64,000 nt of DNA from a virus, in IMG/VR virus record IMGVR_UViG_3300042389_001739, positions 15,723 through 79,722 of that record; one strand, given 5' to 3'. Shown here one piece after another: positions 1 through 64,000 of the stretch. The position numbers were made by a program, and so were the translations under genes. Numbering within the stretch: the first letter of the stretch is position 1; each line of letters opens with the position of its first letter. Below the pieces are notes generated by a model, which had not been told where the DNA came from, searched no databases, and worked only from the letters and a program-made list of their open reading frames with translations.

Positions 1-988
1 CCCCCTTGGTGCCCTGCGTCAGATCCACCTCCGCCAGCACGTTGTTGGTCAGCTGGTCCCGAATCGCGGCGCTGATGTCCGCCGGACTGGTTACCGTCGA
101 GATACTGGCGGCACCCATGACACAGATGCCGTTATCCAGCAGCTGCGCCAGCTCACTGCGGTCAAAGGTAATCAGCGGACTATGTACGGCCGCCAATTGG
201 TTGAACAGGTGAAACAGCAAGCTGATCGTGTTGTTGGCCACCGGATACAGCTGGGTCATACCAGGCTTGTACAGTGCGTTAATTCGCGCATTGTCAATCA
301 GGATCAGCGGACTGACCTTGAGCTCCAGCAGTTTCTGGAAGGCCGTGACCGCATTGCGACAAACCTGCTGTCCTTCGTTTGGACTGGGAATCGAGGCGAT
401 CACACCTACCCGTGGTGGTTTACCTTTGGATTCCATGTATTGCCGGGCAATCTGCACCAGCTTAGCCGCCGTACCGGAACCGGTGCCGCCGCCCAGCCCA
501 ACACAGATCAGACCGTAATCCATATTGTTACCCCAGGACCGCTGCAGCAAATCCCAGATTTCTTCTTCGTGTCCGCTCAGGCTCTGCTCGGCAAACCGGG
601 CGTCCTTGGCAGCACCACCCAGCTGCAAGGTGTGCCGCTGAATTTCTTCCGGCAAACCTTGAAAATCACTTTCGGCGGTGTTGAATAAACCGACGCGGCG
701 ATACCCCAGCCGGTGAAAGCTGGCAGCCAGTCGTGCGCCTCCCTGGCCTGAACCCAAAAACGCCATATTAAATGCAACGTCATAAGGGAACTGATCGTCC
801 ACGACAACCTGCGTCATGGCTTGCCGGTGTGACCCTGGATGCAGCGTCGCCGCCACATTACCGATCGGAACCACGCCTGGCGGTGGTGCGGCCACTGGAA
901 TTACATTCACTGCTTCTGGTTTCGGCTTTCGTTTACCGGACGCTTGATCCAGGGATTGAGCCAGGCGGGCATTCAGATCGTCACTCAT
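1..988 (-). CDS. Tubulin/FtsZ-family GTPase (PhuZ/TubZ-like), 3' end beyond window; absent from the ORF track
   Basis: Manual translation from ATG at 988 (ATGA overlap with upstream stop), open to the window edge: FLGSGQGGARLA (T1), FNTA (T2), GGAAKD (T3), CVGLGGGTGSG tubulin signature (nt 473-493), IPSPNEG (T5), LIDN (T6), TFDRSEL (T7-like). Confidence 0.93.
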   Translation of the reverse strand, partial: MSDDLNARLAQSLDQASGKRKPKPEAVNVIPVAAPPPGVVPIGNVAATLHPGSHRQAMTQVVVDDQFPYDVAFNMAFLGSGQGGARLAASFHRLGYRRVGLFNTAESDFQGLPEEIQRHTLQLGGAAKDARFAEQSLSGHEEEIWDLLQRSWGNNMDYGLICVGLGGGTGSGTAAKLVQIARQYMESKGKPPRVGVIASIPSPNEGQQVCRNAVTAFQKLLELKVSPLILIDNARINALYKPGMTQLYPVANNTISLLFHLFNQLAAVHSPLITFDRSELAQLLDNGICVMGAASISTVTSPADISAAIRDQLTNNVLAEVDLTQGTKG

Positions 989-1575
989 CGACTGTTCTCG
1001 CATAAAGACTTCAGGGCTTCAAACCGCAGATTCCTGACGTCCGTATTTGTCATTGGGAAAATCTGCGGAAACTGTTTACGCTGTTCATTGTACCGTGCGA
1101 TATAATGCTGCCGTATAGCTTTTAGCTGGTCCACCGTATAACTTCCTTTAGACCAGTGGGACAAAACCGTCAAGTCTTCCGCTTCCGTGGCTTGTATATC
1201 GACCACGATTGCGGCAACCGGGCGCCAAATCTCCAGAAACGGTGGCAAGGTCGGTGCGGAGATGACTACCTTGAGTGGAATCACGTCTGTAAACCGCCGA
1301 ATAAACTCACTCGGCCCTGGGTACGGTATCTCGTAATAGACCGGCAACTGATCGGAGAGCGGATGCACGTTGGCTTGTACGCAGATCGCTTCGTGAATCC
1401 GCTGTGCTTCAAAGTTTTGGTAATTTGTTTCATAAACGTGTCGCCCGTTGGCCACATCAATATCCTGACCAGGCCAAAGGACAGACCAACCCTGCTGCAA
1501 AAGATACTTTGAAACATAATGCGTGTAGGCTCCAGGCGTCCCGGCAATCAGCACATTGTCGGTATGATGCTTCAT
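985..1575 (-). CDS. Divergent sulfotransferase-like protein
   Basis: N-terminal VLIAGTPGAYT resembles the 5'-PSB loop (GxxRSGT) but lacks R/S; later segments NFEAQRIHEAI and APTLPPFLEIW resemble bacterial sulfotransferase motifs; lies in a glycosyltransferase cluster. Confidence 0.4.
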   Translation of the reverse strand: MKHHTDNVLIAGTPGAYTHYVSKYLLQQGWSVLWPGQDIDVANGRHVYETNYQNFEAQRIHEAICVQANVHPLSDQLPVYYEIPYPGPSEFIRRFTDVIPLKVVISAPTLPPFLEIWRPVAAIVVDIQATEAEDLTVLSHWSKGSYTVDQLKAIRQHYIARYNEQRKQFPQIFPMTNTDVRNLRFEALKSLCENSR

Positions 1576-2636
1576 CGCATAAATTCCTGCTGCAGAAATT
1601 CTGCAAACTTTTGTTGTCGCTGCCGCAGCACGATAACGGAAGCTGCTTGTAATTGTTGTAACCAGGTTTCAGATTTAGCCAATACCATATCTAGCGTGTC
1701 TCTGACATCCTGCTGCTGCAGTTCAGCCACAGGTAATGGCTGGTATAAAGTCTTACACGGTAAAAGCACGCCAGTCTTTGTTGCCATAATGTGTTCAGAT
1801 GCCGGAGAAACGTTTGCTGTAATCACGGGGGTTGTGCCCGGGAGTAACGCGGCCAGCGTCGAACCATACGGATGACGAGTGCTGACCAGATAAGTCCAGT
1901 CGCAGTTTCGGGACAGCTGCGAGTATTTTGTGTAATCGGGTTTCAGGTGTAGCTGGGTGCGCGGGTGCTGTAACAAAGTCTTCAGCTGCTTGCGATACGT
2001 TTTAGATAGCGATCGTTCCATTAAAAACTGAAGATGCAATCCGGAATACTGCTGCAACAATTCATTAAATAACGGCAAAAAGTTGCGACCGAGATCCCGC
2101 TCAAGTTGTTGTGGCAGCACCACCAGCAGGCTGGTTTGATCCTGACGCAGTCGTCCGTAACGACCTTGCAACACTTCTACCGGCGAAGTCAGCACACCCC
2201 AGGTTCGCTGCGTCGTGTTCAATCCGTACCGGTGATCGAGCCAATCCGCCATTTGACGCGAAAAGACGATGGTACGATCCACCGCTTGCAGAAAATCTTC
2301 GTGTTGCGTCTGCCAGGAACCCCAGCGAGGGAAGAATAAATGGCGGGTACGCCGACGACGACTACTGGTGGTTACCAGCTGCGCCTCGGCAAAGGCAAAA
2401 TGACTGGGCTCAAACCAGCACAAATGTGTACAACCATAGGCCCAGTTATAGACCTGCTCCGGTTTAAGCGCTCGCACCACTTGCCGATCCCAATAAGGAT
2501 GAATGTTGCGCGAAACCACACCATCCGACAAAAACCTGACTTTGACGCCCAGCCGCAGCAGCCAGTCCGCCAGCATCGTAGCGGCCAATGCGGCTTCGCC
2601 TCGAACATAGTTGACATAAATGCCTACTGTCAGCAC
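1572..2636 (-). CDS. Putative GT-B fold glycosyltransferase (divergent)
   Basis: 354 aa; two Rossmann-like halves, DRTIVFS and YGSTLAALLPGTTPVI resemble GT4 motifs; neighbours are GTs. Confidence 0.5.
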   Translation of the reverse strand: MLTVGIYVNYVRGEAALAATMLADWLLRLGVKVRFLSDGVVSRNIHPYWDRQVVRALKPEQVYNWAYGCTHLCWFEPSHFAFAEAQLVTTSSRRRRTRHLFFPRWGSWQTQHEDFLQAVDRTIVFSRQMADWLDHRYGLNTTQRTWGVLTSPVEVLQGRYGRLRQDQTSLLVVLPQQLERDLGRNFLPLFNELLQQYSGLHLQFLMERSLSKTYRKQLKTLLQHPRTQLHLKPDYTKYSQLSRNCDWTYLVSTRHPYGSTLAALLPGTTPVITANVSPASEHIMATKTGVLLPCKTLYQPLPVAELQQQDVRDTLDMVLAKSETWLQQLQAASVIVLRQRQQKFAEFLQQEFMR

Positions 2637-2654
2637 GCCCAGCCTCCGGAAAAT

Positions 2655-3359
2655 TCAGGCCGGATGCGGTACAAAATCACAAAATCCAGATTTTGCGCGA
2701 CAGCCCGGCATAGTATAGTACCGCTGTTTTAAGCGCCACGCGACATAATTAAAACTGAGTTGATCCCGATAACTGTGATTTTCGATCTGCTGCCACCAGT
2801 ATTGGTTAAAGGCTTGAATAAGTTCCGTCGATTTACGCACCAGACAAGCCGTCTCTACCAACCCGTGATACGTCGGGTAACCTTCTGCCTGGTAACGCTG
2901 CAGCTGCTGCCGCATCAGTTCCGCGTTATCTTTGCGAAGGCGGATACAAGCCTGCAGTTCCTGATACACACAAACCCGCTGCGGATGTTTAAACGTAGCC
3001 AAAGTGCACCTGGCCGGTAGCAGATCCAGCAGTGTCGCCCGCAAACTCACCGGTTTAAGCCGCTGCGAACCATCCAGCCAAACCGTAATGTCTGCCTGAT
3101 CGGGTAATAAATGCGTATTGATTTTGTGCCAGCGGGCTGTGCGTCGACGGCACATCGGGTGCTGCCAGACGAGTGGCTTTAATTCCCAGTCCAGGTAACC
3201 CGTTGCCCGTCGCTGCGGAGTTGTCACCTGATCCGTATAGATCAGGTACCGGATATCTAATTCCGGGAGCATTTCCGAGGCCAGCAGCGAGCGTTCCAAC
3301 TGATCATAGTGTCCGGTTACACAGCTATAGACTAAGACGCTGGGCATTGGCGATACCAC
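2655..3359 (-). CDS. DUF616 (MUCI70/TOD1-like) glycosyltransferase; start possibly ATG at 3347
   Basis: VYSCVTGHYD, ARWHKINTH, VWLDGS, KHPQRVCVYQE, RDQLSFNY motifs. Confidence 0.85.
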   Translation of the reverse strand: MVSPMPSVLVYSCVTGHYDQLERSLLASEMLPELDIRYLIYTDQVTTPQRRATGYLDWELKPLVWQHPMCRRRTARWHKINTHLLPDQADITVWLDGSQRLKPVSLRATLLDLLPARCTLATFKHPQRVCVYQELQACIRLRKDNAELMRQQLQRYQAEGYPTYHGLVETACLVRKSTELIQAFNQYWWQQIENHSYRDQLSFNYVAWRLKQRYYTMPGCRAKSGFCDFVPHPA

Positions 3360-4141
3360 TTTCCTTTGTTATAGCGTGGCCCGCGCGACACCGAACGGTA
3401 GTGAAATATAAAACTGCCCGGGACCACCGCAGCCTTTTTACCTGCCGCCCGCCACCGTGCCTGCAATTCGTCTTCGTTCAGTGTCATCAGCGGCGTTGGA
3501 TTACGCTTGCCCTTGGAAGTATGCGTATTGACCGGGCAGTAATAATGCGTGGCATCATACTTACCTTGCCGCCAGGCCGTCATGGTCGCCAGCTGAAAAA
3601 AGCCGTTAATCGGGCTTTCGATAAATCTACCGTTTTGGGTTTTTTGCAAGCGGGAAGCTACCTGATTGATCTGGCCGATGTCGTCCGTCAGATAATAGTT
3701 TGGTAAGTACGTCGTAATATCCTGCTTGCCCTTGGCCGTTGATCCGGGGGCATTGGAGACCGGGCCCACTAAATCATAGCCGTGGTCCAACGCGGCCAGT
3801 AGTGCTTTATAATAACCGCTGGAAAACACAAGATCATTGTTCCCGGCAATGACATAAGCCAGGTCGAGGGCGTCCGCAATGGCCAATCCCTGATTCCAAC
3901 TGCGGGTCAACCCGCCGGTTGTCGGAAAATGATAAAGCTCCAGCCGCGCATCCATATGCATTTCCGCCAACTCAAAAAGCGACTGAACATAAGCGTCTGT
4001 CCAGCCCGTCGAGCCGTCATCCACGACGATGGCAACACCGTCAGGGGTGTAAGTAAAGAAGGTGTCTAACGCTTTACGGGTATAACCATCCAGCACAATA
4101 GCGTTATAGGTAGGACAAATGAAACCAATTTGTCCGCCCAT
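3332..4141 (-). CDS. GT2-family glycosyltransferase
   Basis: ICPTYN, VVDDGS, GLTRSWNQG, NNDL, VGPVSN, FIFHY motifs. Confidence 0.85.
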   Translation of the reverse strand: MGGQIGFICPTYNAIVLDGYTRKALDTFFTYTPDGVAIVVDDGSTGWTDAYVQSLFELAEMHMDARLELYHFPTTGGLTRSWNQGLAIADALDLAYVIAGNNDLVFSSGYYKALLAALDHGYDLVGPVSNAPGSTAKGKQDITTYLPNYYLTDDIGQINQVASRLQKTQNGRFIESPINGFFQLATMTAWRQGKYDATHYYCPVNTHTSKGKRNPTPLMTLNEDELQARWRAAGKKAAVVPGSFIFHYRSVSRGPRYNKGKWYRQCPAS

Positions 4142-4143
4142 GA

Positions 4144-6042
4144 TTACACTCCAAACTGCTGCTGCATCATCATCGCACCTCCCTGGGTGCGCGCTGACTG
4201 ACGAATCTCATCCATCTTTGCCCGCGTGATCGAGTGCAGCGTCGGGTTCCACTGGCGCAGTTGACGCAGCTGGGAATCCTTTACGGACTCAGGTAGGCCC
4301 AGCAGTTCGCTGGCCAGCTGCGAAGCGGCGGCTTGCAGATCGTTCGGTGTGACGGCGGCGTTAGGTCCCATGTTTTGAATGTAATCGGATACCGGTGCCA
4401 TCGTCGCACCACCCATACCGGGTTGCGGCGGCTGTCCGCCTGCCGGTGCCCCTCCCTGGTTAGGATCTGCCGGTGCACCACCTCCGCCTGCAGGTGCCAT
4501 TGGATTGACCCCCTTGGCGACCTGTGCGGCAAACCCGGACTGTTCCATCAACTCCTGGTTGCGTGCCTGCATTTCCTGCTGTTTACGCGCTTCGTCGGCA
4601 ATCCGTTTCTGTTCGGTTTCCCAGTCGTAACCGATTGCGGCCAGGCCTGACGTACCGGAAAGCTGTTGCCCCATCATCAGCTGCAGCGCAGACATCTGTT
4701 TCTGGACATCGTCGGCAATTGTTACACGCTTGAGGCTGGCCTTTACCGGTTCCCAGCTCTTGATCCGGCTGATGCTGCTTACCATCCACTGCACAAACAA
4801 GTTAGCGTCGCTCACCAATGGGCGGTGAGTGCTTTCAAACAAGCGCAAACCGACCGGTGCGGCCTGCACTGCCATGCTGCCGTTATAAAAATCCACCGGC
4901 GTGCCTGCTTCATTGAGCAAGGTTTCGTAACCCTGCTGAATCAGCTCGGTCGGTGCCAGTTGTTTGGCGTCACCGCCCAGCACCTGATAGTTCACAGGAA
5001 AGGGTAGCATTTGCCAGCTGGCCGGATCACGTCGTCGGCGATTGATCATATTACGCACCTGGGCGCGAAAGTCCCCGGCGGCATAAATCGACATCGGGTC
5101 CTGGGTGGAGATACCCCCGGCAGCTGTTCCGTTACGACTCTCGGGTGTGATCAGTCGAAACGGAATCACGTAGTCCATGGCGATGGCTTCATTGAACCGC
5201 CGCAACACCTGGACATACCAAATCTGGCGGTAGTTCACCAGGCTCCGGGGAATTCCCCAGCCCATATTGCGAATCCCAGCCAGGGTCGGCTCTTTCATAT
5301 GAAAAATTGCGTCTTTGTTAAACCGAAACAGCTTGTTGTAGCGCACCGCTTCCAGCACCTGCTTACTGGCGCGTTCAAGATGGTAAAGATTACCTTCGCG
5401 CACCATGCGCTTGTAATACTCAGGAATACGCCAGAGATAAGCCACTTCGTCCGTGTACGGATCGTGCAGCAATTCCATCTCGTGCGGATTCCATCGCTTT
5501 AAAATCAATTGATCTGATTCTTCTCGTGGTTTGTCTACGACCTGCCAGGCACCACGCCAGCCGGTTTGAGGACAACTGGCCACAAATTCAAAATCACCAT
5601 TGAACTCAAAATTAAAGTTGTCGTAAACCACTTTAAGTGGATACATCGCGCCAGTCTTAGGGCACTGCAAATACCGCCGAAACGGCACCATCACACTGGC
5701 GAACCCGTTACCATAGCATAACCTGTCCCGCAGCAACTGCCCGAGAAACGTGGTGGCATGCAGCGTGTCGTCCAGAAAATCTTTGTATTTTTTCTTCTCG
5801 TCATCGTTGGCATCACCGCCCAGCTCAATATCAGTCACGAAGTAACTGACCAGGCGTTCCATCGCCATCCGGTATGTACCCTGTACCATCCAGATATATT
5901 CCGACCACCAAAGCGCTGAGCGCATCGTGGTCGGCATCTGCGTTGTGGCAATGTCGTTAAACGGATCAGCAAATCCTACATCACCGGAAGCCGTGGCGGC
6001 TCCGCGGTTAAAAAACGGACTACTGGTACCGTACAGGGACAT
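4144..6042 (-). CDS. Probable phage portal protein
   Basis: 632 aa; CYGNGF, KRWNPHEM, IFHMKE...GWGIP portal-like motifs; coiled-coil then Gly/Pro/Gln low-complexity tail typical of large-phage portals. Confidence 0.65.
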   Translation of the reverse strand: MSLYGTSSPFFNRGAATASGDVGFADPFNDIATTQMPTTMRSALWWSEYIWMVQGTYRMAMERLVSYFVTDIELGGDANDDEKKKYKDFLDDTLHATTFLGQLLRDRLCYGNGFASVMVPFRRYLQCPKTGAMYPLKVVYDNFNFEFNGDFEFVASCPQTGWRGAWQVVDKPREESDQLILKRWNPHEMELLHDPYTDEVAYLWRIPEYYKRMVREGNLYHLERASKQVLEAVRYNKLFRFNKDAIFHMKEPTLAGIRNMGWGIPRSLVNYRQIWYVQVLRRFNEAIAMDYVIPFRLITPESRNGTAAGGISTQDPMSIYAAGDFRAQVRNMINRRRRDPASWQMLPFPVNYQVLGGDAKQLAPTELIQQGYETLLNEAGTPVDFYNGSMAVQAAPVGLRLFESTHRPLVSDANLFVQWMVSSISRIKSWEPVKASLKRVTIADDVQKQMSALQLMMGQQLSGTSGLAAIGYDWETEQKRIADEARKQQEMQARNQELMEQSGFAAQVAKGVNPMAPAGGGGAPADPNQGGAPAGGQPPQPGMGGATMAPVSDYIQNMGPNAAVTPNDLQAAASQLASELLGLPESVKDSQLRQLRQWNPTLHSITRAKMDEIRQSARTQGGAMMMQQQFGV

Positions 6043-6062
6043 TGCAAATTCTCCGTGCTGGC

Positions 6063-6248
6063 TTATTTGATTTTACTGGCCTGCTTTACCCAGTCAGTGG
6101 CCTGTTTCAGCAGGTCGTTATCCATATCGTCAGCCTGACGTTCTGTTTCAGGATAAACAGCGTCTGCCTGTGCGGCTTTTTCTGCCTGGCATTTGCCGGT
6201 GCAGCGGTGCTTCGGCGTGCAGCTGCTAATAGCGCCATTTTTTTCCAT
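6063..6248 (-). CDS. Small hypothetical protein
   Basis: 61 aa, tiles between neighbours with 1-bp overlap. Confidence 0.55.
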   Translation of the reverse strand: MEKNGAISSCTPKHRCTGKCQAEKAAQADAVYPETERQADDMDNDLLKQATDWVKQASKIK

Positions 6249-7153
6249 TATACCGGTTCTCCATTGTGCTTGAGTAAGATCACAATATCCAATCGTCCCA
6301 GTGGTAGATGCAGATTGAGTGACGAGCAGGTAAAGCGAGTTTTCAGCTGAGGTACCGTGACACTGAGTTGTTCTTCGCCCAAGTATGGCGGCAAGTACTG
6401 AAACCCGTCTTCAAATCGTGTGTCATACACCAGCGCCAGACAGTCTTGCCCGACGACTACCGCATGATACCTTGCTGCTATTGTACCCAGCTGCCCGAGG
6501 GTAAAGTAGACTTCGTACTGTGGCTTTTGGGGCGATCCGATCAAAAAGGAAATACCCAGATCCAGGCTGGGTGGTGGTTCGGATGGCGCGCGAACGGCAA
6601 CACGCTGATCCAGCCGATCGTGTAATTCCATGAGCAGCTGGGTCTGGTTTGTGAGCTGCTGCAGCAAAGCCTCGGACTGCACATTCGAGGTTTTCACGGG
6701 AGAACTCGGATTTACTTCGGCTTCTTGGGGTACCGGCGCAACCGCAGGCGGACGAGCAAAATACTGCTGATGCACTTCAGCGGCCTTTACCGCTTCCTGT
6801 TGCATCAAATCTGCGAGCTGTGTCGCAACTTTCTGCTGCCGCATCGGGCTAACCGGAGCCGCCAGCCGCGCGGTTGCCTGCTGCTGGATCTGGCGAAAAA
6901 ATTCAGTGACATCGCCACCGTACTGCTTGGGCGACTGATTTTTAAACTCCGGTGAATCTCGAAGCTGTTCCAGGTCAAGTTCAAATCCGCCGCCTTCCAC
7001 CCCCGGATCCACGATCACTTTTTGCGGGCGATTGGCATCAAACCCCAAAGACACACCTTCACTGTCCGAACGTGGTAGCATTGTGCCGGGACGAGGGCCG
7101 CCTTCCGGAAAATACTTGGTCGGGTCAGGCGTATCGGCTCGCACTTTATCCAT
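6248..7153 (-). CDS. Hypothetical protein
   Basis: 301-aa ORF in a coupled minus-strand operon. Confidence 0.75.
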   Translation of the reverse strand: MDKVRADTPDPTKYFPEGGPRPGTMLPRSDSEGVSLGFDANRPQKVIVDPGVEGGGFELDLEQLRDSPEFKNQSPKQYGGDVTEFFRQIQQQATARLAAPVSPMRQQKVATQLADLMQQEAVKAAEVHQQYFARPPAVAPVPQEAEVNPSSPVKTSNVQSEALLQQLTNQTQLLMELHDRLDQRVAVRAPSEPPPSLDLGISFLIGSPQKPQYEVYFTLGQLGTIAARYHAVVVGQDCLALVYDTRFEDGFQYLPPYLGEEQLSVTVPQLKTRFTCSSLNLHLPLGRLDIVILLKHNGEPV

Positions 7154-7727
7154 GAGAATCTCCGTTGGTGGATTCCGCGTCTACGTAATAGTCACTGCCC
7201 AGCTCTTCCGGATCACCCAACCAGTGGTGTGGCTGCAACAAGAGCGGTTCCGGCAAAAGACTCTGTTCAATCACCTGAAAGGGTTCGTCGACTCCCGCCA
7301 GTGTCGCGGTACTGTTCGGCAGCAGTACGTAACGAAACGATTTACCGTTGGGTTTCTGAATAGGCACGGAAAACGGAATGATCGCACCGTAGGTGATGAC
7401 GGCAGCGGTTTCCTGATTTTCTAATGCCGCCAGCGCCTGCAAGAGCTCCGGTAAAGTCTCAAAGTCGTGCACCAGAGGGTACTGCCCTGCGGGCATTTCG
7501 CACAGAATCCACCGATGCGGTAACCCGCGACTCCACTGTTTAGGATCCTGATCTCGCTGGGCTTCCGCCAGTTTTGCACTGATGTCCGCAGGTAGTTGCT
7601 GCTTCAGCTCACTGAATTCTGCCGAATAGTCTGTAAAGATCTCGGGCGGCCCGGCCATGAATTCTTCCAGGCCCGGCACAGTCTGGCAAAACTGCTGATA
7701 GCGCTCGCCTTTTTCAGCTACTGCCAT
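7146..7727 (-). CDS. Hypothetical protein
   Basis: 193 aa, GGAGG ribosome-binding site upstream, overlaps neighbours. Confidence 0.75.
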   Translation of the reverse strand: MAVAEKGERYQQFCQTVPGLEEFMAGPPEIFTDYSAEFSELKQQLPADISAKLAEAQRDQDPKQWSRGLPHRWILCEMPAGQYPLVHDFETLPELLQALAALENQETAAVITYGAIIPFSVPIQKPNGKSFRYVLLPNSTATLAGVDEPFQVIEQSLLPEPLLLQPHHWLGDPEELGSDYYVDAESTNGDSHG

Positions 7728-7950
7728 GATTACCCTCCTCCACTGCCGGAACGTAGGTTAACGCCAGCGAAACCTCGTCCGACGTTTTAACAACACTGCC
7801 CACTACCGCAATAATTGCCTGCGTTGCCTGTACCCACTCGTTGATCGTCTGTTCCAGTTGCACCGAGTCCGGTGCGGTAAAGATGCGCAGCTTTACGGTC
7901 TGATCCGGTAAAAGAAACTGGCGAAGTGAAGGCAGGGGAAACTCGGACAC
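7714..7950 (-). CDS. Hypothetical protein
   Basis: 78 aa, tiles the operon. Confidence 0.6.
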   Translation of the reverse strand: MSEFPLPSLRQFLLPDQTVKLRIFTAPDSVQLEQTINEWVQATQAIIAVVGSVVKTSDEVSLALTYVPAVEEGNHGSS

Positions 7951-7956
7951 GGCAAT

Positions 7957-8646
7957 TCACTTTCGATATTGTTCAATGCGTTTTTGATGTTCCAGATCCT
8001 GTGCCCGCGTCATGATTTCCTTATACTGTGCAAACGCATTATCCTGCGTCAACCGGGGCAGCGAAAACAGAGAATTCGCGGCCTCCACGTGTAGCTTGCT
8101 GGGGCGAAAACTTACAATCGATGGCGTCGACTGCACCTGCTCCTGGCGGGTATCAAAGGCGTATTGCCGCTCGTTTGTCAGCACCGCAAATACATTTACT
8201 TCCACTAACGGCATTCCGGGTGTCAGCACTTTACGTGCGTCATGCACCAGGGGATCGTAAATGTTTAACTTCTGTAAGGCATACTGATACAGCCGTTTGT
8301 TCGGCAGATCAAACTGCACGGTCTCTAAAATCGCGTCCACCAGCTGATTCCACTGATCCTGCCGCGCCGCCCAGAGTGAATGATTCCAGGCCGGATCGTT
8401 CGGCAGTTGCAAGCCCTGAAACACGGGCTGCTCAAACTGATACCAGAAAATCTGCAGGTTGCAGCGCTGCACCAGATCCGCCAGATTGATTTCCGAAAAC
8501 CGACCCCAGAGATAGATCGGTGCGGGGGTGTACCAGACATAACCAGCCACATCGGCCAGCTGGTGTGCGCGCTCAAACTTGATCCGGTACTTGGGCACCG
8601 TAAATGGTTTGAACAGGTAATACTGATCTTCTGCAACTTGCGACAC
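7957..8646 (-). CDS. Hypothetical protein
   Basis: 229 aa, tiles the operon. Confidence 0.75.
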   Translation of the reverse strand: MSQVAEDQYYLFKPFTVPKYRIKFERAHQLADVAGYVWYTPAPIYLWGRFSEINLADLVQRCNLQIFWYQFEQPVFQGLQLPNDPAWNHSLWAARQDQWNQLVDAILETVQFDLPNKRLYQYALQKLNIYDPLVHDARKVLTPGMPLVEVNVFAVLTNERQYAFDTRQEQVQSTPSIVSFRPSKLHVEAANSLFSLPRLTQDNAFAQYKEIMTRAQDLEHQKRIEQYRK

Positions 8647-8656
8647 GTTCAGGACC

Positions 8657-9259
8657 TCAAGCGAAAAATCGCCAGGAAGCGGTGACCAGCACCGTACCGT
8701 CCAACTCAGCGCTGAGTCCAGGTTTCAACCATTGCTGGGACAACTGCTTGTACTGTTCGGCCGCCGGTCCGGTTGTCGTTTCGCTGCACGCTTGCAATAA
8801 CGCGCGTAACAGTTCCGAGTTCGGCAGTATTTCGATTTGAGGTGAGTCACGCCAGAAATCAAACGGCAGCGGTTGCGCCAGTGCGGCACAGGCGCAGGCC
8901 CAGTACGGCAAAAAGTCGCGCAGGCCCGGTAACCCGTACAGCTCAATCGAGTTGGCTGGGCGCTTATCCGGTAACTTACTGAGCAGATAATTGCGCGCTG
9001 CGACTGCCGGTAACAGCTGCTTGCTGCCAGGTAATCGCTTGGATAACCGAAAAGTTGCCGCTTCCTGCAGTTCAGGAATCACCAGGCGCAGTGCCAGGAT
9101 ATTCGCGTTAATTACATCCAGATTCTTGACCGGCTTCTTGTCCGTCATTTCCCGGTACTCGAAAAGCTCCGGCAACATTTCGGCTTTGGCGGCTTTACCC
9201 AGTTCACCTGCAGCGGCTTCGGCCAGGTCCCGGTAAGCCCAGCTGATATGGACTTTCAT
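8657..9259 (-). CDS. Hypothetical protein
   Basis: 200 aa, tiles the operon. Confidence 0.75.
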   Translation of the reverse strand: MKVHISWAYRDLAEAAAGELGKAAKAEMLPELFEYREMTDKKPVKNLDVINANILALRLVIPELQEAATFRLSKRLPGSKQLLPAVAARNYLLSKLPDKRPANSIELYGLPGLRDFLPYWACACAALAQPLPFDFWRDSPQIEILPNSELLRALLQACSETTTGPAAEQYKQLSQQWLKPGLSAELDGTVLVTASWRFFA

Positions 9260-9262
9260 GAA

Positions 9263-10264
9263 TCAGCTCCCGGTAATGATCAACTTGTCTTTAAACGGGT
9301 TCAATGCGTCAGCAGGCACTTGCTTGACGCATTGACCACCCACGCGCACCTCAAACAGCGACGGATCGTCCGTTTTACAAAACTCGACCAGCCGCAAAAT
9401 GTTGAACTCATTCAAGGTTTGGTATTTCTCCTGCTCGAGTTCGTTTGCACTGGGCGGTGTGGTCAGCTGCAGCCCACTGATAAGCAGTGTGTTCTTCGTT
9501 TCAGCCCACTGCTGCAACAACATCTGCGCCCGGTCGGCCATGCTGGTTGGCATGAAACCACTGGTAGCATGGCAGATATCCGAGACCAGCATCACATCCG
9601 GCGGCGCATACAACAGTGGTTGAATGGTTGTATCGTAAAGCTGGGCAAAGCTGTTTCGACTGCGTGCACAATTTTTCCAGGTTTGCCCTGGGAGATGCAC
9701 CAGGTTAGTTGCCTGGATTTGCGGTGCCCGGTCTGCCAGGTGCAGCAGCTGTAAAGGCTTGTCTTGCAAAAATTCCATGATATGGTTCAGCAACCAACGC
9801 ACTACGGCTGCCTCCCCGACAAACATGACGCGATCCTGCCGATTAAGCGCAGTTGCGCCACCATCCAGCTGCAAGTCGAACCCCAGCTCAATTTGCGCGG
9901 CTGCCTGCTGTTGGGCTGTGTGGGTTTTCACCACCTCAAGCAGCCAGGGAAATACTGTTTCGGTTAACCCTTTAAACAGCACCAGATGTTCAAACGGCTT
10001 TTGACCTTCAGCGGCGATTGATCGTACCAACACCTCGGTGACGACCTTGCGCTGCTCGTCTGTCAACTCCGGGGCGGTCGGGTCGATTGTGTTTAACTCC
10101 CCAAGTTTCAGTCCCAGATCATACATCGCCACGTGATACAGCTGCCGTGCCGCCAGCATGGCCGCCATGATGCTGCGAAACTTTTCGTGGTTGGTCACCA
10201 GCGACTCAGCCAACTGTGCCAGTCGGAACAACTCGGCTTGCTGCTCATCCTGCTCGTCTGCCAT
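9263..10264 (-). CDS. Hypothetical protein (C-terminal half possibly an inactive P-loop fold)
   Basis: 333 aa; VMFVG and DVMLVSD strands sit like Walker A/B strands but there is no GKT/S. Confidence 0.7.
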   Translation of the reverse strand: MADEQDEQQAELFRLAQLAESLVTNHEKFRSIMAAMLAARQLYHVAMYDLGLKLGELNTIDPTAPELTDEQRKVVTEVLVRSIAAEGQKPFEHLVLFKGLTETVFPWLLEVVKTHTAQQQAAAQIELGFDLQLDGGATALNRQDRVMFVGEAAVVRWLLNHIMEFLQDKPLQLLHLADRAPQIQATNLVHLPGQTWKNCARSRNSFAQLYDTTIQPLLYAPPDVMLVSDICHATSGFMPTSMADRAQMLLQQWAETKNTLLISGLQLTTPPSANELEQEKYQTLNEFNILRLVEFCKTDDPSLFEVRVGGQCVKQVPADALNPFKDKLIITGS

Positions 10265-10277
10265 GATTGCTGCTTTC

Positions 10278-10293
10278 TAAATTCCGGAATTTA
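10278..10293. promoter_or_regulatory. Perfect 16-bp palindrome TAAATTCCGGAATTTA, member of a recurrent site family
   Basis: Related copies at 15231, 23380, 33946, 40081, 51854, 56310, 57966 and 60094. Confidence 0.55.
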
Positions 10294-10644
10294 AACTTCA
10301 ACCTTCTCAGCCGCAGCTAACAGGTTTCCAAACCGGGCAACAAAAATCTCGACATCATCCAGCTCAAGGGTTACCAGCCAGTTTCGCCGGTTTTTGCGGT
10401 GAAACACGACCGGGATTTCACCTTCCTTGGCGTCGCGCTTGGCCTGTAGCACTGCGGTATCAATATTGAGCTTTTCCACGCGCTTGCACTCTACGTGCAC
10501 GCCCGGTAAGCCCACAACATCGTCACCTTCGATGCCGTTATACTGCTGCCCTCTGCGGGCATTGACGTTAAAAAGCCTGCGAAACTCGGCAGCCAGCTCG
10601 CGTTCGCCGACCTTACCTTTTCGATTACCGTTAATCCGTGCCAT
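10291..10644 (-). CDS. Holliday junction resolvase, PD-(D/E)XK (Hjc-like)
   Basis: KGKVGERELA, GDDV, HVECKR, PVVFHR motifs, 117 aa. Confidence 0.85.
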   Translation of the reverse strand: MARINGNRKGKVGERELAAEFRRLFNVNARRGQQYNGIEGDDVVGLPGVHVECKRVEKLNIDTAVLQAKRDAKEGEIPVVFHRKNRRNWLVTLELDDVEIFVARFGNLLAAAEKVEV

Positions 10645-10653
10645 GTTGATTCC

Positions 10654-11553
10654 TTAAATCAAACGTTGTTTCCGCCTCGGGTGGTGTGATTGTACGGAAG
10701 TTTCCAAGTTTACACCAGGCAATAGCTCAGGATCGAGTGCTTTTACCGGTTCCGTTGCGCTCGCTTGCGTTGTGCCTGCAATTTTTAACGGGTCAGTACA
10801 CTGCAAAAGCTTATGATATTCAGCCATTACCCAGTGCAAACACAGCGAGTCATAACCGGCATTATGCATACTGTTGACATCCACATTATGCTGCTTGATC
10901 AGGTCATAGTGCTCCAGTATGTACTTCAAACCCCACTTGACGCCGCTGATCCTTAACTGGCAAACACGCTGAAAATAGGCTTTAAGCGTCTCGTTACGCT
11001 GCGGCAAGATTGACGAGCGGTAGGAGGCCAGCCGGGACTCGCGTGAATTCCAGATTTGATCTGCTTTGAAAATGGCGCCGGTGTCGAAATAATTGTCTTT
11101 CGGTAAATCGAAAGTTTTACGAAGGAACCTTGCAAAATTACCGCGAATTAAACGCTCGTCAGCCGCTTGACCGTTTTGTGCCACAAAGGGCAAATTACGT
11201 TGACGCCAGGTATCAAACAATGTGCTGTAGAACTTCAGTACGTGAACAGGGTCTTGACCTTCGGACTGCAACACGTGCGGTAATAACCGCCAGCTTGGTC
11301 CTACGATCGCGCGCATATTGTTTAACTTATAGTCTAACCAGTGGGACTGAACCTGCGGATGCTTGTACCAGTTAAGCACCAGATTTAAACGATCCACCAC
11401 AACTCCGTCTTCCACCAGTGTGTGGCCGATCTCAACAATCAAATCGTTACCAGCGTCGCTACCGGTAAATTCTGTATCGAAACAAAGGTAAGAAGGCGGA
11501 AATTGATGACCATACTGGGCTGTAAAGCTACGCTGCCATGCGCTGATGATCAT
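10654..11553 (-). CDS. DEDDh 3'-5' exonuclease (DnaQ-like)
   Basis: ExoI FDTEFTG, ExoII AQNGQAAD, ExoIII HNAGYD. Confidence 0.85.
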   Translation of the reverse strand: MIISAWQRSFTAQYGHQFPPSYLCFDTEFTGSDAGNDLIVEIGHTLVEDGVVVDRLNLVLNWYKHPQVQSHWLDYKLNNMRAIVGPSWRLLPHVLQSEGQDPVHVLKFYSTLFDTWRQRNLPFVAQNGQAADERLIRGNFARFLRKTFDLPKDNYFDTGAIFKADQIWNSRESRLASYRSSILPQRNETLKAYFQRVCQLRISGVKWGLKYILEHYDLIKQHNVDVNSMHNAGYDSLCLHWVMAEYHKLLQCTDPLKIAGTTQASATEPVKALDPELLPGVNLETSVQSHHPRRKQRLI

Positions 11554-11569
11554 ACAATTTCCCTGAATT

Positions 11570-12112
11570 TTAGCCTCGTAAAGTGCGCAACGCAGTGCGG
11601 AACTTTGACTTCAACCGCTCAAACCGGCGTCGGCGTCGTGACATACCAGCGTACCGCCGAAATTGCTCGGCGTAAACCAGCAACTGCTCAACAGTCAACA
11701 AAGGACCTTCACCGTTGACGGTGGCTTCGCGCACCCCGGCATACTGGATTCCGGCATAACACGCGCCAATGTGGGCCAGAACAGCCACCTGAGCTGCTGG
11801 TTTGCAATCCAGAAATCCCGATTTACGTAAGCTATCGAACAGGGTGATTTGTAGTTCGGTTGCAGCGGAAGCCAGGTAACGACAATATGCCCCACAAGCC
11901 TCACCCAGCTCGTCCATCGTAATACGTTCTCGTTCCAGGATGCTATCCAATTCTGGCCAGGTATGATCTTCTAATCGACCCGCCACGATTTCCATCACTT
12001 GTTGAAAGTTATGTGCGACATCCCGCGAAGGATTATACAGCCGATTATCACCGGCGCTCATGCGTGCCTGCATCGTCATAGTTTCTTTAGCTCCATTGTG
12101 CACCGTAGACAT
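11570..12112 (-). CDS. Hypothetical protein
   Basis: 180 aa, basic C-terminus; true start may be the ATG near 12079. Confidence 0.7.
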   Translation of the reverse strand: MSTVHNGAKETMTMQARMSAGDNRLYNPSRDVAHNFQQVMEIVAGRLEDHTWPELDSILERERITMDELGEACGAYCRYLASAATELQITLFDSLRKSGFLDCKPAAQVAVLAHIGACYAGIQYAGVREATVNGEGPLLTVEQLLVYAEQFRRYAGMSRRRRRFERLKSKFRTALRTLRG

Positions 12113-12978
12113 TTTCCGGGATATTCCAGCTCAGCAGGATCTACGTATTCCGGCTGCTTGCATCGGGTACAGGACTGCTTTCGATAAGTTAATGCATGGG
12201 TGGCCAAAACACAGTCTTTTGCGCCAAACGGACAAACATAGCATTCCAGATCAAAGCCTTTAAGACAAGGATTTTGTGTTCGGTCCCGCAGGGTAATCAG
12301 TTCTTTGTTGTAAGCGGTCGTTGCTGCAGTGTGTCCCACCTCGATCGCAAACGGAACATTTTTGGAACGAGCCGGGTCCAGCAGCAACCAGCAACGCAAA
12401 TTGTAAAATTGTCGGGAATCGAGGTAAAGTCCTTTACCAAGCTGCGTGCCCCGCCGATTCACGCGAGACCGGCCAAACCCGAACCCAAAATTCTTTTCGG
12501 TGCGGTACTTGGCCAGGTAATTGGTCTTTTTTACAGACCAGCTTTGTACCAGCGTTTGCGGCACAACCGAACCGGCCAGCGCCTGGAACGTAAAAACATT
12601 TTGCAATTCTTTATCTTTGCGCTGTGTTTCCACGCCGCAAATCTGCACCGGAATCCATTCGTAAGCCTTCTGACGTTCCCAGGGTAATACCGGACGTACC
12701 GAACGCAACTCTTCCACATTGGCCACCAGCCGCCAGCAAATTTCAAAAAGTTGCCGAGACGAAAGCCGCTGCTTGAGCAGAAGCTGCACACTGTCATGAA
12801 TCACACATCGCAGGATGCCGTCCGGCAACTCCTGATGCAAGCGGTCGACGAAGTCGTGATAGGTTTGCGCCACCAGTTCCTTACCGACAAAATCATTCAG
12901 GTTTTCAACCAGACTATCTCGCTGTTTAAACAACCGCGTGAGCGAAATGGAAGGTATAGGCGGATGTTCGTCCATCAC
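12076..12978 (-). CDS. Hypothetical protein with Cys-rich (zinc-binding) C-terminus
   Basis: C..CYVCP..C, CTRC and CLRC motifs. Confidence 0.75.
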   Translation of the reverse strand: MMDEHPPIPSISLTRLFKQRDSLVENLNDFVGKELVAQTYHDFVDRLHQELPDGILRCVIHDSVQLLLKQRLSSRQLFEICWRLVANVEELRSVRPVLPWERQKAYEWIPVQICGVETQRKDKELQNVFTFQALAGSVVPQTLVQSWSVKKTNYLAKYRTEKNFGFGFGRSRVNRRGTQLGKGLYLDSRQFYNLRCWLLLDPARSKNVPFAIEVGHTAATTAYNKELITLRDRTQNPCLKGFDLECYVCPFGAKDCVLATHALTYRKQSCTRCKQPEYVDPAELEYPGKCLRCTMELKKL

Positions 12979-13436
12979 TCCTCCAGGATTTTGTCGGCGT
13001 TCAGACCTGTCAGGATGTATTCGTTTTGGACCCAGCGGACAAACCGGGTGTAATCAGGATTAGCAAACTCATGCACCGCGTTGCCGGTTTCAGACAGGCC
13101 GCAGTCAAAATAAGTCCAACCCGGAAACACCAGACCGCCGCTGACGTTACAGGCCTTCAACATTGCCTCGGCTTCAGCGGGTGAACCGCCTGCGTTGAGG
13201 TAGGCGGCAAAAGCGCGCAACAAACCGAGCAAGCGTTTCTGCGCCGCCACCTGTGCGGCCGTAGGTTCCTTGAGCTGCTGCAGTGTATCGTACTGAATCA
13301 CCTGCGCATGCTCCGGTGCACGCAGGCCAAAGACGATACTGCTGTAAACATTATGCACGTCATGCTTGCGCTCGGCGTAATACCCAGCACGCGGCGTCAT
13401 CTTATCCCAGTTAAACATCTGATACAGCTCCGCCAT
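12975..13436 (-). CDS. Hypothetical protein
   Basis: 153 aa, 4-bp overlap with the downstream gene. Confidence 0.7.
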   Translation of the reverse strand: MAELYQMFNWDKMTPRAGYYAERKHDVHNVYSSIVFGLRAPEHAQVIQYDTLQQLKEPTAAQVAAQKRLLGLLRAFAAYLNAGGSPAEAEAMLKACNVSGGLVFPGWTYFDCGLSETGNAVHEFANPDYTRFVRWVQNEYILTGLNADKILEE

Positions 13437-14274
13437 TACAAATTACCAGGGTGTCTCGTACACGCTTACTTATGAACTTGGTTATTTCCAGCTGAAAATT
13501 TCCATATTGACGCGTGATGTCACCGTCTTCCCAGATGTAGACTTCATTTTGTCTACCCAACCCGCGACGACCCTTGCGACCGCCGACATTAATATGCACA
13601 ACGGGAAAACGATAATCATACAGCTCTTTCTGGATATGCGCTTCACAATGACAACGCGCTCCTTCCGGAAAACTGTGTAAAGTACGGTTCTGCTGCCGGA
13701 TTAATTCGCCCAGGATCGAGTCGCCCCCGTTGTGATGCAACCCTTTAAAAGGGTAATCCCACCGGCGTAAAAACGCAGCATCAGCTACCCACCAACCCCC
13801 GGTGATAAAACGATAGTGATGGGATTTACTTACAGGGTATTGATACCAGGGCTGCTGCCTAATTGCCGCATATTGTTCTCCGCGTTGCCGGATTGCATGC
13901 GGTATCCCAAGTTGCACGAAATCAGGACCGGCGGCACAAACTTTATCGGCAACCAATTGCCACCAAGACGCACCTGAATCCAAAAAACTGTCGTCGTCAA
14001 ACCACATGAGATGCGTGGCCGTTTTAGGCTGCAGCATCTGTCGCATCATGGGATACTTACCTGGATTTTGCTCGGTTTTAAACACTGTAACAGGCCAGTG
14101 TTCTGCTTGTCTGGCTGCCCAGCGCTGCACCAGTGTTTCGGTCGCAGTTGACACTGCGTTTAAACCGATTCGAAATTCTTCAATTACAGAACAATTCTGT
14201 TGTGGTAACGAAGACAGCAGCCGTTCAGCCAGTGCCGGGTAATCGCCGTAAAGCAAAGCACATACTGTAAACAT
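13411..14274 (-). CDS. GT-A (GT2-like) glycosyltransferase, paralogue of the C-terminal domain of 61158..63077
   Basis: WFDDDS DxD motif, KYPMMR, HNGGDSILGE. Confidence 0.8.
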   Translation of the reverse strand: MFTVCALLYGDYPALAERLLSSLPQQNCSVIEEFRIGLNAVSTATETLVQRWAARQAEHWPVTVFKTEQNPGKYPMMRQMLQPKTATHLMWFDDDSFLDSGASWWQLVADKVCAAGPDFVQLGIPHAIRQRGEQYAAIRQQPWYQYPVSKSHHYRFITGGWWVADAAFLRRWDYPFKGLHHNGGDSILGELIRQQNRTLHSFPEGARCHCEAHIQKELYDYRFPVVHINVGGRKGRRGLGRQNEVYIWEDGDITRQYGNFQLEITKFISKRVRDTLVICNGGAVSDV

Positions 14275-14287
14275 AAACGCTCCAATG

Positions 14288-14315
14288 AAAAAGCCCGCAA
14301 AACCAGTTTGCGGGC
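14288..14315 (-). terminator. Intrinsic terminator
   Basis: Stem GCCCGCAAA/TTTGCGGGC followed by a T5 tract on the minus strand, just after gene 14338..15219. Confidence 0.8.
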
Positions 14316-14337
14316 GGGTACCATATTAACGGCTAAA

Positions 14338-15219
14338 TCAGGCTTTGGACCGCCGCGGGAGCTGCCGCTTTTTGGCGGCCACCACGATATCCGGCTGAAT
14401 TTGAGGTGGACCTTCATCAAACACGTCTTCTTCAAGGTCCGGCTGTACTGCGGGTTTGGCTTCTCCGCCCAACACCCGCTTAGCGCGGCTAATTGCCGCA
14501 TCCAGTTTCGGCTGCATGCTGTTTAGATGTTCCTGCATCACCAGCATGCGTGCCCGGGTGTTTTCCAGATTCTCCAGGAATCTGTCATTAATCTTGGCCG
14601 GAGGCAAATCCGCCAGATCGGCTTCAAGCGGATCAGCTACCTGCAGGACATAGTTATCCACATGCTGGAGACTGGTGAACAACTTGTACAACTTGGCATC
14701 GACCGACGAGGGAATCGTCGGCTTACGCCCACCTTCCCGGTGGATTACGGCATCCTTTTTGCCTTGCAGCTCAAGCGCCAATTCGTTGGCTGACCAGCTG
14801 TTTTGCCTGATCTTTTTAAGATAAGCCAGCTGCTTTTTCGACTCGACCTTCTGTAGCTGGACAAAATGCGTCCAGGTCAAATAGGTTCCGTTGGCCATCG
14901 GCTCGGTGGCCTGATCCTGCACAAACTGCCGATCAAAGGCAGTCGCAACATTGCGCATGTCGTACAGTGTCGTCAGATTGATATTAGGCTGGCCCCAGTA
15001 TGCCGCCAACTTTTTGACCTCGCTTTTACGCTGATGGTCGTTCAAGTCGTCGTTTTCCAGCACCTGATCGACCAACAACCCCAGATCATAAAACACCGTC
15101 AAGGATATCTTGGCCGCTGCTTTGAGTTTTTCAACTCCAGCCAACGCCACCTGCCGAGTCACATCGGCCATGTCATCAAAAATTTCCTGTTGATGCGCTG
15201 TGCGCGCTAATTCACCCAT
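14338..15219 (-). CDS. DUF1016 (YhcG) N-terminal-like putative DNA-binding protein with coiled coil
   Basis: FYDLG..., TLYDMR..A, LTWTHF..L..V, WSANEL match the DUF1016_N pattern (YW.IG, NL..MR, LSWSH, WS.REL). Confidence 0.55.
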   Translation of the reverse strand: MGELARTAHQQEIFDDMADVTRQVALAGVEKLKAAAKISLTVFYDLGLLVDQVLENDDLNDHQRKSEVKKLAAYWGQPNINLTTLYDMRNVATAFDRQFVQDQATEPMANGTYLTWTHFVQLQKVESKKQLAYLKKIRQNSWSANELALELQGKKDAVIHREGGRKPTIPSSVDAKLYKLFTSLQHVDNYVLQVADPLEADLADLPPAKINDRFLENLENTRARMLVMQEHLNSMQPKLDAAISRAKRVLGGEAKPAVQPDLEEDVFDEGPPQIQPDIVVAAKKRQLPRRSKA

Positions 15220-15249
15220 TGTTGAATTCCTTTAAATCCAGAATTTAAA

Positions 15250-15810
15250 TCACAACCGCCAGGCCAGCCCTGTCTGGATGTGGTCGATGAGCGCGGTGTA
15301 CGGCTGCACAACCAGCTGCATCGCATGCTTTTTACCACCCTTATGTACATGGCAACTGGACTGCGGCGGCACAAACATTTCCCAGTTACCGTTATGGATC
15401 ACCATCCCCTGTGCGAACCCTCGCCGCGGAAAAATCATTGCCAGCGGACGATCCGGGTACCGCTTGTACAGCTCTTCAAACCGAGATTCATAGCGCTGCA
15501 CTAGCGGCAAGCTGCGAAAGGTTTTAAACCAGAGCGGATGAATTGACCGCTGATCCTTATGAATCGGCGGTTCATCCGTCATGGCATCAGCAAACAGGTA
15601 AACCGGAAAAGTATTCACCACAGTATTGAAAGCTTCACAGGTGAAGTGGTCCGTAGTCGACAATTTCCTGATTTCCTGCTTGCAAGCCATGGACAGTTTC
15701 AGACGATTGGCTGTCCACTCAATACGAGCCGATTCCCACTGGCTGACCCGCCGTTCGGCCTGCTCGTAACGTGTAATTTTACTCAGTAATGGATGAAATG
15801 GATGATCCAT
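15250..15810 (-). CDS. Hypothetical protein
   Basis: 186 aa, starts 1 nt after the recA stop. Confidence 0.75.
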   Translation of the reverse strand: MDHPFHPLLSKITRYEQAERRVSQWESARIEWTANRLKLSMACKQEIRKLSTTDHFTCEAFNTVVNTFPVYLFADAMTDEPPIHKDQRSIHPLWFKTFRSLPLVQRYESRFEELYKRYPDRPLAMIFPRRGFAQGMVIHNGNWEMFVPPQSSCHVHKGGKKHAMQLVVQPYTALIDHIQTGLAWRL

Positions 15811-15811
15811 G

Positions 15812-17344
15812 TCACTTCGACTTTTTACGAGTTTTATGCTCCAGCTGCATTGCCTCGTACGGTAAAGGCAATACCTTGCGCCGCTTGATATTCAGCGCAT
15901 CGCGAATCCGATCACAGACCTCGGGATTATCCTGAATCATCTGGCCGACCTCAGAAAACGGCAGATATTCTTTACCCATCCCCAGCGCCGGGAAATTTGC
16001 CAGGCACTCCAAATCCGCTTTTGGACTTTGACAATTGATGTGCAGATCGCGCGCTTTGAGTCGTTGCTGTCCTGTACCCTCCAGCTCGTGGAGCAAAGTT
16101 ACCAGCGCCCAGTTCCAGTCCCACAAAAACACATCGCGAGGATCGCCTGTCTCGGGGTCGTCTTCGACCCACCAGATAAACCGGGTCTTAATTCGTCGCC
16201 CGGTAGGTCCGAACGAATTCTTGGAACACCGCAGTTCGATACCGATACCCTCAAATTGGGCATTCTTAATTTTTGAACGCCAGACTCCGGTCTGGACCTC
16301 AAAACTTTCGTGGAAATTAAACGCCTGACCCCCCAGCGTATACCGATGCGCGTTACCCTGTTGATCAGTCTTTTCCTTGAGGTGATTAATCAGCAGCAAT
16401 GTAAAAGGCCAGTCATCCAGCTCGCTTTTGATCGCAGGCAGATAGTTGGAATTCATCAGTGCGGTGATCGGGTGCACGCGTCCGGCGGTACCGTCCTTTT
16501 GTACCTTCTCCAGCACTTCCTGCGACTGGGTGCCACCGATCGAGTCGACACAGCAACAAACCGGAATTTTTTTCCCGGGGCCTACCTCGTTATCGGAAAC
16601 ACGCACCATATCGCGCTGAAGTTCGCGAACATAGTGCGTCAGCATCTGCTGCCAAACCTCCGTACTGTCGGCTTTATTCGATATGATTGGCATATGATTG
16701 CGCGCAACCCGCATGATGTCACACGCAAAATCCGCATCAAATTTGAACTCCGTATCAATATGTACGGAGATGCCCTGCCTTTCATAAAACCAGCGAAATA
16801 TTTCGTACGACAGCGCGGACTTGCAGGTGCCCCAGGTACCCGCCAGCATCATCACACTGGATAAAGGGAAAACGTCGTTCGCCAATAAGTACTCAAATGC
16901 CAGCGAAGGCATGGGAATCCCGATGGCCAGCTGCTGGAGTTCTTCCCGCGAAGCAAACACATGGTTTTGCCCGAATTTATCCCGTGCCCGGTTCAGCAGA
17001 CTGGTCATCATTTCGGACCGCGTTGCTGCGGCGTTGACATCAGACCAACGCGTCACAAGTGCTTCCTGCTGCTTCTGATTCAGTCGCCGCTTATCTGGCA
17101 AAATAATATGATTTTTGCGCGGAGTTGCGGCAACGGCGATCTGCTGCGGGAATTCTTCGCCTTCAGCTTCAAGTTGCACTGTCGGCGGCGGAGGCTGAGC
17201 CGCGGATCGGCGTGGTAACTTCTTTGCCGGTTGAGCTTTTTTCTTGGTTTCCGCTTTTTTCACCCGCGGTGGGGCATCGCCTAACATATCTTCGTATTCG
17301 CTCATGAGATCCTCGATTGTGGTTGGGGAACCGACGTGAGGCAA
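15812..17344 (-). CDS. recA: RecA/UvsX-like recombinase
   Basis: Walker A GTWGTCKS, HIDTE, Walker B VDSIG, LINHL, GG..F.F, KNSFG; ~90-aa disordered N-terminal extension. Confidence 0.88.
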   Translation of the reverse strand: MPHVGSPTTIEDLMSEYEDMLGDAPPRVKKAETKKKAQPAKKLPRRSAAQPPPPTVQLEAEGEEFPQQIAVAATPRKNHIILPDKRRLNQKQQEALVTRWSDVNAAATRSEMMTSLLNRARDKFGQNHVFASREELQQLAIGIPMPSLAFEYLLANDVFPLSSVMMLAGTWGTCKSALSYEIFRWFYERQGISVHIDTEFKFDADFACDIMRVARNHMPIISNKADSTEVWQQMLTHYVRELQRDMVRVSDNEVGPGKKIPVCCCVDSIGGTQSQEVLEKVQKDGTAGRVHPITALMNSNYLPAIKSELDDWPFTLLLINHLKEKTDQQGNAHRYTLGGQAFNFHESFEVQTGVWRSKIKNAQFEGIGIELRCSKNSFGPTGRRIKTRFIWWVEDDPETGDPRDVFLWDWNWALVTLLHELEGTGQQRLKARDLHINCQSPKADLECLANFPALGMGKEYLPFSEVGQMIQDNPEVCDRIRDALNIKRRKVLPLPYEAMQLEHKTRKKSK

Positions 17345-17371
17345 TTATACCTCACGTCGGCGTGAAAACAA

Positions 17372-19039
17372 TCAACTGGACCGTCTTGGCTTTTTACCGC
17401 TGGCCGGAGCTTGCGGCTTTTTGTCGCTGGGCGGTTCGCTTACTCGCTTATGCGAGCGTGCGATTGCCTTGGCTTTAGCCAGGCTATTCACCTGATTCTG
17501 ATCGAACTCAGGCTCGTCATCAAAGTTGGCGAACTTGTCTTCTTCGTCAGGTAACGACTCTTCGTCAAACTCGTCGTCATCCGGATTGACCTGCTGCTGC
17601 GTGGCCGCAGGCGGGAAATCATCCTCGAAGTCAACGTCTTCGAACTCGTCCGCAAGTTCTGCCGCAGTTTTCTTCGGTGCTGCTAGTGCGGTAGATTGAC
17701 GACGTGGTGGCACTTCCGCTTCGTCCTCAAACTCATCTTCGGGTTGTGGCTGTGTAACCCGCGGTTTACGCGTCGGCGCTACACCCATATCCACGACCGT
17801 TCGCGCCTGTAAGATCGATTGCACACAGTCGTAATTGAGATATTCCGGATGGGACATCCAGGAAAATCGCAATAGATTTGGAATTTGCTGGAACCCGCGG
17901 GCGATCCATTCGCACCGCTGCTCGATAGATGGTTCGAACAGCAGAAAAGTGTTGGCCGGGTCCTGTGGGGACTCGCGCCAGAAGAATAGGTGCTTATCCA
18001 ATATGTTCTGCACCTGCTCTGCGGACAAATCGGGTGTTAGCACACCGTTTGGTCCTTGAAACCGCGTGGAAATTGCCGCTTCATACTCGACAATTTCCGT
18101 ACCGCGCGGTGTACCTGTAAACGTGGTATTTGTCGGTATTGTCAAATTTAGCGGGTTGTACAGCGTGAAGAACAAACCGCCCTTTACTGTCCCGGTGGTT
18201 GGGTTAAATCGACCACACGGATCGCCGAATTTGAACGGAGCGCTCGGATTGACCGACTCGTCCCCCGACCAATCCTGCTTTTCTTCGTTACACAGTTGCA
18301 GTATTCGTCTGCCTGCGGACTGACTCATCTCGAAGACATACAGCGGATCACCCGCCTTTTCACCGTAGGGAATACCCTCGCGCGGAATATCCTTGATTAC
18401 GGTCTTTGACCCTTTGGTGTATTCGATGTGTTCGCGGGTCAAGTCAAAGTCCGGCCCGTTTTGCAGCATAGACGCTACGACGAAGTAGCGGCTGTTAAAA
18501 GGCGGCAAAGCCTTGTATGACCCTGAAAAGAGTTTATTCCACTGATTGTCCCACTGTCGACCCTGCGAAAATTGGCCTGCATCGAAGGCCTTTTTTGCGC
18601 TCATGTAGAGCTTGACATAAGGCTCGTCCCAGAACGAAACACCTTCCACTGTGCTGATCTTGTTACGCCCGATGATATACGAGAACTGATTCGCGTCTTC
18701 ACCTGCCAGCAACGGCTTACTGGCGTCAGTACCAAGACCAGCAAACGCGACAGTTGGTACTGGCTGGCTGATGGACATACCGCCCAGGCCTGCCGAACCT
18801 TCCGCATTTAAACGACCATTCAGCAGCTGCTCGTGTGGATTCTCAGGATCGAGCATATTCCAGATGCGCAGAACCGTTGAGCCTTTCTTGTAGCAGCGAA
18901 GTCGGTCAAGGCGCACATCCTTTACCTCAGGATTCAGGTAATGAACCCCCTTAGGACCGTTGTAGGTCCGTTCATCATTAGATTCCATTTGACGGTTGAT
19001 TGATTCACGAGTGCGGGGGATAAAACTTCTCTTAGCCAT
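17372..19039 (-). CDS. Putative single-stranded DNA-binding/recombination mediator protein
   Basis: 555 aa with a long acidic DE/F-rich C-terminal region, directly upstream of recA; no diagnostic motif. Confidence 0.45.
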   Translation of the reverse strand: MAKRSFIPRTRESINRQMESNDERTYNGPKGVHYLNPEVKDVRLDRLRCYKKGSTVLRIWNMLDPENPHEQLLNGRLNAEGSAGLGGMSISQPVPTVAFAGLGTDASKPLLAGEDANQFSYIIGRNKISTVEGVSFWDEPYVKLYMSAKKAFDAGQFSQGRQWDNQWNKLFSGSYKALPPFNSRYFVVASMLQNGPDFDLTREHIEYTKGSKTVIKDIPREGIPYGEKAGDPLYVFEMSQSAGRRILQLCNEEKQDWSGDESVNPSAPFKFGDPCGRFNPTTGTVKGGLFFTLYNPLNLTIPTNTTFTGTPRGTEIVEYEAAISTRFQGPNGVLTPDLSAEQVQNILDKHLFFWRESPQDPANTFLLFEPSIEQRCEWIARGFQQIPNLLRFSWMSHPEYLNYDCVQSILQARTVVDMGVAPTRKPRVTQPQPEDEFEDEAEVPPRRQSTALAAPKKTAAELADEFEDVDFEDDFPPAATQQQVNPDDDEFDEESLPDEEDKFANFDDEPEFDQNQVNSLAKAKAIARSHKRVSEPPSDKKPQAPASGKKPRRSS

Positions 19040-19691
19040 TGTTACTCCTAGTGGGAATATAGTTCACAATCTCATCTACAATCCGCTCTGGTTCAACCAG
19101 CGCGTTGTCTTTAACGCAGCAAATTCGCACCGATTTTACGGTGGGTTGATATTCTATCAGACGATCCCGGTAAAAAGCATTCACCTTTTCCAGAAGCGTC
19201 CGATCACGCTCATGCACGTCCAGTTTGCCGTCACGTTTTGCAACATTTTTTATTGCAAAATCCACCGGCATATCCAGGTAAACTAAAAGATCCGGTACGG
19301 GCAAACCAAACGTACCGTGTTCCAGTTTATCCAGGTATTTCAATAACCGATCCTGTTCTGCTCCTTCCGTTTTTGCGGCCAGATAGGCCAGGTTTGAGGC
19401 GACATACCGGTCCACAATCGCGATCGACTGTCCGTCTGCCGCCGCCTGCAGCTGATGCTGATCGGAATCAAATCGATTGATTGCCCACAGGGTACTACAA
19501 AACTCGGGAGTAATCGCCTGATGATACTTGTTATCCAAAATACGGCGAATCAACTGACCGCTGGCTGATTGATATTCCGGATACTTGACTACATACACCG
19601 GTAAACTCATTCGCTGGCGCAAACGCCACAATAAACGGTTAGCCGCGGTGGTTTTACCAGAACCGTCAATTCCCTCCAGATTAATGATCAC
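19032..19691 (-). CDS. tmk: Thymidylate kinase
   Basis: LEGIDGSGKTT, DRYVASNLAY, PDLLVYLD motifs. Confidence 0.93.
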   Translation of the reverse strand: MIINLEGIDGSGKTTAANRLLWRLRQRMSLPVYVVKYPEYQSASGQLIRRILDNKYHQAITPEFCSTLWAINRFDSDQHQLQAAADGQSIAIVDRYVASNLAYLAAKTEGAEQDRLLKYLDKLEHGTFGLPVPDLLVYLDMPVDFAIKNVAKRDGKLDVHERDRTLLEKVNAFYRDRLIEYQPTVKSVRICCVKDNALVEPERIVDEIVNYIPTRSNNG

Positions 19692-22600
19692 GCTTTGCCT
19701 TTCCGCTTACGCCATAGCTCATAGGACTTGTCCTCCAGGTTTCGTTGTGGTCTGACTTTGGTTGCCGCCACGATCGATCGTTGCGGCTTTGTTGGGGCAT
19801 CTTTGCTGTACGTTACCACACAACCCTCCGCCCCGCCGTGTCCGGTCGGCAGGCCGCGTTCTACCGCCTCGGCATAAACTAGCTTTTCGCCCCAATAGTT
19901 CATCACCTCGGCTTCGATACCAAGATAATACGGACCGTCTCCTGTCGGAATCCCCTCCAAAGTACTGGGGTAAATCGGCACGGCCTTCCGCATGTAAGTC
20001 GGCAAAACATATTCGCAGACGTGTTTAACGTACCTGTCCGGCACTTCCAATAAAATGGCGTCATGAATCTGCAGCACGACGTTAAAGAGATTATGCCCCT
20101 TTTTAGCCTGGCGTAGCTTGTAATCATAAAGATAAGCCAACGCACGCGACACCGCACTGGCGATCATGGACTGAATCGGGAAGTTCATGGCTTGGCGCCC
20201 AAACTCCGCCCGCAGAGCCTGATCCCGACTGGAATCCGGAAACCGCCGGAAGCGGCCGTAGCAGTTACAAAGCCAGCGACTTTTAACTTGTTCCTGCGTG
20301 TTTTCGTCCGTGTAGGTACCTGCGGCCCGGTCCTGACACTCCTGAAAGAAAGGTCGCAGTTTAGGATACATTTCGAAAATAGCGTTGATCACGGCTTGCG
20401 CTTCATCAACAGAAATGTCAATTTTCTGCTCCTTTGCGGCCACGGCAATCGCCTTAGCCCCTCGCCCGTAGGCGATTCCGAAAATCACGGACTTGGCCAC
20501 AATCCGGATATGCTTTTTGCCAATGGCTTCCAGCCCACTTTTGGTGGGCGGACACTGCAGTTTAAAAGCAAAAACCGCCACATTGCTGTGGATGTCGTAG
20601 TAATCCGGATGATCTTCCGGCAACTGATTCCGCTGCGCGTGCGCAATCATATTCGGATCACCCGACATTACCGCCATCCCGAACAGTTCGGCGCCGACAT
20701 AGTCGGCTTCCACCAGCACATGTCCCGGTGACGCTTTAAGCACGCTTCTCAGACTATATTTGTAATGCTCGCCAAGCAACCGCTTGTAGTCCGGATCGCG
20801 TTGCTTGGAGATATTCTGCAGATTCGGTCGAGCACTGGACCAACGGCCAGTTTCCTTAGTCTGATAAATGTGGGTTCGTACTTTACCGTCATCGCAAACC
20901 AGTGAAGCCAACCCATCCTCGTATTCCATGTAACCGTCTTCGTTGTACTTTGCCTCCTCGGTCTTGTCGTCACGGCTGGGCGGACGCAGTACTGTCTTTA
21001 ATACCTGATCAAGAAACCGATAATCCCGCAGCATGTCGATCAGACGCGCCTGATGCTCGTGTTCGGCGTCTTGTGCCAGTAGCGACAGCGCCTGTTTATT
21101 GGTAGAAGGCGAGTGGTTGTACTCCTGCTGCTGTCGCTTAATCTCCAGCCAGGGTCGCGGTGGTTTGGAGGTGTCAAAAACCGGGGTCAGTTTAAGCGAA
21201 GTTGCCCCTGGTGGTCGAATCTTGACCTCTTTCCCGGTTTCCTTGTTAATCCGGCCGTTGAGTTTTTCTCCGAATAAAAACTCCCGAACGTGCTGTGTCG
21301 AACGCACGTTGAACTCTGGCCAGTTAATTTCCGCTTTAAGTCGATTTTCCAGGTCTGCCCGTGCGTCCATAAACCGGGCCGTAAGAAAATCCACGCGGGA
21401 GCGGTCGACCATGATCCCGGTGCGGTGAATTTCCAACACCGCCGGGGTAGCAATCTGAGATTCCCAAAAGGCCTCCCGGCAGTTATTACCTTCGTAATCT
21501 TCATCCAGCAACAAGTCGAATTTGTAGAACAACCGCAAGGTTACGTCCGCGTCGTACATACCGTACGGCAGAAGAATTTCGTCAGGGCACATGCCGTACC
21601 CTTCGAGATCGCTGCTGCTCAGACCCTGCTGGCGACAGTAATCAATCTTCCACTTATCCAGCTCCCGGTCATAACGCGGTGCAGTGGTGTAACGCATGGC
21701 AAGCGTTTCCAGATTGTACTTGGCCGTCTCCTCGATAGCATGTGCCATCAAACCAGTGTCAGCACCGCCCTCGTATTTGGTGCGATACCAGGCGGGAACA
21801 ACTTCACCCGCTTTGAAACCATCCTCCGCATACAACTTATGCAGCTTGGTGCCAGGCACCAGCGTGTAGTCGTAGAGCGGTGCCATGAAACATTCCTGCA
21901 GGTCGATGCCATAATCAACCAGCCACTCCAAGTCCGCGTTAAAGAAGTGCCCAATCACGCGTTTGCGGCGAAATTCAACAGCACCGTTTGCATGCTCGTA
22001 ACGGCCGCCCTTGAAAAAAACGTTAAGGAGTTTAATCGTTTCCTGCAAAATACCGCGTGCATTGGTTTCCTGCGGTGTGCCGCAAAAACCAAGCGTTACG
22101 TCACCCCCGGCGTCATGCAGTTTGATCCCGATCGCATGTTTTGGTCGCCAGGCAAACTGAATTGTGCGCATGTAGGTGTCGTGGTTGACCGGATGCTGAC
22201 CGTGCCACTCCGCATCCACCGCAATCACATCGTCAGACTTTTCAGGATCCTGCTCGATGTTTACCAGCAGATCAAACAACTGTGCGTGATTATCGACCAC
22301 TACGTGATTGACCGTTTCGGTTTCGCCTAAATCTGCGCCTCGCAGCAAAGCCGCAAACCGGGCTAAACCACTTTCCAGCTGACGGAGTGCGGATTGATCA
22401 CGGATGACCTGTTTGGGATGGACCACGGTAATGACTTTGGCTTCCTGCCAGCTGGTTTCAGCCAGTTCCGCAGTGTACGCCGTGTTATACCGAAAAGTAC
22501 CAACTTGACCCAGCATATCCGTAACGCTGGCTTGCGGACCAAGTATGGCTTTACTGGCATCTGTGCCCAGACAGAGAATGTACTTGGGCTGTACGATTTT

Positions 22601-23254
22601 AATTTCCTGCATCAACAGGTGCATGCCGTCGTTGACCCAGGAAGCTTTTAACGTTGTCTTGAAGTTTGGGGGCTTAAACTTGACCAGGTGTGTCAGGTAA
22701 AAGTCATCCAGCCGCTCAATCTTCAACCGCTGCATTAAATCGAACAGGAGCTCGCCGTCTGCGTCGCTGAGGCAGGCTTTATACTCCAGTTCCGTATCCC
22801 AGGGGTTTTTATTGATAATCATCACGCGTGCGGGGCGAGGTCCCGCGATGTCCAAGTGTTTAAGCGATTGCCCTCGCAAGTGACCCGGTAAAAACTTTGC
22901 GATTTTTTCCTGATGCGGTCCGACTTCCACCGGCATGGAAAAGTCGACCGTCCGCAATGCCCGCTGAATCAGGCGCTGCAAATCTTCGCTGTACTCCAGC
23001 TGCCGCACCTTTTTATCCTGCGCGTTTTTAACCTCTACAATTTTGCTCTTAGTGTCACCCAGCGCGTTGACGTGCGAAACAAATGACGAATTGGGGGGCA
23101 GTACCGGCAGTCCAGGAGCATCCAGCGGAAAGATTGCGTCGCCCGTATGCATTGCCGCAATACGGGCCGCCTGGCGCTGCTCTAGCAGCAGCGTATTCTT
23201 TACAGGCGGTAAACTACCGTCCCGCATTCCTTTCAATTTACGTGGCGGAATCAT
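19688..23254 (-). CDS. polA: Family A DNA polymerase with N-terminal uracil-DNA-glycosylase-like domain and 3'-5' exonuclease
   Basis: UDG4-like THLVKFKP, EIKIVQPKYILCLG, VVHP; exonuclease VDAEW, GHFFNAD, YGMYDAD; polymerase TGRWSSARPNLQN, ADYVGAEL, KSVIFGIAYG, NFPIQS, QIHDA. Confidence 0.95.
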   Translation of the reverse strand: MIPPRKLKGMRDGSLPPVKNTLLLEQRQAARIAAMHTGDAIFPLDAPGLPVLPPNSSFVSHVNALGDTKSKIVEVKNAQDKKVRQLEYSEDLQRLIQRALRTVDFSMPVEVGPHQEKIAKFLPGHLRGQSLKHLDIAGPRPARVMIINKNPWDTELEYKACLSDADGELLFDLMQRLKIERLDDFYLTHLVKFKPPNFKTTLKASWVNDGMHLLMQEIKIVQPKYILCLGTDASKAILGPQASVTDMLGQVGTFRYNTAYTAELAETSWQEAKVITVVHPKQVIRDQSALRQLESGLARFAALLRGADLGETETVNHVVVDNHAQLFDLLVNIEQDPEKSDDVIAVDAEWHGQHPVNHDTYMRTIQFAWRPKHAIGIKLHDAGGDVTLGFCGTPQETNARGILQETIKLLNVFFKGGRYEHANGAVEFRRKRVIGHFFNADLEWLVDYGIDLQECFMAPLYDYTLVPGTKLHKLYAEDGFKAGEVVPAWYRTKYEGGADTGLMAHAIEETAKYNLETLAMRYTTAPRYDRELDKWKIDYCRQQGLSSSDLEGYGMCPDEILLPYGMYDADVTLRLFYKFDLLLDEDYEGNNCREAFWESQIATPAVLEIHRTGIMVDRSRVDFLTARFMDARADLENRLKAEINWPEFNVRSTQHVREFLFGEKLNGRINKETGKEVKIRPPGATSLKLTPVFDTSKPPRPWLEIKRQQQEYNHSPSTNKQALSLLAQDAEHEHQARLIDMLRDYRFLDQVLKTVLRPPSRDDKTEEAKYNEDGYMEYEDGLASLVCDDGKVRTHIYQTKETGRWSSARPNLQNISKQRDPDYKRLLGEHYKYSLRSVLKASPGHVLVEADYVGAELFGMAVMSGDPNMIAHAQRNQLPEDHPDYYDIHSNVAVFAFKLQCPPTKSGLEAIGKKHIRIVAKSVIFGIAYGRGAKAIAVAAKEQKIDISVDEAQAVINAIFEMYPKLRPFFQECQDRAAGTYTDENTQEQVKSRWLCNCYGRFRRFPDSSRDQALRAEFGRQAMNFPIQSMIASAVSRALAYLYDYKLRQAKKGHNLFNVVLQIHDAILLEVPDRYVKHVCEYVLPTYMRKAVPIYPSTLEGIPTGDGPYYLGIEAEVMNYWGEKLVYAEAVERGLPTGHGGAEGCVVTYSKDAPTKPQRSIVAATKVRPQRNLEDKSYELWRKRKGKA

Positions 23255-23260
23255 TCAACG

Positions 23261-24349
23261 TTATCTCCTTTGTGCCGAAACTTGTACATTTTGCTCACGT
23301 GCCTGCTGCATAATGCACTGCCAGATGTGTGATCTTAACGACTCGCCTGGGTCACAATCACCTGGCAGCTGCACAATGCAAAATCCGGAATTTAAATCTG
23401 CGTTAAGCCTGGCGGCAATTTCTTTGAGGTTTTCTCCTTTTTGCGCATTATTGGGTTTGGCAAAGATATCCGGATCGTAAATCAACACCCCGGAATACTC
23501 GTTGAAATTTTGTTTGAACAAAGCTTGTTGTTGTGGTGTAAACGAAGCGCCCAAGGTGCAAACCGCTTGCGGACCCACTCGCCACACGTCTGTTACGCCT
23601 TCAACGATTACACCGGTTCTGTACTGCCGAGCCTTGCCCAGATTGTACAAAAGCTGACGCCTCGGCGTACCAGGGGCTGTGTAATATTTCGGTTCGTTGG
23701 AAACTTTCCAGTCGATGTCGTAAGGCGGACGTGTCTGCCACCCTACCATTTTTTTCTGGCGGTAAATCGGGATGACCATACGGTCTGCACAAAACGGTCG
23801 GGAACTTTCATGGCACCAGTGCACATTATAAAACCGCCCAATTTGTTCGGGATCAAACTGGCGGCTTTCTAAATAAACTCGTGCCTTATGATCTGCCGGT
23901 AAACGATCCAGGCGAGTTACCTTGCCCGGCCAGTTCATCCGGATTGAATCCACATCGATAGTCTTACCCGGTTGAATAACAGCCTTGTTGAGTTGAACAA
24001 GACTGTGTCCGCACAGCCATTCGTACAGCTGTTCATACGATTTGGAATCTTTGAGGTTGAGGGGACACCCGGCGTTGAAGCAGGTGGCCAGAAATTTCTG
24101 TGGTCGGCCGAATTCGTCGTCCGTACCGTAACGGTGGTTAATGTAGCAACGGTTACGCGTATCGTTGCAGAAGGGACAACAAACCGCATAATACTCACCA
24201 GGGTGAGTGATCACGGGCACACGCCGCCCAGTAGCGATATCCAGCTGAAGTTTACGCTGCTGGTTTTCTCCTTCGTTCCGAATTTTAACGTGCTTGAACG
24301 TAGTGACGCACCGTCTGTACAGCAGAGAATTTAACGCCTTATTATTCAT
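23261..24349 (-). CDS. dnaG: DNA primase (Zn finger + TOPRIM)
   Basis: CPFCND zinc finger, YLESR, RMVIP, PKYY, VEGVTD, YDPD. Confidence 0.9.
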   Translation of the reverse strand: MNNKALNSLLYRRCVTTFKHVKIRNEGENQQRKLQLDIATGRRVPVITHPGEYYAVCCPFCNDTRNRCYINHRYGTDDEFGRPQKFLATCFNAGCPLNLKDSKSYEQLYEWLCGHSLVQLNKAVIQPGKTIDVDSIRMNWPGKVTRLDRLPADHKARVYLESRQFDPEQIGRFYNVHWCHESSRPFCADRMVIPIYRQKKMVGWQTRPPYDIDWKVSNEPKYYTAPGTPRRQLLYNLGKARQYRTGVIVEGVTDVWRVGPQAVCTLGASFTPQQQALFKQNFNEYSGVLIYDPDIFAKPNNAQKGENLKEIAARLNADLNSGFCIVQLPGDCDPGESLRSHIWQCIMQQAREQNVQVSAQRR

Positions 24350-26003
24350 GGAATTCTAGTTCTTCATCCGAATCCTCATCAAACATACCGGTTTGATTAA
24401 CATTTACTGCGATATTGGGCACTGCAGCGCCGACCAAGTTTGCGGTGGCTTTATCCACAATATTTCCACGGCTATCGATGTGGTAATTATCGGGGGATAA
24501 TACCAAGTTAAACTCACCGTCCACTTTGATAATCGTAGGCGGCAATCGGCGATAGCGACGATGCTTGGTACACATAATCTGGCCCAAGCCTTCCAGGTTT
24601 AAGTTACCAACCACAAACGCAAAGCTAAGATTTTCAGCAAATGACTTGCTACCTTTCGCGTCGGTGTGATGGAGTTTGGCCGTCACGCTTTGTTGTGAAT
24701 TGGCTTCACCGCTTAACTGATGCATCAGCCAGGCGTGACAGTTAAACGGTTTACAAATTTGTTTGACACACAGCTCGCCTGCCTGCTGGTAGGACCGATG
24801 TGTTTCCATGGGATTTTTTGTATTTTTAAGTTTTGAGTCGTTATCGATCATCAGGCCCAAGTAATCGATAATTACGTTCTTGATATAGTACTCCGGACCC
24901 CGTTGCTGTAGTTCTTGTTTAATCCGCTGGACGATCTCGGCCACGCCGCCGTTACCCGCCGTGGGATGTAGCGGATCGGCCCCAGAAAAATCCAAACAAA
25001 GTGTATGCGCGTTGACCCAGTGCTCGATTTCCGCGACTCGTACCCGTTCGGGTTTAAAAACCCCGTCACGAATTTCTGTGGTAAACAACCGCTGCTCGTA
25101 ACTCAGCGGATCGTTTTCGTTATTGTTCAGGGCATCAATCCCGTCTAATCCCATTCGCTCCAGGCTGTAACGACTAACTCGCGAAGAATACATGACCAAC
25201 CGGTGTAGAATTTCTGGTGCCAGTGGTGCCTCGTACGTAACCAGTACGGACAACCCTTTGCGCTGATCCCAGTCCTCTGCCAGTGTGTCTTCGTAACATT
25301 GCTGTGCCGCAGTGGCCCAAAGCATTACCGCTACGGTAGTTTTACAGGTACCGTAAGGTGCCATGAAGCCGTAAGCCTCACCGGCTACCGTACCTCCACC
25401 CAAATAATTGTCCAGAAAACCCAATCCCGTGGAGCGAATCAGCATGGGATTGGTACGAGACCAATCCGGTTTCATCGTCAACGTTGGTCCGGTTTTCTCC
25501 TGCAGCAGGCCGACCAGATCCAACTTAACCTGATGTTGCTGCAACAGAAATGGCAAGTCGTCCAGCGAGGTCTGACGAATATTCTGTTCAAGTGCCTGCC
25601 GCTCATGCTGCAGCATCAGCATGCGACCGACTTTTAGCCCAAACCGATGCATTTTTTGGCCGGTTGCCGGTGACGTAGCAAACAGCTCGGGGTCATAAGC
25701 ATATTCAAAGAAGTCTTCCAGCTCTGCCCGATCCTCTACAGGAATCAGTTCAGGGTCGTCTTCAAAATAACTGGCGATTTCCGTCCAGAGTTCAGGCTGT
25801 GCCGGTATGCTCTGATTCTCTTCGTACAAATTAATCAGTGCACGGAACAGCAATCGATTACTGTCCGTAGTGAAATGTTCAACTGTCAATTTTCCCCAGT
25901 ATTCCTGGAAAAGTGCTTCATTGTGAAGCAGGATTGCCAGAAATAAACGTAAATGGGCAGTTGACAGTCTGGTTGCCGACTGTCTCATACTAATTCCTTT
26001 CAC
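24342..26003 (-). CDS. dnaB: DnaB-like (SF4) replicative helicase
   Basis: STGLGFLD..LGGG, Walker A APYGTCKTT, VTYE, IIDYLG, HQLS, KHR; adjacent to the primase. Confidence 0.88.
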   Translation of the reverse strand: MKGISMRQSATRLSTAHLRLFLAILLHNEALFQEYWGKLTVEHFTTDSNRLLFRALINLYEENQSIPAQPELWTEIASYFEDDPELIPVEDRAELEDFFEYAYDPELFATSPATGQKMHRFGLKVGRMLMLQHERQALEQNIRQTSLDDLPFLLQQHQVKLDLVGLLQEKTGPTLTMKPDWSRTNPMLIRSTGLGFLDNYLGGGTVAGEAYGFMAPYGTCKTTVAVMLWATAAQQCYEDTLAEDWDQRKGLSVLVTYEAPLAPEILHRLVMYSSRVSRYSLERMGLDGIDALNNNENDPLSYEQRLFTTEIRDGVFKPERVRVAEIEHWVNAHTLCLDFSGADPLHPTAGNGGVAEIVQRIKQELQQRGPEYYIKNVIIDYLGLMIDNDSKLKNTKNPMETHRSYQQAGELCVKQICKPFNCHAWLMHQLSGEANSQQSVTAKLHHTDAKGSKSFAENLSFAFVVGNLNLEGLGQIMCTKHRRYRRLPPTIIKVDGEFNLVLSPDNYHIDSRGNIVDKATANLVGAAVPNIAVNVNQTGMFDEDSDEELEFHE

Positions 26004-26785
26004 ACGCCACTTACTGCAAGGATGGACTCCTCGAGAAGTCTGTTCGCCGCCGCACGAAACCCTGGTGGAATAACGCTACCCCAGGCCTCGTCATAGAGAT
26101 CCGGAAATAGTGTGTAATCCATCGCCGCCAGGAACTTGTACCGCTCGCCAAGCTTTTCCAGCTTGGCGCAGTGCAAATCGTTTTTGTCGGTTGCCTGAAT
26201 TTTCTCGCTTGTCGATATTGCCAGGCAATAGCGAAAAAGCGGTGATAACTCCAGTCGGTCATCCGCAATGGCGTAATATACCGACAAAGAGAGCGTATGA
26301 CCAGCCCCCTTTTGCAGCCGCACAACCGCCGAGCGCGCACGCTGGCTTTCGGCGATGTACTGCTGCCGCAATTCAGTTTTGCTCGCATTTACATGCTCAC
26401 GCACCAGATCGAACCAGACCGAACTGGCTAACTGTTGCACCGTGGGTACGGTTAAAGCGGAACCGCGCAAAACTCGAAACAGCAGCCGCAGGTAATACGC
26501 AGGCGCAATGGATTGCGCGCTTTGAATCTTGGCGTAAGCTTTGATCCAGGCGTTCTGCCGTTCCGGTTCTTCTGGCGTGTTAAATTGCTTTAATCCATCG
26601 AAATTGGGCGAAGGCGTGTAATGAGATACCCCGCCATGGCGAAACTGCTCTAAAACTCGCCTTTCTAAAATGTAGGTGTTTTTAAACCCTTGAATTTCCG
26701 GCGTCAGTTGGTGTGATCCGCGCAGCGATCGTTGGCCGGGCTTGGAATAAAGTCCCGGGATCGGTTGGCGTCTGAAGTTTCGCAT
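26000..26785 (-). CDS. Hypothetical protein in the replication operon
   Basis: 261 aa, coupled to the helicase gene. Confidence 0.75.
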   Translation of the reverse strand: MRNFRRQPIPGLYSKPGQRSLRGSHQLTPEIQGFKNTYILERRVLEQFRHGGVSHYTPSPNFDGLKQFNTPEEPERQNAWIKAYAKIQSAQSIAPAYYLRLLFRVLRGSALTVPTVQQLASSVWFDLVREHVNASKTELRQQYIAESQRARSAVVRLQKGAGHTLSLSVYYAIADDRLELSPLFRYCLAISTSEKIQATDKNDLHCAKLEKLGERYKFLAAMDYTLFPDLYDEAWGSVIPPGFRAAANRLLEESILAVSGV

Positions 26786-26792
26786 AAGTCCC

Positions 26793-28289
26793 TCACATCA
26801 ATTGACTATCCAGTGCGGTTGTCGGCGGCTTGATCTGCTCAAACCCCATGGCAACATAAGTCGATTCACGACCTTTTGCCTGACTGGCCATTTTTGGATT
26901 GAATTGATCCCGATAGTCATGGACGATGCCGTATTCTTTCCCTTCCGCCACGCGAGAAACCCGGCCAGGAATTTGGATATCACCAATAACGCTTGAACCT
27001 CCGGCGGCCCTGATCAACACAGTCAGTTGGTTAAAACTGACACCCACATTCCAAACTGTCGTACAGATTACTTTTTTCAATCTACCTTTTTCAAAATCTT
27101 GAGTCAGCTGAATTCGCCGATCGACATCCATCAGCGGTTCATCCTGACTGCAACAACCACGATTTACATAGTCTTGACGAGTCTTTGGTGTCAGCCCGCT
27201 TTCCCTATATACAAGTGTAAACTCTGGAAGCCGCTTTTTTAACTGCATTGCGTGCTCCAGCGTATCGACAGTAATCAACACTTGTGTATTTCGATCATAA
27301 AGCCGCGCATCCCGTGCAATCGTGTCGTTACGGAAATCATTACACCAGATACCGTAGCGTTTCTTTTCAATGTCTTCCCGTGACTCGCACGGATCGTAAT
27401 CGCTTCGCACGTTGGACCAGATGACGTGTATGGGTACCACCAACTTGGCCTGCTGTGCCTGTTGATAACTCACCGAAAAAATAATCGGACCAAAGATTCC
27501 GTGCATACGGAGATCTCTGCCGTCAAACCGCTTGTCGTGACTGGCTGACAACCCAAAGTTTCGACTGTTCTGCCACCGTACCAGCTGCGCGGCAGTCCGA
27601 TCGGTAGCCAATTCCTGTATTTCGTCGCCAATCATGATGTCGGCAGTAGCCGGAGAGTGGTGGGCAGAATCTGCCGTGTAACACATCACTCGCCTGTTTA
27701 ATTCTTTTTTAGATCCGCCCACGATTCCAACATCACCTACCATCTGCACTAACTCCGGATAAATCCGATCTCGCAGCACAGACACCCGGCGAGTAATCAC
27801 ATCAATCTTGGCACGCGGAAACAACGAAGCAATCAAGCCGATCATAAAAGATTTGCCAAAACCAGGCGCGCAATCAAAACGGCCGCAGCGATGCGTCAAC
27901 ACTTTCTGCAAAAATTCAGGCTGACCTTCTCGCAGCTGGTAACCTTGAATGTTCTCCCAATGTGGTTCAAATTTTTTAGCGTCCCCTGGCATCTGATCTT
28001 TCAGGCGGACTTCGTAACCATGCTGCCGCAGCTCGTCGCGAATCAGCTTCCAAAAGCCAAACGTAGTCGTCAACCGCTGATGGCGGTCTGCCTCAAATAA
28101 CACATGGTTGATGAACTCGATCGGAGACAAATTCAGCCGTTTTCGCTGTTTGGCTTCATACCCGTAGAAAATCTTCTTTTCTTGAAATGTTAAAACCGGC
28201 TGCAGAATCCGAACTATGCGGTCTGTCGTGGGTTCCAGGCAAAGCATGTTGCCATGCTTCAGCATTGTTACAACAGGCTTTGTGCTCAT
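26793..28289 (-). CDS. Superfamily 2 helicase (UvsW/XPB-like)
   Basis: APGFGKS, GDEIQ, GLSAS, VWNVGV, QIPGRVSR motifs. Confidence 0.88.
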   Translation of the reverse strand: MSTKPVVTMLKHGNMLCLEPTTDRIVRILQPVLTFQEKKIFYGYEAKQRKRLNLSPIEFINHVLFEADRHQRLTTTFGFWKLIRDELRQHGYEVRLKDQMPGDAKKFEPHWENIQGYQLREGQPEFLQKVLTHRCGRFDCAPGFGKSFMIGLIASLFPRAKIDVITRRVSVLRDRIYPELVQMVGDVGIVGGSKKELNRRVMCYTADSAHHSPATADIMIGDEIQELATDRTAAQLVRWQNSRNFGLSASHDKRFDGRDLRMHGIFGPIIFSVSYQQAQQAKLVVPIHVIWSNVRSDYDPCESREDIEKKRYGIWCNDFRNDTIARDARLYDRNTQVLITVDTLEHAMQLKKRLPEFTLVYRESGLTPKTRQDYVNRGCCSQDEPLMDVDRRIQLTQDFEKGRLKKVICTTVWNVGVSFNQLTVLIRAAGGSSVIGDIQIPGRVSRVAEGKEYGIVHDYRDQFNPKMASQAKGRESTYVAMGFEQIKPPTTALDSQLM

Positions 28290-28332
28290 TTTTACCTTCC
28301 AATTGCTTTATTTTAGATGTTGAGTTACAATA

Positions 28333-28399
28333 TGCATCGGTTGAGCGAAACGCCCTACCGCTGCACGATTATACCGTCCAGGTTTCGCCGCCTGGACGG
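28333..28399 (-). other. Two tandem hairpins separated by TATAAT (terminator/leader or small RNA)
   Basis: CCGTCCAGG/CCTGGACGG stem 28374-28399; TATAAT at 28368-28373; second stem TGCA-GCGGT-GGGCG/CGCTC-ACCG-TGCA 28333-28366. Confidence 0.5.
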
Positions 28400-28879
28400 C
28401 TATTCTTTAAATTTTTGACGGCGCAAATGAAATTCAACTACCTGATAATGCCCGTACTGCCCCGGCTGCCAGGGTGATAATCCTTTGTATTTTCCTGCAA
28501 TCTGTAATAACGACCAAAAATCAGCATCGTCAATTTCACTGGGCACAATGCAATTCAGCCCAATGGTTTGCCCGGTTTTAAGTGATTCATGCACACTCCA
28601 CCGTTCTTTACCGTTATTGGTTTTCGGATAATAATGGCGGGCGAAGCAGTTTGGATGCAACTTGGCATCAATCTCGATATCCCAGCAAATTTTTTTAACT
28701 GTTTCCTGATGTCTGCCCAGCATATCCGCAGCAAGCACCATGTTGCTGTAGTGCCACGTAGGTAAAAACAAAATCTTGTTATCCAGGCTGCGCTGAAACG
28801 TATATCGGCCGTTTGGACCTTTTTGATTGCCCAGACTCGGATTTGTAAACTGGATTTTTACCGTCAGCTCACGCATCAT
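28400..28879 (-). CDS. Minimal RAMP-superfamily (Cas7-like) protein
   Basis: beta1 ELTVKIQFTNPSLG, R..NKILFLP.W...M..AA, HESL..GQTI and C-terminal Gly loop AGKYKGLSPWQPGQYGHYQV follow RAMP motif order. Confidence 0.55.
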   Translation of the reverse strand: MMRELTVKIQFTNPSLGNQKGPNGRYTFQRSLDNKILFLPTWHYSNMVLAADMLGRHQETVKKICWDIEIDAKLHPNCFARHYYPKTNNGKERWSVHESLKTGQTIGLNCIVPSEIDDADFWSLLQIAGKYKGLSPWQPGQYGHYQVVEFHLRRQKFKE

Positions 28880-29682
28880 CAGCTCCTGAATAACTCGGCA
28901 TAGCGTTGCCTGACTTTGCGGCTCTGAAAAAACAGCGCCGGATCAAACTGAACGCTCTGGTTGTTCAGTTGTTGTAACCAATTATAGGCCAGAAAATTTA
29001 ATAATTTCCTGCACGCCTGCAGCGCATACCGAGAATTTGGCTTAGACCTGCCAAGCTCTTCCATCAACCAAGTCGTGGGTTCCATCTCCGAAAGAATGTT
29101 CATCAGCAACCGGTTACGTTTATGCTGTCCATCCGTGATGGATTTCAGTTGATTCGGTAAAACTTTGAAATAGCTGTGCAGCCGGTTGACGCGATCCGGC
29201 CGTTCCGGGTTGATATACCAGCGCGGATCACCAATTTCTGCCAGTAACTCAATCCCCAGCTCAATGGAGCGAATTCCACTGAATTTCAGGTAACGATGCA
29301 GACAATGTTGACTGTAAAGTGCATGCAGATTATCGGTATAGCCCTTTGTTTTAAACGTATGTAACAAAAGAAAATGGTTATACACCTGACTGTCCATTCG
29401 ATGCCAACACTGGGGCAAGTTGTCCTGCACCTGCAACAAAGTCAGCCGCTGTAAAATTGCGGCAGGATCGGCTTCGTTCAGCGGTTTACCAACTAATACC
29501 TGGGCCTGAATATCGTGTTGCTTGATGGCTGAATACAGGTCAAGCAACAAACGGTAGTTACAAGGTGTGCCTAACACGCGGTAAATTCCAGGCGAAAACG
29601 ACGACGTAATCGCCCGAGTCAAGCCCTGCGAAGAATAGCTGTAAACTGAATCATTTGCAGCGTGCAGGCAAATTTGCATCAT
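28879..29682 (-). CDS. IS110/Nop-like RNA-binding-domain protein (Tas-like), no DEDD nuclease
   Basis: FSGIRSIELGIELLAEIGDPRWY...LHSYF resembles IS110 Transposase_20 IPGIG..TA..LLAEIGD..RF....LASY; ALQACRKLLNFLAYNW resembles the terminal A.ARKL helix. Confidence 0.55.
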   Translation of the reverse strand: MMQICLHAANDSVYSYSSQGLTRAITSSFSPGIYRVLGTPCNYRLLLDLYSAIKQHDIQAQVLVGKPLNEADPAAILQRLTLLQVQDNLPQCWHRMDSQVYNHFLLLHTFKTKGYTDNLHALYSQHCLHRYLKFSGIRSIELGIELLAEIGDPRWYINPERPDRVNRLHSYFKVLPNQLKSITDGQHKRNRLLMNILSEMEPTTWLMEELGRSKPNSRYALQACRKLLNFLAYNWLQQLNNQSVQFDPALFFQSRKVRQRYAELFRS

Positions 29683-31778
29683 TTGCGGATTTCTATGCTT
29701 TGTTCGAACACCTCTTGAAGATCATGCACATGCGTGATGATCACCATCTGTTGCTGTGTTCCCATTTTACTGGCCAACTGCTGCAACGCGCTATGGAAGT
29801 ATGTCACGTTATCGGCATCCAGGCCACTGGCGGGCTCGTCCAGGAACAGCATGCCGACGTCATGCCCGAACACACGACCTAACGCGGTACGGAAAGCAAC
29901 CGCCAGGATAACCTTCTGTCCACCTGAGAGTTGACTGGCCTTAACGGAGTATTGCCCGGGAAATGTGACCTGGAAAGTCAAATCCTGGTCTGCCTGCACG
30001 GTGAAGGGAGTACCGAACAATTCCAGATTCTCATTAACCCCTTGTACCAACAAGCCAAGATTAGCCTGGGCTACGGCTTTTGGTAAATTGCTCCAGTGAA
30101 ATAAATTACCGGCTTCTTCCACAATTTTAAGCAACTCCTGAGTTTTTCTGTGTTTCTCCAGTCGCTTGCGCAACGTGTGCAAGTTGGCTTCAATACGCTG
30201 TTTTGTCTGCTCCAGTACCCGCAGTGCACCATCCAGCTGGTTAACGGCCGCCACGGCATCGTAATGAAGCTTTAAGCTGGAGGTGGCGCTTTCCAGCTCT
30301 CTTTTTGTCGGTCGCTGTTTAATTTTCTCCTGCTGTTTCTCTAGTTCAACGGTATTGTGCTGCAGGTCACTGGTGGTTTTGGCTTTTGTTTTTTCCAGCT
30401 GTGCAATTTCCGTGTTCACGGTGGCCAGCTCTTGTGTCAACTGCTGACGATTGTTTAGAAATTCTCGGGCTTTTGTGTCGGCACCAGGATCTTCTGCACC
30501 AACCAACACATCCAGCTGCGCCCGTATTTCGTTAATCCCGGCAGTCATACGATTGACTTGCGTGTCGTAAGCCGCCTTTTCTTTGTCGTAGCTTTGCGAA
30601 AATTGCACTCGCTGCTTCAGTGCATCGAACTCCTGCTGGGTGGTTTCAATTTCCTTGAGCAGTTTCTTTCTGTGTTTTTCCGAAATTTCCTGCTGACAAT
30701 ACCGGCAAACCGAATCAGCCAGACTTTCGGGCTCGGCAGCTTCCAGGATAGCGCGTAGTTCGCTTAACCGCTGTGCCGCGGTCTCCCGCTCATCAGCTTT
30801 AAGATAAAGTTGCGAATCCATTGCAGGCGGGAGTAACGACTGAACGCAGTCCATCTTTTTCTGCATACTGTCAGTCAGTTCATTGATCTGGGCCTTGGCT
30901 CTACGGTAAGCCGCCACGGCATTGATCTTGGCATGCGCCAGTTCAACCTTGGGTAAAGTGCGTTCTAGTTGTGCCTGGATCTGCCCGCAACGCCCGTACA
31001 AACTTAACCCGGAAGTTTCAAGCTGATCCGCCTGAGACTTTAACAACTTAACCTTGGTTTGCTGTGCTTCAATCCCCTGCTCGGCGTCGCAGGCGACTTC
31101 TTCACGGCGGACAATCTTTTGTAAATTTACTACCGTATCGGGTGTTAAAATCTGCTTTTTAGACTCTTCTGCCTGCTCGCTTGTTTGCCGTATTTCTGTG
31201 TTAGTCTTTTCCAGGTCGTCGGTTAACTCAAGCGAGTTATCAACGATTTCAACGCCTTTTTGCTTGTTGACGTAATCGTTGCACACTTTATGGATTTGAG
31301 CCGCAATCTCTACACCACACAAATATTGGAACGTCTTCGCTCGTTCACTATCCCGTGCGTCGATAAAGTCAAACATTTTCCACTGGTCGACAAAGACGTA
31401 TTTATCGATTACGGTTTTTGAAATGTTCAGCTCGGCGACAACGGCATCGTTAACGTCGTTTGCCTTTTCATAAGTTTTTCCTCCAATCTTGAACTCGTTG
31501 CGGTTCGGTCTTAACCAGCGTGTGAGTGTAAACTCCTGGTTACGATGTATGCCCGTTAGACGGATATAACTTTCACCGCTCGAGCCGTTGGTGATGATAT
31601 CGGCTTTCGTGCCGCTAAACCGCCCGAAGTCGTTTGTGAGTGCCGCGTAAATACTGTTGACTAGCGTTGACTTACCGGCACCATTCGCGCCCGTCAAACC
31701 AATAAGCCCGCTCGCCAGTTCGACTACGAGTTGTCTATGGGGACCGATATTTTGAAGTTCGACTGTTCTGATTTGCAT
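29679..31778 (-). CDS. sbcC: SbcC/Rad50 (gp46-like) SMC ATPase
   Basis: GANGAGKST, coiled coil with CRYC zinc hook, LSGGQ, FLDEP, ITH. Confidence 0.93.
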   Translation of the reverse strand: MQIRTVELQNIGPHRQLVVELASGLIGLTGANGAGKSTLVNSIYAALTNDFGRFSGTKADIITNGSSGESYIRLTGIHRNQEFTLTRWLRPNRNEFKIGGKTYEKANDVNDAVVAELNISKTVIDKYVFVDQWKMFDFIDARDSERAKTFQYLCGVEIAAQIHKVCNDYVNKQKGVEIVDNSLELTDDLEKTNTEIRQTSEQAEESKKQILTPDTVVNLQKIVRREEVACDAEQGIEAQQTKVKLLKSQADQLETSGLSLYGRCGQIQAQLERTLPKVELAHAKINAVAAYRRAKAQINELTDSMQKKMDCVQSLLPPAMDSQLYLKADERETAAQRLSELRAILEAAEPESLADSVCRYCQQEISEKHRKKLLKEIETTQQEFDALKQRVQFSQSYDKEKAAYDTQVNRMTAGINEIRAQLDVLVGAEDPGADTKAREFLNNRQQLTQELATVNTEIAQLEKTKAKTTSDLQHNTVELEKQQEKIKQRPTKRELESATSSLKLHYDAVAAVNQLDGALRVLEQTKQRIEANLHTLRKRLEKHRKTQELLKIVEEAGNLFHWSNLPKAVAQANLGLLVQGVNENLELFGTPFTVQADQDLTFQVTFPGQYSVKASQLSGGQKVILAVAFRTALGRVFGHDVGMLFLDEPASGLDADNVTYFHSALQQLASKMGTQQQMVIITHVHDLQEVFEQSIEIRK

Positions 31779-32491
31779 TTTTTATACCTTAGAATGACTT
31801 CCCACTCCGCAACAATCGGGCGGGGAAATGAAAAGTTTGTAGGTTTTTTGCCCAGACTGGGATGATACTTTACAGTATCCACCGGAGCATCAATTGGCAC
31901 GATACGCGGATCTTCGATCGATACCATCTGCTGACCCGGCCGTACTATCAATTCGTAGGGCCGATCTTGGTTTTGCTTGGTCCAGCTCGAAATAGCCCGC
32001 CTGGCATCTTCCAGCAACCAACGCGTCGGATGCCCGGTCCAGTTTGTCCAGGTAAACCGACAACCCTGCCGAAGTAACACGCCTTCCCCGCAAATATCGT
32101 CTGGCTCAAAGCTGGGTAGCCGAAACCAGACGAGCTCTGTAGCGTTGGTCAGTGCCGTGTGGGTTACCATGTAAGCGTGATTTTTACTGGGCAGATGCTC
32201 CAGAAAGTGCCACGATAAGTAAACATTGCCGGGCGGTAGCTGTTTAAGCTGGCGTTCATCACTGCAGTCGATAAGTTCAAAGCAGTACCCTTTATCCGTC
32301 ACGATGCGTCGATAATTTTCTGCTTGGGGTCTTTCAACCCCCAGGCAGCGGTGCGGTAACCAAAGATCGTTTGACCGCTCCGGCAAGGTCAGGGCGAGAC
32401 CGCGTTTACGAAACTCGTCGATGGCGTTGCCGTGTTTTGTGCCTAAGTCCACGACGTCATAGGTTACGGTTTTGCGTTTTCCTCTACCCAT
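31724..32491 (-). CDS. Class I SAM-dependent methyltransferase-like protein
   Basis: VVDLGTKHG (motif I), LGVE, WHFLEHL. Confidence 0.5.
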   Translation of the reverse strand: MGRGKRKTVTYDVVDLGTKHGNAIDEFRKRGLALTLPERSNDLWLPHRCLGVERPQAENYRRIVTDKGYCFELIDCSDERQLKQLPPGNVYLSWHFLEHLPSKNHAYMVTHTALTNATELVWFRLPSFEPDDICGEGVLLRQGCRFTWTNWTGHPTRWLLEDARRAISSWTKQNQDRPYELIVRPGQQMVSIEDPRIVPIDAPVDTVKYHPSLGKKPTNFSFPRPIVAEWEVILRYKKCKSEQSNFKISVPIDNS

Positions 32492-33648
32492 CGTCTCAGC
32501 GTTTGCTCCGGATCCGGGTTTTGCAAAAAAGCTACTGCCAATTTATTTGTAGCAGGTTGTACCACAAACGAATCAAGACAGTCGAGTAGACCAACACGTT
32601 GATCGGTATCATAGCTTCCTTCCTCGGATAATTCATCCACCTGTTTTGCGCGTTTACACTTAAAGAACAGATGAGCCTGCTCGTGAAAAGTACGTTTCCA
32701 GTCTTCTACGATACTTTCTTCACCTTCCCGGTAAGTCAACTCAATTAAGGGCATGTGGAGTTCGGGAGGTAAATTCACAGAATACGCGGAGGCTTTCTGT
32801 AACTCCGCTTCCGTGTTTGTCCGCAGCCGAAGCTGTTTTTGTAAATCCAGCTCATCAAGGGCGGCAAAATCCAGTTCAGCAACCGTAGGCACAGTTAACC
32901 GAATACATTGCCGCGAAAATAACTGATGGCTTCTCACGGTAAACTCGTGGTTATCCCCCAGAGTCAGCAACAAACAAAAATGGTTTTCAGGTTCGGCGAT
33001 TGATCGCATATGTGTGCTGCCGGGAGACAACACCATAAAAGGAATTTCGTCTGTTGCCTGCAACACTTTCGATTCGTGAAAATCACCAGTAATCAAAATT
33101 TTTACATTATCCGGTACGTCGGAAAACGCGGCCTGTGGTCGAGCAAGCTCGCCCATAAAGTCCTGCCACACCTGATGGCAAACTAAAACATCAGCTGACT
33201 TGGCCAAGTCAGACTGTAAGAATACCTGAAAATTTTCCTGATTTTGATAATCACAGCCTACCAGATTCCAGCCGTTGGCTGTGGTATGTCGGCTTTCGTG
33301 CAGCCAGTGAGTCTCAGGCACCAGCTGCATCCAGGGCACGTTTTGATATTCGTGCTGACCTTGGTTGTATAGCACATCGATGCCGTGCTGCTGCAGCTGC
33401 TGGACTCCTTCCACCAGTTTCTGCACCGGCAACGACACATTACTCTGCTTGTCCAGAATATCGCCAGCCAGGATCACACCGTGTGCCTTAGCCGCGATGG
33501 CCGCCGCCACAATCTGCTGCCAGGCAAAAAAAGAATCGCCCTCTATCGGTCGATGCCGCCAAACCCGCGTGGATAAATGCAAGTCGCTGGCTACAATGTA
33601 GCGGCGACGATTTTCCGGAGAAACAAAAGAACCAGTCTTTATAGCCAT
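32464..33648 (-). CDS. sbcD: SbcD/Mre11 (gp47-like) nuclease
   Basis: SDLHL, AGDILD, GQHE, HQ, GDFHE, PGS metallophosphoesterase motifs. Confidence 0.9.
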   Translation of the reverse strand: MAIKTGSFVSPENRRRYIVASDLHLSTRVWRHRPIEGDSFFAWQQIVAAAIAAKAHGVILAGDILDKQSNVSLPVQKLVEGVQQLQQHGIDVLYNQGQHEYQNVPWMQLVPETHWLHESRHTTANGWNLVGCDYQNQENFQVFLQSDLAKSADVLVCHQVWQDFMGELARPQAAFSDVPDNVKILITGDFHESKVLQATDEIPFMVLSPGSTHMRSIAEPENHFCLLLTLGDNHEFTVRSHQLFSRQCIRLTVPTVAELDFAALDELDLQKQLRLRTNTEAELQKASAYSVNLPPELHMPLIELTYREGEESIVEDWKRTFHEQAHLFFKCKRAKQVDELSEEGSYDTDQRVGLLDCLDSFVVQPATNKLAVAFLQNPDPEQTLRRWVEENAKP

Positions 33649-33670
33649 ATCTACCTTTCAGGGGTTTCGC

Positions 33671-34072
33671 ATGCAGCCTATCCACATGCCAATTTGCGAA
33701 GTTTGTGATCGCTATACAATCGCGCTGCTAAAGCACGAACGCCTGGCCGATACCGAAATTGACAAAACTCAGCTGTTGCGTCAAATCACATACTACCGGG
33801 CAGGCATTAATTTGGAGTGCGCTAAATTACAACAACTGGTCGAAAATTTAAAGCACATCAATGGTGAAATCTGGGACGCGGAAAGTGCTATTCGGCAGGG
33901 ACAGGATGCCAGACTAGGACTGGAAGAGATTGGCCGACGCGCACTAAAAATCCGGAATTTAAACCGCATTCGCGTGCAGGTTAAAAACCAGATCACCCGG
34001 CTCGTCGGCCAACCAGAATTTACAGACTGCAAGATGAATCACGCATCCGCAGACTTTGCTCCGGACGCTTGA
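33671..34072 (+). CDS. DUF6165-like helical protein
   Basis: MPICEVCDRYTIALLK...INGEIWDAE..IR...LN..R...KN.I pattern. Confidence 0.6.
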   Translation: MQPIHMPICEVCDRYTIALLKHERLADTEIDKTQLLRQITYYRAGINLECAKLQQLVENLKHINGEIWDAESAIRQGQDARLGLEEIGRRALKIRNLNRIRVQVKNQITRLVGQPEFTDCKMNHASADFAPDA

Positions 34073-34336
34073 TCAGCAATACGACGACGTGTCGATCGGC
34101 GTATCCATGTTGATGATATTCAGAGGCGGATCAAGCAGAAAGTCGTAAATAGGCGTCTGTTGCAGTGGGCCTGGGTCAGGTTCGCGTTCGCCCTTCGGAT
34201 CGAAAACAACAACCGAAGGGGCGTAAGGGTAAGTGATAATCGCCGGAACCGCACGATTGTCTAAATTCTCTACAGTTGGCTGGATGTTGCGAGACTTGCG
34301 CATATCAAACTCCACGTGTGGAAAAAGAAAACTCAA
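34073..34336 (-). CDS. Hypothetical protein
   Basis: 87-aa ORF filling the gap; start uncertain. Confidence 0.4.
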   Translation of the reverse strand: MSFLFPHVEFDMRKSRNIQPTVENLDNRAVPAIITYPYAPSVVVFDPKGEREPDPGPLQQTPIYDFLLDPPLNIINMDTPIDTSSYC

Positions 34337-34366
34337 ACCACAGTGGTTTGAGTTGTTAAAATCTAC

Positions 34367-34615
34367 TTAATTTGGCGTATTAGCTTTTTCAAGGTCTTCG
34401 CTAATTTGCGCCAAATTAAGAACAGATACGCCTAGATTACGCCATTCGCTTGCCTTGGGAAGTTGGGGGAACTTGGGGCGAAGAATGGTAGCCTGTGTCT
34501 CTCTTCGACGACAGACCTCGGCAATTTGTTCCAAGACAGTTGTAATGCCCTGGTGCTCAATAATTTTTGTCAGCTGCTCGGTTGTGATTTCCGGAAGTTT
34601 TTCAGCGTAATGCAT
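34367..34615 (-). CDS. Hypothetical protein
   Basis: 82 aa, 1-bp overlap with the upstream gene. Confidence 0.6.
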   Translation of the reverse strand: MHYAEKLPEITTEQLTKIIEHQGITTVLEQIAEVCRRRETQATILRPKFPQLPKASEWRNLGVSVLNLAQISEDLEKANTPN

Positions 34616-35172
34616 TATTTGTCCTCGTCAACGTCGTCAGGGGGTTCAAAATGAAAGTCAAAAGCATCCAACTCTTCGGCATCTACTATTTTAATATTTT
34701 CCGCCCCAAACATTTTCTGAAAGAACGAGATGATCTCTTTCTTTTTCGACTTTATCTGTTTCTCCGCGCGAGCTTCGCGTGTCTCGTGCGGCAGGAACGC
34801 CTGTGACAGTAGTGCCTCTCCGGCGTGGACCAGGTTAATTCGATGAAAAATAGCGGCATCAGAGCTCCACTCGTCCTGAGTTTCATAGTTACGAACGACC
34901 TCGTCGTGTCGTTCCCGAATGGCTCGCAAAATCGTATAGGACAAAAACATGTCCGGAACAGACAGGTTTAGGTAACGTTCCACGCTGTTAGGCCGCGGAA
35001 CAAGTAGTGGAACAAACGGCGTATCCGGCGCGCCCAGACGTTCCGCTTCAATGTTTGCCCAGTCTCGCTGGTCTGCCACCCAGTCATACAGCTCCAGCAG
35101 GCTGTTAAACAGCAGCGAAGGACTGGTGTTCTTACGGGGAAAGGGAGGGGAATAGATCGAATTGTCGTTCAA
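34615..35172 (-). CDS. Hypothetical protein
   Basis: 185 aa, AGGAG ribosome-binding site, acidic tail. Confidence 0.7.
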   Translation of the reverse strand: MNDNSIYSPPFPRKNTSPSLLFNSLLELYDWVADQRDWANIEAERLGAPDTPFVPLLVPRPNSVERYLNLSVPDMFLSYTILRAIRERHDEVVRNYETQDEWSSDAAIFHRINLVHAGEALLSQAFLPHETREARAEKQIKSKKKEIISFFQKMFGAENIKIVDAEELDAFDFHFEPPDDVDEDK

Positions 35173-35173
35173 G

Positions 35174-35962
35174 TTAATCTCCTTTGTACTTGTTTACCCG
35201 GTACATCCGGGTTTTTTCTGTGAAATGGACCATTTGCTGGTAATGAATCAGACAATCCTGGTTAAGAATCACCAGCCAGTCCAGCTTACCAAGGTCAGTC
35301 AAGGCATCCAGTAGTGTCGTATCGCTTGCGTCCGAAAATATCTTGCTGGCCAGCGGCGGATAGAACTCAAAAGTATGAAAAACCTTCTGATCCGTTTTCG
35401 GTATAAGCTGCAAGCCACAATGTTGCAGCACCAACTCGCCTTTAAGATTAATCACCGGCGTCGCAAATTGCACCGTTACGTGTGCCTTCAGCAAAACATG
35501 AGGACCTCTGCGAGAATCGAAAAAAGGCAACGATGCCCCAAGCGGCCAATGCCTCTTCCAGATCGCTATGCAACTGGCGTCACGCACATCAGCTGGAACC
35601 TGCATGATCGCATCATACATGGGCCTGATACGGCTGCGTACGTAACACCATGGGCACGTAAGAGGGCGATTGCACACCCGCGAGCGTGGTCTCATGTAAA
35701 AACCAAGCGGCGGACAGTGCATGCGGTACGTGTACTCCAGCCGCTTTTCCGGACTGCACTCTATCAACCGGTAATACTGCTGGCGTAAACGCTTCTGCAA
35801 GTGTGCTGCCTTGGTCAGGTCAGTCTTCTGGTGCGATTCATAATTCGCTGGCAGCACACATCGACGTACCAGGTCAAGGTCTAAGGATTCCTTTACTTTT
35901 AACAGCTTCGGCACGGTTTTAAGTGTCGGGTAGCTTGTGTCGAAATCAGGGGTTTTACCCAT
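35174..35962 (-). CDS. Zinc-finger protein, possibly a Rep/IS91-like initiator remnant
   Basis: C-x13-C-x5-CPWC (HCPP...VCNRPLTCPWC) resembles the N-terminal Zn knuckle of rolling-circle Rep and IS91 transposases; AAGGAG ribosome-binding site. Confidence 0.5.
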   Translation of the reverse strand: MGKTPDFDTSYPTLKTVPKLLKVKESLDLDLVRRCVLPANYESHQKTDLTKAAHLQKRLRQQYYRLIECSPEKRLEYTYRMHCPPLGFYMRPRSRVCNRPLTCPWCYVRSRIRPMYDAIMQVPADVRDASCIAIWKRHWPLGASLPFFDSRRGPHVLLKAHVTVQFATPVINLKGELVLQHCGLQLIPKTDQKVFHTFEFYPPLASKIFSDASDTTLLDALTDLGKLDWLVILNQDCLIHYQQMVHFTEKTRMYRVNKYKGD

Positions 35963-36059
35963 TGAAATCTCCTTCGGTTATAACGGGGGTGCTAAACCGC
36001 AAAATCGTAGCAAAATTAACTGTTGTTTAAAATAGTTGGTAACTTTATCAAACATAAGC

Positions 36060-36415
36060 GTTTATAAAAAATATCAATTTTGTTGAGATAAAGTTACGTT
36101 ACTGCTGTCTTTTTCCTACGGAAAAGACAGAATGTAAGGCTTTTAAGAGCCTTACATATGTTCAGTATAAAAAGATAAATTAAAATAGATTATTAACTAT
36201 TCACGGCGGCCCTACTGGGCTAGTCGCAGCTAACTTGGTTGTTTGCTCTGATTAACCCCACAGGGCACGCCGTAAATAGATGGTTCTTTATTTGTTTTTA
36301 TTTTTATTAAAACATAACAAGCGTTTCTATCAAACGCTTGTATTCTATCTTTTCCGTAGGAAAAAGATAGCAGTAACGTAACTTTATCTCAACAAAATTG
36401 ATATTTTCTATAAAC
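36060..36415. repeat. Large AT-rich nested inverted repeat (74-bp arms), candidate replication origin or cis-acting site
   Basis: 36060-36133 is the reverse complement of 36342-36415 with 3 mismatches; internal hairpins are symmetrically placed; longest non-coding gap in the window. Confidence 0.9.
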
Positions 36416-36493
36416 TTTTTTGATTATGTAATTTAGCCGCTGTTTATCGCAACAGGTAAATTACAGAGCCTATCAGCTTAATTATGCGCGATG

Positions 36494-36775
36494 CTAGGTA
36501 GCATCAGGTGTACTTTGGCTGATCGCAGCTATCACCTGTTCTGGTAGTATGCTTTGAACTGTCACGTGCTTTTCTTCATCTGCTATCTTGCCTTGCCCTG
36601 CAGCCTGGAGCGTATAGATCAAGGCTGCGCCCAGTAGTGCTAACGCCTTGATGTGCGACGGGTCAGGCACAGCACCACCGTAGAGGTCCAGGTTGCACAG
36701 GCACCTGGTTTCGTCATCAACGTCGCTGAACTTGGCAAATACGTTCTCTGCCAGCTGGTAGTATTCACAACTCAT
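36494..36775 (-). CDS. Hypothetical protein
   Basis: 93-aa ORF. Confidence 0.55.
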   Translation of the reverse strand: MSCEYYQLAENVFAKFSDVDDETRCLCNLDLYGGAVPDPSHIKALALLGAALIYTLQAAGQGKIADEEKHVTVQSILPEQVIAAISQSTPDAT

Positions 36776-36815
36776 TCTTGCCCTGCTTTCTTTTAATTTT
36801 CTTTATCAGGCGTAA

Positions 36816-37178
36816 TCACGTTTCTAAATCTACCAAGCAATCAGGGCCTAACCCGTTTAATCTATCAATTACAGTCTGCATTTGTCTTTTTGTTTCTTCA
36901 CGTTTTCTTTCTAACTGAACACTGGATAAAATTTGCAAGATGAACGCGGCTTTGACAAGAGAATGTTCGTTGTCACCCCAAGCCTCTAATTGTAGTTGAG
37001 CGTCAAAAATCTTAAACGCTTTGTCGCAACTTTTGAATAGTTCAGAACGTTTAATAAAGACTTTCTTTTCAAGCTTTAAGAGTTCTAGTTCACCTCTTAC
37101 CCAAACCGTAGTGAAGTGCTTAAAGTCAAATACAGCGGAGTCAGGTTTTAATGCGTTTTCTTTTTTCTGTTTGTCCAT
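36816..37178 (-). CDS. Hypothetical protein
   Basis: 120-aa ORF, AT-rich. Confidence 0.65.
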   Translation of the reverse strand: MDKQKKENALKPDSAVFDFKHFTTVWVRGELELLKLEKKVFIKRSELFKSCDKAFKIFDAQLQLEAWGDNEHSLVKAAFILQILSSVQLERKREETKRQMQTVIDRLNGLGPDCLVDLET

Positions 37179-37224
37179 CGTGCAGACCTTTCATTAGCTA
37201 TGGTCAGGTTTAATTTTCGATGCC

Positions 37225-37548
37225 TCAACGATAAAACGTTGCGTTAGGTAGTAGTTTTCTTATTTCGCTTTTCGCTTCGGCACGGTTATGCACCCGTACA
37301 AAAACGCGTATTGTCTGGTCGGCGTTTGCAGCAACGTATACGGTTGGTGTACTTACCCAATTTCTTGCGCTATTAAATCCCCAAATTGGTCCACCCCAGT
37401 AAGCGCCGCCTTCGTCGTAGTCATGGTCATACCACCGAATCTTTTGTAAATAAAGCTTTACTGCTTTATTTGAGTCTTCAGGTAATTTACTTGGTCGCCC
37501 CATGGGCGCGCCAAGTTTAGAATCTACCTTCTCAAGAATTATTTTCAT
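37225..37548 (-). CDS. Conserved phage hypothetical protein
   Basis: GAPMGR and DYDEGGAYWG motifs recalled from small phage proteins. Confidence 0.7.
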   Translation of the reverse strand: MKIILEKVDSKLGAPMGRPSKLPEDSNKAVKLYLQKIRWYDHDYDEGGAYWGGPIWGFNSARNWVSTPTVYVAANADQTIRVFVRVHNRAEAKSEIRKLLPNATFYR

Positions 37549-37564
37549 CTCGTTTGCCTGGTCT

Positions 37565-37792
37565 TCAATAGCTAATGTTAACTACCTGTTCGTACACTAT
37601 TTCAGTATCAGGAGTTTTTTCAAAAAGCACTTCTTTCCATACGTCGTCGTTTTCTTTGTAGCGATACGCTTCTATTACTTCAATTTTCCCTGCAGTCTTT
37701 CCGTTGGCTAACTCGTTATATCCCATGTTGACTACTACTCGCAACTTAGGGTCAAGCTTTGCCAAAGTGGCCATTACGCCTTCAACCGTCAT
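37565..37792 (-). CDS. Hypothetical protein
   Basis: 75 aa, MTV..L...L..LDP-type phage N-terminus. Confidence 0.65.
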   Translation of the reverse strand: MTVEGVMATLAKLDPKLRVVVNMGYNELANGKTAGKIEVIEAYRYKENDDVWKEVLFEKTPDTEIVYEQVVNISY

Positions 37793-37823
37793 ATTTTTTC
37801 TCTATTAACTAAGAGTGTGTATA

Positions 37824-38231
37824 TTACTGATCAGCCCAACAGCCGTTTTGTCTGCAAAAATTGGCAATTTCCTCTGGCCAAGGGCACCGAAAGTTCAAGC
37901 TTTTCACCCATGCTGCAAATTTTTCCATGTCCTCCCTTGCTGCATCAATTTTTTCCCTTGGTGGGTAATGAAAAACGATATAATCGTCATCGATGCTGTT
38001 GATGGCCGCCCGTAGCCAATATTTTTTAGCTTCAAGATCTTCCTCAATGCCTCCGTGCACAAGCAATGCTGGACGCCCATAGCTGAATATTAGACTCTGC
38101 GAATCGGGACGCAGCAGTCCGGAAAAGCGGTCTCCTGATATTTTTAACTGAAACAGTTCTGTGGCTGTTTCAATTCCGGTCGGCCAACTCAGTAAATTGT
38201 CTTCTGGTTTTGCCAGTATGATTTGGCTCAT
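37824..38231 (-). CDS. Hypothetical protein
   Basis: 135 aa, AAGGA ribosome-binding site. Confidence 0.7.
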   Translation of the reverse strand: MSQIILAKPEDNLLSWPTGIETATELFQLKISGDRFSGLLRPDSQSLIFSYGRPALLVHGGIEEDLEAKKYWLRAAINSIDDDYIVFHYPPREKIDAAREDMEKFAAWVKSLNFRCPWPEEIANFCRQNGCWADQ

Positions 38232-38250
38232 GTTTTTCCTTTTTAACTAA

Positions 38251-38435
38251 ACTCTGTCCAACCACAGGCTCAAACGCGATCCTCGTTCGATCCCTTGGGT
38301 ACTTGCGGTTACAAGATTTATCCTGGCCTGGGATGTTGTACCAGGTCAGGATGCACGCTGAAGCAGAGAGACTTCAGGCACCTGGGCTACCACCATACTT
38401 AACGTCTTTTGACTATATGGTGGATGGACAAGAGT
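38251..38435 (-). ncRNA. Candidate multi-stem structured RNA (~185 nt), family unknown
   Basis: Closing helix 38251-38265/38420-38435; internal stems 38320-38331/38341-38352, 38358-38363/38372-38377, 38390-38397/38416-38423. Confidence 0.5.
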
Positions 38436-38444
38436 GTTGTCTGC

Positions 38445-38666
38445 TTAACTGGTTAAAAGTTTACCAAGCTGATTCAGCGTTTCCACTGGTAAATTTAATT
38501 TTGCTATATTTTGCTTCAGCCACACTATTGTTTCTGGCTTGCTCGCGTCACAGCGTTCCCTCGGTATCTGTGGTAACGAGATTAACAACGATTGCAGTGC
38601 TGCCTGGTGGCGATGTTTTGCATTTTGCCTTTTATAGAAAACTGTTTCTTTTTCTTTTATATTCAT
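38445..38666 (-). CDS. Hypothetical protein
   Basis: 73 aa, ATGA-coupled to the alpha-CTD gene. Confidence 0.6.
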   Translation of the reverse strand: MNIKEKETVFYKRQNAKHRHQAALQSLLISLPQIPRERCDASKPETIVWLKQNIAKLNLPVETLNQLGKLLTS

Positions 38667-38974
38667 ATTTCTTCTTTAATTGGCAGTTTTAGCTCTACAA
38701 GGAGTTGTCTGCATTTTTTCATGGTAATTTCTCCCAGGTTAGGGATTTCCGCCAATTCGTTTAACGATACTTTGGTTAAATCACCAACCGTCAAAATTCC
38801 GTACTGTTCCAAGTTATTTGCTAACCGCACTGGAATACCGACGTCCGTTAACGAAACCGTGTGCCAGTATGCGATCCGCTGGTTTTCCCGGTCTGTTGCT
38901 GTGTAATACTTAGCCCAATAAGGCTCCGGTTTGCAACGCCTCTTGCGTTTGGCAGGGCCTCCATGCTCTTCCAT
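38663..38974 (-). CDS. Stand-alone RNA polymerase alpha subunit C-terminal domain (alpha-CTD) protein
   Basis: LTDVGIPVRLANNLEQYGILTVGDL...ELAEIPNLGEITM matches alpha-CTD LSVR..N.L....I..IGDL....L..PNLG.KS. Confidence 0.85.
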   Translation of the reverse strand: MEEHGGPAKRKRRCKPEPYWAKYYTATDRENQRIAYWHTVSLTDVGIPVRLANNLEQYGILTVGDLTKVSLNELAEIPNLGEITMKKCRQLLVELKLPIKEEI

Positions 38975-38982
38975 TTTTGTGT

Positions 38983-39070
38983 AATCTCGCAGTTAAAGCC
39001 TGCCCGGTTAGCGCTATGATACCAGGCTTGGGCCATAACGCCAGACCGGGTAGAGCTCGACCACAAGATT
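38983..39070 (-). other. Long imperfect intergenic hairpin (88 nt)
   Basis: Nested stems AATCTTGTGG/CTGCGAGATT, CTACCCGGT/ACCGGGCAG, TGGCGTTATG/CATAGCGCTA; G-U pairs favour the minus strand. Confidence 0.6.
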
Positions 39071-39618
39071 TATGTATGCAGCTGCCAGAATTTTGGCTTG
39101 GTGAGCGACGTCGTAAACGTCTCACCGGCGCCTGGCCCATGGTAGATCAGGCCGCCGTTGTATCCAAATTTGTACCCGATGCTGTCGGTAGCATTTTCTT
39201 CGGTTAAAAATCTTTCAATAGGGTCGTCTATGCGCAGCCGTATTTGAAAAACCGCTTTCTTTGTTGGTTTTTCCGGGTAATAAAACGATACGGCAAAGCC
39301 ATGTAGCGTGCCATCATCGTTTAATATGACTTTTCTTAGCGGTACTTTGAATGTCTGTCCAGTACTGTCCGTAATCTCTTTATCGGACTCGTCTACAATC
39401 CATTTTAGCTGTTCTTCTAAATCCGCGAGCATTGCTCGCGCTTGCTCCACCTTTCCTGCATGCGACAGTCCAAGTATATAACCCAGGATAGAAGACATTC
39501 GCAGGGTAGCTGGTTGTGTCAGCAACAAGCGATTAACCCAGTGCGCTGGAATAAGCGAATTGTTTGCAGCACTACCGTACATTTGATCGGTCACCGCTTC
39601 CAGTTTTGATTCACTCAT
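39070..39618 (-). CDS. DUF4120-like protein
   Basis: C-terminus NGGLIYHG...F...L.....WQLHT matches the recalled DUF4120 signature. Confidence 0.65.
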   Translation of the reverse strand: MSESKLEAVTDQMYGSAANNSLIPAHWVNRLLLTQPATLRMSSILGYILGLSHAGKVEQARAMLADLEEQLKWIVDESDKEITDSTGQTFKVPLRKVILNDDGTLHGFAVSFYYPEKPTKKAVFQIRLRIDDPIERFLTEENATDSIGYKFGYNGGLIYHGPGAGETFTTSLTKPKFWQLHT

Positions 39619-39722
39619 TTAATTTTCCTTGTAGTTGTTTTTCAAACCGTGCTGATTCCTGGCAAGACTCCAGACACAGCACACAAAACGCCAATAAACA
39701 GAACCAGAACACAACTGCCGAT

Positions 39723-40052
39723 TCACTGTTTTGATTTTTTGACATACTTGCCTACTTTACGACATAGCCGGTTCATTGACTTTGTAAACTTGGGGGCATA
39801 GCCCTTTTCTAATGCAATTGTGTACGACAACGTACTCGTAAGCTGTAGCACTTGCACCGCCGCCCACGCGATATAGAAGTCCGCAGAGTTGGGTTTACCT
39901 GCGCGTATCCAGGCTTCTCTGCCTGTATATCCCTTGGCCCACCCGTCTGGCCCAACGCAAAGTACAATAAAACCTGGGTGTATTTGTCCTTCTTTTATCA
40001 TAGATGGCGTGATTTGAGCTAACTCTGATTTTTTATAAAGTTTTTCGGTCAT
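39723..40052 (-). CDS. Hypothetical protein
   Basis: 109 aa, AGGA ribosome-binding site. Confidence 0.65.
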   Translation of the reverse strand: MTEKLYKKSELAQITPSMIKEGQIHPGFIVLCVGPDGWAKGYTGREAWIRAGKPNSADFYIAWAAVQVLQLTSTLSYTIALEKGYAPKFTKSMNRLCRKVGKYVKKSKQ

Positions 40053-40094
40053 GCTATTTCCTGTTTACACGACCAACTGCTTTAAATCTGGAAT

Positions 40095-40631
40095 TTAACG
40101 CAACCACTCGTCACGTTCATTCCAAATTCGGCTTGGTCGTGGTCGTTGTTGTCCTGTGTACTTACCTTTATAAAGATCTTCCGGTTTAACGTCAGAGCAG
40201 GTTTCAAAGAAAATCTGGCATATTCGCATGTTGGCGTAGATTCGCAGCGGCTTGATTACCGTCACTTCCAGCGTCCAGGTGCCATCAAATCCGATGTCGC
40301 CGAACCCTGCTGTAACATGCACACTCAGCCCCAATCGTCCGGTGGACGAGCGACCTTCCACGCCCGGTACGTACTTACTGGTGCTTGTACGTTCCTTGGT
40401 TGCCATGAGATACAGTTGATGTGGTTGCAGTACTAATCCGCCAGGCGGAATCTCATAGCTGATCGTTGGATTTTCAATTGCTGCATCCAGGATCTCTGCG
40501 GTGTACTGCGTAACGTGACTGGCCAGGCGCAAATCGTAACTATTCGGGTTAATCTGTGCCGGATCAAACGGGTCAATCAGAATATCTCCGTTTTCCACTG
40601 ACTGCCGGATTGCGCTGCCTGTCAGGATCAT
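40095..40631 (-). CDS. dcd: dCTP deaminase
   Basis: INPNSYDLRL, EGRSSTGRLG, AGFGDIGFDGTWTLE, RICQI, YKGKY. Confidence 0.93.
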   Translation of the reverse strand: MILTGSAIRQSVENGDILIDPFDPAQINPNSYDLRLASHVTQYTAEILDAAIENPTISYEIPPGGLVLQPHQLYLMATKERTSTSKYVPGVEGRSSTGRLGLSVHVTAGFGDIGFDGTWTLEVTVIKPLRIYANMRICQIFFETCSDVKPEDLYKGKYTGQQRPRPSRIWNERDEWLR

Positions 40632-40648
40632 TGCTTTGACTTTCTGGC

Positions 40649-40861
40649 TTAACCGTGAATTTGACTCAGGGTTTTTATTTTGGGATCTTCGAAGGCCGCA
40701 ATCAAGCCCTGTTTAACGGCCTCCGCCATTTCTTCCGTTGTTTTACAAAAAACCGGCTGCGCGCAGCCGCGGATGACAAATCCATTGGCAATCTGCTGCA
40801 CGCGTATTTGCGCGCCAATATCGTTCTGCTCTTCACGGACAATGAACTTTGGTACTATCAT
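40649..40861 (-). CDS. Hypothetical protein
   Basis: 70 aa, coupled to the upstream gene. Confidence 0.6.
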   Translation of the reverse strand: MIVPKFIVREEQNDIGAQIRVQQIANGFVIRGCAQPVFCKTTEEMAEAVKQGLIAAFEDPKIKTLSQIHG

Positions 40862-41067
40862 TTTTTTCCTTTAGGCGGGTAGAGCCCGCAACATGTTTGC
40901 ATGCAGCGACAACAAAACCACACACGAGAGGTAGCGTCGCTGTAATACCAGGCAAGACTACCTGGTTGAATTCTATTGTTACAAGTACCGCAACTCACCG
41001 GTTTGGCCGGTGTGCGGTACTTCATGTCAGTTTTAACACTTACAGTTCTTTGCGGTATTGCTTGCAC
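40858..41067 (-). CDS. Small zinc-finger protein
   Basis: CGTC..RI.PG and CCRC motifs. Confidence 0.55.
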   Translation of the reverse strand: MQAIPQRTVSVKTDMKYRTPAKPVSCGTCNNRIQPGSLAWYYSDATSRVWFCCRCMQTCCGLYPPKGKK

Positions 41068-41092
41068 AAACTGGGATACAAGCGACTCCAGA

Positions 41093-41671
41093 TCATCGGA
41101 AATAGGGTCCCTCCATCCAGCTTACCAGCGAATAACGTAATCCAGCGGTTACCGGAGTTACGCGGTGCCTTAGAAAAGACGGAAACACGATAACCGTTCC
41201 CTGTTGTTTCAGCTCGGTCGGATTCGGCAGATGCGTGCAATCCGCTTCCGCCAGTTCCAGCTCCCCGCCTTCGTAGTTGGCAGGATCGCTCAGCTGGATC
41301 ACCATCGACAACTTGCGGCGAAAAAGCTGACTACTGACCCAGGTGGTGTCGTGGTGCCAGTCGTAGTGCCCGGCTGTCGTTGCGGGGTATTCTGTGAATT
41401 GGATTTCGTGAAACTCAGTCACATCGAAACCAAAGGCATTCCGGTTGGCTTCTGCAAACAAAGTAGCCATACGGCCAAACAAGTTTGCAAACCGCTGGTC
41501 AAACCGCGGGATCCAGCGGATCTGACTGCGACGTACCGTCGGGTTATAAACAGTCACCCCACCATGACCGACTTGCCCTTCCACCGGTGGATATTTTTTA
41601 CACGCCTCGACAATATCAGCACAATCTTGCGCAGATAAATGTCCTTTCCAGTATTGCCACCACTGGTTCAT
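41093..41671 (-). CDS. 2OG-Fe(II) oxygenase (prolyl-hydroxylase/PKHD-type)
   Basis: YDWHHD (HxD), RKLSMVIQL, YEGGEL, FPSFLRHRVTPV..G.RYSLV.W. Confidence 0.92.
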   Translation of the reverse strand: MNQWWQYWKGHLSAQDCADIVEACKKYPPVEGQVGHGGVTVYNPTVRRSQIRWIPRFDQRFANLFGRMATLFAEANRNAFGFDVTEFHEIQFTEYPATTAGHYDWHHDTTWVSSQLFRRKLSMVIQLSDPANYEGGELELAEADCTHLPNPTELKQQGTVIVFPSFLRHRVTPVTAGLRYSLVSWMEGPYFR

Positions 41672-41672
41672 C

Positions 41673-42008
41673 TTAGTTTCCCTGTGCCAAGGCGGTACGA
41701 GCCGCCAATAATTTTTTACTGGTCTCAGTTAACTCGGTTTGCATGTTGGCATGATGCGCAAAAAGCACATCCAGAATCTCTGCGGCTGTCTGCAGGACCA
41801 TGCCGTAACTACCCATAGCCACGTCCACGGGTTTTATTTGATTCTCGGTGCTGTTGTTGGACCACAACCCGTGGCTGATGTCCGGTGTATCGTTTAACGC
41901 ACCGTGGTAATCGTAAATTACCAGGACGCTTCTTAGTTCCGGTACGGCATTTAATGCGTGCTGACAAACCGGTTGAAATATGTCATCAAGTTTTTGATCA
42001 AACCTCAT
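41673..42008 (-). CDS. Hypothetical protein
   Basis: 111 aa, tiles the operon. Confidence 0.65.
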   Translation of the reverse strand: MRFDQKLDDIFQPVCQHALNAVPELRSVLVIYDYHGALNDTPDISHGLWSNNSTENQIKPVDVAMGSYGMVLQTAAEILDVLFAHHANMQTELTETSKKLLAARTALAQGN

Positions 42009-42330
42009 TATCCGCTACCTCTTCTAGTTTGAACCGCGGGGTGCGACAAGCAGAATAGCACAAGTCATTACCAAGGTTGGCCAGTCGGGCGCAGGCGAAA
42101 CCGAACAGTATCGCCTGCAGCACGGAACTGACTTGCCACGTGGGCGGAAGCTGAAAGATTCCGCTGCAACCGAATCCCACCCAGACAGACAAGCAAAACG
42201 GGCAACACAACAGCTCCCCCAGCTTATTTGTCCAAAGCTCAACTCGGCTGCGCCATGCAGCAAATAATGACGAATGGTGCCAGATCTCAACAATTTGCCA
42301 CGTTGCAAGACCGGCAATAAGCAAATTCAT
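41998..42330 (-). CDS. DUF1360-like membrane protein
   Basis: GLATWQI...LGELLCCPFCLSVW plus hydrophobic segments. Confidence 0.7.
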   Translation of the reverse strand: MNLLIAGLATWQIVEIWHHSSLFAAWRSRVELWTNKLGELLCCPFCLSVWVGFGCSGIFQLPPTWQVSSVLQAILFGFACARLANLGNDLCYSACRTPRFKLEEVADNEV

Positions 42331-42339
42331 GGGACAGTG

Positions 42340-42474
42340 TTAACCTCCACCGATTTTTAGTATGGCAAAAAGAAATACCAGACTGAACATGCCAAGTCCA
42401 ATATGTCCTTCCATAAATAGTAAAATCGTTGAGATCAGAAAACACAACGCCCATGTTGCTATTGCTTTATCCAC
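42340..42474 (-). CDS. Small two-helix membrane protein (44 aa), below the ORF-track cutoff
   Basis: AGGAGG ribosome-binding site then GTG: MDKAIATWALCFLISTILLFMEGHIGLGMFSLVFLFAILKIGGG. Confidence 0.6.
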   Translation of the reverse strand: MDKAIATWALCFLISTILLFMEGHIGLGMFSLVFLFAILKIGGG

Positions 42475-42688
42475 CTGTTTCCTCCTGGGGTGGAGGAGAC
42501 CAATCGTTTAACATTACACGATCGGGAGGGGGTGCCCCTTCACCGACAACCAGTTCCGCTATCGGTTTCCCTGTCGGGTCCGGATATTGATGAACTAAAA
42601 GTTGTCCTGGCGCAAACGTCGGCGATGGCCAATGCAGCGATCGTAATTGTTTGCGCCGCTCGTAGGCGAACGGACTCCTGGACGGCAT
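42467..42688 (-). CDS. Hypothetical protein
   Basis: 73 aa, GGAGG ribosome-binding site. Confidence 0.6.
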   Translation of the reverse strand: MPSRSPFAYERRKQLRSLHWPSPTFAPGQLLVHQYPDPTGKPIAELVVGEGAPPPDRVMLNDWSPPPQEETGG

Positions 42689-42855
42689 GTTGGCCTCCCT
42701 CCTGTAATCTTGTTATCTTAATCTAGTTACGCGTGTAACCAGATTTCTACACCCGACGTACGCCAGTCGCGCTGGAGTGACAATCACCAGCATTACAACT
42801 GTTCCCAGTATACCTAGTACTATATCGCTAGGCTTGTCCAAGTTACTGCTCTCCT

Positions 42856-44820
42856 ATGGATTATCTTGAACTACAAAATTCCCGTAAAACAACAAGCCAA
42901 CGGTTGGCCGAAAACATGGCCAACGTCAGCCAGTTCGACATCGAACTGGCGGATTTATTAAAGTCGCCACTGCTTGAAGGCTTTAAAATGCCACTCACCG
43001 ATGATCCGGTGATTCAGCGGCTGCACGTTGTGAACCATGTCATGAAGCAGTCCGGCAGTCTTACGCTTAAACCGTTACTGCCACTACTGCTTTCGATTCG
43101 AGGAAAACCTTACCATCTTGCTGACCATTTTCCGTTTGCTCCTTTCTTTCGCACACGGATGCCGACCAAAACTGTCTTGAAAACCGGTCGGCAGGTTTCC
43201 AAGTCAACGTCCCTGGCCGCCCAGGGTGTATTGTTTTCTAATTGTATTCCGTATTTCTCCACGCTGTATCTGACCCCGCTTTTTGAAATGATCCGGCGGT
43301 TCTCCCAGAACTATGTGGCGCCGTTTATTGAAACCAGTCCGGTTGCTCGCCTCTTCAGCGGGACAAACACAACAAACAACGTACTGCAGCGCAGCTTCAA
43401 AAATCGCTCGCAGATGATTTTTAGTTTTGCCTATCTGGATGCAGAACGTACACGCGGTATCAGCGCAGATAAGAACGTTATCGACGAAATCCAGGACATG
43501 GATATTTCGTTTTTGCCAATCATCCATGAAACCATATCGGCATCGCGTGACTGGGGAATCATCCAGTATGCCGGGACGCCCAAGTCACTGGACAACACCA
43601 TTGAGCGACTGTGGATCGACTCTTCCATGGCCGAGTGGGTGATTCGCTGTCCACACATGGGCTGTAATTACTGGAACATACCAGCCCTGGAACACGACCT
43701 GCTCAAGATGATCGGACCGGTGCATAACGACATCAGCAACGAGTGCCCGGGTGTCATTTGTGCCAAGTGCGCCAAACCAATAAACCCACGACCACCATCC
43801 CAGGGTGGAACCGGCCGCTGGGTTCACCGTCACCCGGATCGTCGCTGGGCATTTGCCGGATATCACGTGCCGCAGATCATCATGCCGATGCATTACGCCA
43901 GCATCGAAAAATGGCAAAAGCTAGTGGATAAAATGAACGGCAAAGGCAACACGCCGGTGCACGTTTTCTACAACGAAGTTTGCGGCGAAAGTTGGGATTC
44001 CGGTTCCAAGCTGGTATCCGTTACCGACCTGAAACGGGCGGCCTGTCTGCCCTGGCAAAACCGACTGGAAGACGCCAAGCCGCACATCAATCAGTACATT
44101 TACCGGTTTGTGGCGGTGGACTGGGGCGGTGGTGGGGTCAGCAAGGGCCGCAGTGATCTGGCGTTACAGTCCTACACCTCGATCGCCGTGTGCGGGTTAC
44201 TGCCGAACGGCCAGGTTGACGTGATGTATGGTTTTCGCAGTTTGACGCCGCACGAGCATGTGCGGGAAGCGCAGATTATCCTGGGGCTGATGAGCACGTT
44301 TCGCTGCAGTCATGTGGTGCACGACTATACGGGTGCCGGTACGGTGCGTGAGACCATTCTGGTTCAGTCGGGTCTGCATCCGAACAACATTCTTCCGGTG
44401 GCTTATGTCGGGCCGGTAAAAGGCAGTTTGATTAATTTTAAACCCGCCACCCGGATACACCCGCGTAACCACTACACGATGGATCGTAACCGAGCTTTGT
44501 CTTACTGCTGCCAGTTTATCAAATCCGGTATTCTGCGTTTCTTCCAGTACGACTACAAGGGATCAGAAGACCCGGGATTGCTGCACGACTTTTTGCACCT
44601 GATTGAAGACAAGAAAGAAACCGGATTTGCCAAGGATAAATACAAGATCCTGCGAGACCCGGCCGGTCCTGACGACTTTGCGCAGGCGGTGACGATCGGC
44701 ACCATGATGTTATTTCAAATGCACGGCGCCTGGCCAAATATGGCAGCGTACGAGGACGTGGAGATTGACGAAGATGCCGTCATTTCTGCAAGGGGCGTTA
44801 ACCCGATTGACTGGATTTAG
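42856..44820 (+). CDS. terL: Terminase large subunit (GpA-like)
   Basis: KTGRQVSKST Walker A, IDEIQD Walker B, AGTP coupling motif, CPHMGC/CAKC zinc motifs, VDWGG and PDDFAQA nuclease aspartates. Confidence 0.9.
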   Translation: MDYLELQNSRKTTSQRLAENMANVSQFDIELADLLKSPLLEGFKMPLTDDPVIQRLHVVNHVMKQSGSLTLKPLLPLLLSIRGKPYHLADHFPFAPFFRTRMPTKTVLKTGRQVSKSTSLAAQGVLFSNCIPYFSTLYLTPLFEMIRRFSQNYVAPFIETSPVARLFSGTNTTNNVLQRSFKNRSQMIFSFAYLDAERTRGISADKNVIDEIQDMDISFLPIIHETISASRDWGIIQYAGTPKSLDNTIERLWIDSSMAEWVIRCPHMGCNYWNIPALEHDLLKMIGPVHNDISNECPGVICAKCAKPINPRPPSQGGTGRWVHRHPDRRWAFAGYHVPQIIMPMHYASIEKWQKLVDKMNGKGNTPVHVFYNEVCGESWDSGSKLVSVTDLKRAACLPWQNRLEDAKPHINQYIYRFVAVDWGGGGVSKGRSDLALQSYTSIAVCGLLPNGQVDVMYGFRSLTPHEHVREAQIILGLMSTFRCSHVVHDYTGAGTVRETILVQSGLHPNNILPVAYVGPVKGSLINFKPATRIHPRNHYTMDRNRALSYCCQFIKSGILRFFQYDYKGSEDPGLLHDFLHLIEDKKETGFAKDKYKILRDPAGPDDFAQAVTIGTMMLFQMHGAWPNMAAYEDVEIDEDAVISARGVNPIDWI

Positions 44821-47053
44821 CGATAGACACCCGCTTTTGCGCGGCTTGCATCATCTTTTTCGGGACAAATGGAAACAGGGACTGCATTCGCACCGCCGTC
44901 TGTTCCAGCCAGGCCGTCCAGTTGACTTCGGTTTTCGGTAAGTCTTGACTAAACCCGCGTAAATAGTGCATTACGGCTTTATCCGCACTGTGCGTCAATG
45001 CCCGTGGAGATAGCTCCTCTTTTCCGCCATCCACCACAATAGTGCCGTATTTCTCTGGCTGGGAGTCAAGGGCCAGACGGGCTACGAAAAAGCCTGTATC
45101 GTCCACGCGTACAGCCCTGGCGTAAGAATCAATCCAGCGTGGCCAGCGGTGCGGCCAATGTTCTGTGTCGCGTCCGGTAATGTTAAAGCGGGTGTACAGG
45201 ACCGGCAGAAACGCATCGCCGTGCGGTCGTTTGACGCCGATGCAGTAGGGCTCCAGCTCCAGCACCGGCGCCGTAATTTGTGCGCACAGCGCAATAGCGA
45301 ATGCCCACATCACTTCCATTTCCTGTGTGTCTTTTTGCAGGGCTTCCTGGACTTCCTCTTTCAACTGCGCGAAATGCTGCTTTGGTCCCGGCGCGTCGTC
45401 CGGCATCGTAAAATCCGGATTTTGCCGAAAGACCCCGTCTTGCAGATAAGCATTTCGAAACTGAAAACCGCTGCCGTCCCAACCGATGCGTTCTTTCCCC
45501 ACCACCATTGTTGGGTATTCCAACCGACAGGCTGCATCAAACGGGCAGAAGCTGTCACGTGTGGTATCTTGCTGGTAAGTAATCTGATCTGTCTGCATAA
45601 AAACGCCGCTGTTGACTGCGAACTCTCGCAACCAGTGCCAATTGGCCTTATCTTTATCGACTCGAAATTCATGACGCACACCGTCGGATTCCAGAAAACC
45701 AATATATTCTTTCTGCCCATTAGGCCGGACCACGATATGCGTGATACGCAGAACGGCCGGTAACCGAATCTGTCCGCTGGTGTTATACCACTTACCTTCA
45801 CGTTCGATGACTGTGCTGTATCCGCCGATAACACCGTTCTTGTCATACCTTGCCGCGCGTACCCGCATGCCGACCGTAGCTTTGAGCTTAGGATCTACGA
45901 CCTCACGCACTAGCTCTGCTGCTCTTGCGGAATACTGCTCAGCATCCTGCAACAATTTGGCTTTGTCTGCCGGAGCCGCTGTCTCGGCCCAGTTTCGCAA
46001 GGCCTGTTCGTACGGACGCGATGCTCGAATTACGCGATTAATTACTTCCGGTGCGGGATGATTGTGAATCCAGGCACGCCACCGCGGTCCGCTAACTTCT
46101 TGCGGTTGCTGGTGATCTGTTTCCGGACCGACAAACGACAGGTTAGCACTCATCAGACTGGCATGATGCAGAATTGCTGCCGTGGGGGCGCGTTCCCACA
46201 ATACCAGCCGCCGTCCCCCCAGAATCGACCACTGCCGATCGACACCTGCGGCTTGGTGCTGTCGCCAGGCCAACAACGGCAACGGCGAATTATCGTAACT
46301 GAAGTTATGCGCATGCATCTGCAGCATGACATGCAGCATTGAAGTCACAACCAGCGAGTTGGATTGCATTGAGGTAAGAAACGGCAAACCGGCAAATCCA
46401 TACTCTCCAACGGCAAAGGCATTCATGCCCGAATGGGGTGGAGCAAAAAAGTATTCCTGCTTGTCGGTATAGCAGTTAAACGCACCAACCTGTGCCAGTG
46501 ATTTGAAGAAAGGCACTACAGCCGTCAGCTTATTTTTACCAGCCGCATGCCGGTTTAGATTTTGCTTGAGATGAATAAACGGCAGGATGCCGTAGAGTTG
46601 TCCCAGCCCTGCCTGGAATCGTTCGCTACTCATTTGCACCGAAGGTTGCCAACCCAGCTGACTGATCAGCTGATGTTCTTCACGGCTGAGTTTGGTTTTC
46701 TGCGCGGTTTGCCATATCTCCTGATACCGGCGGGCGTAATCGATACTTTTGTGATAAACTTTAATATGATCAAACGTCAGACTCATGTTGAGTCTGTCGG
46801 CCAAATACTTTACGGTGTCCTCCAGGGACATCTCCAGCCGTTCAGCTGCCATTGCCAAAATACTGCCAGCCGCTTTACACTGAGAGCAATAATGCCATTC
46901 TTCAAGGTTTCTGCTATCTTGGTGGATGGTCCACGCATGTGCGGTACAGTACGGACAACGATTAAGTACCGCGTATTTCGTAACCGGCTCCAAACCCAGA
47001 ATTGGAGCAATTGCCGCATACGTCAAACCTGCATGGATGTCTAGGAGACTCAC
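44798..47053 (-). CDS. Primase-like zinc-finger protein with degenerate TOPRIM and DUF927-like region
   Basis: CPYC...YCSQCKAAGSIL (CHC2-like finger), no EG..D catalytic motif, ERIGWD in the distal half. Confidence 0.5.
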   Translation of the reverse strand: MSLLDIHAGLTYAAIAPILGLEPVTKYAVLNRCPYCTAHAWTIHQDSRNLEEWHYCSQCKAAGSILAMAAERLEMSLEDTVKYLADRLNMSLTFDHIKVYHKSIDYARRYQEIWQTAQKTKLSREEHQLISQLGWQPSVQMSSERFQAGLGQLYGILPFIHLKQNLNRHAAGKNKLTAVVPFFKSLAQVGAFNCYTDKQEYFFAPPHSGMNAFAVGEYGFAGLPFLTSMQSNSLVVTSMLHVMLQMHAHNFSYDNSPLPLLAWRQHQAAGVDRQWSILGGRRLVLWERAPTAAILHHASLMSANLSFVGPETDHQQPQEVSGPRWRAWIHNHPAPEVINRVIRASRPYEQALRNWAETAAPADKAKLLQDAEQYSARAAELVREVVDPKLKATVGMRVRAARYDKNGVIGGYSTVIEREGKWYNTSGQIRLPAVLRITHIVVRPNGQKEYIGFLESDGVRHEFRVDKDKANWHWLREFAVNSGVFMQTDQITYQQDTTRDSFCPFDAACRLEYPTMVVGKERIGWDGSGFQFRNAYLQDGVFRQNPDFTMPDDAPGPKQHFAQLKEEVQEALQKDTQEMEVMWAFAIALCAQITAPVLELEPYCIGVKRPHGDAFLPVLYTRFNITGRDTEHWPHRWPRWIDSYARAVRVDDTGFFVARLALDSQPEKYGTIVVDGGKEELSPRALTHSADKAVMHYLRGFSQDLPKTEVNWTAWLEQTAVRMQSLFPFVPKKMMQAAQKRVSIAKSSQSG

Positions 47054-47054
47054 A

Positions 47055-48224
47055 ATGCCAAATCCTTCCGTTATCGTTGATCCAACTCAAGACCGGGCGC
47101 AGACGGAACTGGTAAAGATCGCCAGCCGCTATTCTTTCCCGGATTTCGTACGCTCGGCTGATTTGCACGATACGATGAACCCGGCGGATATCGCCATTAC
47201 AGCTTACGCTGACCCGGTGCAGAAGAAATACGCCTGCCACAACGCCGCCGCAACGTGGTTGTCTGCTGTTTATTTCCACGAAAAAGCGGCAGAATACCAT
47301 CCTAAACAGCAAGCACGGATTTGTGAACGCCTTACCCGCTTTGCGGATTATTTTGGGATTCGTCCGGAATATGACAAAATCGTCAAGCGAGCTGAAGACT
47401 TGCGCGGCTCAGACCAGTTACCGGACAGTAGTTATGCCTACGTATGGCAGGGTAAAGACGGGAGCAAGGAACGCTATTACCCGCTAACCAATTCCGTACA
47501 GGTTAAAGCCGCAGCTGAGTGGCTATTTGCAAATCGCGACCGAATTCCTTTTGCAGACCGCAACGTAATTGCAACTAAAATCCTGGAAAAGGCTGCCGCG
47601 TTTAACGCAAACCCCGGCGAAGAGCTGATTACTTTTATTGAGCGACAAGTCGGCCGCGGTTGGCCCGACAAGGCTGAATTACAGTCCGCGCTGGACTATC
47701 GGGTCAAGCTGGCCCGAACCGAAGAACAACGTACGGCGATTACTAAACTGGCGCAGGCGCTGCAAAACACACCACCGCTGGCGTTACAGCAGCCCGAACT
47801 AGTTAAGCTGGCAACAACGCTGGACATGGTGGATTACTCAATCGGCTTGAAAGGCAAATACACCGAGCTGCTGCAACGACCGGAGGATGTAATTTTCCGG
47901 CAGACGTACACGAAGACGGCGGCAGAGCACAGTCGTTTGTGTAACCTTACAACCGGTAATGTCTACAGCAAAACCCAGCTGGCCAAGCTGGCCCGGGAAG
48001 ATATGGTCAATCTGTTCGGGCCAGACTTTGCCAGCGAAGTTTGTACCGGATTTGAAATTAATCCGGAGAAGCTTGCCGCTGTGGCACACACCCTGCCTCG
48101 ACCTGATGCCGAATTACTCGAGCAGCTGTTAGCCGAAGCAGGGCAGTATCCGCAACAAAAAACCGCCTCAGCGCTTGAGCTTGACCCTCAAGCACTGGAA
48201 GAACTTGCTGCGGCCTACGCTTAA
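47055..48224 (+). CDS. Putative virion/head protein with two DUF6582-like repeats, K-x-A rich
   Basis: ATG at 47055 with GGAG upstream; repeats AYADPVQKKYA..N and LPDSSYA...ERYYPL.N; 13 of 23 Lys are in KxA. Confidence 0.55.
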   Translation: MPNPSVIVDPTQDRAQTELVKIASRYSFPDFVRSADLHDTMNPADIAITAYADPVQKKYACHNAAATWLSAVYFHEKAAEYHPKQQARICERLTRFADYFGIRPEYDKIVKRAEDLRGSDQLPDSSYAYVWQGKDGSKERYYPLTNSVQVKAAAEWLFANRDRIPFADRNVIATKILEKAAAFNANPGEELITFIERQVGRGWPDKAELQSALDYRVKLARTEEQRTAITKLAQALQNTPPLALQQPELVKLATTLDMVDYSIGLKGKYTELLQRPEDVIFRQTYTKTAAEHSRLCNLTTGNVYSKTQLAKLAREDMVNLFGPDFASEVCTGFEINPEKLAAVAHTLPRPDAELLEQLLAEAGQYPQQKTASALELDPQALEELAAAYA

Positions 48225-49432
48225 AAAATTTTATTGGCATTTTCTGAAAGAAATTGCACAGAGAACACCGGAACTCCAGCTGCCGTTATATTAGGACGGC
48301 AGTTGTGTTGCGTCCGCCACAGTTCAATTGCCGTGTATAAGGCAGCGTCCGCTGCCCGCGTCTGTTTAACCGCATATTTTTGAACAAAGTCACCCAGTGT
48401 CATCTCGGCTACAGCAAGTGACTCTTTTTCTTGATTTAGCTTGGTTACGAGCTCGGTCAACCGGTCCACTTCCGCAGACAACCGGTCGATTTCGTTGTAT
48501 TTCGTTAAATCGCCCGAGGTCGCCTTTTTTACAGATCTATGCTCTTGACAGAGGGCCGCGTAGATAATTTCGGATTGCAGTCCGAACTGTCTAAATGTTC
48601 GGAAACATTCCCGCTCGAGTAGACGTGACGCCGCGTACAATAAGTGCATTGCACTTATTTCTGCAACTGCAAAATTTGGATCATGCGCATTGTTTAGGCA
48701 TACGCGAATTTCGTTTGCCCGCCCAAGCAGTGATTTTAATCGATTTGCATCTTTAAATTTAACTTTCGGGTCAACAGCACTCTCAACCTCCGCCAACGTT
48801 GCCAACGCCTGTTTCCAGGCAGTTAAATCGACCTTTCGCTGGAGAAAGTAGGCTTTTACCGACGTTTCTGTGTCGGTAAAAGCTTGTAGCAGATCGATAT
48901 GCGCAGCTGCGGCTCGCCCGTCCCTGGCTGCAATCGTCTCCGCTGCTGCTAAGAGTATGCGGCTTTCACCGTCATACACATAGCGTTTGCGCGTTTTGAC
49001 TTTTACGCTGCTCGTTTGGTCTTTTTCCGGCATTTCGATAGCCTTCTGTTCTTCCTGAGCGGCGTCAGCGGTTAAAAGTTCCCGAAAGACGGTTTCATTT
49101 AACCACTCGCACACGGCTCCTTTTGTGTGGTCAATCAGATCCTTGATCTGATTGAGCCCCGTTTGACTTAAAATACGAACATACCCGTGCCGAGGCACGT
49201 ACTTCGGCACCAAATTAGTCGTTGTGGCTTTCAGTTCTTTACTGACATCGACATACTGCGCCAGCTTTTGGGTGCATAAATCAATACCTAGCAGGCTCTG
49301 TAGACTGAATACGCAGACGTAAGGCGTCTGCGTGGTTTCGTCCACACCTGCCAGTACGGTCTCATTATCATACCCGTATGGGTATGTGAACGGTTTTAAC
49401 TGCACTTCAAGTTTTGCTGCTGTAATCTGCAT
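48221..49432 (-). CDS. Bro-N-like domain fused to a Clp N-terminal double repeat and coiled coil
   Basis: ILSQTGLNQI...EWLNETVF (Bro-N); SRILLAAAETIA...HIDLLQAF and LKSLLGRANEI...EISAMHLLYA (Clp_N repeats). Confidence 0.55.
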   Translation of the reverse strand: MQITAAKLEVQLKPFTYPYGYDNETVLAGVDETTQTPYVCVFSLQSLLGIDLCTQKLAQYVDVSKELKATTTNLVPKYVPRHGYVRILSQTGLNQIKDLIDHTKGAVCEWLNETVFRELLTADAAQEEQKAIEMPEKDQTSSVKVKTRKRYVYDGESRILLAAAETIAARDGRAAAAHIDLLQAFTDTETSVKAYFLQRKVDLTAWKQALATLAEVESAVDPKVKFKDANRLKSLLGRANEIRVCLNNAHDPNFAVAEISAMHLLYAASRLLERECFRTFRQFGLQSEIIYAALCQEHRSVKKATSGDLTKYNEIDRLSAEVDRLTELVTKLNQEKESLAVAEMTLGDFVQKYAVKQTRAADAALYTAIELWRTQHNCRPNITAAGVPVFSVQFLSENANKIF

Positions 49433-50093
49433 GTTTCTGTTTCCTCGGGATACTTTGTTTTCTAAAACACAATTGACATTTTGAGCACGTGGTCGTTGTT
49501 ATGCCGTTTTCGGCAGGGCAGACCAACGTGTAGCTGTACCACTTTCTGACCGTGCGGGTATCAACCCGGAATACCAAATCGACCGGGAAATCCGGATGAT
49601 CGTGATCATTGAGTGCCATGTACGCTCGACGTACATGAGGCGACTCCGGCGGTGCTCCGGTTTCCCGGTCGCAGCTAAACCAGAGCGAAACGTTAGGTTC
49701 AGCGGCCAGTTTTAGTAGCCAGGGAAGTAGCTCTGAATCACGCCAGCTACGCGTATAGCCGAAAAAACGTGTTCCTTTGGCACCCCTTGCGATTTTAATC
49801 CACTTGCGGACATACGCGCGGGAGTAAAAATCTCCCGACGCGTGGATTCGTACAATATGTGGCAATGTTGCGCGAATATGCTCGATCATCTTCTGAGCAA
49901 AATCGCGTTTTCGGCTTTGTTTCAATGCTTTTTCATTTGCATCCTTTACTGAAGTGTGGCGGTAATGCCCGCGCATGGCGTAACACATGGCCAGACAAAG
50001 GAGTGTAGCTCCAACGCAGATTTTTTTAAAACCACTGGGAATCGACCAGTGCTTAATCTTTTCCCCCAACTTGGAGGTGCCGTTCTTCAGCAT
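49407..50093 (-). CDS. GP88-family protein (Cys-cluster, radical-SAM-like)
   Basis: GTSKLG...SIP....CVGATLLCLAMCYA, RIHASGDFYS, YTRSW, CP..CSKCQLC. Confidence 0.75.
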   Translation of the reverse strand: MLKNGTSKLGEKIKHWSIPSGFKKICVGATLLCLAMCYAMRGHYRHTSVKDANEKALKQSRKRDFAQKMIEHIRATLPHIVRIHASGDFYSRAYVRKWIKIARGAKGTRFFGYTRSWRDSELLPWLLKLAAEPNVSLWFSCDRETGAPPESPHVRRAYMALNDHDHPDFPVDLVFRVDTRTVRKWYSYTLVCPAENGITTTTCSKCQLCFRKQSIPRKQKHADYSSKT

Positions 50094-50194
50094 GTTACCT
50101 CATTTGAAAAACAAAAACGGAAACGAAACGCGACGCTTAGTTCGCTTCTTTGCAGGTCGAGCGGGGCGCCACCGTAAGTTGCATACGGCAGCGC

Positions 50195-50791
50195 TTAGAA
50201 CTCCGGGGAAGTGTTTTTCCCTTGCATTAACTGGAGCTGAGCACGCGCGCCTGATTTACCCAGCGTGCCCGCCGGTAAATAGAGATATTCTTCAAGTTTG
50301 GTTAACATTAATAAGTTTAAAGTAACCAGATTTTTTAAAATTTGTTCGGGATCGATTTGCGACTGTGTGTCAGTCGCAATCTCCTGGAGAAACTTTTTAT
50401 GTTCACCAAGATTGAAATCTAATTTCTGCTCGATTTCTGTTACGATATCCAGCATAATTTGCGCAAACCGGCTCATCTTTTCTTCCACCGCCGGTTTGAG
50501 CTTTACCGCGCGTACAGGTTTTTCCTCCGCAGGGGTTTGCACTGTTTTTTCAATTAACCCTTTGATGGGCATTGAATACTTTTTGCAAATCGCGGTTAAA
50601 TCTGCTTTTGTCAAAGCTAGATTTTTTTCTGTACGTAGTTGGTACAGAATGTCCGGCCATGATTTGTGACTGATATTTTCCCAGTTAGCTTGTAACCAGG
50701 CCTGGGCGTCCGATTTTATTTGGGTTTTAGTCATGATATTAACGTAACTCCGCAACGCTGCTCGCTGGATAAATATTGGTTTCCGGACCAC
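50195..50791 (-). CDS. Hypothetical protein (likely start ATG near 50734)
   Basis: Long ORF; GGAG precedes the internal ATG. Confidence 0.7.
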   Translation of the reverse strand: MVRKPIFIQRAALRSYVNIMTKTQIKSDAQAWLQANWENISHKSWPDILYQLRTEKNLALTKADLTAICKKYSMPIKGLIEKTVQTPAEEKPVRAVKLKPAVEEKMSRFAQIMLDIVTEIEQKLDFNLGEHKKFLQEIATDTQSQIDPEQILKNLVTLNLLMLTKLEEYLYLPAGTLGKSGARAQLQLMQGKNTSPEF

Positions 50792-51179
50792 GTCCGAAAA
50801 TCAACAACTCGACAAAAATTGCATCCTCCTCCTCGCACAAGCCTTTCACAATCCCTTGTTCGTTCAGGTAAGCTAAGCCGCCATTTTTGTCTGGGCCTGT
50901 AACTGTGGCTGGAATCGCTTTCTCCTGATACACCAATGCTCTTTGCTTTGTCGTTTCCTGTATTTTTTTGAAGTTTTTAATGTCTTCTTCAAAACTTTCA
51001 AAATCTACGGCACTTCCCAGTATTTGCGATGCAATGCAATACACATGCTGTGCCGGATTCCCGCCCAGCCCAACGTGAGTCTGGTAGCTCTCGTATAGCT
51101 CATTGTTGTGTCGCGTGTAATGGGCCAGCTTCTTAATGGCTGCAATTTCTGCTCGAGTCAGGGTATAAAAATCCATCAA
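50739..51179 (-). CDS. Hypothetical protein
   Basis: 146 aa, coupled to neighbours. Confidence 0.65.
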   Translation of the reverse strand: MMDFYTLTRAEIAAIKKLAHYTRHNNELYESYQTHVGLGGNPAQHVYCIASQILGSAVDFESFEEDIKNFKKIQETTKQRALVYQEKAIPATVTGPDKNGGLAYLNEQGIVKGLCEEEDAIFVELLIFGRGPETNIYPASSVAELR

Positions 51180-51382
51180 TTTTTACCTTTAGTTGGATCG
51201 CATTGGTAAGGTATTGCGGAAACAAAATACGGACAGACACTTCCTTGTATTACGTCAGCAGGAGGTGCGATCATCCGTTGCCATGGGTGATTTGGAACCG
51301 GCGGTTCTGTATAGCGGCGGCAGGTGTAGTTCACCGGGCAACCTTCACCCGTGCAGCGAGCCACGTCAGCAGGCATCGTCAT
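51176..51382 (-). CDS. Small Cys-rich phage protein
   Basis: DVARC.G..CP....C.RY motif. Confidence 0.65.
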   Translation of the reverse strand: MTMPADVARCTGEGCPVNYTCRRYTEPPVPNHPWQRMIAPPADVIQGSVCPYFVSAIPYQCDPTKGKN

Positions 51383-51858
51383 GTTAATTTCTCAAGTTGA
51401 CCGGTTACCTGCGTATTACCGGCCCGTTCGTTTTTAGTCATTGTGGCTTTGTACCGTTCTTTCCAGCCGCTTGTCAGTTTATTCAGCTCGTCGGCAAGGA
51501 ATTTGTCGGTCATCGCTGCCAATGTCACAGGATCGTCAGGTATCACAGACAGCACGCTGTTCGTGATATGTTTAAGCCAGACAAAACCGTCACCGGCTTC
51601 TGCCTTCTCCAACTCGGCGGCAAACAGGATACACGCCAACTTGAGATACTCGTCCATAGGAAAACTCGGTGTAAACGAGCTCGAAGCCGCGCGCGACACA
51701 ACTCCTTTTGCGCTGATGGTGATTTCGTATGGATATTGTCCGCTCGGAACAGTTTCGCCTGCCTCCTTAAACTTGGCCATTAACTGTTCAACCAGCTTAC
51801 TGAGCGCCAGTGCTTCCACTGCGGTGATTTTAGATTTTGCCATTTTTATCCTGTTCAA
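51379..51858 (-). CDS. Hypothetical protein (likely start ATG 51843)
   Basis: Tiles the operon. Confidence 0.7.
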   Translation of the reverse strand: MNRIKMAKSKITAVEALALSKLVEQLMAKFKEAGETVPSGQYPYEITISAKGVVSRAASSSFTPSFPMDEYLKLACILFAAELEKAEAGDGFVWLKHITNSVLSVIPDDPVTLAAMTDKFLADELNKLTSGWKERYKATMTKNERAGNTQVTGQLEKLT

Positions 51859-52156
51859 ATCTGGAATTTAAGAATGTGATCTCAGCTGCGATCGCAGCCT
51901 GTCTGGAATCAAATGGACCAAGGATTGGTCCATCTAAAATCCGTGCCTGCCAGCGACAGGGCCACCGTCGCGTAAACTCTGCCAGTCTTGAGTCATCCCG
52001 ACACCGGTTCCTGATACGGTAAAACATCCAACGCACAGCACGGTTTGTTGGCTCGATTCGACTCACGCGACGACGCGAGCTTAGTTTCAGCATTCGCGTC
52101 ACGTCGCTTGCCAATCCTTCCGTTAGCCCGTCACAGTCAATAAAGATTACCGGCAT
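51830..52156 (-). CDS. Conserved small protein of DUF1257/DUF2997/AAA loci
   Basis: RRVSRIEP...W.A....GPILGPFDSRQAAIAAE pattern. Confidence 0.6.
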   Translation of the reverse strand: MPVIFIDCDGLTEGLASDVTRMLKLSSRRRVSRIEPTNRAVRWMFYRIRNRCRDDSRLAEFTRRWPCRWQARILDGPILGPFDSRQAAIAAEITFLNSRFEQDKNGKI

Positions 52157-52368
52157 TTTTCTGTCTCCAGTAATTCTGCCATTGTGGGTGCCTTCGCTGT
52201 GTGCACCAGGCCGATATTCTGATGCTGCCGCGTTTCGTGCGATATGCCATACTTGTCCACGACCTCCTGCAGCGTAGCAGGAGGTTCATGGGCCAAGCGA
52301 AACATCAGATAAATTTCGGAAGTTTGGTCATTCTGCCATACTTCCACTACCATCTGCGGTACGCTCAT
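52147..52368 (-). CDS. Hypothetical protein
   Basis: 73 aa, overlaps neighbours. Confidence 0.55.
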   Translation of the reverse strand: MSVPQMVVEVWQNDQTSEIYLMFRLAHEPPATLQEVVDKYGISHETRQHQNIGLVHTAKAPTMAELLETEKCR

Positions 52369-53635
52369 TCTCTACCCTCAGTTTAATTTTACGCGTAGGT
52401 CGGATTTGCTGCTGGGTCCGCATTTCCAAGCCCCCTTCGCTGATTTGGCGGGCGAACCCTTGAAATGTATCACGCATTGTGGTGCGAGCAAAGGGCGAAT
52501 TTTTAAGCTGTTTGGTGATTTCCGACGCACTGCCGCCTGCACTGCGCAGCGTATCCTCGACATCCGCTGCCAGCTTAGCCAGGTCGGCAACTTCGGTTGA
52601 TTCACCCAACATGGATTTTACGGTGCTAATCTTGTGGGCCAGCGCCAGCAGGTTGTCAAAAGCACTTTGCGTTAGAATCTTGTACTCTTCCGACTCGTAT
52701 GGTTTGAGTCCGTTATATTCATCCTTTGTAATTAGGTGCTCTTCGGGCTTACCTGTCTGCACCAATTTATTTTGTTCGTTCGTTGTTGCTCGCTGAACCG
52801 TAATCAGCAGTTTACCCTCCGGAATATCTTCCGGGGCTTCTTGATGGGTCAAAATATGCTGAACTTCTGCGTTCCGCAGATCCGCCCATGCATGGTCTGG
52901 CGGCGGCAGCAAGCGAATCCGTTTGCCGCAGCTCTTAGCTACCGCATTAACCATGGTTTTAAATTCCAGCACCAATTCGGCCGTAGCTCCGTCGATGCTG
53001 GCCTTCATCCGGGCCTCGGCCTGTTCCCGCAGATACCTTGCAGTCTCAGGGGCCACGTCAGCCAGTGTGAATGTGGCGTTGAACGGCTCGATACGCGGGA
53101 TATCGCAGGTGACCGAATCGGCGATCTGGTTGGCCGAGGGGTATTTGCGTTCAATCACGGCCCAATCCTTGCCCAGCGCATCTTGATCGGCCTGGCGGAT
53201 TCGGTCGTAATTTTCCTGCTCCGCAACGCGTTTGCCCCAGCTAAGGTATTGTGCCTTAGCAGTATTAAACCGGCTGAGAAACTCGTCAATTTTACATGCT
53301 TCGATCAGGTAGCTACCGGCAACCTTTTCGGTTTTCACATCATCTTTGTTTAAAGCAGATGATATGAGCGTGTACTCTGGAATGGTATACTCGTTGCGGA
53401 TCGCCGTGAGCATACGCTTGAGTGCCTGCCCTTCCTGGATTAATGGATCCCGACCAGCGCCGAGGATGGCGTAAGAACCACGAATGATTTTTTTATCGAT
53501 CCCCAGATCGGCGGCCATTGCCGTCTTGGCTTGTTCCGTAAAACTCAGAGCACCCGGCAACCAGCCGATCTGAAACTTTACCGAGTAATACCGTACGTTT
53601 TCTTTCTTCTCGAAATCAAATTCCAACTGACTCAT
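52328..53635 (-). CDS. DUF3150-like protein with an internal ~76-aa insert
   Basis: Helical protein downstream of the AAA ATPase; GSYLI....IDEF, KYPSA motifs; family call tentative. Confidence 0.5.
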   Translation of the reverse strand: MSQLEFDFEKKENVRYYSVKFQIGWLPGALSFTEQAKTAMAADLGIDKKIIRGSYAILGAGRDPLIQEGQALKRMLTAIRNEYTIPEYTLISSALNKDDVKTEKVAGSYLIEACKIDEFLSRFNTAKAQYLSWGKRVAEQENYDRIRQADQDALGKDWAVIERKYPSANQIADSVTCDIPRIEPFNATFTLADVAPETARYLREQAEARMKASIDGATAELVLEFKTMVNAVAKSCGKRIRLLPPPDHAWADLRNAEVQHILTHQEAPEDIPEGKLLITVQRATTNEQNKLVQTGKPEEHLITKDEYNGLKPYESEEYKILTQSAFDNLLALAHKISTVKSMLGESTEVADLAKLAADVEDTLRSAGGSASEITKQLKNSPFARTTMRDTFQGFARQISEGGLEMRTQQQIRPTRKIKLRVENERTADGSGSMAE

Positions 53636-53907
53636 GGTTTTCCTTTTTGAAGATAGTTCAAAGCCAACTTTTGGGTTCGTTTGTAATTATCTGCCTGTTT
53701 ATTGTGTTGTTCGTAGTAACGCATCACCGCCAAGATCCGGTCCAGGTAACTTGGCTGCAGTTCTTCCACGTAGGCCCAGTAGTCCGAGCCGACCCAGAAG
53801 TCTTGTGGGTGTAATAGAAGATGCGGCGCCTGCCCGTGGTTATCTGCGTTATAACAAACCCGATAACAGGCAGAGCGCCGACCTCGCCGGATTACGTGCA
53901 AACTCAC
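53632..53907 (-). CDS. Hypothetical protein
   Basis: 91 aa, 4-bp overlaps on both sides. Confidence 0.6.
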   Translation of the reverse strand: MSLHVIRRGRRSACYRVCYNADNHGQAPHLLLHPQDFWVGSDYWAYVEELQPSYLDRILAVMRYYEQHNKQADNYKRTQKLALNYLQKGKP

Positions 53908-55769
53908 GTGCTGCGGTTCACCAGTTTGCGTGTCACTTTTCTGGGTTCAGTGGTTTGTTTAACATTTTTCGGGTGTTTGAATCGTTCACCCGTTTCGGCG
54001 CAGATACAGCCAGCAGCTTCTGCCCAATACATTAAGTCATCCATCTGTTTTGGGTTTTTCTCATAGGATGGAGTTATCCAGCGAGCAGCGTCCTTGAGGG
54101 GCACCCGCTGAAGTTCCGCCAGACGGCAGCAGGACATGATGTCAGCCGGTGTCCAGAATTCATCGGCGGGTAATTCCTGGCTTTCCAGCTCGTGTCGTTT
54201 CAGGTACATCTGCCAGGCCGCATCCTTGGAAGCGCGGCCCGGGAAGCCCACAAACATCAACGCATCCACCCGACCGGATCGGGTGATCTCGTCGGGTAGG
54301 TTGGCGATGTTGTTGGCCGCGGACAGAACCAGGTTGCTGTTCTGGTTATTGAACCAGGTCAGCAATGTACCCAGCAGCCGGTTCTCGACGCCGCCCGACT
54401 CACCGCCGGACCCGCCCTGCGGCAAGAACCGCTGGAACTCGTCGATAGCCAGGATACCGCCGATCATCTCTACGGTGGCCAGCATGCGGGCCAGGATCTT
54501 GTCGGTATCGCCCAACCATTTGGAGTAGAGGTTGGACGCCTGCATTGATGCCAGGGGCGTTTGGAACTCACCCGAGCAACACTGCATGGTAAAGGATTTG
54601 CCGGTGCCCGGCACTCCTAACATCAACACGTGTTTCATCTTGGCCCGTTCCGGTACGTCCGGTCGAAACCCGTTGCGCAGGAAATGCTTGAGCCCGGTTA
54701 AACCCACTACCGACCGGAACGAGTAGAAGTCCCGCTCAGGGCGATATGTGCTTTCAAACTGTGCTTTAGGCATAGGGTCCAGCCAGCGCTCGACTCGCTT
54801 GCCGTTTTCGATGTAGCGGATTTTGACTCGCAATTCGTCCGGCTTGAGTTGCTTGTTGGTTGCGTGGGTCTCTTCCGCGATAGACGTCACATCCGTGACG
54901 TGCTGCAGTTCCAGATCCGGTACCGGCCAAAGCCGGGTCTGCTGCACGAACTGTGGACTCCAGACGTCCAGTTTGCTGGATCGTGAAAGGTGGTTTGCCT
55001 TCTTCGCGAACAGCGCACTGGTTTCCAGAAATCCGAAGTCAGTCAGCACTTCGGCGGCGTATTGGCTGACCTTGGCCCGCGACAATCCTGCGGTGGCCGC
55101 GAGAACGCCAGGTGTTATTTCGTCCACGCCCAGCGATGTGCAGATTTCCGCACGTTCTTCCTCGTCGGGTAGCCGGTGATGGATGAACTCGCAATGTTCT
55201 GCCAGTTCGAGAGGTAGCTCGAACTCCGGTGTCGTCTGTAACACCAGGAATGAGTTGGTAGTCTGGCCAATATTAATAAGCTTTTGCACCAACGCCAGTA
55301 TAAAGCTGTCTACGGGGCCTTGCGATCCGGACGGGCAGAGATGTCGGTCAAAGTTCCGAATCACCAGGATGCGTAGATCCTGGTCTTCGGGCTTCGTTTC
55401 CCCTGTAATTTCTCGACTTTGGCGATCCCTTGCCGCGTTCAGCACAATTTGCAGCGCATCGTGCAGGCCAACTTTTGGCGCCACGTCCAGTCCCAATCCC
55501 ACGTCAGGGCTAAACCGCTCTCCTGCTGCATTGGTTAACCCGTCAGCCGCATCCCATAATAATAGTTCCCACTTTTCGTCAGCACGTACTGACGCCTGTG
55601 CAATTTCTGCCAGGCTGTAAACCACGTTTTCGGGTTCAACGCTTGTTAGCACAATACCGCTCTGGGCGGCATCAAAGGCCTTGCGCAGCTGTTCAACAAT
55701 TGTCATTCTTTTAATCCTGTTGGGGTGGGGTATTTTATTCGGTTTCACGTACCAGGGCGACATGGTCAC
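53904..55769 (-). CDS. Ycf46-like AAA+ ATPase (likely start ATG 55706)
   Basis: Inactive N-terminal AAA-like domain (WDAADGL, LPLEL), then GVPGTGKS, IDEFQ, AANN, RSGRVD. Confidence 0.88.
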   Translation of the reverse strand: MTMSPWYVKPNKIPHPNRIKRMTIVEQLRKAFDAAQSGIVLTSVEPENVVYSLAEIAQASVRADEKWELLLWDAADGLTNAAGERFSPDVGLGLDVAPKVGLHDALQIVLNAARDRQSREITGETKPEDQDLRILVIRNFDRHLCPSGSQGPVDSFILALVQKLINIGQTTNSFLVLQTTPEFELPLELAEHCEFIHHRLPDEEERAEICTSLGVDEITPGVLAATAGLSRAKVSQYAAEVLTDFGFLETSALFAKKANHLSRSSKLDVWSPQFVQQTRLWPVPDLELQHVTDVTSIAEETHATNKQLKPDELRVKIRYIENGKRVERWLDPMPKAQFESTYRPERDFYSFRSVVGLTGLKHFLRNGFRPDVPERAKMKHVLMLGVPGTGKSFTMQCCSGEFQTPLASMQASNLYSKWLGDTDKILARMLATVEMIGGILAIDEFQRFLPQGGSGGESGGVENRLLGTLLTWFNNQNSNLVLSAANNIANLPDEITRSGRVDALMFVGFPGRASKDAAWQMYLKRHELESQELPADEFWTPADIMSCCRLAELQRVPLKDAARWITPSYEKNPKQMDDLMYWAEAAGCICAETGERFKHPKNVKQTTEPRKVTRKLVNRST

Positions 55770-55977
55770 CCAGGTAAAATTCCGGCTTTTTAACCGATTC
55801 GGTAGGAGCCCCGCCGATCAGGGTTTTAGTCAGCGGCGTGGTGGCTTTCACGCAACTACCGCCCTGGTACCCGTTGGCTTCGACTTGCGTCTGGCCTTCT
55901 TTATCGATGATGATTGTAATTTTACGCATTTGGTTTAACCTCTCATCTCGGTGTGACTTCAATCTTAATTCTTCCAT
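55735..55977 (-). CDS. DUF2997 protein (likely start ATG 55929)
   Basis: ITIIIDKEGQTQVEANGYQGGSCVKAT...KPEFY. Confidence 0.8.
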   Translation of the reverse strand: MEELRLKSHRDERLNQMRKITIIIDKEGQTQVEANGYQGGSCVKATTPLTKTLIGGAPTESVKKPEFYLGDHVALVRETE

Positions 55978-56632
55978 CGGGAAGAACGATTTTGGTGTAG
56001 CTGCCGTACTCCGGGTTTCCGGCGGCTATCTGCGCTGTAATTGCACGTTCGGCCGCCAGTGCCGCGTAGGCCTGTTTCAGTTCGCCGCCCCATTTGTTGC
56101 CTGAGGTATTTTGGCCTAAGCCTTTGGCGCGAAGCAGACCATTACCCTGGTTGTAATAATCACACATCAACTGATACTCACCCTTACGTGCCGGGTTAGG
56201 CACTACTCCAATTTCGTAGGCCCTGGGTTGATTGGCCGTGGCTTTGTACCGAATGATGTATTCGGCATCCTTGCCGATCACCTCAGCATTGATGCGGTGG
56301 TACTCTTTTTTAAATTCCGGATTTTGCAGCAACTTATTTTGGTCCTGAGCGGACCAGCCCTGGGTTTCCAGCTCCATTAAACGATCTGGCAACTTTACGC
56401 CGACCGCTTGGGCCAGCTTATGTACGTCGTGCCCTGCCTTTTTTAGCGCGGCCACAATTTGCAGCTGATAGATACCAGGTAACGGGTAGTCACCGGCTAA
56501 GCTTCCGTGGTCCGTGGCCCAGGTGCGGTAAACCTTACCTTTGACCATTTCCAGGTCAGAGCATTTTTCCTGCACCGTTTTGGTAAGCGCTTCCAAGTCC
56601 GTAATACAAAATCCCGACTCTAAGTGACTCAT
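55943..56632 (-). CDS. DUF1257-like protein
   Basis: MSH...ITDLEAL, YEIGVV, LMCDYY, LKQAYA, DGRIKIEV; first gene of the DUF1257-DUF2997-AAA triad. Confidence 0.75.
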   Translation of the reverse strand: MSHLESGFCITDLEALTKTVQEKCSDLEMVKGKVYRTWATDHGSLAGDYPLPGIYQLQIVAALKKAGHDVHKLAQAVGVKLPDRLMELETQGWSAQDQNKLLQNPEFKKEYHRINAEVIGKDAEYIIRYKATANQPRAYEIGVVPNPARKGEYQLMCDYYNQGNGLLRAKGLGQNTSGNKWGGELKQAYAALAAERAITAQIAAGNPEYGSYTKIVLPDGRIKIEVTPR

Positions 56633-56650
56633 ACTAGCTACTCCCGAATA

Positions 56651-56673
56651 GATGGCTTAAACTTTAAGCCATC
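56651..56673. promoter_or_regulatory. Perfect 11+1+11 palindrome, operator-like
   Basis: GATGGCTTAAA-C-TTTAAGCCATC, 18 nt upstream of the DUF1257 start. Confidence 0.55.
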
Positions 56674-56688
56674 ACGCCATTCGCGTAC

Positions 56689-56724
56689 AAAGAAAAAGGA
56701 CCAGCAGTTTCCTGCCAGTCCTTT
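56689..56724 (-). terminator. Intrinsic terminator
   Basis: AAAGGACTGGCAG-GAAA-CTGCTGGTCCTTT then TTCTTT on the minus strand. Confidence 0.8.
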
Positions 56725-56751
56725 GGATGTGAAAAAATAAACCGTCCTGGT

Positions 56752-57027
56752 TTATTTTGACGATTCAATAACCAGATACTGCTGCTGAGGCCGCCGCAGG
56801 CTGGGAAGCAGCGGTCGCCGTGCAAGTACCAGCTCGTAAATCTTTGTGACTTTAGCTGTTTCCTTCTTCGCTTCCTTCACCTCGGTTTTCACTGAAACCG
56901 CAGTTTCCGGCAGCACAAAATACACAGGCTGTGGGCTTGAAGGCACCGTCAGCACGTATAGCTGATCAGCCGCATTTGCCGTAACCCCTGCCAACAAGAC
57001 CACCAACACACCAAACACCTTACGCAT
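56752..57027 (-). CDS. Small secreted protein (signal peptide)
   Basis: MRKVFGVLVVLLAGVTANA|AD Sec signal with AxA cleavage site. Confidence 0.7.
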   Translation of the reverse strand: MRKVFGVLVVLLAGVTANAADQLYVLTVPSSPQPVYFVLPETAVSVKTEVKEAKKETAKVTKIYELVLARRPLLPSLRRPQQQYLVIESSK

Positions 57028-57781
57028 TGATTCCTCCTGTGCCGGAAACGATTTTTTCCAGCTGGTTGACCAATTCTTTTGTCGACCCTTGTTGCAGTGG
57101 GAGTAACTTCAACTGTGACGCCAGAGCCAGTATGTTTTCCAGGTAAACCGCACGCAGTTCATCTGTTTTTTCCTGCTGATTTTTGTAGATGGCCGAATAC
57201 ATTTCCGGGTCATCTGCATATTCAGCGTCAACTTTCGAAGCTTCGTCCTTGTTGAACGCCAGCCGCAACACATCGAACGGCTTCAGTATACCTTCCTGCC
57301 CTAAAACCTGAGAAATGTATTCTCGGATTTCTGGGTTGAATTCCGTATCTTCCGGATCACCATCCGGGGGCCAAAGCAGAATGGCTTCCGTAATCCCTAC
57401 CAACAGTTCGCCAGCGTCGGCCGGTTCAAACTCGTCGGGCTGGAAATCATCACCTGCCAGGATATTGCACAGTTCAATAAACCGTGTCACATCCTTGTAA
57501 AAGTAATTCGTGGTGACGATCGTGATCGCCGCCATGATCTTGTCCAGGCTGATCTTCGGCAGCTGAATCCGGAAATCGTTTTCCAGCTCCAGCTTGATTG
57601 TTTCCGGTGCCCAGCTCAGTGCCTCGGCACCGTACCGGTCCATCACGATCAAGAACAACGGCAACGCTGCTGACTCTTCAGTCAGTAGAAACGTCCGCTG
57701 AATTGCCTGCGGTGCCTGCGGACGATATGTTCCCGACATCGCTTGTTTGAGCAGACGTGTCGCGGTTTCGCTGGGTTGCAT
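57020..57781 (-). CDS. Hypothetical protein (possible virion component)
   Basis: 253-aa acidic helical ORF. Confidence 0.75.
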   Translation of the reverse strand: MQPSETATRLLKQAMSGTYRPQAPQAIQRTFLLTEESAALPLFLIVMDRYGAEALSWAPETIKLELENDFRIQLPKISLDKIMAAITIVTTNYFYKDVTRFIELCNILAGDDFQPDEFEPADAGELLVGITEAILLWPPDGDPEDTEFNPEIREYISQVLGQEGILKPFDVLRLAFNKDEASKVDAEYADDPEMYSAIYKNQQEKTDELRAVYLENILALASQLKLLPLQQGSTKELVNQLEKIVSGTGGINA

Positions 57782-58118
57782 CTTTTTGTCCCTGCCTTTG
57801 CTCCATGCGGAGCTTTAATGCCGTTATATCACACATTATGTGCGTTACGGCAAAAACAGGCAATTCCGGCAGCGTTTCTCCTGTTGCGGTATCCAGAAAA
57901 ACTGTATTACCGGTAAACGAAACCCAGCGGCCGTCTGCAATGGCCAGTGTTGCGCCTGAATTCTCAATTCCGGATTTTACGAAATTAAGAATATCGTACA
58001 CCTGTGCATCACTGAACAAGTTTAAATGGGTGAGCCATTCACCCAGATGAATTAACAGCGGTAGATCCGTACCTACCGCTTTGGTCATGCGCTTGATTTC
58101 GTCTTTGTTGAGAATCAC
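57678..58118 (-). CDS. Hypothetical protein
   Basis: 146 aa, coupled to the upstream gene. Confidence 0.65.
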   Translation of the reverse strand: MILNKDEIKRMTKAVGTDLPLLIHLGEWLTHLNLFSDAQVYDILNFVKSGIENSGATLAIADGRWVSFTGNTVFLDTATGETLPELPVFAVTHIMCDITALKLRMEQRQGQKDATQRNRDTSAQTSDVGNISSAGTAGNSADVSTD

Positions 58119-58465
58119 TGCCGCGCTGTGACCTCGTACGTTGCCCGGTATGCGCTCGGTTTCATGTCTGGGTGATTAAAAGGCAGTTGATTGCCTTCTT
58201 CATCCCTTAACTCGTCCAGCGGCGTTCCAGTCTTATTTACCGGAAATGGTGACTCCGCCACCCGGCTGATACCTGGGACACCGCGAATCCCTGCACTGAC
58301 CGCTTCAGCCAGCACAAAGGCCCGAGTGGTGGCTGACTGCAGCTCTTCAATCTGATTAGGAAACTGGGGGCAGTCGCTTTCAACCGTGATCCGGCCGCGA
58401 CTTTTATCCCCGAATAGTTCCACTGTAATCGTTTTTACCGCCATAGTTCTTCCTTTCTTGCCCAA
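58115..58465 (-). CDS. Hypothetical protein (likely start ATG 58444)
   Basis: AAGGA precedes the internal ATG. Confidence 0.65.
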   Translation of the reverse strand: MGKKGRTMAVKTITVELFGDKSRGRITVESDCPQFPNQIEELQSATTRAFVLAEAVSAGIRGVPGISRVAESPFPVNKTGTPLDELRDEEGNQLPFNHPDMKPSAYRATYEVTARQ

Positions 58466-58477
58466 TAGCTAAGGAAA

Positions 58478-58580
58478 AGCTAGGTTACATAAAACCTAGC
58501 TGGATTTAAAGGGCCGTAAGATACAAATTGTAGGTTGACTCTGAAACAGAGACAAAATCCTACAACCGTATCTTACGGCC
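58478..58580 (-). other. Two intergenic hairpins (69-nt extended stem plus 24-nt stem)
   Basis: GGCCGTAAGATAC/GTATCTTACGGCC 13-bp perfect, TTGTAGG/CCTACAA, CTCTG/CAGAG; AGCTAGGTT/AACCTAGCT. Confidence 0.65.
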
Positions 58581-58587
58581 TGCCGCT

Positions 58588-58788
58588 TTATCGCGGCATC
58601 AACCCCATTCGTTGGGGCGGAGTTTTCTTGGCGGTACTTCGCTGTACCGCAATTGTTTTAGGGGCGCGCACACGCACTCCCGCACTGTGGTTTGTAATTT
58701 CCACAGTGACGACGCCTTCTGAAGTGAAAACGTCAAATGATTGACCTTGCTTTAGCGTAAAGCAAAGGCTGCCGCGATTTTGATCCAT
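58588..58788 (-). CDS. csrA: CsrA/RsmA-like translational regulator
   Basis: ATG 58788 with AAAGGA upstream; LCFTLKQGQSFDV...VTVEI...VRVRAPKTIAVQR matches CsrA L.LTRK.GE.I.I...I.V....V.IGI.AP..V.V.R. Confidence 0.7.
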   Translation of the reverse strand: MDQNRGSLCFTLKQGQSFDVFTSEGVVTVEITNHSAGVRVRAPKTIAVQRSTAKKTPPQRMGLMPR

Positions 58789-58799
58789 TTGAATTCCTT

Positions 58800-59099
58800 T
58801 CAATCTTGCCAAAGTCTGAGGGGTTCGCGACCTGGGGTTGCCCAGTGACTGGGGTTGCCAGCCGTACCCACCAGAGCCACTAGCTCCTGTGGGCTGAGCG
58901 CGTCTGTCGCACACTCGTCAATTCCCGTTTGATACGGGTTTTCCGTATCCAGCTGAAATTGAATTTTATTGCCGCACCGACTATTCAGTGCCGCAACCTC
59001 CCTTTTTGCCTGCTCGGCCCAGTCACGCATCGTGCGACGGGCAAGCAGATCCTGGTTAGCAAATTGTGCTAATTCCTTGAAGCTTCGTTGTTTGCTCAT
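58800..59099 (-). CDS. Hypothetical protein
   Basis: 99-aa ORF. Confidence 0.6.
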   Translation of the reverse strand: MSKQRSFKELAQFANQDLLARRTMRDWAEQAKREVAALNSRCGNKIQFQLDTENPYQTGIDECATDALSPQELVALVGTAGNPSHWATPGREPLRLWQD

Positions 59100-59135
59100 G
59101 ATTCACTTTCTGCTTCGGTAGTGGGCATCCACCCG

Positions 59136-59297
59136 CTACCATGACATGGAATAGGTGACGGTGGCTGCACCCTCACCTGACATTTGTGGTTTGCCCAAGT
59201 CCACCTTTGCAACGGTGAGTTGAGCTTTCAATTCCTGCTTTGGTGGGGTAGCACACCCCGCCAAAGCCAATAAAACCAGACAAACAAAATAGCGCAT
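59136..59297 (-). CDS. Small lipoprotein (53 aa)
   Basis: AAGGAGG ribosome-binding site, MRYFVCLVLLALAG|C lipobox. Confidence 0.75.
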   Translation of the reverse strand: MRYFVCLVLLALAGCATPPKQELKAQLTVAKVDLGKPQMSGEGAATVTYSMSW

Positions 59298-59323
59298 CAG
59301 ACACCTCCTTGTGTTTTGTGGCT

Positions 59324-59512
59324 TCACCAGGCTTCCCGGAGATCCGGGTGATTCCATTGGCGAAGAATCATCAACTGCAGTACGAGCTGACACAACATGA
59401 GCCACTCGATTATGGACACACCGAAATATGCCCAATGCATTACAGTCATGCCGAAACAGCACGTTGTTAACGTAAGCGACAAACCTAATACAACGCTCTT
59501 AACACTGAACAT
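59324..59512 (-). CDS. Small membrane protein (two hydrophobic segments)
   Basis: 62 aa, AAGGA ribosome-binding site. Confidence 0.55.
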   Translation of the reverse strand: MFSVKSVVLGLSLTLTTCCFGMTVMHWAYFGVSIIEWLMLCQLVLQLMILRQWNHPDLREAW

Positions 59513-59655
59513 GATCGTTTTCCTTGGTACCTGACGGAAACAACCTTGCCGGTACCATGCAAGGCTGTCAGGGTTGGGTAATGTCCTCTGCGTTTGCAGG
59601 GTCGAGGAACAGCTAAGTTTCCTCTAATCAATATTGACACAATTTCGTTACTAAT

Positions 59656-60012
59656 TTAGGTATCGTAACGTATTGACACCTTGTTGTCCTGCACGCTGAT
59701 CGTGCCGGACGCTTCGAGCTCGTCGTCTGTAAACTGGACGGTACCACTGAGCGTGTAACCCAGTGGTACCAGAAAATTTTCGATTAGATAACTGAGCCAC
59801 TCCTGGGAGTGGCAAAATTTTATCCCTTTATCCCAGACAAGTTTGTCTGGATTTTCAGGTACCCACTGGCAATGAATACCTGGTGCTTCCGGAGTGATCG
59901 GATTTGTGTGGTCATAGCGTTGTGCTGTAAAGGCAGTCAGCACCATAAAAGTTACGGGGGACCACGGCGGTGTTACCGTGAAGTGCCCGGTAAATACCGG
60001 ATTCTCAACCAT
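59656..60012 (-). CDS. Conserved phage hypothetical protein
   Basis: PGIHCQWV...LVWD...KF....WL.YLIE.FL.P.GY.L.G motif; AGGAG ribosome-binding site. Confidence 0.7.
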   Translation of the reverse strand: MVENPVFTGHFTVTPPWSPVTFMVLTAFTAQRYDHTNPITPEAPGIHCQWVPENPDKLVWDKGIKFCHSQEWLSYLIENFLVPLGYTLSGTVQFTDDELEASGTISVQDNKVSIRYDT

Positions 60013-60023
60013 GTTTTTCTCCT

Positions 60024-60055
60024 AATAAAACAGCAACACAAATCTGTGTTGCTGT
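60024..60055 (-). terminator. Intrinsic terminator
   Basis: ACAGCAACACA/TGTGTTGCTGT 11-bp stem followed by a T-rich tract on the minus strand. Confidence 0.75.
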
Positions 60056-60107
60056 GGGGAATAGTTAAATCGTTTGCAATAAATAATGACGCGTTTAAAT
60101 CCGGAAT

Positions 60108-60464
60108 TTAGAACGTGTAGTCCACGATCTTGTTGCCCTGCAGCAATCGAATCCGGAGCTGCTTGGCGTTCAGCATTTCCTTGAGCCGCCGCTTACGTTC
60201 ATCTGGCAGCGATACCAGCGATTGCCGGATCCCGTTTAGTTGCTGCACCCGCTGCTGCGCTTTTTGCTGGCACGGAGCACAACCGGGTTTAGGCGCAGCA
60301 CCGGCTTTGACTAATCCCGTGAGAAATGGAAATTCTTTCTGGAAATTGGGGTTTTCTGCCATACTGCGAATTACGCTGTCTTCCAGTACCAACAGCGGAG
60401 TCATTTCGGCCATTGCTATTCTCCTTAAAGCACACTTTCGCTCGAATCGGGCGGTGTCGGACAC
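60108..60464 (-). CDS. Hypothetical protein with CxxC (likely start ATG near 60413)
   Basis: GCAPCQ motif; AAGGAG precedes the internal ATG. Confidence 0.7.
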   Translation of the reverse strand: MSDTARFERKCALRRIAMAEMTPLLVLEDSVIRSMAENPNFQKEFPFLTGLVKAGAAPKPGCAPCQQKAQQRVQQLNGIRQSLVSLPDERKRRLKEMLNAKQLRIRLLQGNKIVDYTF

Positions 60465-60862
60465 CAGACTTCCTGTATCAATTTAAGCTGGCTGAGCCGT
60501 TCCAGCGCGGTCAGCAATATATTGGTCTCGGCTTGAATTTCTGTCCAGATCGCTTCCGCCTGCGCCGTAGACAGGACATCCAGTTCCACGTAATTCAGGC
60601 GATAAAACGGCCAACCCTGGTCTGGATCGGGTGCACCTGCCGGATAAGAAGCCAGTTGGCTGGGACCAACCACTGCTTCGAAGCTATCGCAGGACAAGGC
60701 GGTGTAGGGACTGGGCGGATTGCGGCGATAGATGAAAATGTTCTCATCCAGGTCCGGCCCTTCCGGGTCTGACGCTTCAATGCGTAAACGATATGCTCCG
60801 TAATTGTTAAACAGTAAAGTCTGAGGAGCAAACCGTTTTAATCGAATGCGGCGTACGGCCAT
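60425..60862 (-). CDS. Hypothetical protein
   Basis: 145 aa, GGAG ribosome-binding site. Confidence 0.75.
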   Translation of the reverse strand: MAVRRIRLKRFAPQTLLFNNYGAYRLRIEASDPEGPDLDENIFIYRRNPPSPYTALSCDSFEAVVGPSQLASYPAGAPDPDQGWPFYRLNYVELDVLSTAQAEAIWTEIQAETNILLTALERLSQLKLIQEVWCPTPPDSSESVL

Positions 60863-61251
60863 GTCTCCACCCCCTGAAAAATTACCGTGTTGTCCGGTAG
60901 TACAATTGTCTCATCGTTAAAGCGGCGTCGCTGCTGAATGTAACTGGTTAGCCGCTGGATTGCTTCCGGGTTATCCGTTACCCAGGTTTTCAACTGCTGT
61001 ATCCACTGATTATACAACGGGGCCGTTTTCAGTACGAATGGCCCCAGCTCGTGCGCCAGCAGAATTTCCGCCTGCGCGCGATCGGCTTCCAGCTCAGGCA
61101 GAATTTCCCAAAAGTAGGGATCAGCCCACAAGTCAAACAACACGTGATGGTCAAGGATTAAACAGGTTCCCATGGAAATCTCTGGCTTACGCCTCTGCGG
61201 CCACCGTGTTCGCGGGACGGGCAGGCGACCAATGCCTTGCCCCGGTTCCAT
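60838..61251 (-). CDS. Hypothetical protein (start probably near 61173)
   Basis: Tiles between neighbours. Confidence 0.6.
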   Translation of the reverse strand: MEPGQGIGRLPVPRTRWPQRRKPEISMGTCLILDHHVLFDLWADPYFWEILPELEADRAQAEILLAHELGPFVLKTAPLYNQWIQQLKTWVTDNPEAIQRLTSYIQQRRRFNDETIVLPDNTVIFQGVETWPYAAFD

Positions 61252-63077
61252 TGTTTAATTAAAGCCCCTGTCTGATGTACCTGTTCGCCGATGGTAATGT
61301 CGCCGCCATTATGCTGCAGCCGCACATCCGGGATGTTGGCATGCTGTAGTGTTTCCGTCGCCAGTGCCCAGCACCAGCCTACGGCAAAATCGATAAGACT
61401 GCCATTAGGTGCTGTCGCAGGTTTACCGCGTAACCGAAAATTCAAGCCACGGTACCAGTCTGCCTGCCGAAACCAGAGGTCCGGCCGCGTATCGCCGTAA
61501 ATCGACAGGTCGTGGATCATCGTGTTACCGTACAGCCGGTAATTTTGCGGATGCCCTTCGATAATGGTTTGCGCCAGGTTATCGATCCAGTGTGGATGCA
61601 CCGTCCAGGTATCGTCATCAAACCAAACCACGTAATTGGTAGTGATTGGGCGCTGCGGGTCCCAGAACATCCGCCGCATCATAGGATACTTGAACTGGTT
61701 TTCACTGCTGATGTAGAGCGCGCTGGCAGGTACGGTACGCAGGTAATCCAGTGTCGCCGGACTGCAAGCATTGGCGGCGATTCGCAAATCCATGCGCTCC
61801 GCCGGGACGGTCTCCAGGATTCCTGACAGGCATTTGCGCGCCAGTTCCGGGTAGTTGCCATAACACAGCACAAAGATTGTAAACTTGCCGCCGATAATTG
61901 GATGATCCATGCTCGGAATTGAACGCTTCACGGTCGCGATCTTCTGCGTTGTGCACTCCAGGGGATGCACCTGCTGATAAGGTTGCTGCATGCGCGCTTC
62001 AATCGTCGGTGCCCGCAACATTTCAGGCGGGCAGGCTGATTGTGAGTCTGCGCTCGGCTTTGGCTGGATTGGGGGGAGTATATTTTGATCGTAGTAATCC
62101 ATTACGGCCTCCACCACATGCTCTGCGGTAATTAAGTCCAGGCAGGCCGGGACAGGGTGGCCCGTCGGTGGACGTATCGGCTGACGACAAAGCGCATGTG
62201 ACTTGTGGGTTAGATCGGCAGGGTCCAGCGGTACCGTACGTCGTTTCCAGCAACCCTGTTTATCGCAGCATTCCAGCAGACCAATAGTATGCAGGAATTT
62301 GTGTTCAACCTGCACGGGATTTGCCTCAAGTCCGAATGCCTGAAACCCGTTGATGTAGGCTTCAAACCAAGGTTCTTCGCGTCCGCCTGCGTACACCACG
62401 CACGGTTTATTGAAGGCGGCCGCAATGTGCATAGCTGCGGTAATTCCACAGATTACACCATCCGCATGCAGAATAAGATTAAACAGATCCCGGGCATTCT
62501 CTGTCTTACCAATCAGGTTGGTGACATTGGCCAGCGGCGGATGAACGTGGTTGGCGTGCACCGCGCCAACCTGCACACAGGAAATACCGTTAGCCATCAA
62601 CTGATTTACGACTTCCTGCACGCGGTGTGCATGCCAGTGTTTGGTTGTCATGTCCAGCTTACCGCCAGACAGGATAACCCAGTAGCGTCCACGCAAAAGC
62701 GGCACACGCTCAGCCGGTGACAAATGCAAATCGGGACGCGGGTCTGTAACCGGAACCTTTAATTTGGTTTTTTGCTCAAAGTCATAATGATACCAGGCCA
62801 GGATATGCTTCATCTCGCGACGATCGGCATAACGTGCGTAACCATTCCAGCGCTGTGCTTGCGCCCAGCTGATGGTAATTTTCTGCGGTTCTGGTCCGGA
62901 GCTGTGTGCAAACCGCGTGATATGCGGATTATGCCACCAGACATTGGTGAAGTTTGTTTCGACGTCAATTTCGAACTTGTCGGGATATGCGCGATGAATA
63001 TCGCGGACAAGCGCGGTGAGCAGTACCGTATCGCCCAGTGCCCAGGAATGCTGCAGTAGCAGCCGTTTCTTAGTCAT
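61158..63077 (-). CDS. Bifunctional glycosyltransferase: GT9 (heptosyltransferase-like) + GT2-like domain
   Basis: ALGDTVLLT, TKHW, NLIGKT, ITAAMHIAAAFNKP (GT9); KYPMMR, WFDDDT, HNGGDITIGE (GT-A). Confidence 0.88.
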   Translation of the reverse strand: MTKKRLLLQHSWALGDTVLLTALVRDIHRAYPDKFEIDVETNFTNVWWHNPHITRFAHSSGPEPQKITISWAQAQRWNGYARYADRREMKHILAWYHYDFEQKTKLKVPVTDPRPDLHLSPAERVPLLRGRYWVILSGGKLDMTTKHWHAHRVQEVVNQLMANGISCVQVGAVHANHVHPPLANVTNLIGKTENARDLFNLILHADGVICGITAAMHIAAAFNKPCVVYAGGREEPWFEAYINGFQAFGLEANPVQVEHKFLHTIGLLECCDKQGCWKRRTVPLDPADLTHKSHALCRQPIRPPTGHPVPACLDLITAEHVVEAVMDYYDQNILPPIQPKPSADSQSACPPEMLRAPTIEARMQQPYQQVHPLECTTQKIATVKRSIPSMDHPIIGGKFTIFVLCYGNYPELARKCLSGILETVPAERMDLRIAANACSPATLDYLRTVPASALYISSENQFKYPMMRRMFWDPQRPITTNYVVWFDDDTWTVHPHWIDNLAQTIIEGHPQNYRLYGNTMIHDLSIYGDTRPDLWFRQADWYRGLNFRLRGKPATAPNGSLIDFAVGWCWALATETLQHANIPDVRLQHNGGDITIGEQVHQTGALIKQWNRGKALVACPSREHGGRRGVSQRFPWEPV

Positions 63078-63429
63078 TGTCGAAGAATTGTACGGCGCCG
63101 AAGATGTTGCCGTTTAGCGAGGCACACAGTCGAACCAGGTGCGGACCAAGTTGACCGCGGGCACCGTCAATGCCTTGTTCCTGGAAAAAGCGTGTACCCC
63201 CGTCCTCTGTTTTGATTGTTACAGGTATCCGGCTGAACGGTTCACAACGCGACAGGAATGCTTCACGGGAACGCCAGCAATGAATGATGGCAACTACAGC
63301 TTGCTGCACCAGGTGCATATGGATTTCAACCAGCACGCAATAAGCCTGGTTTGCCGGAACAACGTCGCTGGGATCGGTAACTGTGGCCTGAAACGCGATC
63401 AGGTCACAGCTGGCTTTTGCCTGAGTCAT
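63070..63429 (-). CDS. Hypothetical protein
   Basis: 119 aa, coupled to the GT gene. Confidence 0.65.
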   Translation of the reverse strand: MTQAKASCDLIAFQATVTDPSDVVPANQAYCVLVEIHMHLVQQAVVAIIHCWRSREAFLSRCEPFSRIPVTIKTEDGGTRFFQEQGIDGARGQLGPHLVRLCASLNGNIFGAVQFFDND

Positions 63430-63432
63430 GCA

Positions 63433-64000
63433 CTAGCTTTCTACCAAAAAAGTGGCAATCTGGAATTTCGTGCCGGTTTCGTCCCGGTAAATCAGCGAAT
63501 TCCGGTCTTTGGAATAGTATAGTGTGCCATTGGCCGCTTCGCTATCGGCCAGTTGCGTGATCGGTAAGCCATAAACCGCCACGTTAGTTGCCGGTTCGCT
63601 GGTTGTGGTTTCCGGCATAATCAGCGGGGCATAGGGATCATAACCACCCAGGCGCAAAGCGGGCGTAGGGTCAGTAGGGAAGATGCCGGTAGCACCGGGC
63701 GGTCCCGGCGGCCCTGGCGGTCCCGGAGGGCCTTGTGGGCAATCACATACCGCAGGAGGTCCGGCAGGGCCTTGAGGTCCGATTGTACCGTTAGCTCCGG
63801 CAGGTCCCGGTGGTCCTGCGGTACCGTTAGCTCCTGGAGGGCCTGTTAAACCTGTAGGGCCTGTTAAACCTGTAGGGCCTTGAGGTCCGATTGTACCGTT
63901 AGCTCCGGCAGGTCCCGGTGGTCCTGCGGTACCGTTAGCTCCTGGAGGGCCTGTTAAACCTGTAGGGCCTGTTAAACCTGTAGGGCCTTGAGGTCCGATT
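63433..64000 (-). CDS. Collagen-like (Gly-X-Y) virion fibre protein, 5' part beyond window
   Basis: Frame stays open to the right edge: ([36 protein letters not shown])n [16 protein letters not shown](GPP)4GATG, continuing into ORF 63433..63657. Confidence 0.9.
63766..64000. repeat. Perfect 108-bp tandem repeat (>2 units) with a nested 18-bp duplication
   Basis: AGGGCCTTGAGGTCCGATT recurs at 63766, 63874 and 63982. Confidence 0.92.

Follow-up and report, generated by a model that had tools for sequence, protein, structure and literature searches.

Two phage tubulin systems, PhuZ and TubZ, are to our knowledge the only ones that have been studied. PhuZ centers the phage nucleus and delivers capsids, and TubZ segregates plasmid prophages together with TubR and tubC, with tubR lying upstream of tubZ in TubZRC. 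A flexible tether and a conserved terminal peptide are the means by which FtsZ, TubZ, and PhuZ attach partners or neighboring subunits, and the C-terminal peptide of FtsZ binds FtsA and ZipA. A published survey of the tubulin superfamily makes no mention of phages (PMC9871819). The locus described here encodes a phage tubulin that is neither PhuZ nor a TubZRC partition system. Phage tubulin is a kind already known; the lineage, architecture, and context of this one appear new and appear undescribed in the searchable literature, where no paper on the lineage was found.

The window analyzed (64,000 nucleotides) comprises bases 15723 to 79722 of the 79,722-bp IMG/VR record IMGVR_UViG_3300042389_001739, and the 15.7 kb preceding it was added so that the whole tubulin gene could be read. 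The record is 38% complete (CheckV), which implies a genome of ~200 kb, and nearly all genes of the contig lie on the minus strand. No tRNA genes were found in the 64-kb window. The phage occurs in many lake-water metagenomes, and no RNA run is among the sequencing runs listed for it.

The tubulin open reading frame, on the minus strand at window positions 2 to 1003, runs past the window start by 274 bp, and its remaining 91 codons lie at contig positions 15448 to 15722. The full frame (contig positions 15448 to 16725) encodes 425 aa without stops or frameshifts; the gene is therefore intact, and the truncation or frameshift outside the window that the first-pass annotation had allowed for is ruled out. 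There are two in-frame ATG starts, at window positions 1003 (425 aa) and 988 (420 aa). The second overlaps the TGA of the upstream gene as ATGA, and the 420-aa N terminus agrees with that of the homologues. An ATGA overlap also joins the two genes upstream of the tubulin gene, and the downstream gene, encoding 109 aa, overlaps the tubulin stop by 8 nt. Coordinates are collected in Table 1.

Table 1. Features of the tubulin gene and of the block upstream of it, in window coordinates
Feature	Position	Strand	Size or residues	Basis or remark
Tubulin/FtsZ-superfamily GTPase gene	1..988	-	residues 6-334 of 425	in-window part
N-terminal extension	788..1003	-	residues 1-72	AF2 and conservation in homologues
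T1 loop, GSGQGG	737..754	-	residues 84-89	GTP phosphate binding
GAAK motif	605-616	-		motif check in place
T4 tubulin signature, GGGTGSG	473..493	-	residues 171-177	near-invariant in 101 homologues
T7 loop, TFDRSE	152..169	-		catalytic acidic residues D281 and E284
Sulfotransferase-like gene	985..1575	-	196 aa	ESM Atlas features 0.92, TM 0.71 to Sulfotransfer_3 clusters
GT-B (GT4/GT1-like) glycosyltransferase candidate	1572..2636	-	354 aa	weak Pfam matches only, E 0.02-0.03
TOD1/MUCI70-type glycosyltransferase-like gene	2655..3359	-	234 aa	PF04765, 1.3e-19
Family-2 glycosyltransferase	3332..4141	-	269 aa	PF00535, 1.2e-9
Putative portal, first of the co-oriented block	4144..6042	-	632 aa	ESM Atlas look-alike only

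The GTP-binding loops first recognized in the letters, GGGTGSG among them, are in place, and T1 and T4, as well as T7, are conserved in 101 diverse homologues with identities down to 26%. G84, G86, and G89 of T1 are invariant or nearly so; in T7, D281 never varies, and 98 of the 101 homologues have D or E at position 284. Four relatives of 807 to 925 aa carry inteins. Inteins of relatives are inserted exactly between GGG and TGSG of T4 and are also found inside T1 loops, which argues that both loops are under strong functional constraint. The protein matches Pfam Tubulin (PF00091) at 39.7 bits, against a cutoff of 33 bits, and Tubulin_2 at 27.5 bits. In a sequence search of the PDB, the best match is Bacillus cereus TubZ/RepX (4ei7; 8.7e-11), followed by CetZ (3zid; 1.5e-6) and many FtsZs (~1e-5).

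The AlphaFold2 model of the tubulin, built on the homologue alignment, has a mean pLDDT of 92.3 and was compared with solved structures by Foldseek and VIA-align and with the predicted viral structures of BFVD. All 716 aligned tubulin-family chains score Z ≥ 8 (top, 37.2) against this model, consistent with the two-domain tubulin fold (Rossmann-type GTPase, H7, and activation domain). TubZ-Bc (4ei7; Z 37.2; rmsd, 3.7 Å over 336 residues) is followed by CetZ2 (Z 35.8; rmsd, 2.7 Å over 316 residues), TubZ-Bt (2xka; Z 35.4), c-st TubZ (Z 32.0), FtsZ (Z ~30), and eukaryotic tubulin (Z ~29). In BFVD, the top match, with an E value of 2.6e-32, is labeled “FtsZ” and comes from an uncultured Caudovirales phage. 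By sequence and model, the gene product is a complete tubulin/FtsZ-superfamily GTPase with the full set of GTP loops and T7, and it is predicted to be catalytically competent and to polymerize.

The N-terminal extension of ~70 aa, originally described as Pro rich, is real: structural alignments begin only at residues 72 to 78, and AlphaFold2 models residues 2 to 21 as a helix and residues 22 to 72 as a low-confidence Pro-rich linker. The comparison of the termini covered 117 close homologues as well as distant loci. Three parts make up the N terminus: a conserved amphipathic peptide, which is short (h-E-x-x-M/L-x-x-S-L-x-x-A-x-G); a linker rich in Pro and Ala whose length varies greatly; and, just before the core, a conserved GxVxIGNxAAxLxP..H (GxVNIGNxAAxLxPxxH). 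The C terminus is hydrophobic and nearly invariant (...GGLAQFLGVND). Both terminal peptides are kept in the distant loci, and the C-terminal motif is present in only ~45% of the broad family. Their conservation suggests that the two terminal peptides serve as docking sites.

The family to which this tubulin belongs is large. A word-indexed search returned >300 homologues with 50 to 87% identity on contigs of up to 235 kb (family contigs, 150 to 235 kb), and an exhaustive search returned 843 clusters (50% identity) with E values of <1e-3, including 148 with E values of <1e-30. The initial description of the protein as unannotated does not hold for its relatives, as homologues, if labeled at all, are named “cell division GTPase FtsZ” by JGI. 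A tblastn search of 50,697 GenBank phages, from which very near records may have been withheld, gave no match to the tubulin, and therefore no cultured relative was identified; PHROGs contains no family for it, and a plasmid search returned only Bacillales TubZ-like matches of ~25% identity. Five phage records, including one that is 94% complete, have a single tubulin each. The broad family also has chromosomal members in Planctomycetota and is therefore not confined to phages.

Of 101 family members, PF00091 matches 100 and Tubulin_2 matches 73, while FtsZ_C, Tubulin_C, and the PhuZ C-terminal domain PF22334 match none. TubZ-like_C (PF22453) is found in 22 members, and the tubulin of this phage gives no match to it even at E values of up to 1. 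Among long relatives other than those with inteins, P0212 (745 aa) has an insert of ~340 aa of no recognized identity, two proteins of ~600 aa have an AAA lid domain, and no extra domain is seen in the remainder; none of the long relatives scanned is a glycosyltransferase fusion. A search for longer, fused relatives of the tubulin found none, which is weak evidence.

The placement of the family was examined against fetched references: the PhuZ proteins of phiKZ and 201phi2-1, the TubZ proteins of c-st and pBtoxis, and E. coli FtsZ. The family profile scores c-st TubZ at 100.7 bits, pBtoxis TubZ at 77 bits, E. coli FtsZ at 72 bits, and PhuZ at 17 to 25 bits. In a tree of 96 rows without CetZ sequences (IQ-TREE, LG+C20, quick search), a clade of 35 rows (SH-aLRT, 98) includes the query and leaves every TubZ, PhuZ, and FtsZ reference outside. 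The TubZ and PhuZ references form long branches among the poorly resolved basal branches of the same broad set. The proposal of a separate phage tubulin lineage is thus upheld in that the protein has its own clade, has no match to PhuZ profiles, and has neither a chimallin in its contig or in four relatives nor a TubR-like neighbor; it must be qualified in that the lineage is not wholly apart from TubZ, the nearest solved fold, and extends beyond phages. Sequence comparison places the gene in a distinct TubZ-like lineage, and it is best explained as a core gene, present once per genome, of a well-supported clade of ~200-kb phages from lakes and the sea, all of them uncultured.

The tubulin gene is the second-last of a co-oriented block that comprises, in order, the putative portal gene, three glycosyltransferase genes, the sulfotransferase-like gene, the tubulin gene, the 109-aa gene, and a terminator. 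This order recurs in 15 loci from IMG/VR and in one contig of a MAG. The sulfotransferase-like gene, which has no Pfam match, is kept upstream of the tubulin gene in all 16 related loci, and synteny of the GT-B candidate extends to 14 of 16. Searches of Pfam, PHROGs, and PDB sequences gave no match for the putative portal; its ESM Atlas features score 0.92 to 0.93 against clusters with Phage_portal, Portal_T4, and Portal_Mu. Strong purifying selection is shown by the tubulin, which is 60 to 83% identical across the 16 loci; only the putative portal is comparable in the block (63 to 86%). The translational coupling to a portal-glycosyltransferase operon claimed at first pass is real as regards the ATGA overlap, but the adjoining upstream gene is sulfotransferase-like rather than a glycosyltransferase gene, and the portal is only putative. 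Moreover, with nearly all genes on one strand, membership in a portal operon says less about a common function than it would appear to.

A 14-bp perfect hairpin followed by a T-run directly after the 109-aa gene is the sole convincing terminator in the block, and scans for promoters and terminators inside the block were otherwise at chance level. The model of the 109-aa protein (pLDDT, 74.7) combines two helices with a three-stranded sheet, and no structural relative was found for it (best Z, 3.5). Seven sequence homologues were found by word search, and the protein can be aligned even in the most distant clade, of 60% identity. Replication genes lie a few kilobases upstream of the putative portal gene. 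The phage has a UDG-PolA fusion, which supports the first-pass statement that it uses PolA.

As to the host, three indirect lines point to Gemmatales (Planctomycetota), and a planctomycete host is somewhat more probable than not. Among 185,579 species genomes, a single close relative turned up: a 45-kb contig, phage-like throughout, that had been assigned to the bin of a “Gemmataceae bacterium” MAG. Sampled contigs of this bin have GC contents of 0.43 to 0.56; the bin may be mixed, which makes this line weak, and the binning was rejected as proof of host. Another Gemmatales genome contains a copy of the tubulin's C-terminal half that is truncated and broken by stop codons (54% identity), on a 59%-GC contig with DUF1501, GSDH/FG-GAP, WD40, and Abi_2 genes. 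In addition, in a count made within Gemmatales only, 113 of 267 genomes encode homologues, often several to many, of a four-paralogue family of phage proteins whose genes lie upstream of the window. An FtsZ above the curated cutoff is present in 0 of these 267 genomes and in 13 of 14 control genomes. The suggestion that the host could be a planctomycete lacking FtsZ has therefore gained indirect support.

The reading that we prefer, with a probability of about one in two for the whole, is that a GTPase of the TubZ-like lineage forms a filament, is produced together with the putative portal and the glycan enzymes, and positions phage assemblies. During infection, the protein would most likely polymerize head to tail into filaments that hydrolyze GTP (cytomotive filaments). 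Joint production with the putative portal and the enzymes that tailor glycans is expected because the gene is translationally coupled to the block and shares the block's only convincing terminator; the timing would presumably be late. The N-terminal amphipathic peptide on its Pro/Ala linker and the C-terminal ...AQFLGVND may bind neighboring subunits or cargo. The best candidate for an adaptor is the co-conserved protein of ~100 aa encoded immediately downstream; this role is a guess, since the small partner has no recognizable fold. The filament might position or move procapsids, portal complexes, or DNA without a chimallin nucleus, probably in planctomycetes that lack FtsZ. The inferred function is that of a cytomotive filament expressed late, which may serve in virion assembly. 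The capsid trafficking suggested at first pass is conjecture.

A PhuZ-like spindle that centers DNA or a replication factory without a chimallin shell, with dynamic, bipolar filaments keeping phage DNA in the middle of the cell while it replicates, is unlikely. It would be in keeping with a single-copy, highly conserved tubulin in a jumbo phage, with replication genes within 10 to 20 kb on the same strand, and with the centering of phage DNA by PhuZ (PMC4244570). However, the phage tubulin has no match to the PhuZ profiles PF22334 (TubZ_C_2) and phrog_4733, which phiKZ PhuZ, as a control, matches at 1.7e-37 and 4.6e-118, respectively. PhuZ is also structurally far, as it is absent from the best 50 PDB rows and PhuZ proteins reach TM scores of only 0.46 to 0.52 in BFVD. 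The first-pass observation that chimallin is missing extends beyond the window: profiles PF25677 and phrog_4795, which score phiKZ chimallin at 1121 bits, found none in this contig and four relatives (one 94% complete), although a very divergent shell would be beyond their reach. Finally, the tail is hydrophobic rather than acidic as in PhuZ.

Less probable still is partition of the TubZRC type, in which the tubulin would segregate a plasmid prophage or pseudolysogen, as in c-st or pBtoxis, and the small downstream protein would be the DNA adaptor. TubZ proteins come closest to the phage tubulin among solved structures and among named sequences, the matches of some family members to TubZ-like_C point the same way, and the tubulin gene is coupled to a small gene that is conserved along with it. 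No tyrosine or serine recombinases (integrase or resolvase) were found in the five phage records, and a non-integrating prophage would need none. The small gene, however, lies downstream of the tubulin gene, on the side opposite to that of tubR, and the upstream neighbor is sulfotransferase-like. Since its product has no structural relative, and specifically no helix-turn-helix relative, it is not a recognizable TubR, in agreement with the earlier statement that the window shows no tubR-like gene. Iterated centromere-like (tubC) repeats are absent within 2 kb (contig positions 13000 to 17000), where only chance-level matches of two or three copies occur and the terminator hairpin alone stands out. 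Nor does the tubulin gene form a self-standing cassette with its own promoter, being coupled on both sides within the putative portal-glycosyltransferase block, and the protein has no long basic C-terminal tail in the model or the alignment.

A host-directed effector that mimics one of the host's tubulin-family proteins or copolymerizes with it, for instance to block division or reshape the cell, is the least probable alternative: its C-terminal xFLG superficially resembles the E. coli FtsZ tail (...DIPAFLRKQAD), so that FLG might imitate the FtsZ peptide, and the chromosomal homologues in Planctomycetota could be host partners, but the protein scores 36.6 bits against the 295.2-bit cutoff of the FtsZ equivalog TIGR00065 and has no FtsZ_C domain, a Gemmatales host would offer no FtsZ as a target, and high conservation with a dedicated small partner suggests a self-contained phage system.

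The preferred reading of a late filament that positions phage assemblies can be extended, tentatively and with more doubt than belief, to a third widespread lineage of phage tubulins, core to lake and marine phages of ~200 kb that infect FtsZ-less Gemmatales. Such phages would possess a cytoskeleton without a nucleus or TubR/tubC, in which an N-terminal docking peptide on a Pro/Ala tether, the C-terminal AQFLGV, and a dedicated small adaptor would organize virion assembly or glycosylation, not DNA segregation. The family matters as a large and strongly conserved one, with hundreds of clusters, that fits neither the PhuZ nor the TubZ system. If filaments form, jumbo phages use tubulin cytoskeletons beyond the positioning of a nucleus, and if the hosts are planctomycetes, cells that gave up FtsZ receive a cytomotive filament of the tubulin type from the phage. 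The family also provides new material on how the TubZ, CetZ, and FtsZ branches relate.

Among described systems, TubZ (pBtoxis TubZ-Bt [2xka/3m89], B. cereus TubZ/RepX [4ei7], and c-st TubZ [3v3t/4xcq]) is the best match both in solved structures and in PDB sequences. The phage tubulin shares with it the GTP-binding loops, the acidic residues of T7, and carriage on a mobile element. It differs in that identity is only ~20% and in that it lies outside the TubZ reference branches. The TubR gene, tubC repeats, and self-standing cassette of TubZ systems are absent, the gene lies in a putative virion/glycosylation block, and the flexible tether is N-terminal, with a short and hydrophobic C-terminal tail.

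PhuZ (phiKZ gp39 and 201phi2-1 gp59; Chimalliviridae) is likewise a single-copy jumbo-phage tubulin, and a cytomotive filament acting on phage cargo is expected in both cases. The two differ in the profile matches, bit scores, and TM scores given above; PhuZ systems have chimallin, whereas the clade described here lacks it and has PolA-type replication. CetZ (Haloferax CetZ1/2 [4b46/4b45] and Methanosaeta CetZ [3zid]) is statistically tied with TubZ in fold similarity, in line with the relationship between TubZ and CetZ proposed in the literature (PMC9871819). CetZ, a cell-shape tubulin, differs in being archaeal and chromosomal, and its likeness to the phage tubulin is one of fold and sequence search. 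FtsZ belongs to the same superfamily and has the same loops and T7 chemistry, but the TIGR00065 score of the phage tubulin is far below the cutoff. A flexible linker joined to a conserved terminal peptide is a design principle of FtsZ that the phage tubulin follows, with the tether at the C terminus in FtsZ and at the N terminus in the phage protein.

The wider tubulin family is not confined to phages, because homologues are encoded by Planctomycetota cells: one chromosomal copy (locus L039/L046 in genome G600) scores 437 bits against the family profile, is 33% identical to this phage's tubulin and lies among genes that, by eye, resemble ilvC, acetolactate synthase, flhA and HU. A second copy in this genome (L045, contig C57) adjoins an AAA ATPase resembling that of 621 aa in the phage, and relatives P0246 and P0265 are fusions of tubulin with AAA_lid_14. 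A Gemmatales genome carries the C-terminal half of this phage's tubulin (L032; 54% identity) as a truncated copy broken by stop(s). Its contig is cellular (59% GC), and the neighboring genes encode Abi_2 abortive-infection, DUF1501, GSDH/FG-GAP and WD40 proteins.

Some family members, 807 to 925 aa long, carry LAGLIDADG inteins in the T1 or T4 loop. The T4-loop inteins are inserted precisely within the tubulin signature (GGG|TGSG), with Thr/Ser as the +1 residue. Relative P0212 has an insert of ~340 aa at the T7 loop.

In many relatives, the tubulin frame is ~25 to 30 codons longer on its upstream side. Conservation of the motif R-x-x-GE(Y/F)G-x-(K/R)-x-F in this extension suggests that those phages may possess a third N-terminal peptide. 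Such an extension is ruled out here by a TGA that lies in frame at window 1019-1021 of the present phage. Several relatives also have an additional conserved gene (~235 to 260 aa) next after the small partner, with the start consensus ...PLFxGFVAxxxQ... / ...FFPYLLxLF.... This phage lacks it at the corresponding position; the genes beyond its terminator are variable and unrelated.

Coordinates of features in the phage, its relatives and cellular genomes
Feature	Carrier	Coordinates
Uracil-DNA glycosylase/3'-5' exonuclease/family A DNA polymerase fusion, 1188 aa	This phage	Window 19688-23254 (-)
Four paralogous genes, before window start	This phage (L002)	Contig 178-819, 3766-4644, 5548-6075, 6063-6620
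Upstream extension of tubulin frame	L007	9896-9976
	L015	9884-9970
	L016, L017; P0011, P0017, P0023, others	
Gene after small partner	L003-L007	11650-12480
	L015-L017	11765-12750
T4-loop intein	P0207, P0211, P0253	Equivalent window 473-493
T1-loop intein	P0190	Equivalent window 737-754
Chromosomal homologue	L039/L046	G600:C32:115858-117045
Truncated tubulin copy	L032	G179:C99:8621-9132

Near the phage's polymerase fusion are RecA-like, DnaB-like and SbcC/Rad50-like genes. The four paralogues share a conserved domain (...EFCxLHxACxxGRxWAL...ECW...) for which Pfam gives no match. Of 267 Gemmatales genomes, 113 encode homologues of this family, frequently in many copies, and a single genome contains 12 identical ones.

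Follow-up and report, generated by a model that had tools for sequence, protein, structure and literature searches.

The two genes described here, hereafter X and Y, were found in the genome of an uncultured lake phage (IMG/VR record IMGVR_UViG_3300042389_001739), of which a stretch of 64,000 nt, corresponding to positions 15,723–79,722 of the record, was analysed and is referred to below as the window. They lie next to each other in a replication-recombination operon on the minus strand, which is listed here starting from the sbcD gene, together with a candidate gene on the opposite strand:

32464..33648, minus strand: SbcD/Mre11-like phosphoesterase (Pfam Metallophos and PHROG SbcD-like), opening the conserved block
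31724..32491, minus strand: 255-aa ORF between sbcD and sbcC, without a known family
29679..31778, minus strand: SbcC/Rad50-like ATPase (Pfam SMC_N and SbcC_Walker_B; phrog_77, E = 6e-49)
28879..29682, minus strand: X, 267 aa, compact TasR-like protein predicted to be catalytically dead, with a RuvC-like fold and a Nop/IS110-type C-terminal domain (AF2, VIA)
28400..28879, minus strand: Y, 159 aa, putative minimal RAMP of one domain, Cas7/Vipr-like, whose G-rich loop is conserved (AF2, Foldseek, VIA, BFVD, ESM Atlas)
28326..28412, plus strand: candidate gene for an antisense small RNA within the 110-nt spacer (fold energy, covariation, covariance model)
26793..28289, minus strand: SF2 helicase, XPB/UvsW-like (Pfam Helicase_C and phrog_16)
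23261..26785, minus strand: rest of the replication block, namely a 261-aa ORF without a known family, a DnaB-like helicase and a primase (PHROG DnaB-like and primase)

The gene boundaries agree with those given in the initial annotation of this DNA: X and Y overlap by 1 nt (TGATG), base 28879 being common to both, X is coupled to sbcC through an ATGA overlap of 4 nt with the sbcC stop (29679–29682), and the SF2 helicase follows on the same strand 110 nt past the stop of Y, this spacer being the sole gap within the operon. The nearest solved sequence to the helicase is that of the archaeal XPBII (E = 4e-5). The SbcD-like protein shows 27–49% identity across related loci, and the 255-aa ORF next to it, for which zero matches were obtained in Pfam, PHROG or PDB sequences, has a detectable homologue at seven of 13 related loci.

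The product of X gave no meaningful hit to Pfam, PHROGs or PDB sequence profiles and none to the Pfam Nop and IS110 models, and its assignment comes from the AF2 model, which has a pLDDT of 93.6 and a pTM of 0.91 (the ESM Atlas's own model is poor, with a pLDDT of 0.36). In VIA the model aligned to TIGR-TasR (9mty_B) with a Z score of 12.0 and an rmsd of 4.5 over 224 of the 267 residues (span 2–265), to TasH with a Z of 8.6 over X residues 101–265, and to IS621/ISCro4 with a Z of 7.9–8.4, all rows after these having a Z of 6 or below; the sequence identity in such structural alignments is about 10–14%. Residues 1–90 align to RuvX/YqgF, the poxvirus resolvase and the RuvC domains of TnpB and Cas12 (Z 4–6), as well as to the N-domain of TasR, and form in the model a RuvC/RNase H-like fold with the order β-β-β-β-α-β. 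The IS110/Nop-like nature ascribed to X from its motifs, all of which were found again (GI..., ELLAEIGDPRW, SYF and A.RKL), is thus borne out by Foldseek and VIA matches to TIGR-TasR and IS110 across the whole length. The accompanying statement that X has no N-terminal DEDD RuvC stood only in part: the DEDD set is missing, while the RuvC-like fold itself is there in the AF2 model.

The residues conserved among 97 members of the X family are H7, N42, W93, H94, H126 and DPRW (152–155). The same alignment contains zero conserved D or E in residues 1–130 and no conserved serine after GL.P, the latter in agreement with the catalytic-serine loop having been reported absent. Column conservation therefore shows X to have lost the catalytic RuvC residues, and the protein is predicted to be inactive. 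The G-h-G hairpin of the helix-hairpin-helix segment varies across the family, which makes nucleic-acid binding through this element uncertain. The longest helices in the model comprise 16 and 22 residues, and no coiled-coil hairpin is evident. An X-like sequence, A0A3M1VGY1, is present in the structural Nop alignment by which Tas proteins were defined (Faure et al. 2025, Data S1). An entry from metagenome 3300034279 in Table S1 of the same paper was also considered as a possible X and rejected, being an ordinary TasA.

Y likewise gave no meaningful hit in Pfam, PHROGs or PDB sequence profiles and no RAMP signal at the sequence level. Its AF2 model (pLDDT 93.5) is a single domain with an RRM/ferredoxin-like core, a β-hairpin at residues 79–100 that may correspond to the Cas7 thumb, and a Gly-rich loop preceding the last strand; in the sequence a first strand and a terminal Gly-rich loop can be seen (YKGLSPWQPGQYG). 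A Foldseek search against the PDB produced 93 hits at E ≤ 1e-3, and among the matches listed all were Cas7-type RAMPs, the top one being a type VII Cas7/Csm3 (E = 7e-7). VIA returned Z scores of 11.3 (Cmr-beta, 6s6b_I), 11.1 and 10.8, with the best 33 rows all belonging to CRISPR RAMPs and with 140–155 residues aligned to Cas7-type proteins (Cmr4, Csm3, type VII Cas7). Viral RAMPs in BFVD were matched with an E of 6e-8, and the ESM Atlas model matched the PF03787 cluster with a TM score of 0.73. The description of Y as a Cas7-like RAMP ending in a Gly-rich loop is therefore well founded, since four independent structure searches agree on the Cas7 type, at about 10–14% sequence identity in the alignments. 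Cas6 proteins were also found among the fold matches, with a Z of 6–7.7 against 9–11 for the Cas7 type.

The relatives of Y are viral. The invariant residues of Y include G129, Y131, G133, L134, S135, W137, P139 and G143 and, further upstream, D67, D71, R93, H97 and E98. Nuclease signatures are missing from both proteins, as had been noted for the pair, but H7, H94 and H126 of X and the D67/D71/R93/H97/E98 set of Y may form unrecognised active sites, so the term “non-catalytic” stays a prediction.

Judging by the count of relatives, X and Y are genuine conserved genes. A word-based search recovered X alone, and an exhaustive HMMER search was required to find its relatives, which make up 308 clusters at the 50% level; those of Y form 43 clusters with 50–70% identity. 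Loci carrying X were collected with the degenerate DNA pattern DPRW...P.R...L....G. In all 53 IMG/VR loci with sufficient room, X is directly preceded by an SbcC-like ORF, and a helicase is located within 3.5 kb downstream in all 30 X loci with room. Among the 19 loci found through Y, the order sbcD-sbcC-X-Y-helicase-DnaB-primase is kept in 18, the exception being a locus (L010) from which X is missing, and the order of the 261-aa ORF, the DnaB-like gene and the primase gene is identical in all 19. Cross-locus identity is 46–66% for Y, 40–69% for the helicase and 26–68% for DnaB, i.e. Y is conserved about as well as the SF2 helicase and better than the DnaB-like helicase, whereas X is the least conserved gene. 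These values show Y to be conserved at the level of a core gene.

The synteny sbcD-sbcC-X-Y-helicase proposed as a check on the pair thus proved to be conserved among related phages. The pairing itself held for the greater part: Y accompanies X in 42 of 52 loci, with X standing alone in the remaining ten or so, and Y occurs without X at the single locus mentioned above. The pair is frequent and non-obligatory, and, as Y is missing from about one fifth of X loci, the two proteins need not work together. X and Y have a fixed place in the replication-recombination operon of a clade of large (about 150–210 kb) uncultured freshwater phages. The public runs carrying the locus are all lake or freshwater DNA assemblies, with no RNA run listed, and searches of 50,697 records of cultured phages with X and Y, both as DNA and as protein, returned no match.

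The absence of an array and of cas genes, already pointed out for this DNA, was confirmed for the surroundings of the pair. TRF, direct-repeat, GGY-NN, simplified box C/D stem-loop and Rfam searches were all empty around the X/Y locus, Rfam and tRNA scans were empty for the whole window, and neither a cas family (Pfam, PHROG) nor a CRISPR array was found in the neighbourhood. The GGY-NN pattern had zero matches in the window and in five related records, and it gave 22 matches at a separate VIPR-like locus of the same genome located outside the window. The five related records, which are 76–93% complete, carry X and Y with neither a Vipr-like homologue nor GGY-NN tracts, indicating that X-Y is independent of VIPR.

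The 110-nt spacer contains, on the plus strand, a -10 box TACAAT (28326–28331), a 5′ hairpin and a terminator hairpin (28374–28399) followed by a T-rich tail, which together make up a candidate small-RNA gene with a fold energy of −32.7 kcal/mol (z −4.7). Across nine loci compensatory changes were seen in nine of the ten pairs of the terminator stem. The hairpin also forms, with covariation, in the sense transcript, but the T-run after it and the -10-like box before it occur on the antisense strand only (nine loci), so that the hairpin fits the terminator of an antisense sRNA. A sense-strand TATAAT box in the spacer, noted in the initial annotation, is not conserved in relatives. The covariance model R1 detected the sRNA in antisense orientation downstream of Y, both in the window and at 11 loci (E ≤ 1e-3), with one more weak hit; it is missing in a large clade where the stop of Y abuts the ATG of the helicase.

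The sRNA is cis-antisense to the 3′ end of Y and the leader of the SF2 helicase only. It shows no box C/D-spacer layout, and the leader of DnaB contains no exact match to it of at least 10 nt; a few 10–11-mers occur elsewhere in the window. A duplex-energy scan against start regions gave no outlier, and the structures it returned were odd. The presence of an antisense sRNA beside X and Y leaves room for an RNA-centred function.

Taken together, we tentatively favour, with a probability of about 0.45, the view that X and Y may be exapted relatives of two guide-RNA scaffold families which would bind nucleic acids, without catalysis of their own, as accessory factors to SbcCD and the helicase. 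As both lack nuclease residues and neither is accompanied by a guide array, they have the look of RNA-guided scaffolds co-opted for one set task in the DNA metabolism of the phage. Under this reading the two proteins would not act as a programmable effector. The Nop-like domain and the dead RuvC cleft of X would hold structured or branched nucleic acid beside SbcCD, while Y would coat a single strand (RNA, the strand of an RNA-DNA hybrid, or ssDNA) in the way Cas7 and Vipr protomers do and would pass it to, or receive it from, the neighbouring helicase. The RNA ligand, if there is one, would be fixed, such as the adjacent antisense sRNA where a clade carries one, rather than a guide encoded in an array. 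The ligand, and any contacts that X and Y make with each other, with SbcCD or with the helicase, are inferred from fold and gene order. The initial annotation had offered two possibilities, of which the domestication of both proteins, here as replication or recombination factors, is now the better supported; its other half, a single RNP of X and Y directing SbcCD, found no support in any test, given that the pair is non-obligatory, no guide-like RNA was detected and X has a RuvC-like fold. A programmable RNP is not supported.

An RNA may still be involved in a fixed form. X, with or without Y, might bind one dedicated phage RNA, either the spacer sRNA or a transcript from elsewhere, and act as an RNA-guided DNA binder or repressor which times the replication genes or marks a site, for instance the origin, for SbcCD and the helicase. 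Characterised relatives of both folds hold guide RNAs, dead TasR and TasA are RNA-guided repressors (bioRxiv 10.64898/2026.09.09.750476), and an sRNA gene that covaries and looks independently transcribed lies immediately downstream of Y in the window as well as at about a dozen loci; against this, a large clade with Y abutting the helicase has no sRNA, arrays of every kind are absent near the locus, and the sRNA has neither the box C/D-spacer layout nor the match to the DnaB leader, which makes such a regulator rather unlikely. Quite unlikely is a more elaborate version, in which X, Y and a fixed phage RNA would form a non-programmable RNA-guided complex bringing both SbcCD and the XPB/UvsW-like helicase to a single defined site. 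That site could be an R-loop origin or a recombination hotspot, and the RNA could be the adjacent sRNA or an operon transcript from elsewhere; if true, a dead TasR and a Vipr-like RAMP would together have given rise to an initiator of phage replication or recombination that is guided by RNA.

Solitary Cas-like proteins and RNA decoys are also known from phages, and this one lives among VIPR-armed elements and has a VIPR-like locus of its own, so X and Y might be subunit mimics that poison the complexes of host CRISPR or of the TIGR/VIPR systems of rival phages, or soak up their guide RNAs. Anti-defence genes tend to be variable and accessory and to sit together in early or accessory regions, whereas the place of X and Y within the core replication operon is constant, with translational coupling to sbcC and with Y conserved at 46–66% across very divergent phages, and we regard the decoy role as very unlikely. 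It is highly improbable that Y is a Cas6-like endoribonuclease processing the polycistronic operon mRNA at the hairpin just past its own stop, with X unrelated to this activity: the covarying sense-strand hairpin, the Cas6 fold matches and the invariant D67, D71, R93, H97 and E98 would suit such an enzyme, but the Cas7-type matches are clearly better, the T-run and the -10 box fit an antisense terminator, and many loci with Y have no spacer at all. Finally, the low identity in the structural alignments and the lack of any family relationship by sequence methods would be expected if both folds were merely distant and common ones, an RNase H-like fold with a helical bundle in X and a ferredoxin/RRM-like fold in Y, in structural or protein-binding subunits with no nucleic-acid role. 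This is hardly probable, since both domains of X align, in unchanged order, to TasR and IS110 and do so well above the next rows, the best 33 VIA rows of Y are all CRISPR RAMPs with the G-rich loop conserved at the expected place, and an X-like sequence lies within the structural Nop alignment for Tas proteins.

The favoured reading of X and Y as accessory factors is of interest in view of TIGR-Tas and VIPR, two phage systems described in 2025–2026 as programmable and guided by arrays. In the present phage, relatives of both scaffolds stand side by side, with neither an array nor nuclease residues, fixed in a replication-recombination operon. This suggests that guide-RNA scaffolds were recruited from, or into, ordinary DNA-metabolism proteins, which, whichever way it went, has implications for how RNA-guided systems arose. 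A clade of array-less compact TasR proteins is already known from a 2026 preprint; the context added in this work is an invariable place after sbcC, a RAMP gene at most loci and an antisense sRNA at some, which bears on the question raised in the TIGRFinder preprint about the role of such proteins in dense viral genomes.

Among the known systems, X has the domain order of TIGR-TasR (TaTasR, PDB 9MTY; Faure et al. 2025, PMC12045711), a RuvC-like N-domain followed by a Nop-type domain, and shares its viral origin, but X lacks a TIGR array, box C/D units and, in the model, the long coiled-coil helices, and it is fixed behind sbcC and usually coupled to a RAMP gene. The residues of X fit the dead-TasR subgroup including PateTasR and CsTasR with an inactive RuvC, and catalytically dead TasR proteins still bind DNA (bioRxiv 10.64898/2026.09.09.750476). 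The divergent array-less compact TasR clade reported in densely packed viral genomes in the same preprint is likened to X by description, both being compact, encoded in a dense viral genome and with no detectable array; neither the place behind sbcC nor the RAMP coupling is mentioned in PMC12045711 or bioRxiv 10.64898/2026.09.09.750476. The box C/D protein Nop5 (Nop56/58) also has a dead RuvC-like N-domain preceding its Nop domain (Faure et al., PMC12045711), but X is accompanied by neither fibrillarin nor L7Ae, shows no evident coiled coil in its model, and matches Nop5 with a weak Foldseek row only (3id6, E = 0.15). The IS110 bridge-RNA recombinases (IS621, 8WT6/8WT9; ISCro4, 9T56) resemble X in the RuvC-like and Nop-like domains over about 220 residues and in the motif ...DPRW...L..Y.GL.P, which recalls the Transposase_20 core; unlike them, X has no DEDD residues, catalytic serine, bridge RNA or element ends and is a single-copy gene in a conserved operon, not a mobile element.

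With regard to Y, the Cas7 backbone subunits (Csm3, Cmr4, type VII Cas7 and gRAMP domains) have the same strand-helix order and a Gly-rich loop before the last strand, but Y is about 25–40% shorter and has no crRNA, other Cas subunits or array. It also lacks the conserved Asp in the loop after strand 1, which we take to be the catalytic residue of Csm3. Vipr (bioRxiv 10.64898/2026.04.26.720920) is, like Y, a small single-RRM phage RAMP with a G-loop and no other cas genes, and the C-terminal G-loop of Y weakly resembles that of the Vipr-like protein of this genome (hhalign E = 0.007, probability 5.6%). In contrast to Vipr, Y has no flanking GGY/NN vrRNA arrays and no vap gene, related phages possess Y without a VIPR locus, and it belongs to a replication operon in which it is conserved like a core gene.

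The virus record in IMG/VR, 79.7 kb long and estimated to be 38% complete, carries a gene block in which every gene of interest lies on the minus strand; the window DNA was found again in lake-water metagenomes. The block includes genes coding for a TasR-like protein (hereafter X) and a predicted RAMP (hereafter Y), along with two further ORFs:

28879-29682, minus strand: X (P0001, 267 aa)
28400-28879, minus strand: Y (P0002, 159 aa)
31724-32491, minus strand: 255-aa ORF between sbcD and sbcC
26000-26785, minus strand: 261-aa ORF immediately upstream of the DnaB-like gene and overlapping it

The X and Y genes overlap by a single base (TGATG), X in turn overlaps, by ATGA, the stop codon of an SbcC/Rad50-like gene of 699 aa, and a 498-aa SF2 helicase begins 110 nt past Y. 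Upstream of these genes are an SbcD-like phosphoesterase and the 255-aa ORF; downstream come the 261-aa ORF and genes for DnaB-like helicase, primase, DNA polymerase (1188 aa) and UvsX-like recombinase. The 255-aa ORF matches no family and no solved relative; as roughly half the related loci have a homologue, it may code for a third SbcCD-associated protein. The 261-aa ORF is kept in all related loci (27-63% identity) and has no family match; a helicase loader is a guess from its gene position.

An exhaustive HMMER search yielded 308 clusters of X relatives at the 50% level, with 49 at E<=1e-10 (alignment A3); a word-based search with X found no relative besides X itself. Relatives of Y comprise 43 clusters with 44-70% identity (alignment A1), X diverging much faster than Y. 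X, Y and the family members scanned singly gave no meaningful match in Pfam, PHROGs or PDB sequence profiles, and none of the cultured phages among 50,697 phage records matched X or Y. Only two Y relatives, on contigs of 36-45 kb, were present among 185,579 species genomes:

JBDNHI010000020.1 (L124): Y relative in a Gemmataceae MAG (planctomycete)
JBDNFH010000093.1 (L125): Y relative in a Nanopelagicales MAG (actinobacterial)

Both are probably phage contigs, and their binning is only a weak hint to the host.

The confident X model, built from 97 sequences (pLDDT 93.6, pTM 0.91), has whole-length matches only to TIGR-TasR 9mty_B (residues 2-265, Z 12.0, rmsd 4.5 over 224 residues) and to two IS110 enzymes, IS621 and ISCro4 (Z 7.9-8.4 over some 220 residues), in agreement with the IS110/Nop-like fold proposed in the initial annotation. 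TasH matches the C-terminal domain (residues 101-265, Z 8.6), after which scores fall to Z <=6; Foldseek concurs, with 9mty found at E 4e-3 and a probability of 0.99-1.00. The same annotation had described X as lacking a RuvC domain, which has to be corrected because residues 1-90 alone align with RuvC/RNase H-like domains, namely RuvX/YqgF, poxvirus resolvase, TnpB and Cas12. It was right about the missing catalysis: across the 97 family members there is neither a conserved acidic residue in the N-terminal domain nor a conserved serine past the GL.P motif, so that X, with its dead catalytic centre, is predicted to have a RuvC-like fold without RuvC chemistry. The residues best kept are H7, N42, W93, H94, H126 and the DPRW motif (152-155), of which H7, H94 and H126 might coordinate a metal or belong to an active site of unfamiliar type.

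The RAMP fold suggested earlier for Y was borne out by the confident AlphaFold2 model made from A1 (pLDDT 93.5, pTM 0.85), which gave 93 Foldseek matches in PDB at E<=1e-3 (best E 7e-7), all those listed being Cas7-type RAMPs (type VII Cas7, Csm3, Cmr4). In the independent VIA search, rows 1-33 are CRISPR RAMPs, headed by Cmr-beta chain 6s6b_I (Z 11.3, rmsd 3.4, 151 aligned) and followed by a Csm chain (Z 11.1) and a gRAMP domain (Z 10.8). Viral predicted structures likewise returned RAMP proteins (E 6e-8), and the ESM Atlas model of Y itself resembles a PF03787 cluster (TM 0.73). Invariant in the family is the Gly-rich loop before the last strand (G129, Y131, G133-L134-S135, W137, P139, G143), as are D67, D71, R93, H97 and E98, which, like the histidines of X, might coordinate a metal or belong to an active site of unfamiliar type.

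Nineteen IMG/VR loci found through Y share the order sbcD, (small ORF), sbcC, X, Y, helicase, (~260-aa ORF), DnaB, primase, with the single exception of locus L010, which lacks X. A degenerate DNA pattern of the X motif gave 80 further loci, 71 of which encode X. An SbcC-like ORF adjoins X in 53/53 loci with upstream room and the helicase lies downstream in 30/30, with Y beside X in 42/52, and therefore the firm association is sbcC-X-...-helicase, Y being a frequent yet dispensable member of the block. The expected X-Y pairing is common without being obligatory, as Y is missing from some X loci and X from L010. X reaches the helicase gene within 100 nt in the Y-less loci L046, L076 and L079; some other Y-less loci have a different small ORF after X. 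As natural "deletion variants", L046, L054, L076 and L079 (X kept, helicase directly next) and L010 (5849-8492, Y kept, no X between sbcC and Y) are useful for comparative and functional tests. At 46-66% identity to 13 loci, the conservation of Y is core-like, on a par with the helicase (40-69%) and higher than that of DnaB (26-68%); within the block, X is conserved least (21-43%).

The absence of an array, as originally reported, was upheld at and near the X-Y locus by tandem-repeat, direct-repeat and GGY-NN pattern searches, a scan with a simplified form of the published tigRNA stem-loop rule, re-implemented for this analysis, and a comparison with Rfam. A repeat at 63760-64000, running past the window end (periods 9, 18, 36 and 108 nt), was rejected as a guide array, as its 36-nt period has the 9-nt GGN-CCN substructure typical of collagen-like (Gly-X-Y) coding repeats; it probably codes for a fibre protein. 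Outside the window, the same phage genome contains a VIPR-like locus (record G000:C1, ~10383-12022; L115 2383-4022) with two arrays of 90-nt period, consisting of GGY-NN pentamer tracts (22 pattern matches) and a 34-nt hairpin, which flank two ORFs:

L115 3122-3796, minus strand: 224-aa ORF
L115 2631-3125, minus strand: 164-aa ORF coupled to the 224-aa ORF

Y shows only a weak G-loop likeness to the 224-aa protein. Five related X-Y records (76-93% complete) contain no homologue of this Vipr-like protein and no GGY-NN tracts, hence Y is independent of vrRNAs.

The 110-nt spacer before the helicase contains one more feature:

28326-28412, plus strand: candidate antisense sRNA gene (-10 box, two hairpins, T-run)

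In the window and eight loci, the plus strand carries in order a -10-like box (TACAAT, 28326-28331, in the window), a 5' hairpin, a short linker, a GC-rich hairpin with compensatory changes in 9/10 stem pairs, and a T-run. The window element folds at -32.7 kcal/mol (z -4.7) and scored terminator-like on the plus strand, and a covariance model places it right after Y on the antisense strand, at E<=1e-3 in the window and in 11 loci, with one weak match besides. The best reading is a putative small antisense RNA of ~70 nt, complementary to the 3' end of Y and the leader of the helicase; exact-match and duplex-energy scans within the window found no trans target.

The finding is real and unusual. 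The analysis establishes both folds, the loss of the catalytic centre in X, the lack of arrays nearby, the constant operon place and the core-like conservation; what the proteins do is inferred. The reading we favour, at a rough probability of 45%, is exaptation: X, attached to SbcCD, would bind structured nucleic acid without catalysis of its own, and Y would be a RAMP coating single strands and working with the helicase. A regulatory RNP with a fixed guide is unlikely; the spacer RNA is absent from a large clade where the Y stop adjoins the helicase ATG and is therefore not an obligatory partner of X and Y. That Y is a Cas6-like processing enzyme is quite improbable, as Cas6 proteins come after the RAMPs in the VIA search (Z 6-7.7). 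It is scarcely more plausible that X and Y, with their Tas and RAMP folds and fixed operon place, are anti-defence decoys, and fold resemblance with no nucleic-acid role is hardly credible for this pair.

Tas proteins are defined by the Nop domain, with RuvC, active or dead, in some of them (Faure et al. 2025, PMC12045711), and A0A3M1VGY1 in the Data S1 structural alignment of that work bears the X-family motifs ...DPRWF...YMGLLP.... Dead TasR and TasA were described as RNA-guided repressors in the TIGRFinder preprint (2026, 10.64898/2026.09.09.750476), which left open the guide source of an array-less compact TasR branch; X fits this branch by its published description alone, and the X half of our finding seems already to be noted there. 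Neither work mentions a RAMP partner, SbcC or a helicase. VIPR systems were reported to combine Vipr, a minimal RAMP of phages, with RNAs of GGY/NN repeats (10.64898/2026.04.26.720920), array-less Vipr-like genes in replication modules being unmentioned there and in the follow-up preprint. X shares the two-domain fold with TIGR-TasR over its whole length but lacks the conserved acidic residues, and the coiled-coil hairpin of TasR and Nop5 seems absent, since the longest helices of the model have 16 and 22 residues; it shares the fold of IS621 and ISCro4 without the conserved serine. Y differs from Vipr systems in having no GGY-NN repeat array at its locus. We regard the X-Y pair as a variation, lacking arrays, on two kinds of system described recently, and not as a new category in itself.

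Follow-up and report, generated by a model that had tools for sequence, protein, structure and literature searches.

The 64,000-nt stretch of viral DNA analysed here (the window; bases 15723-79722 of the 79.7-kb IMG/VR viral contig IMGVR_UViG_3300042389_001739, ~38% complete by CheckV) contains a 356-bp paired-arm element that is real, conserved and single-copy, with a layout of a new kind. It precedes the gene for a 262-aa Zn-ribbon protein of a new family, the first gene of a replication/recombination operon. On the basis of its observed anatomy, its conservation in relatives, its single copy per genome, its variable cargo and its matches to consensus motifs, we tentatively read it, at somewhat less than an even chance, as a transcription-boundary cassette that would enclose a small transcription unit; for this cassette we infer promoter and terminator activity, the transcribed strand and an arm-binding protein.

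The sequencing runs containing the stretch are lake-water metagenomes. Every gene from position 1 to ~42 kb lies on the minus strand, among them those for PolA, a DnaB-like helicase, an SF2 helicase, a UvsX-like recombinase, SbcC and SbcD. A 531-bp gap (35963-36493) is mostly filled by the palindrome at 36060-36415, with an AT-rich cluster of small ORFs upstream and, downstream, the 262-aa ORF that opens the minus-strand operon of SbcD, SbcC, helicases, the DnaB-like helicase and PolA. No tRNA or tmRNA was found by ARAGORN or Rfam, and neither the region nor SbcD matched cultured phages (blastn, tblastn). The family-A DNA polymerase (19688-23254, minus strand) carries an N-terminal domain of the uracil-DNA-glycosylase superfamily (Pfam UDG, E 2.9e-13). 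The 93-aa ORF upstream of the palindrome (36494-36775, minus strand) is 58 aa long in 7/7 other members of its protein cluster and in the contig L007 described below, and the real gene there may comprise the last 58 codons only.

When 36060-36415 is aligned base by base against its reverse complement, most of the anatomy described in the initial annotation is borne out. The arms are complementary at 71 of 74 positions, with mismatches only at 36067/36408, 36107/36368 and 36128/36347; positions 36107 and 36128 are indeed pairing partners in a left-arm hairpin, CTGTCTTTTTCC-TAC-GGAAAAGACAG, the right arm having CTATC...GATAG; two inner hairpins with 10-bp stems of differing sequence are present, as are an A-rich tract (36158-36196) and a T-rich tract (36281-36316). 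The core is closed by 36197-208/36269-280 as proposed, but it folds as a single nested imperfect stem-loop and not as three separate stems. The features referred to below are as follows.

35153..36769, unstranded: 1.62-kb module of small ORF, palindrome and 262-aa gene, common to the window and L007
35174..35962, minus strand: gene for the 262-aa Zn-ribbon protein, new family, first in the replication/recombination operon
36004..36012, minus strand: extended -10-like TGcTACGAT followed by TTTGCGGT (36012-35996), found by eye, ~40 nt upstream of the 262-aa gene
36039..36049, minus strand: third copy of the 11-mer GATAAAGTTAC, the other two lying in the arms at 36087-36097 (plus) and 36378-36388 (minus)
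36060..36133, unstranded: left, gene-proximal arm, 74 nt, no change in L007
36083..36111, plus strand: mirror copy, in the left arm, of the right-arm promoter-like site, second hexamer TGTCTT (G at position 2), read from the sequence and below the scan threshold
36105..36130, unstranded: arm-internal hairpin a2, left (pyrimidine tract, 3-nt loop, purine tract)
36132..36157, minus strand: inner hairpin A, terminator-like in the gene direction, tail TCTGTCTTTT (scan)
36158..36316, unstranded: cargo between the inner hairpins, without an ORF
36197-36280: GC-richer core within the cargo
36317..36341, unstranded: inner hairpin B, terminator-like on either strand (scan)
36342..36415, unstranded: right, gene-distal arm, 74 nt, 13 clustered differences in L007
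36345..36370, unstranded: arm-internal hairpin a2, right, CTATC...GATAG version, of which L007 retains the upper 7 bp only
36364..36392, minus strand: promoter-like site in the right arm, facing inward in the gene direction, TTGAGA-17-TATCTT with TG (9/12 + TG)

The whole element folds far better than shuffled sequence: the energy is -114.8 kcal/mol for DNA (z -19.2) and -191.2 kcal/mol for RNA (z -21.4), values equalled by 0/100 shuffles in either case. No second inverted repeat of such size occurs in the 64-kb window, and the arm sequences are absent from the 79.7-kb contig outside the palindrome locus. The 11-mer GATAAAGTTAC, a candidate protein-binding site, has three exact copies in the contig, all of them inside a 350-nt span.

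An assembly fold-back can be set aside as vanishingly unlikely. The 208-nt interior between the arms is non-coding, unique and asymmetric, a contig from a 2020 run spans 35841-36359 collinearly with the window, homologous elements occur in relatives, and a further copy with a diverged right arm comes from another assembly and sample. This copy was reached through a 20-mer of the arm, for which L007 was the one matching record in 185,579 species genomes; the 20-mer had no match in metagenome contigs, nor an arm 23-mer in 2.9 million viral contigs. L007 is a 6769-nt contig assigned by binning to a Lake Mendota MAG of the Isosphaeraceae, and its bases 1215-2830 correspond to window positions 36769-35153 at 98.2% identity. 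The rest of L007 has no relationship to the window, tblastx included, and the neighbours of the module there are genes for a ParB-like nuclease and an HsdM N-terminal domain, not phage replication genes. L007 may represent a mobile element linked to the host, or else phage sequence that was binned wrongly; its binning hints at a planctomycete host, which is likely for the phage, and among 401 planctomycete genomes searched the 262-aa protein family occurs only in the MAG holding L007. A MITE or dispersed palindromic repeat is not supported, as arm words had no copies beyond L007 in the contig sets and species genomes searched, from which near-identical records may have been withheld.

The differences between the two copies are unevenly spread. 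Positions 36021-36201 (181 nt, left arm included) are free of differences, whereas 36202-36416 (215 nt) holds 24, arranged as multi-base patches. The 13 in the right arm cluster at 36344-48, 36356-61 and 36400-09 and leave 36362-36399 unaltered. Because they all sit in the right arm and the left arm is identical, the arms of L007 are far less complementary to one another, and its right-arm hairpin loses the lower 4 bp with no compensation. The gene-distal half of the element is thus hypervariable between copies that are otherwise 98-99.7% identical. The contig X6 carries window-type sequence to 36359, yet the L007-type base at 35873.

Comparable structures occur at the equivalent locus in relatives whose family proteins are 30-40% identical. 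The paired arms again stand upstream of the Zn-ribbon family gene, first gene of the replication/recombination operon, which is followed by a ~180-aa ORF, a ~108-aa ORF and, further on, SbcD:

L021 arms: 55 nt, 91% complementary, 429 nt apart, ending 117 nt before the family gene; protein ~40% identical
L014 arms: 64 nt, 97% complementary, 253 nt apart
L009 arms: 46 nt, 93% complementary, 379 nt apart
L010-13 arms: 46 nt, 83% complementary, 681 nt apart

Across whole records (G000, G402, G403 and G404) the arms are confined to one locus, in two inverted copies. L008 and L017 have the family gene and no paired arms within 3 kb, and the L016 locus is cut by the contig start. The distant SbcD-based loci L003-L006, which are too remote to weigh, show no inverted repeat of at least 30 nt within 10 kb. 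Locus search worked with a smaller family alignment, the larger one being too diverse; a search with the 262-aa protein alone returned no viral or metagenome contig, near-identical records possibly being withheld, and a sliding 300-nt fold window does not span the larger elements of the loci.

Arm sequences vary by lineage, and the arm hairpins are retained via two-sided changes. The L021 hairpin reads ATCTTCTCC-TAT-GGAGAAGAT vs TCTTTTTCC-TAC-GGAAAAGA in the window, and of the 6 consensus pairs that RNAalifold gives for hairpin a2, 3 have changed on both sides. The type TATC-Yn-TAC/GTA-Rn-GATA is innermost in the L014 arms (TATCCTC-TAC-GAGGATA) and is also present at L016, where the same pyrimidine-loop-purine form reads TATATCTCT-GTA-AGAGATATA. 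With a stem of at least 7 bp, such hairpins occur only at these loci in the 247 kb searched, the other matches being two 6-bp TGTCCT...AGGACA. By sequence comparison the L021 element is clearly homologous to that of the window: L021 4820-4846 shares an AAGGC/GCCTT core with inner hairpin A, its flanks changed on both sides, and L021 4404-4431 shares with inner hairpin B the stem base ACAAGCG...CGCTTGT, the upper stem differing. An 'AAGTT' half-site common to the lineages was discarded as too short and frequent a motif. Just past the right arm of L014 (2354-2545), a strong promoter-like TAGACA-18-TACAAT with TG precedes ~170 nt of structured non-coding sequence, at the end of which stands a terminator-like hairpin (GGCCCCGATGCGTAATTCGGGGCT) trailed by TTTGTTT. 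This stretch may be a small RNA or a leader, and no Rfam family matches it.

The interior is far less constant. At L021 it includes a 77-aa ORF with a ribosome-binding site (AAGGAG, 7 nt upstream), at L009 a 67-aa ORF with GAGGAG and at L010 two ORFs, all running the same way as the family gene. From L009 to L010/L012 the cargo is swapped within conserved arms. Arm spacing ranges from 208 to 681 nt across lineages. Because the stretch between the arms varies and carries ORFs in relatives, a conserved giant fold-back is unlikely as the functional form. One large non-coding RNA or cruciform as the conserved unit, which had been among the initial suggestions, likewise does not hold up, given the 13 uncompensated one-arm changes in L007 and the one or two ORFs that the arms flank in relatives. 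Nor does a centromere-like site for the tubulin: the tubulin/FtsZ-family gene (2-1003, minus strand, running on upstream in the contig; Pfam Tubulin, 40.8 bits, 430-aa frame) is 35 kb away, leaving that idea unsupported, and no iteron or direct-repeat array was found.

Differences between the arms of one genome hit paired hairpin positions in three independent cases: G-C vs A-T in the window (36107/36128), ACGCATAA/TTATGCGT vs ACTCATAA/TTATGAGT in hairpin a1 of L021, and CTACAC/GTGTAG vs CTACTC/GAGTAG in the inner hairpin of L009. Such placement implies that local hairpins or dyads are kept and that arm-to-arm pairing is not. The original interpretation, selection on structure rather than simple duplication, therefore survives in its second half, simple duplication being inadequate, but selection need not be the sole source, as template switching within quasi-palindromes perfects them and can yield 'compensatory' changes without selection (PMC7202029).

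This mutational route is central to the view that the structure is recombination-driven and has no function of its own, to which we allow a slim chance. The arms would then be an inverted duplication homogenised by gene conversion together with quasi-palindrome template switching, the 'compensatory' changes would be mutational and not selected, and the locus would be a hot spot for gain, loss and inversion of small ORFs, like inverted PeSL cassettes; PeSL motifs shuffle cassettes in T4-type phages (PMC2839356, PMC4122927). The swapping of cargo among close relatives with arms retained, the multi-base patches, confined to one half of the element, that separate the window from L007, and the UvsX-like and SbcCD proteins of the phage all agree with it. 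So does a Logan contig (run X3) that joins 36067 to the reverse complement of 36407-36260, linking the left flank to an inverted interior. This join is no proof of inversion, however, because the 39-nt identical stretch exceeds the 31-nt assembler word: it may be a true isomer or a k=31 graph path, the two being indistinguishable, and the full assemblies of the window and L007 agree in the orientation of the interior. Moreover, arms of equal internal layout persist in lineages with 30-40% protein identity and unrelated arm sequences, which is hard to explain without function.

The function that we favour, that of a transcription boundary, would work as follows. The cassette would separate the early small-gene cluster from the replication/recombination operon. 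Each arm would be a composite of an outer promoter/operator-like segment and then a pyrimidine-loop-purine hairpin, with a GC-containing hairpin sitting immediately inside it. The arms would jointly halt transcription coming from the early genes and would enclose a short slot that is transcribed separately: in the window this slot would be ~235 nt, non-coding and read on the minus strand from ~36357 to ~36122, and in relatives it would carry one or two small ORFs. The 262-aa gene would have a separate promoter ~50 nt downstream of the cassette.

Several sequence features are consistent with this scheme. A consensus scan finds terminator-like hairpins with 10-bp stems at 36341-36317 (minus), 36157-36132 (minus) and 36317-36341 (plus), and terminator-like sites are enriched regionally (22 vs 11.6 +/- 3.0 in shuffles). 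For the outward-reading hairpins, the arm hairpin supplies its pyrimidine strand as the T-rich tail of the inner hairpin, so that putative terminators point outward on both sides, and the layout of L021 is equal. The right-arm promoter-like site (36364..36392), a consensus match only, is preceded by an AT-rich stretch, and in L007 the 38 nt over it are unchanged, with variable patches on both sides. In its left-arm mirror copy the difference between TGTCTT and TATCTT is the 36107/36368 mismatch, which is also part of the 'compensatory' pair. Both arms of L009 carry an inward-facing TTCACA-17-TATTCT with TG. Against the scheme, the arms of L021 and L014 have -10-like hexamers only and sigma-70-like matches are not enriched regionally (11 vs 11.9 +/- 3.1 in shuffles); the consensus may not fit the likely planctomycete host.

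A promoter of the operon itself is probably represented by the extended -10-like TGcTACGAT-TTTGCGGT, which the scan missed because it has no -35 match. L021 has TGcCATAAT-TTTGCGGT at 4947-4963, in the equal relative place, giving the common motif TGc(T/C)A(C/T)(G/A)AT-TTTGCGGT.

The phages of the window and its relatives encode sigma-like and alpha-CTD-like genes of their own. A free-standing homologue of the RNA polymerase alpha-CTD is encoded at 38663-38974 (minus strand; Pfam RNA_pol_A_CTD, E 1.1e-9, 38.3 bits vs a cut-off of 23.8), within the early small-gene cluster upstream of the window palindrome, and at L021 such a homologue directly precedes the palindrome, ending 16 nt before it. 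L021 also encodes, at 1982-2815 (plus strand), ~1.5 kb upstream of its palindrome, a 277-aa protein with a sigma-70 region 4 domain (E 9.6e-8). Judging from these genes, phages of the L021/window type probably redirect host RNA polymerase.

Against the transcription-boundary reading, it fails to explain why arms of 46-74 nt are kept as an inverted pair, it leaves the co-variation of the arm hairpins unexplained, and L008 and L017 have the protein gene without the arms. Metatranscriptome contigs from a ~96%-identical strain lie on flanking genes only and have no bearing on transcription of the element.

Action at the level of RNA is an explanation to which we assign a low probability. Read-through transcripts would fold the arms into a long duplex, or the hairpins would be processing or stability signals, or the 356 nt would form one structured non-coding RNA. 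RNase III-type sites between T7 early genes provide a model for processing signals. The very strong folding of either strand suits an RNA (the predicted transcript 36357-36122, minus strand, folds with z -11.0 and its plus-strand mirror with z -10.1), as do two imperfect pairs, one in L014 hairpin a1 and one at the base of L021 a2, both G-T on the strand read inward, and a closing stem of the core that has G-U on the minus strand vs C-A on the plus strand, and A-U in L007. Yet arm-to-arm pairing is broken in L007 by one-sided changes, the internal terminator-like hairpins should block read-through, and Rfam 15 returned nothing at gathering score (best E-value 0.22). No single strand accounts for both L021 hairpin loops, because the a1 loop has the same orientation in both arms and the a2 loop is inverted.

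The main rival explanation, a replication origin paired with the neighbouring Zn-ribbon protein and its weakly Rep-like fold, we rate only a little below the transcription boundary. The hairpin arms would be binding or unwinding sites for the protein, the AT-rich tracts would melt, perhaps activated by transcription from the arms in the manner of the T7 primary origin or T4 oriF/oriG, and origin and initiator gene would travel as one module. Its appeal lies in the setting and symmetry of the element, which is single-copy in every record looked at, including the 172.7-kb G404 (84% complete by CheckV), heads the replication module directly upstream of the Zn-ribbon gene in the window and in L021, contains AT-rich tracts, and forms with that gene exactly the part shared (98%) with the otherwise unrelated L007. 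The arm hairpins, with conserved TAC/TAT loops, read inward from both sides, a symmetry that fits a two-sided DNA process, and their pyrimidine-tract type is restricted to palindrome loci in the 247 kb. Other features of the DNA run counter to an origin, namely arm spacing of 208-681 nt with intervening ORFs, the lack of iterons, and the loci L008 and L017 with no arm pair. A bidirectional origin had been proposed initially, with GC skew as a check; cumulative skew is monotonic through the element and shows no inflection there or at the equivalent site of G404, although this test is weak because nearly all genes are on one strand.

The protein itself gives mixed signals. Its family comprises ~70 clusters at 50% identity, with C83, P85, C97, C103, W105, C106, Q165 and R255 invariant in a 40-sequence alignment, and has no sequence match in Pfam, PHROG or PDB. 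The AF2 model (pLDDT 91) matches unnamed viral proteins in BFVD (E 2.8e-5 to 7e-4) and named Microvirus replication initiators at E ~5e-3 (TM 0.3-0.47), and the protein atlas directs it to Rep_1 clusters. In PDB it matches HUH Rep endonuclease domains at Z 5.2-6.8, scores equalled by GGDEF and other ferredoxin-like folds and under the noise guide of the tool. Against these structural matches, an HUH motif is missing from the 40-sequence alignment, where 'GPHxW' retains H155 alone, and neither an acidic residue nor a Tyr is invariant (Y79 is present in at least 90% of sequences; a C-terminal Tyr is present in about 70% and replaced in about a quarter); the Pfam models Rep_1, Phage_GPA and REP_ORF2-G2P have no match in the contig at E <= 10, and profile-profile comparison with gokushovirus (Microviridae) initiators by hhalign gave a probability of 0.17%. 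In the most specific form of the origin reading, which we think less likely still, a clade of large freshwater phages would possess a portable origin-initiator module made up of the palindrome and the Zn-ribbon protein, the latter being a catalytically remodelled descendant of a rolling-circle Rep that recognises the paired opposite-strand pyrimidine-loop-purine hairpins and starts or licenses replication of a ~200-kb dsDNA genome.

To our knowledge, neither the control of genes nor the start of replication has been described for these uncultured lake phages (contigs of 45-205 kb). The element supplies a defined, conserved, single-copy cis-site together with a candidate partner protein from a new family, and its arms offer clean natural two-sided changes in DNA hairpins with which selection can be separated from template-switch mutation. 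If it is an origin, Rep-like initiators would extend to large dsDNA phages.

Among known systems, invertible promoter segments such as fimS and the Bacteroides invertons likewise place inverted repeats around a few hundred bp upstream of an operon, and one contig here has an inverted interior, which is uninformative at k=31; in contrast to them, no site-specific recombinase was identified near the element and the arms are far longer than usual crossover sites. The oriV of RSF1010 contains two single-strand initiation hairpins, ssiA and ssiB, on opposite strands inside a large inverted repeat. The resemblance, two inverted hairpin signals read on opposite strands with non-critical spacing, is purely one of analogy, as no iterons and no RepB'-type primase were recognised in the window phage.

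Hairpin origins served by HUH Rep proteins include the dso of rolling-circle plasmids, those of Microviridae, the geminivirus stem-loop and the AAV ITR. As in these, a nested palindrome adjoins the gene for a protein with a Zn-ribbon and a ferredoxin-like domain and weak Rep-fold matches, and the hairpins of the window element have conserved short loops; unlike them, the 262-aa protein lacks HUH and catalytic Tyr motifs and any HMM or profile match, and the genome is that of a large dsDNA phage with its own replisome. The T7 primary origin and T4 oriF and oriG combine a promoter with a downstream AT-rich unwinding element. The element shares with them its place at the boundary of early and DNA-metabolism genes and a promoter-like sequence with AT-rich tracts after it; the phage also has a polymerase of the PolA type and a DnaB-like helicase. 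It differs in its paired inverted arms with nested hairpins and in showing no GC-skew signal.

For the transcription-boundary reading, the instructive comparison is with the PeSLs, composite promoter-terminator cassettes of T4-type phages that mediate cassette shuffling (PMC2839356, PMC4122927). In both cases a short conserved unit joins a sigma-70-like promoter with an AT-rich upstream part to a stem-loop terminator (both being, in the lake-phage element, consensus matches only), and flanks small ORFs of unknown function in a variable region whose cargo differs among close relatives. PeSLs are, however, present as many direct copies per genome, whereas the lake-phage element is one inverted pair at a fixed locus, with arm hairpins that co-vary. 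If it is indeed a boundary cassette, it would be the inverted equivalent, restricted to one locus, of the PeSL cassettes, to which the shuffling of genes in T4-type phages has been attributed.
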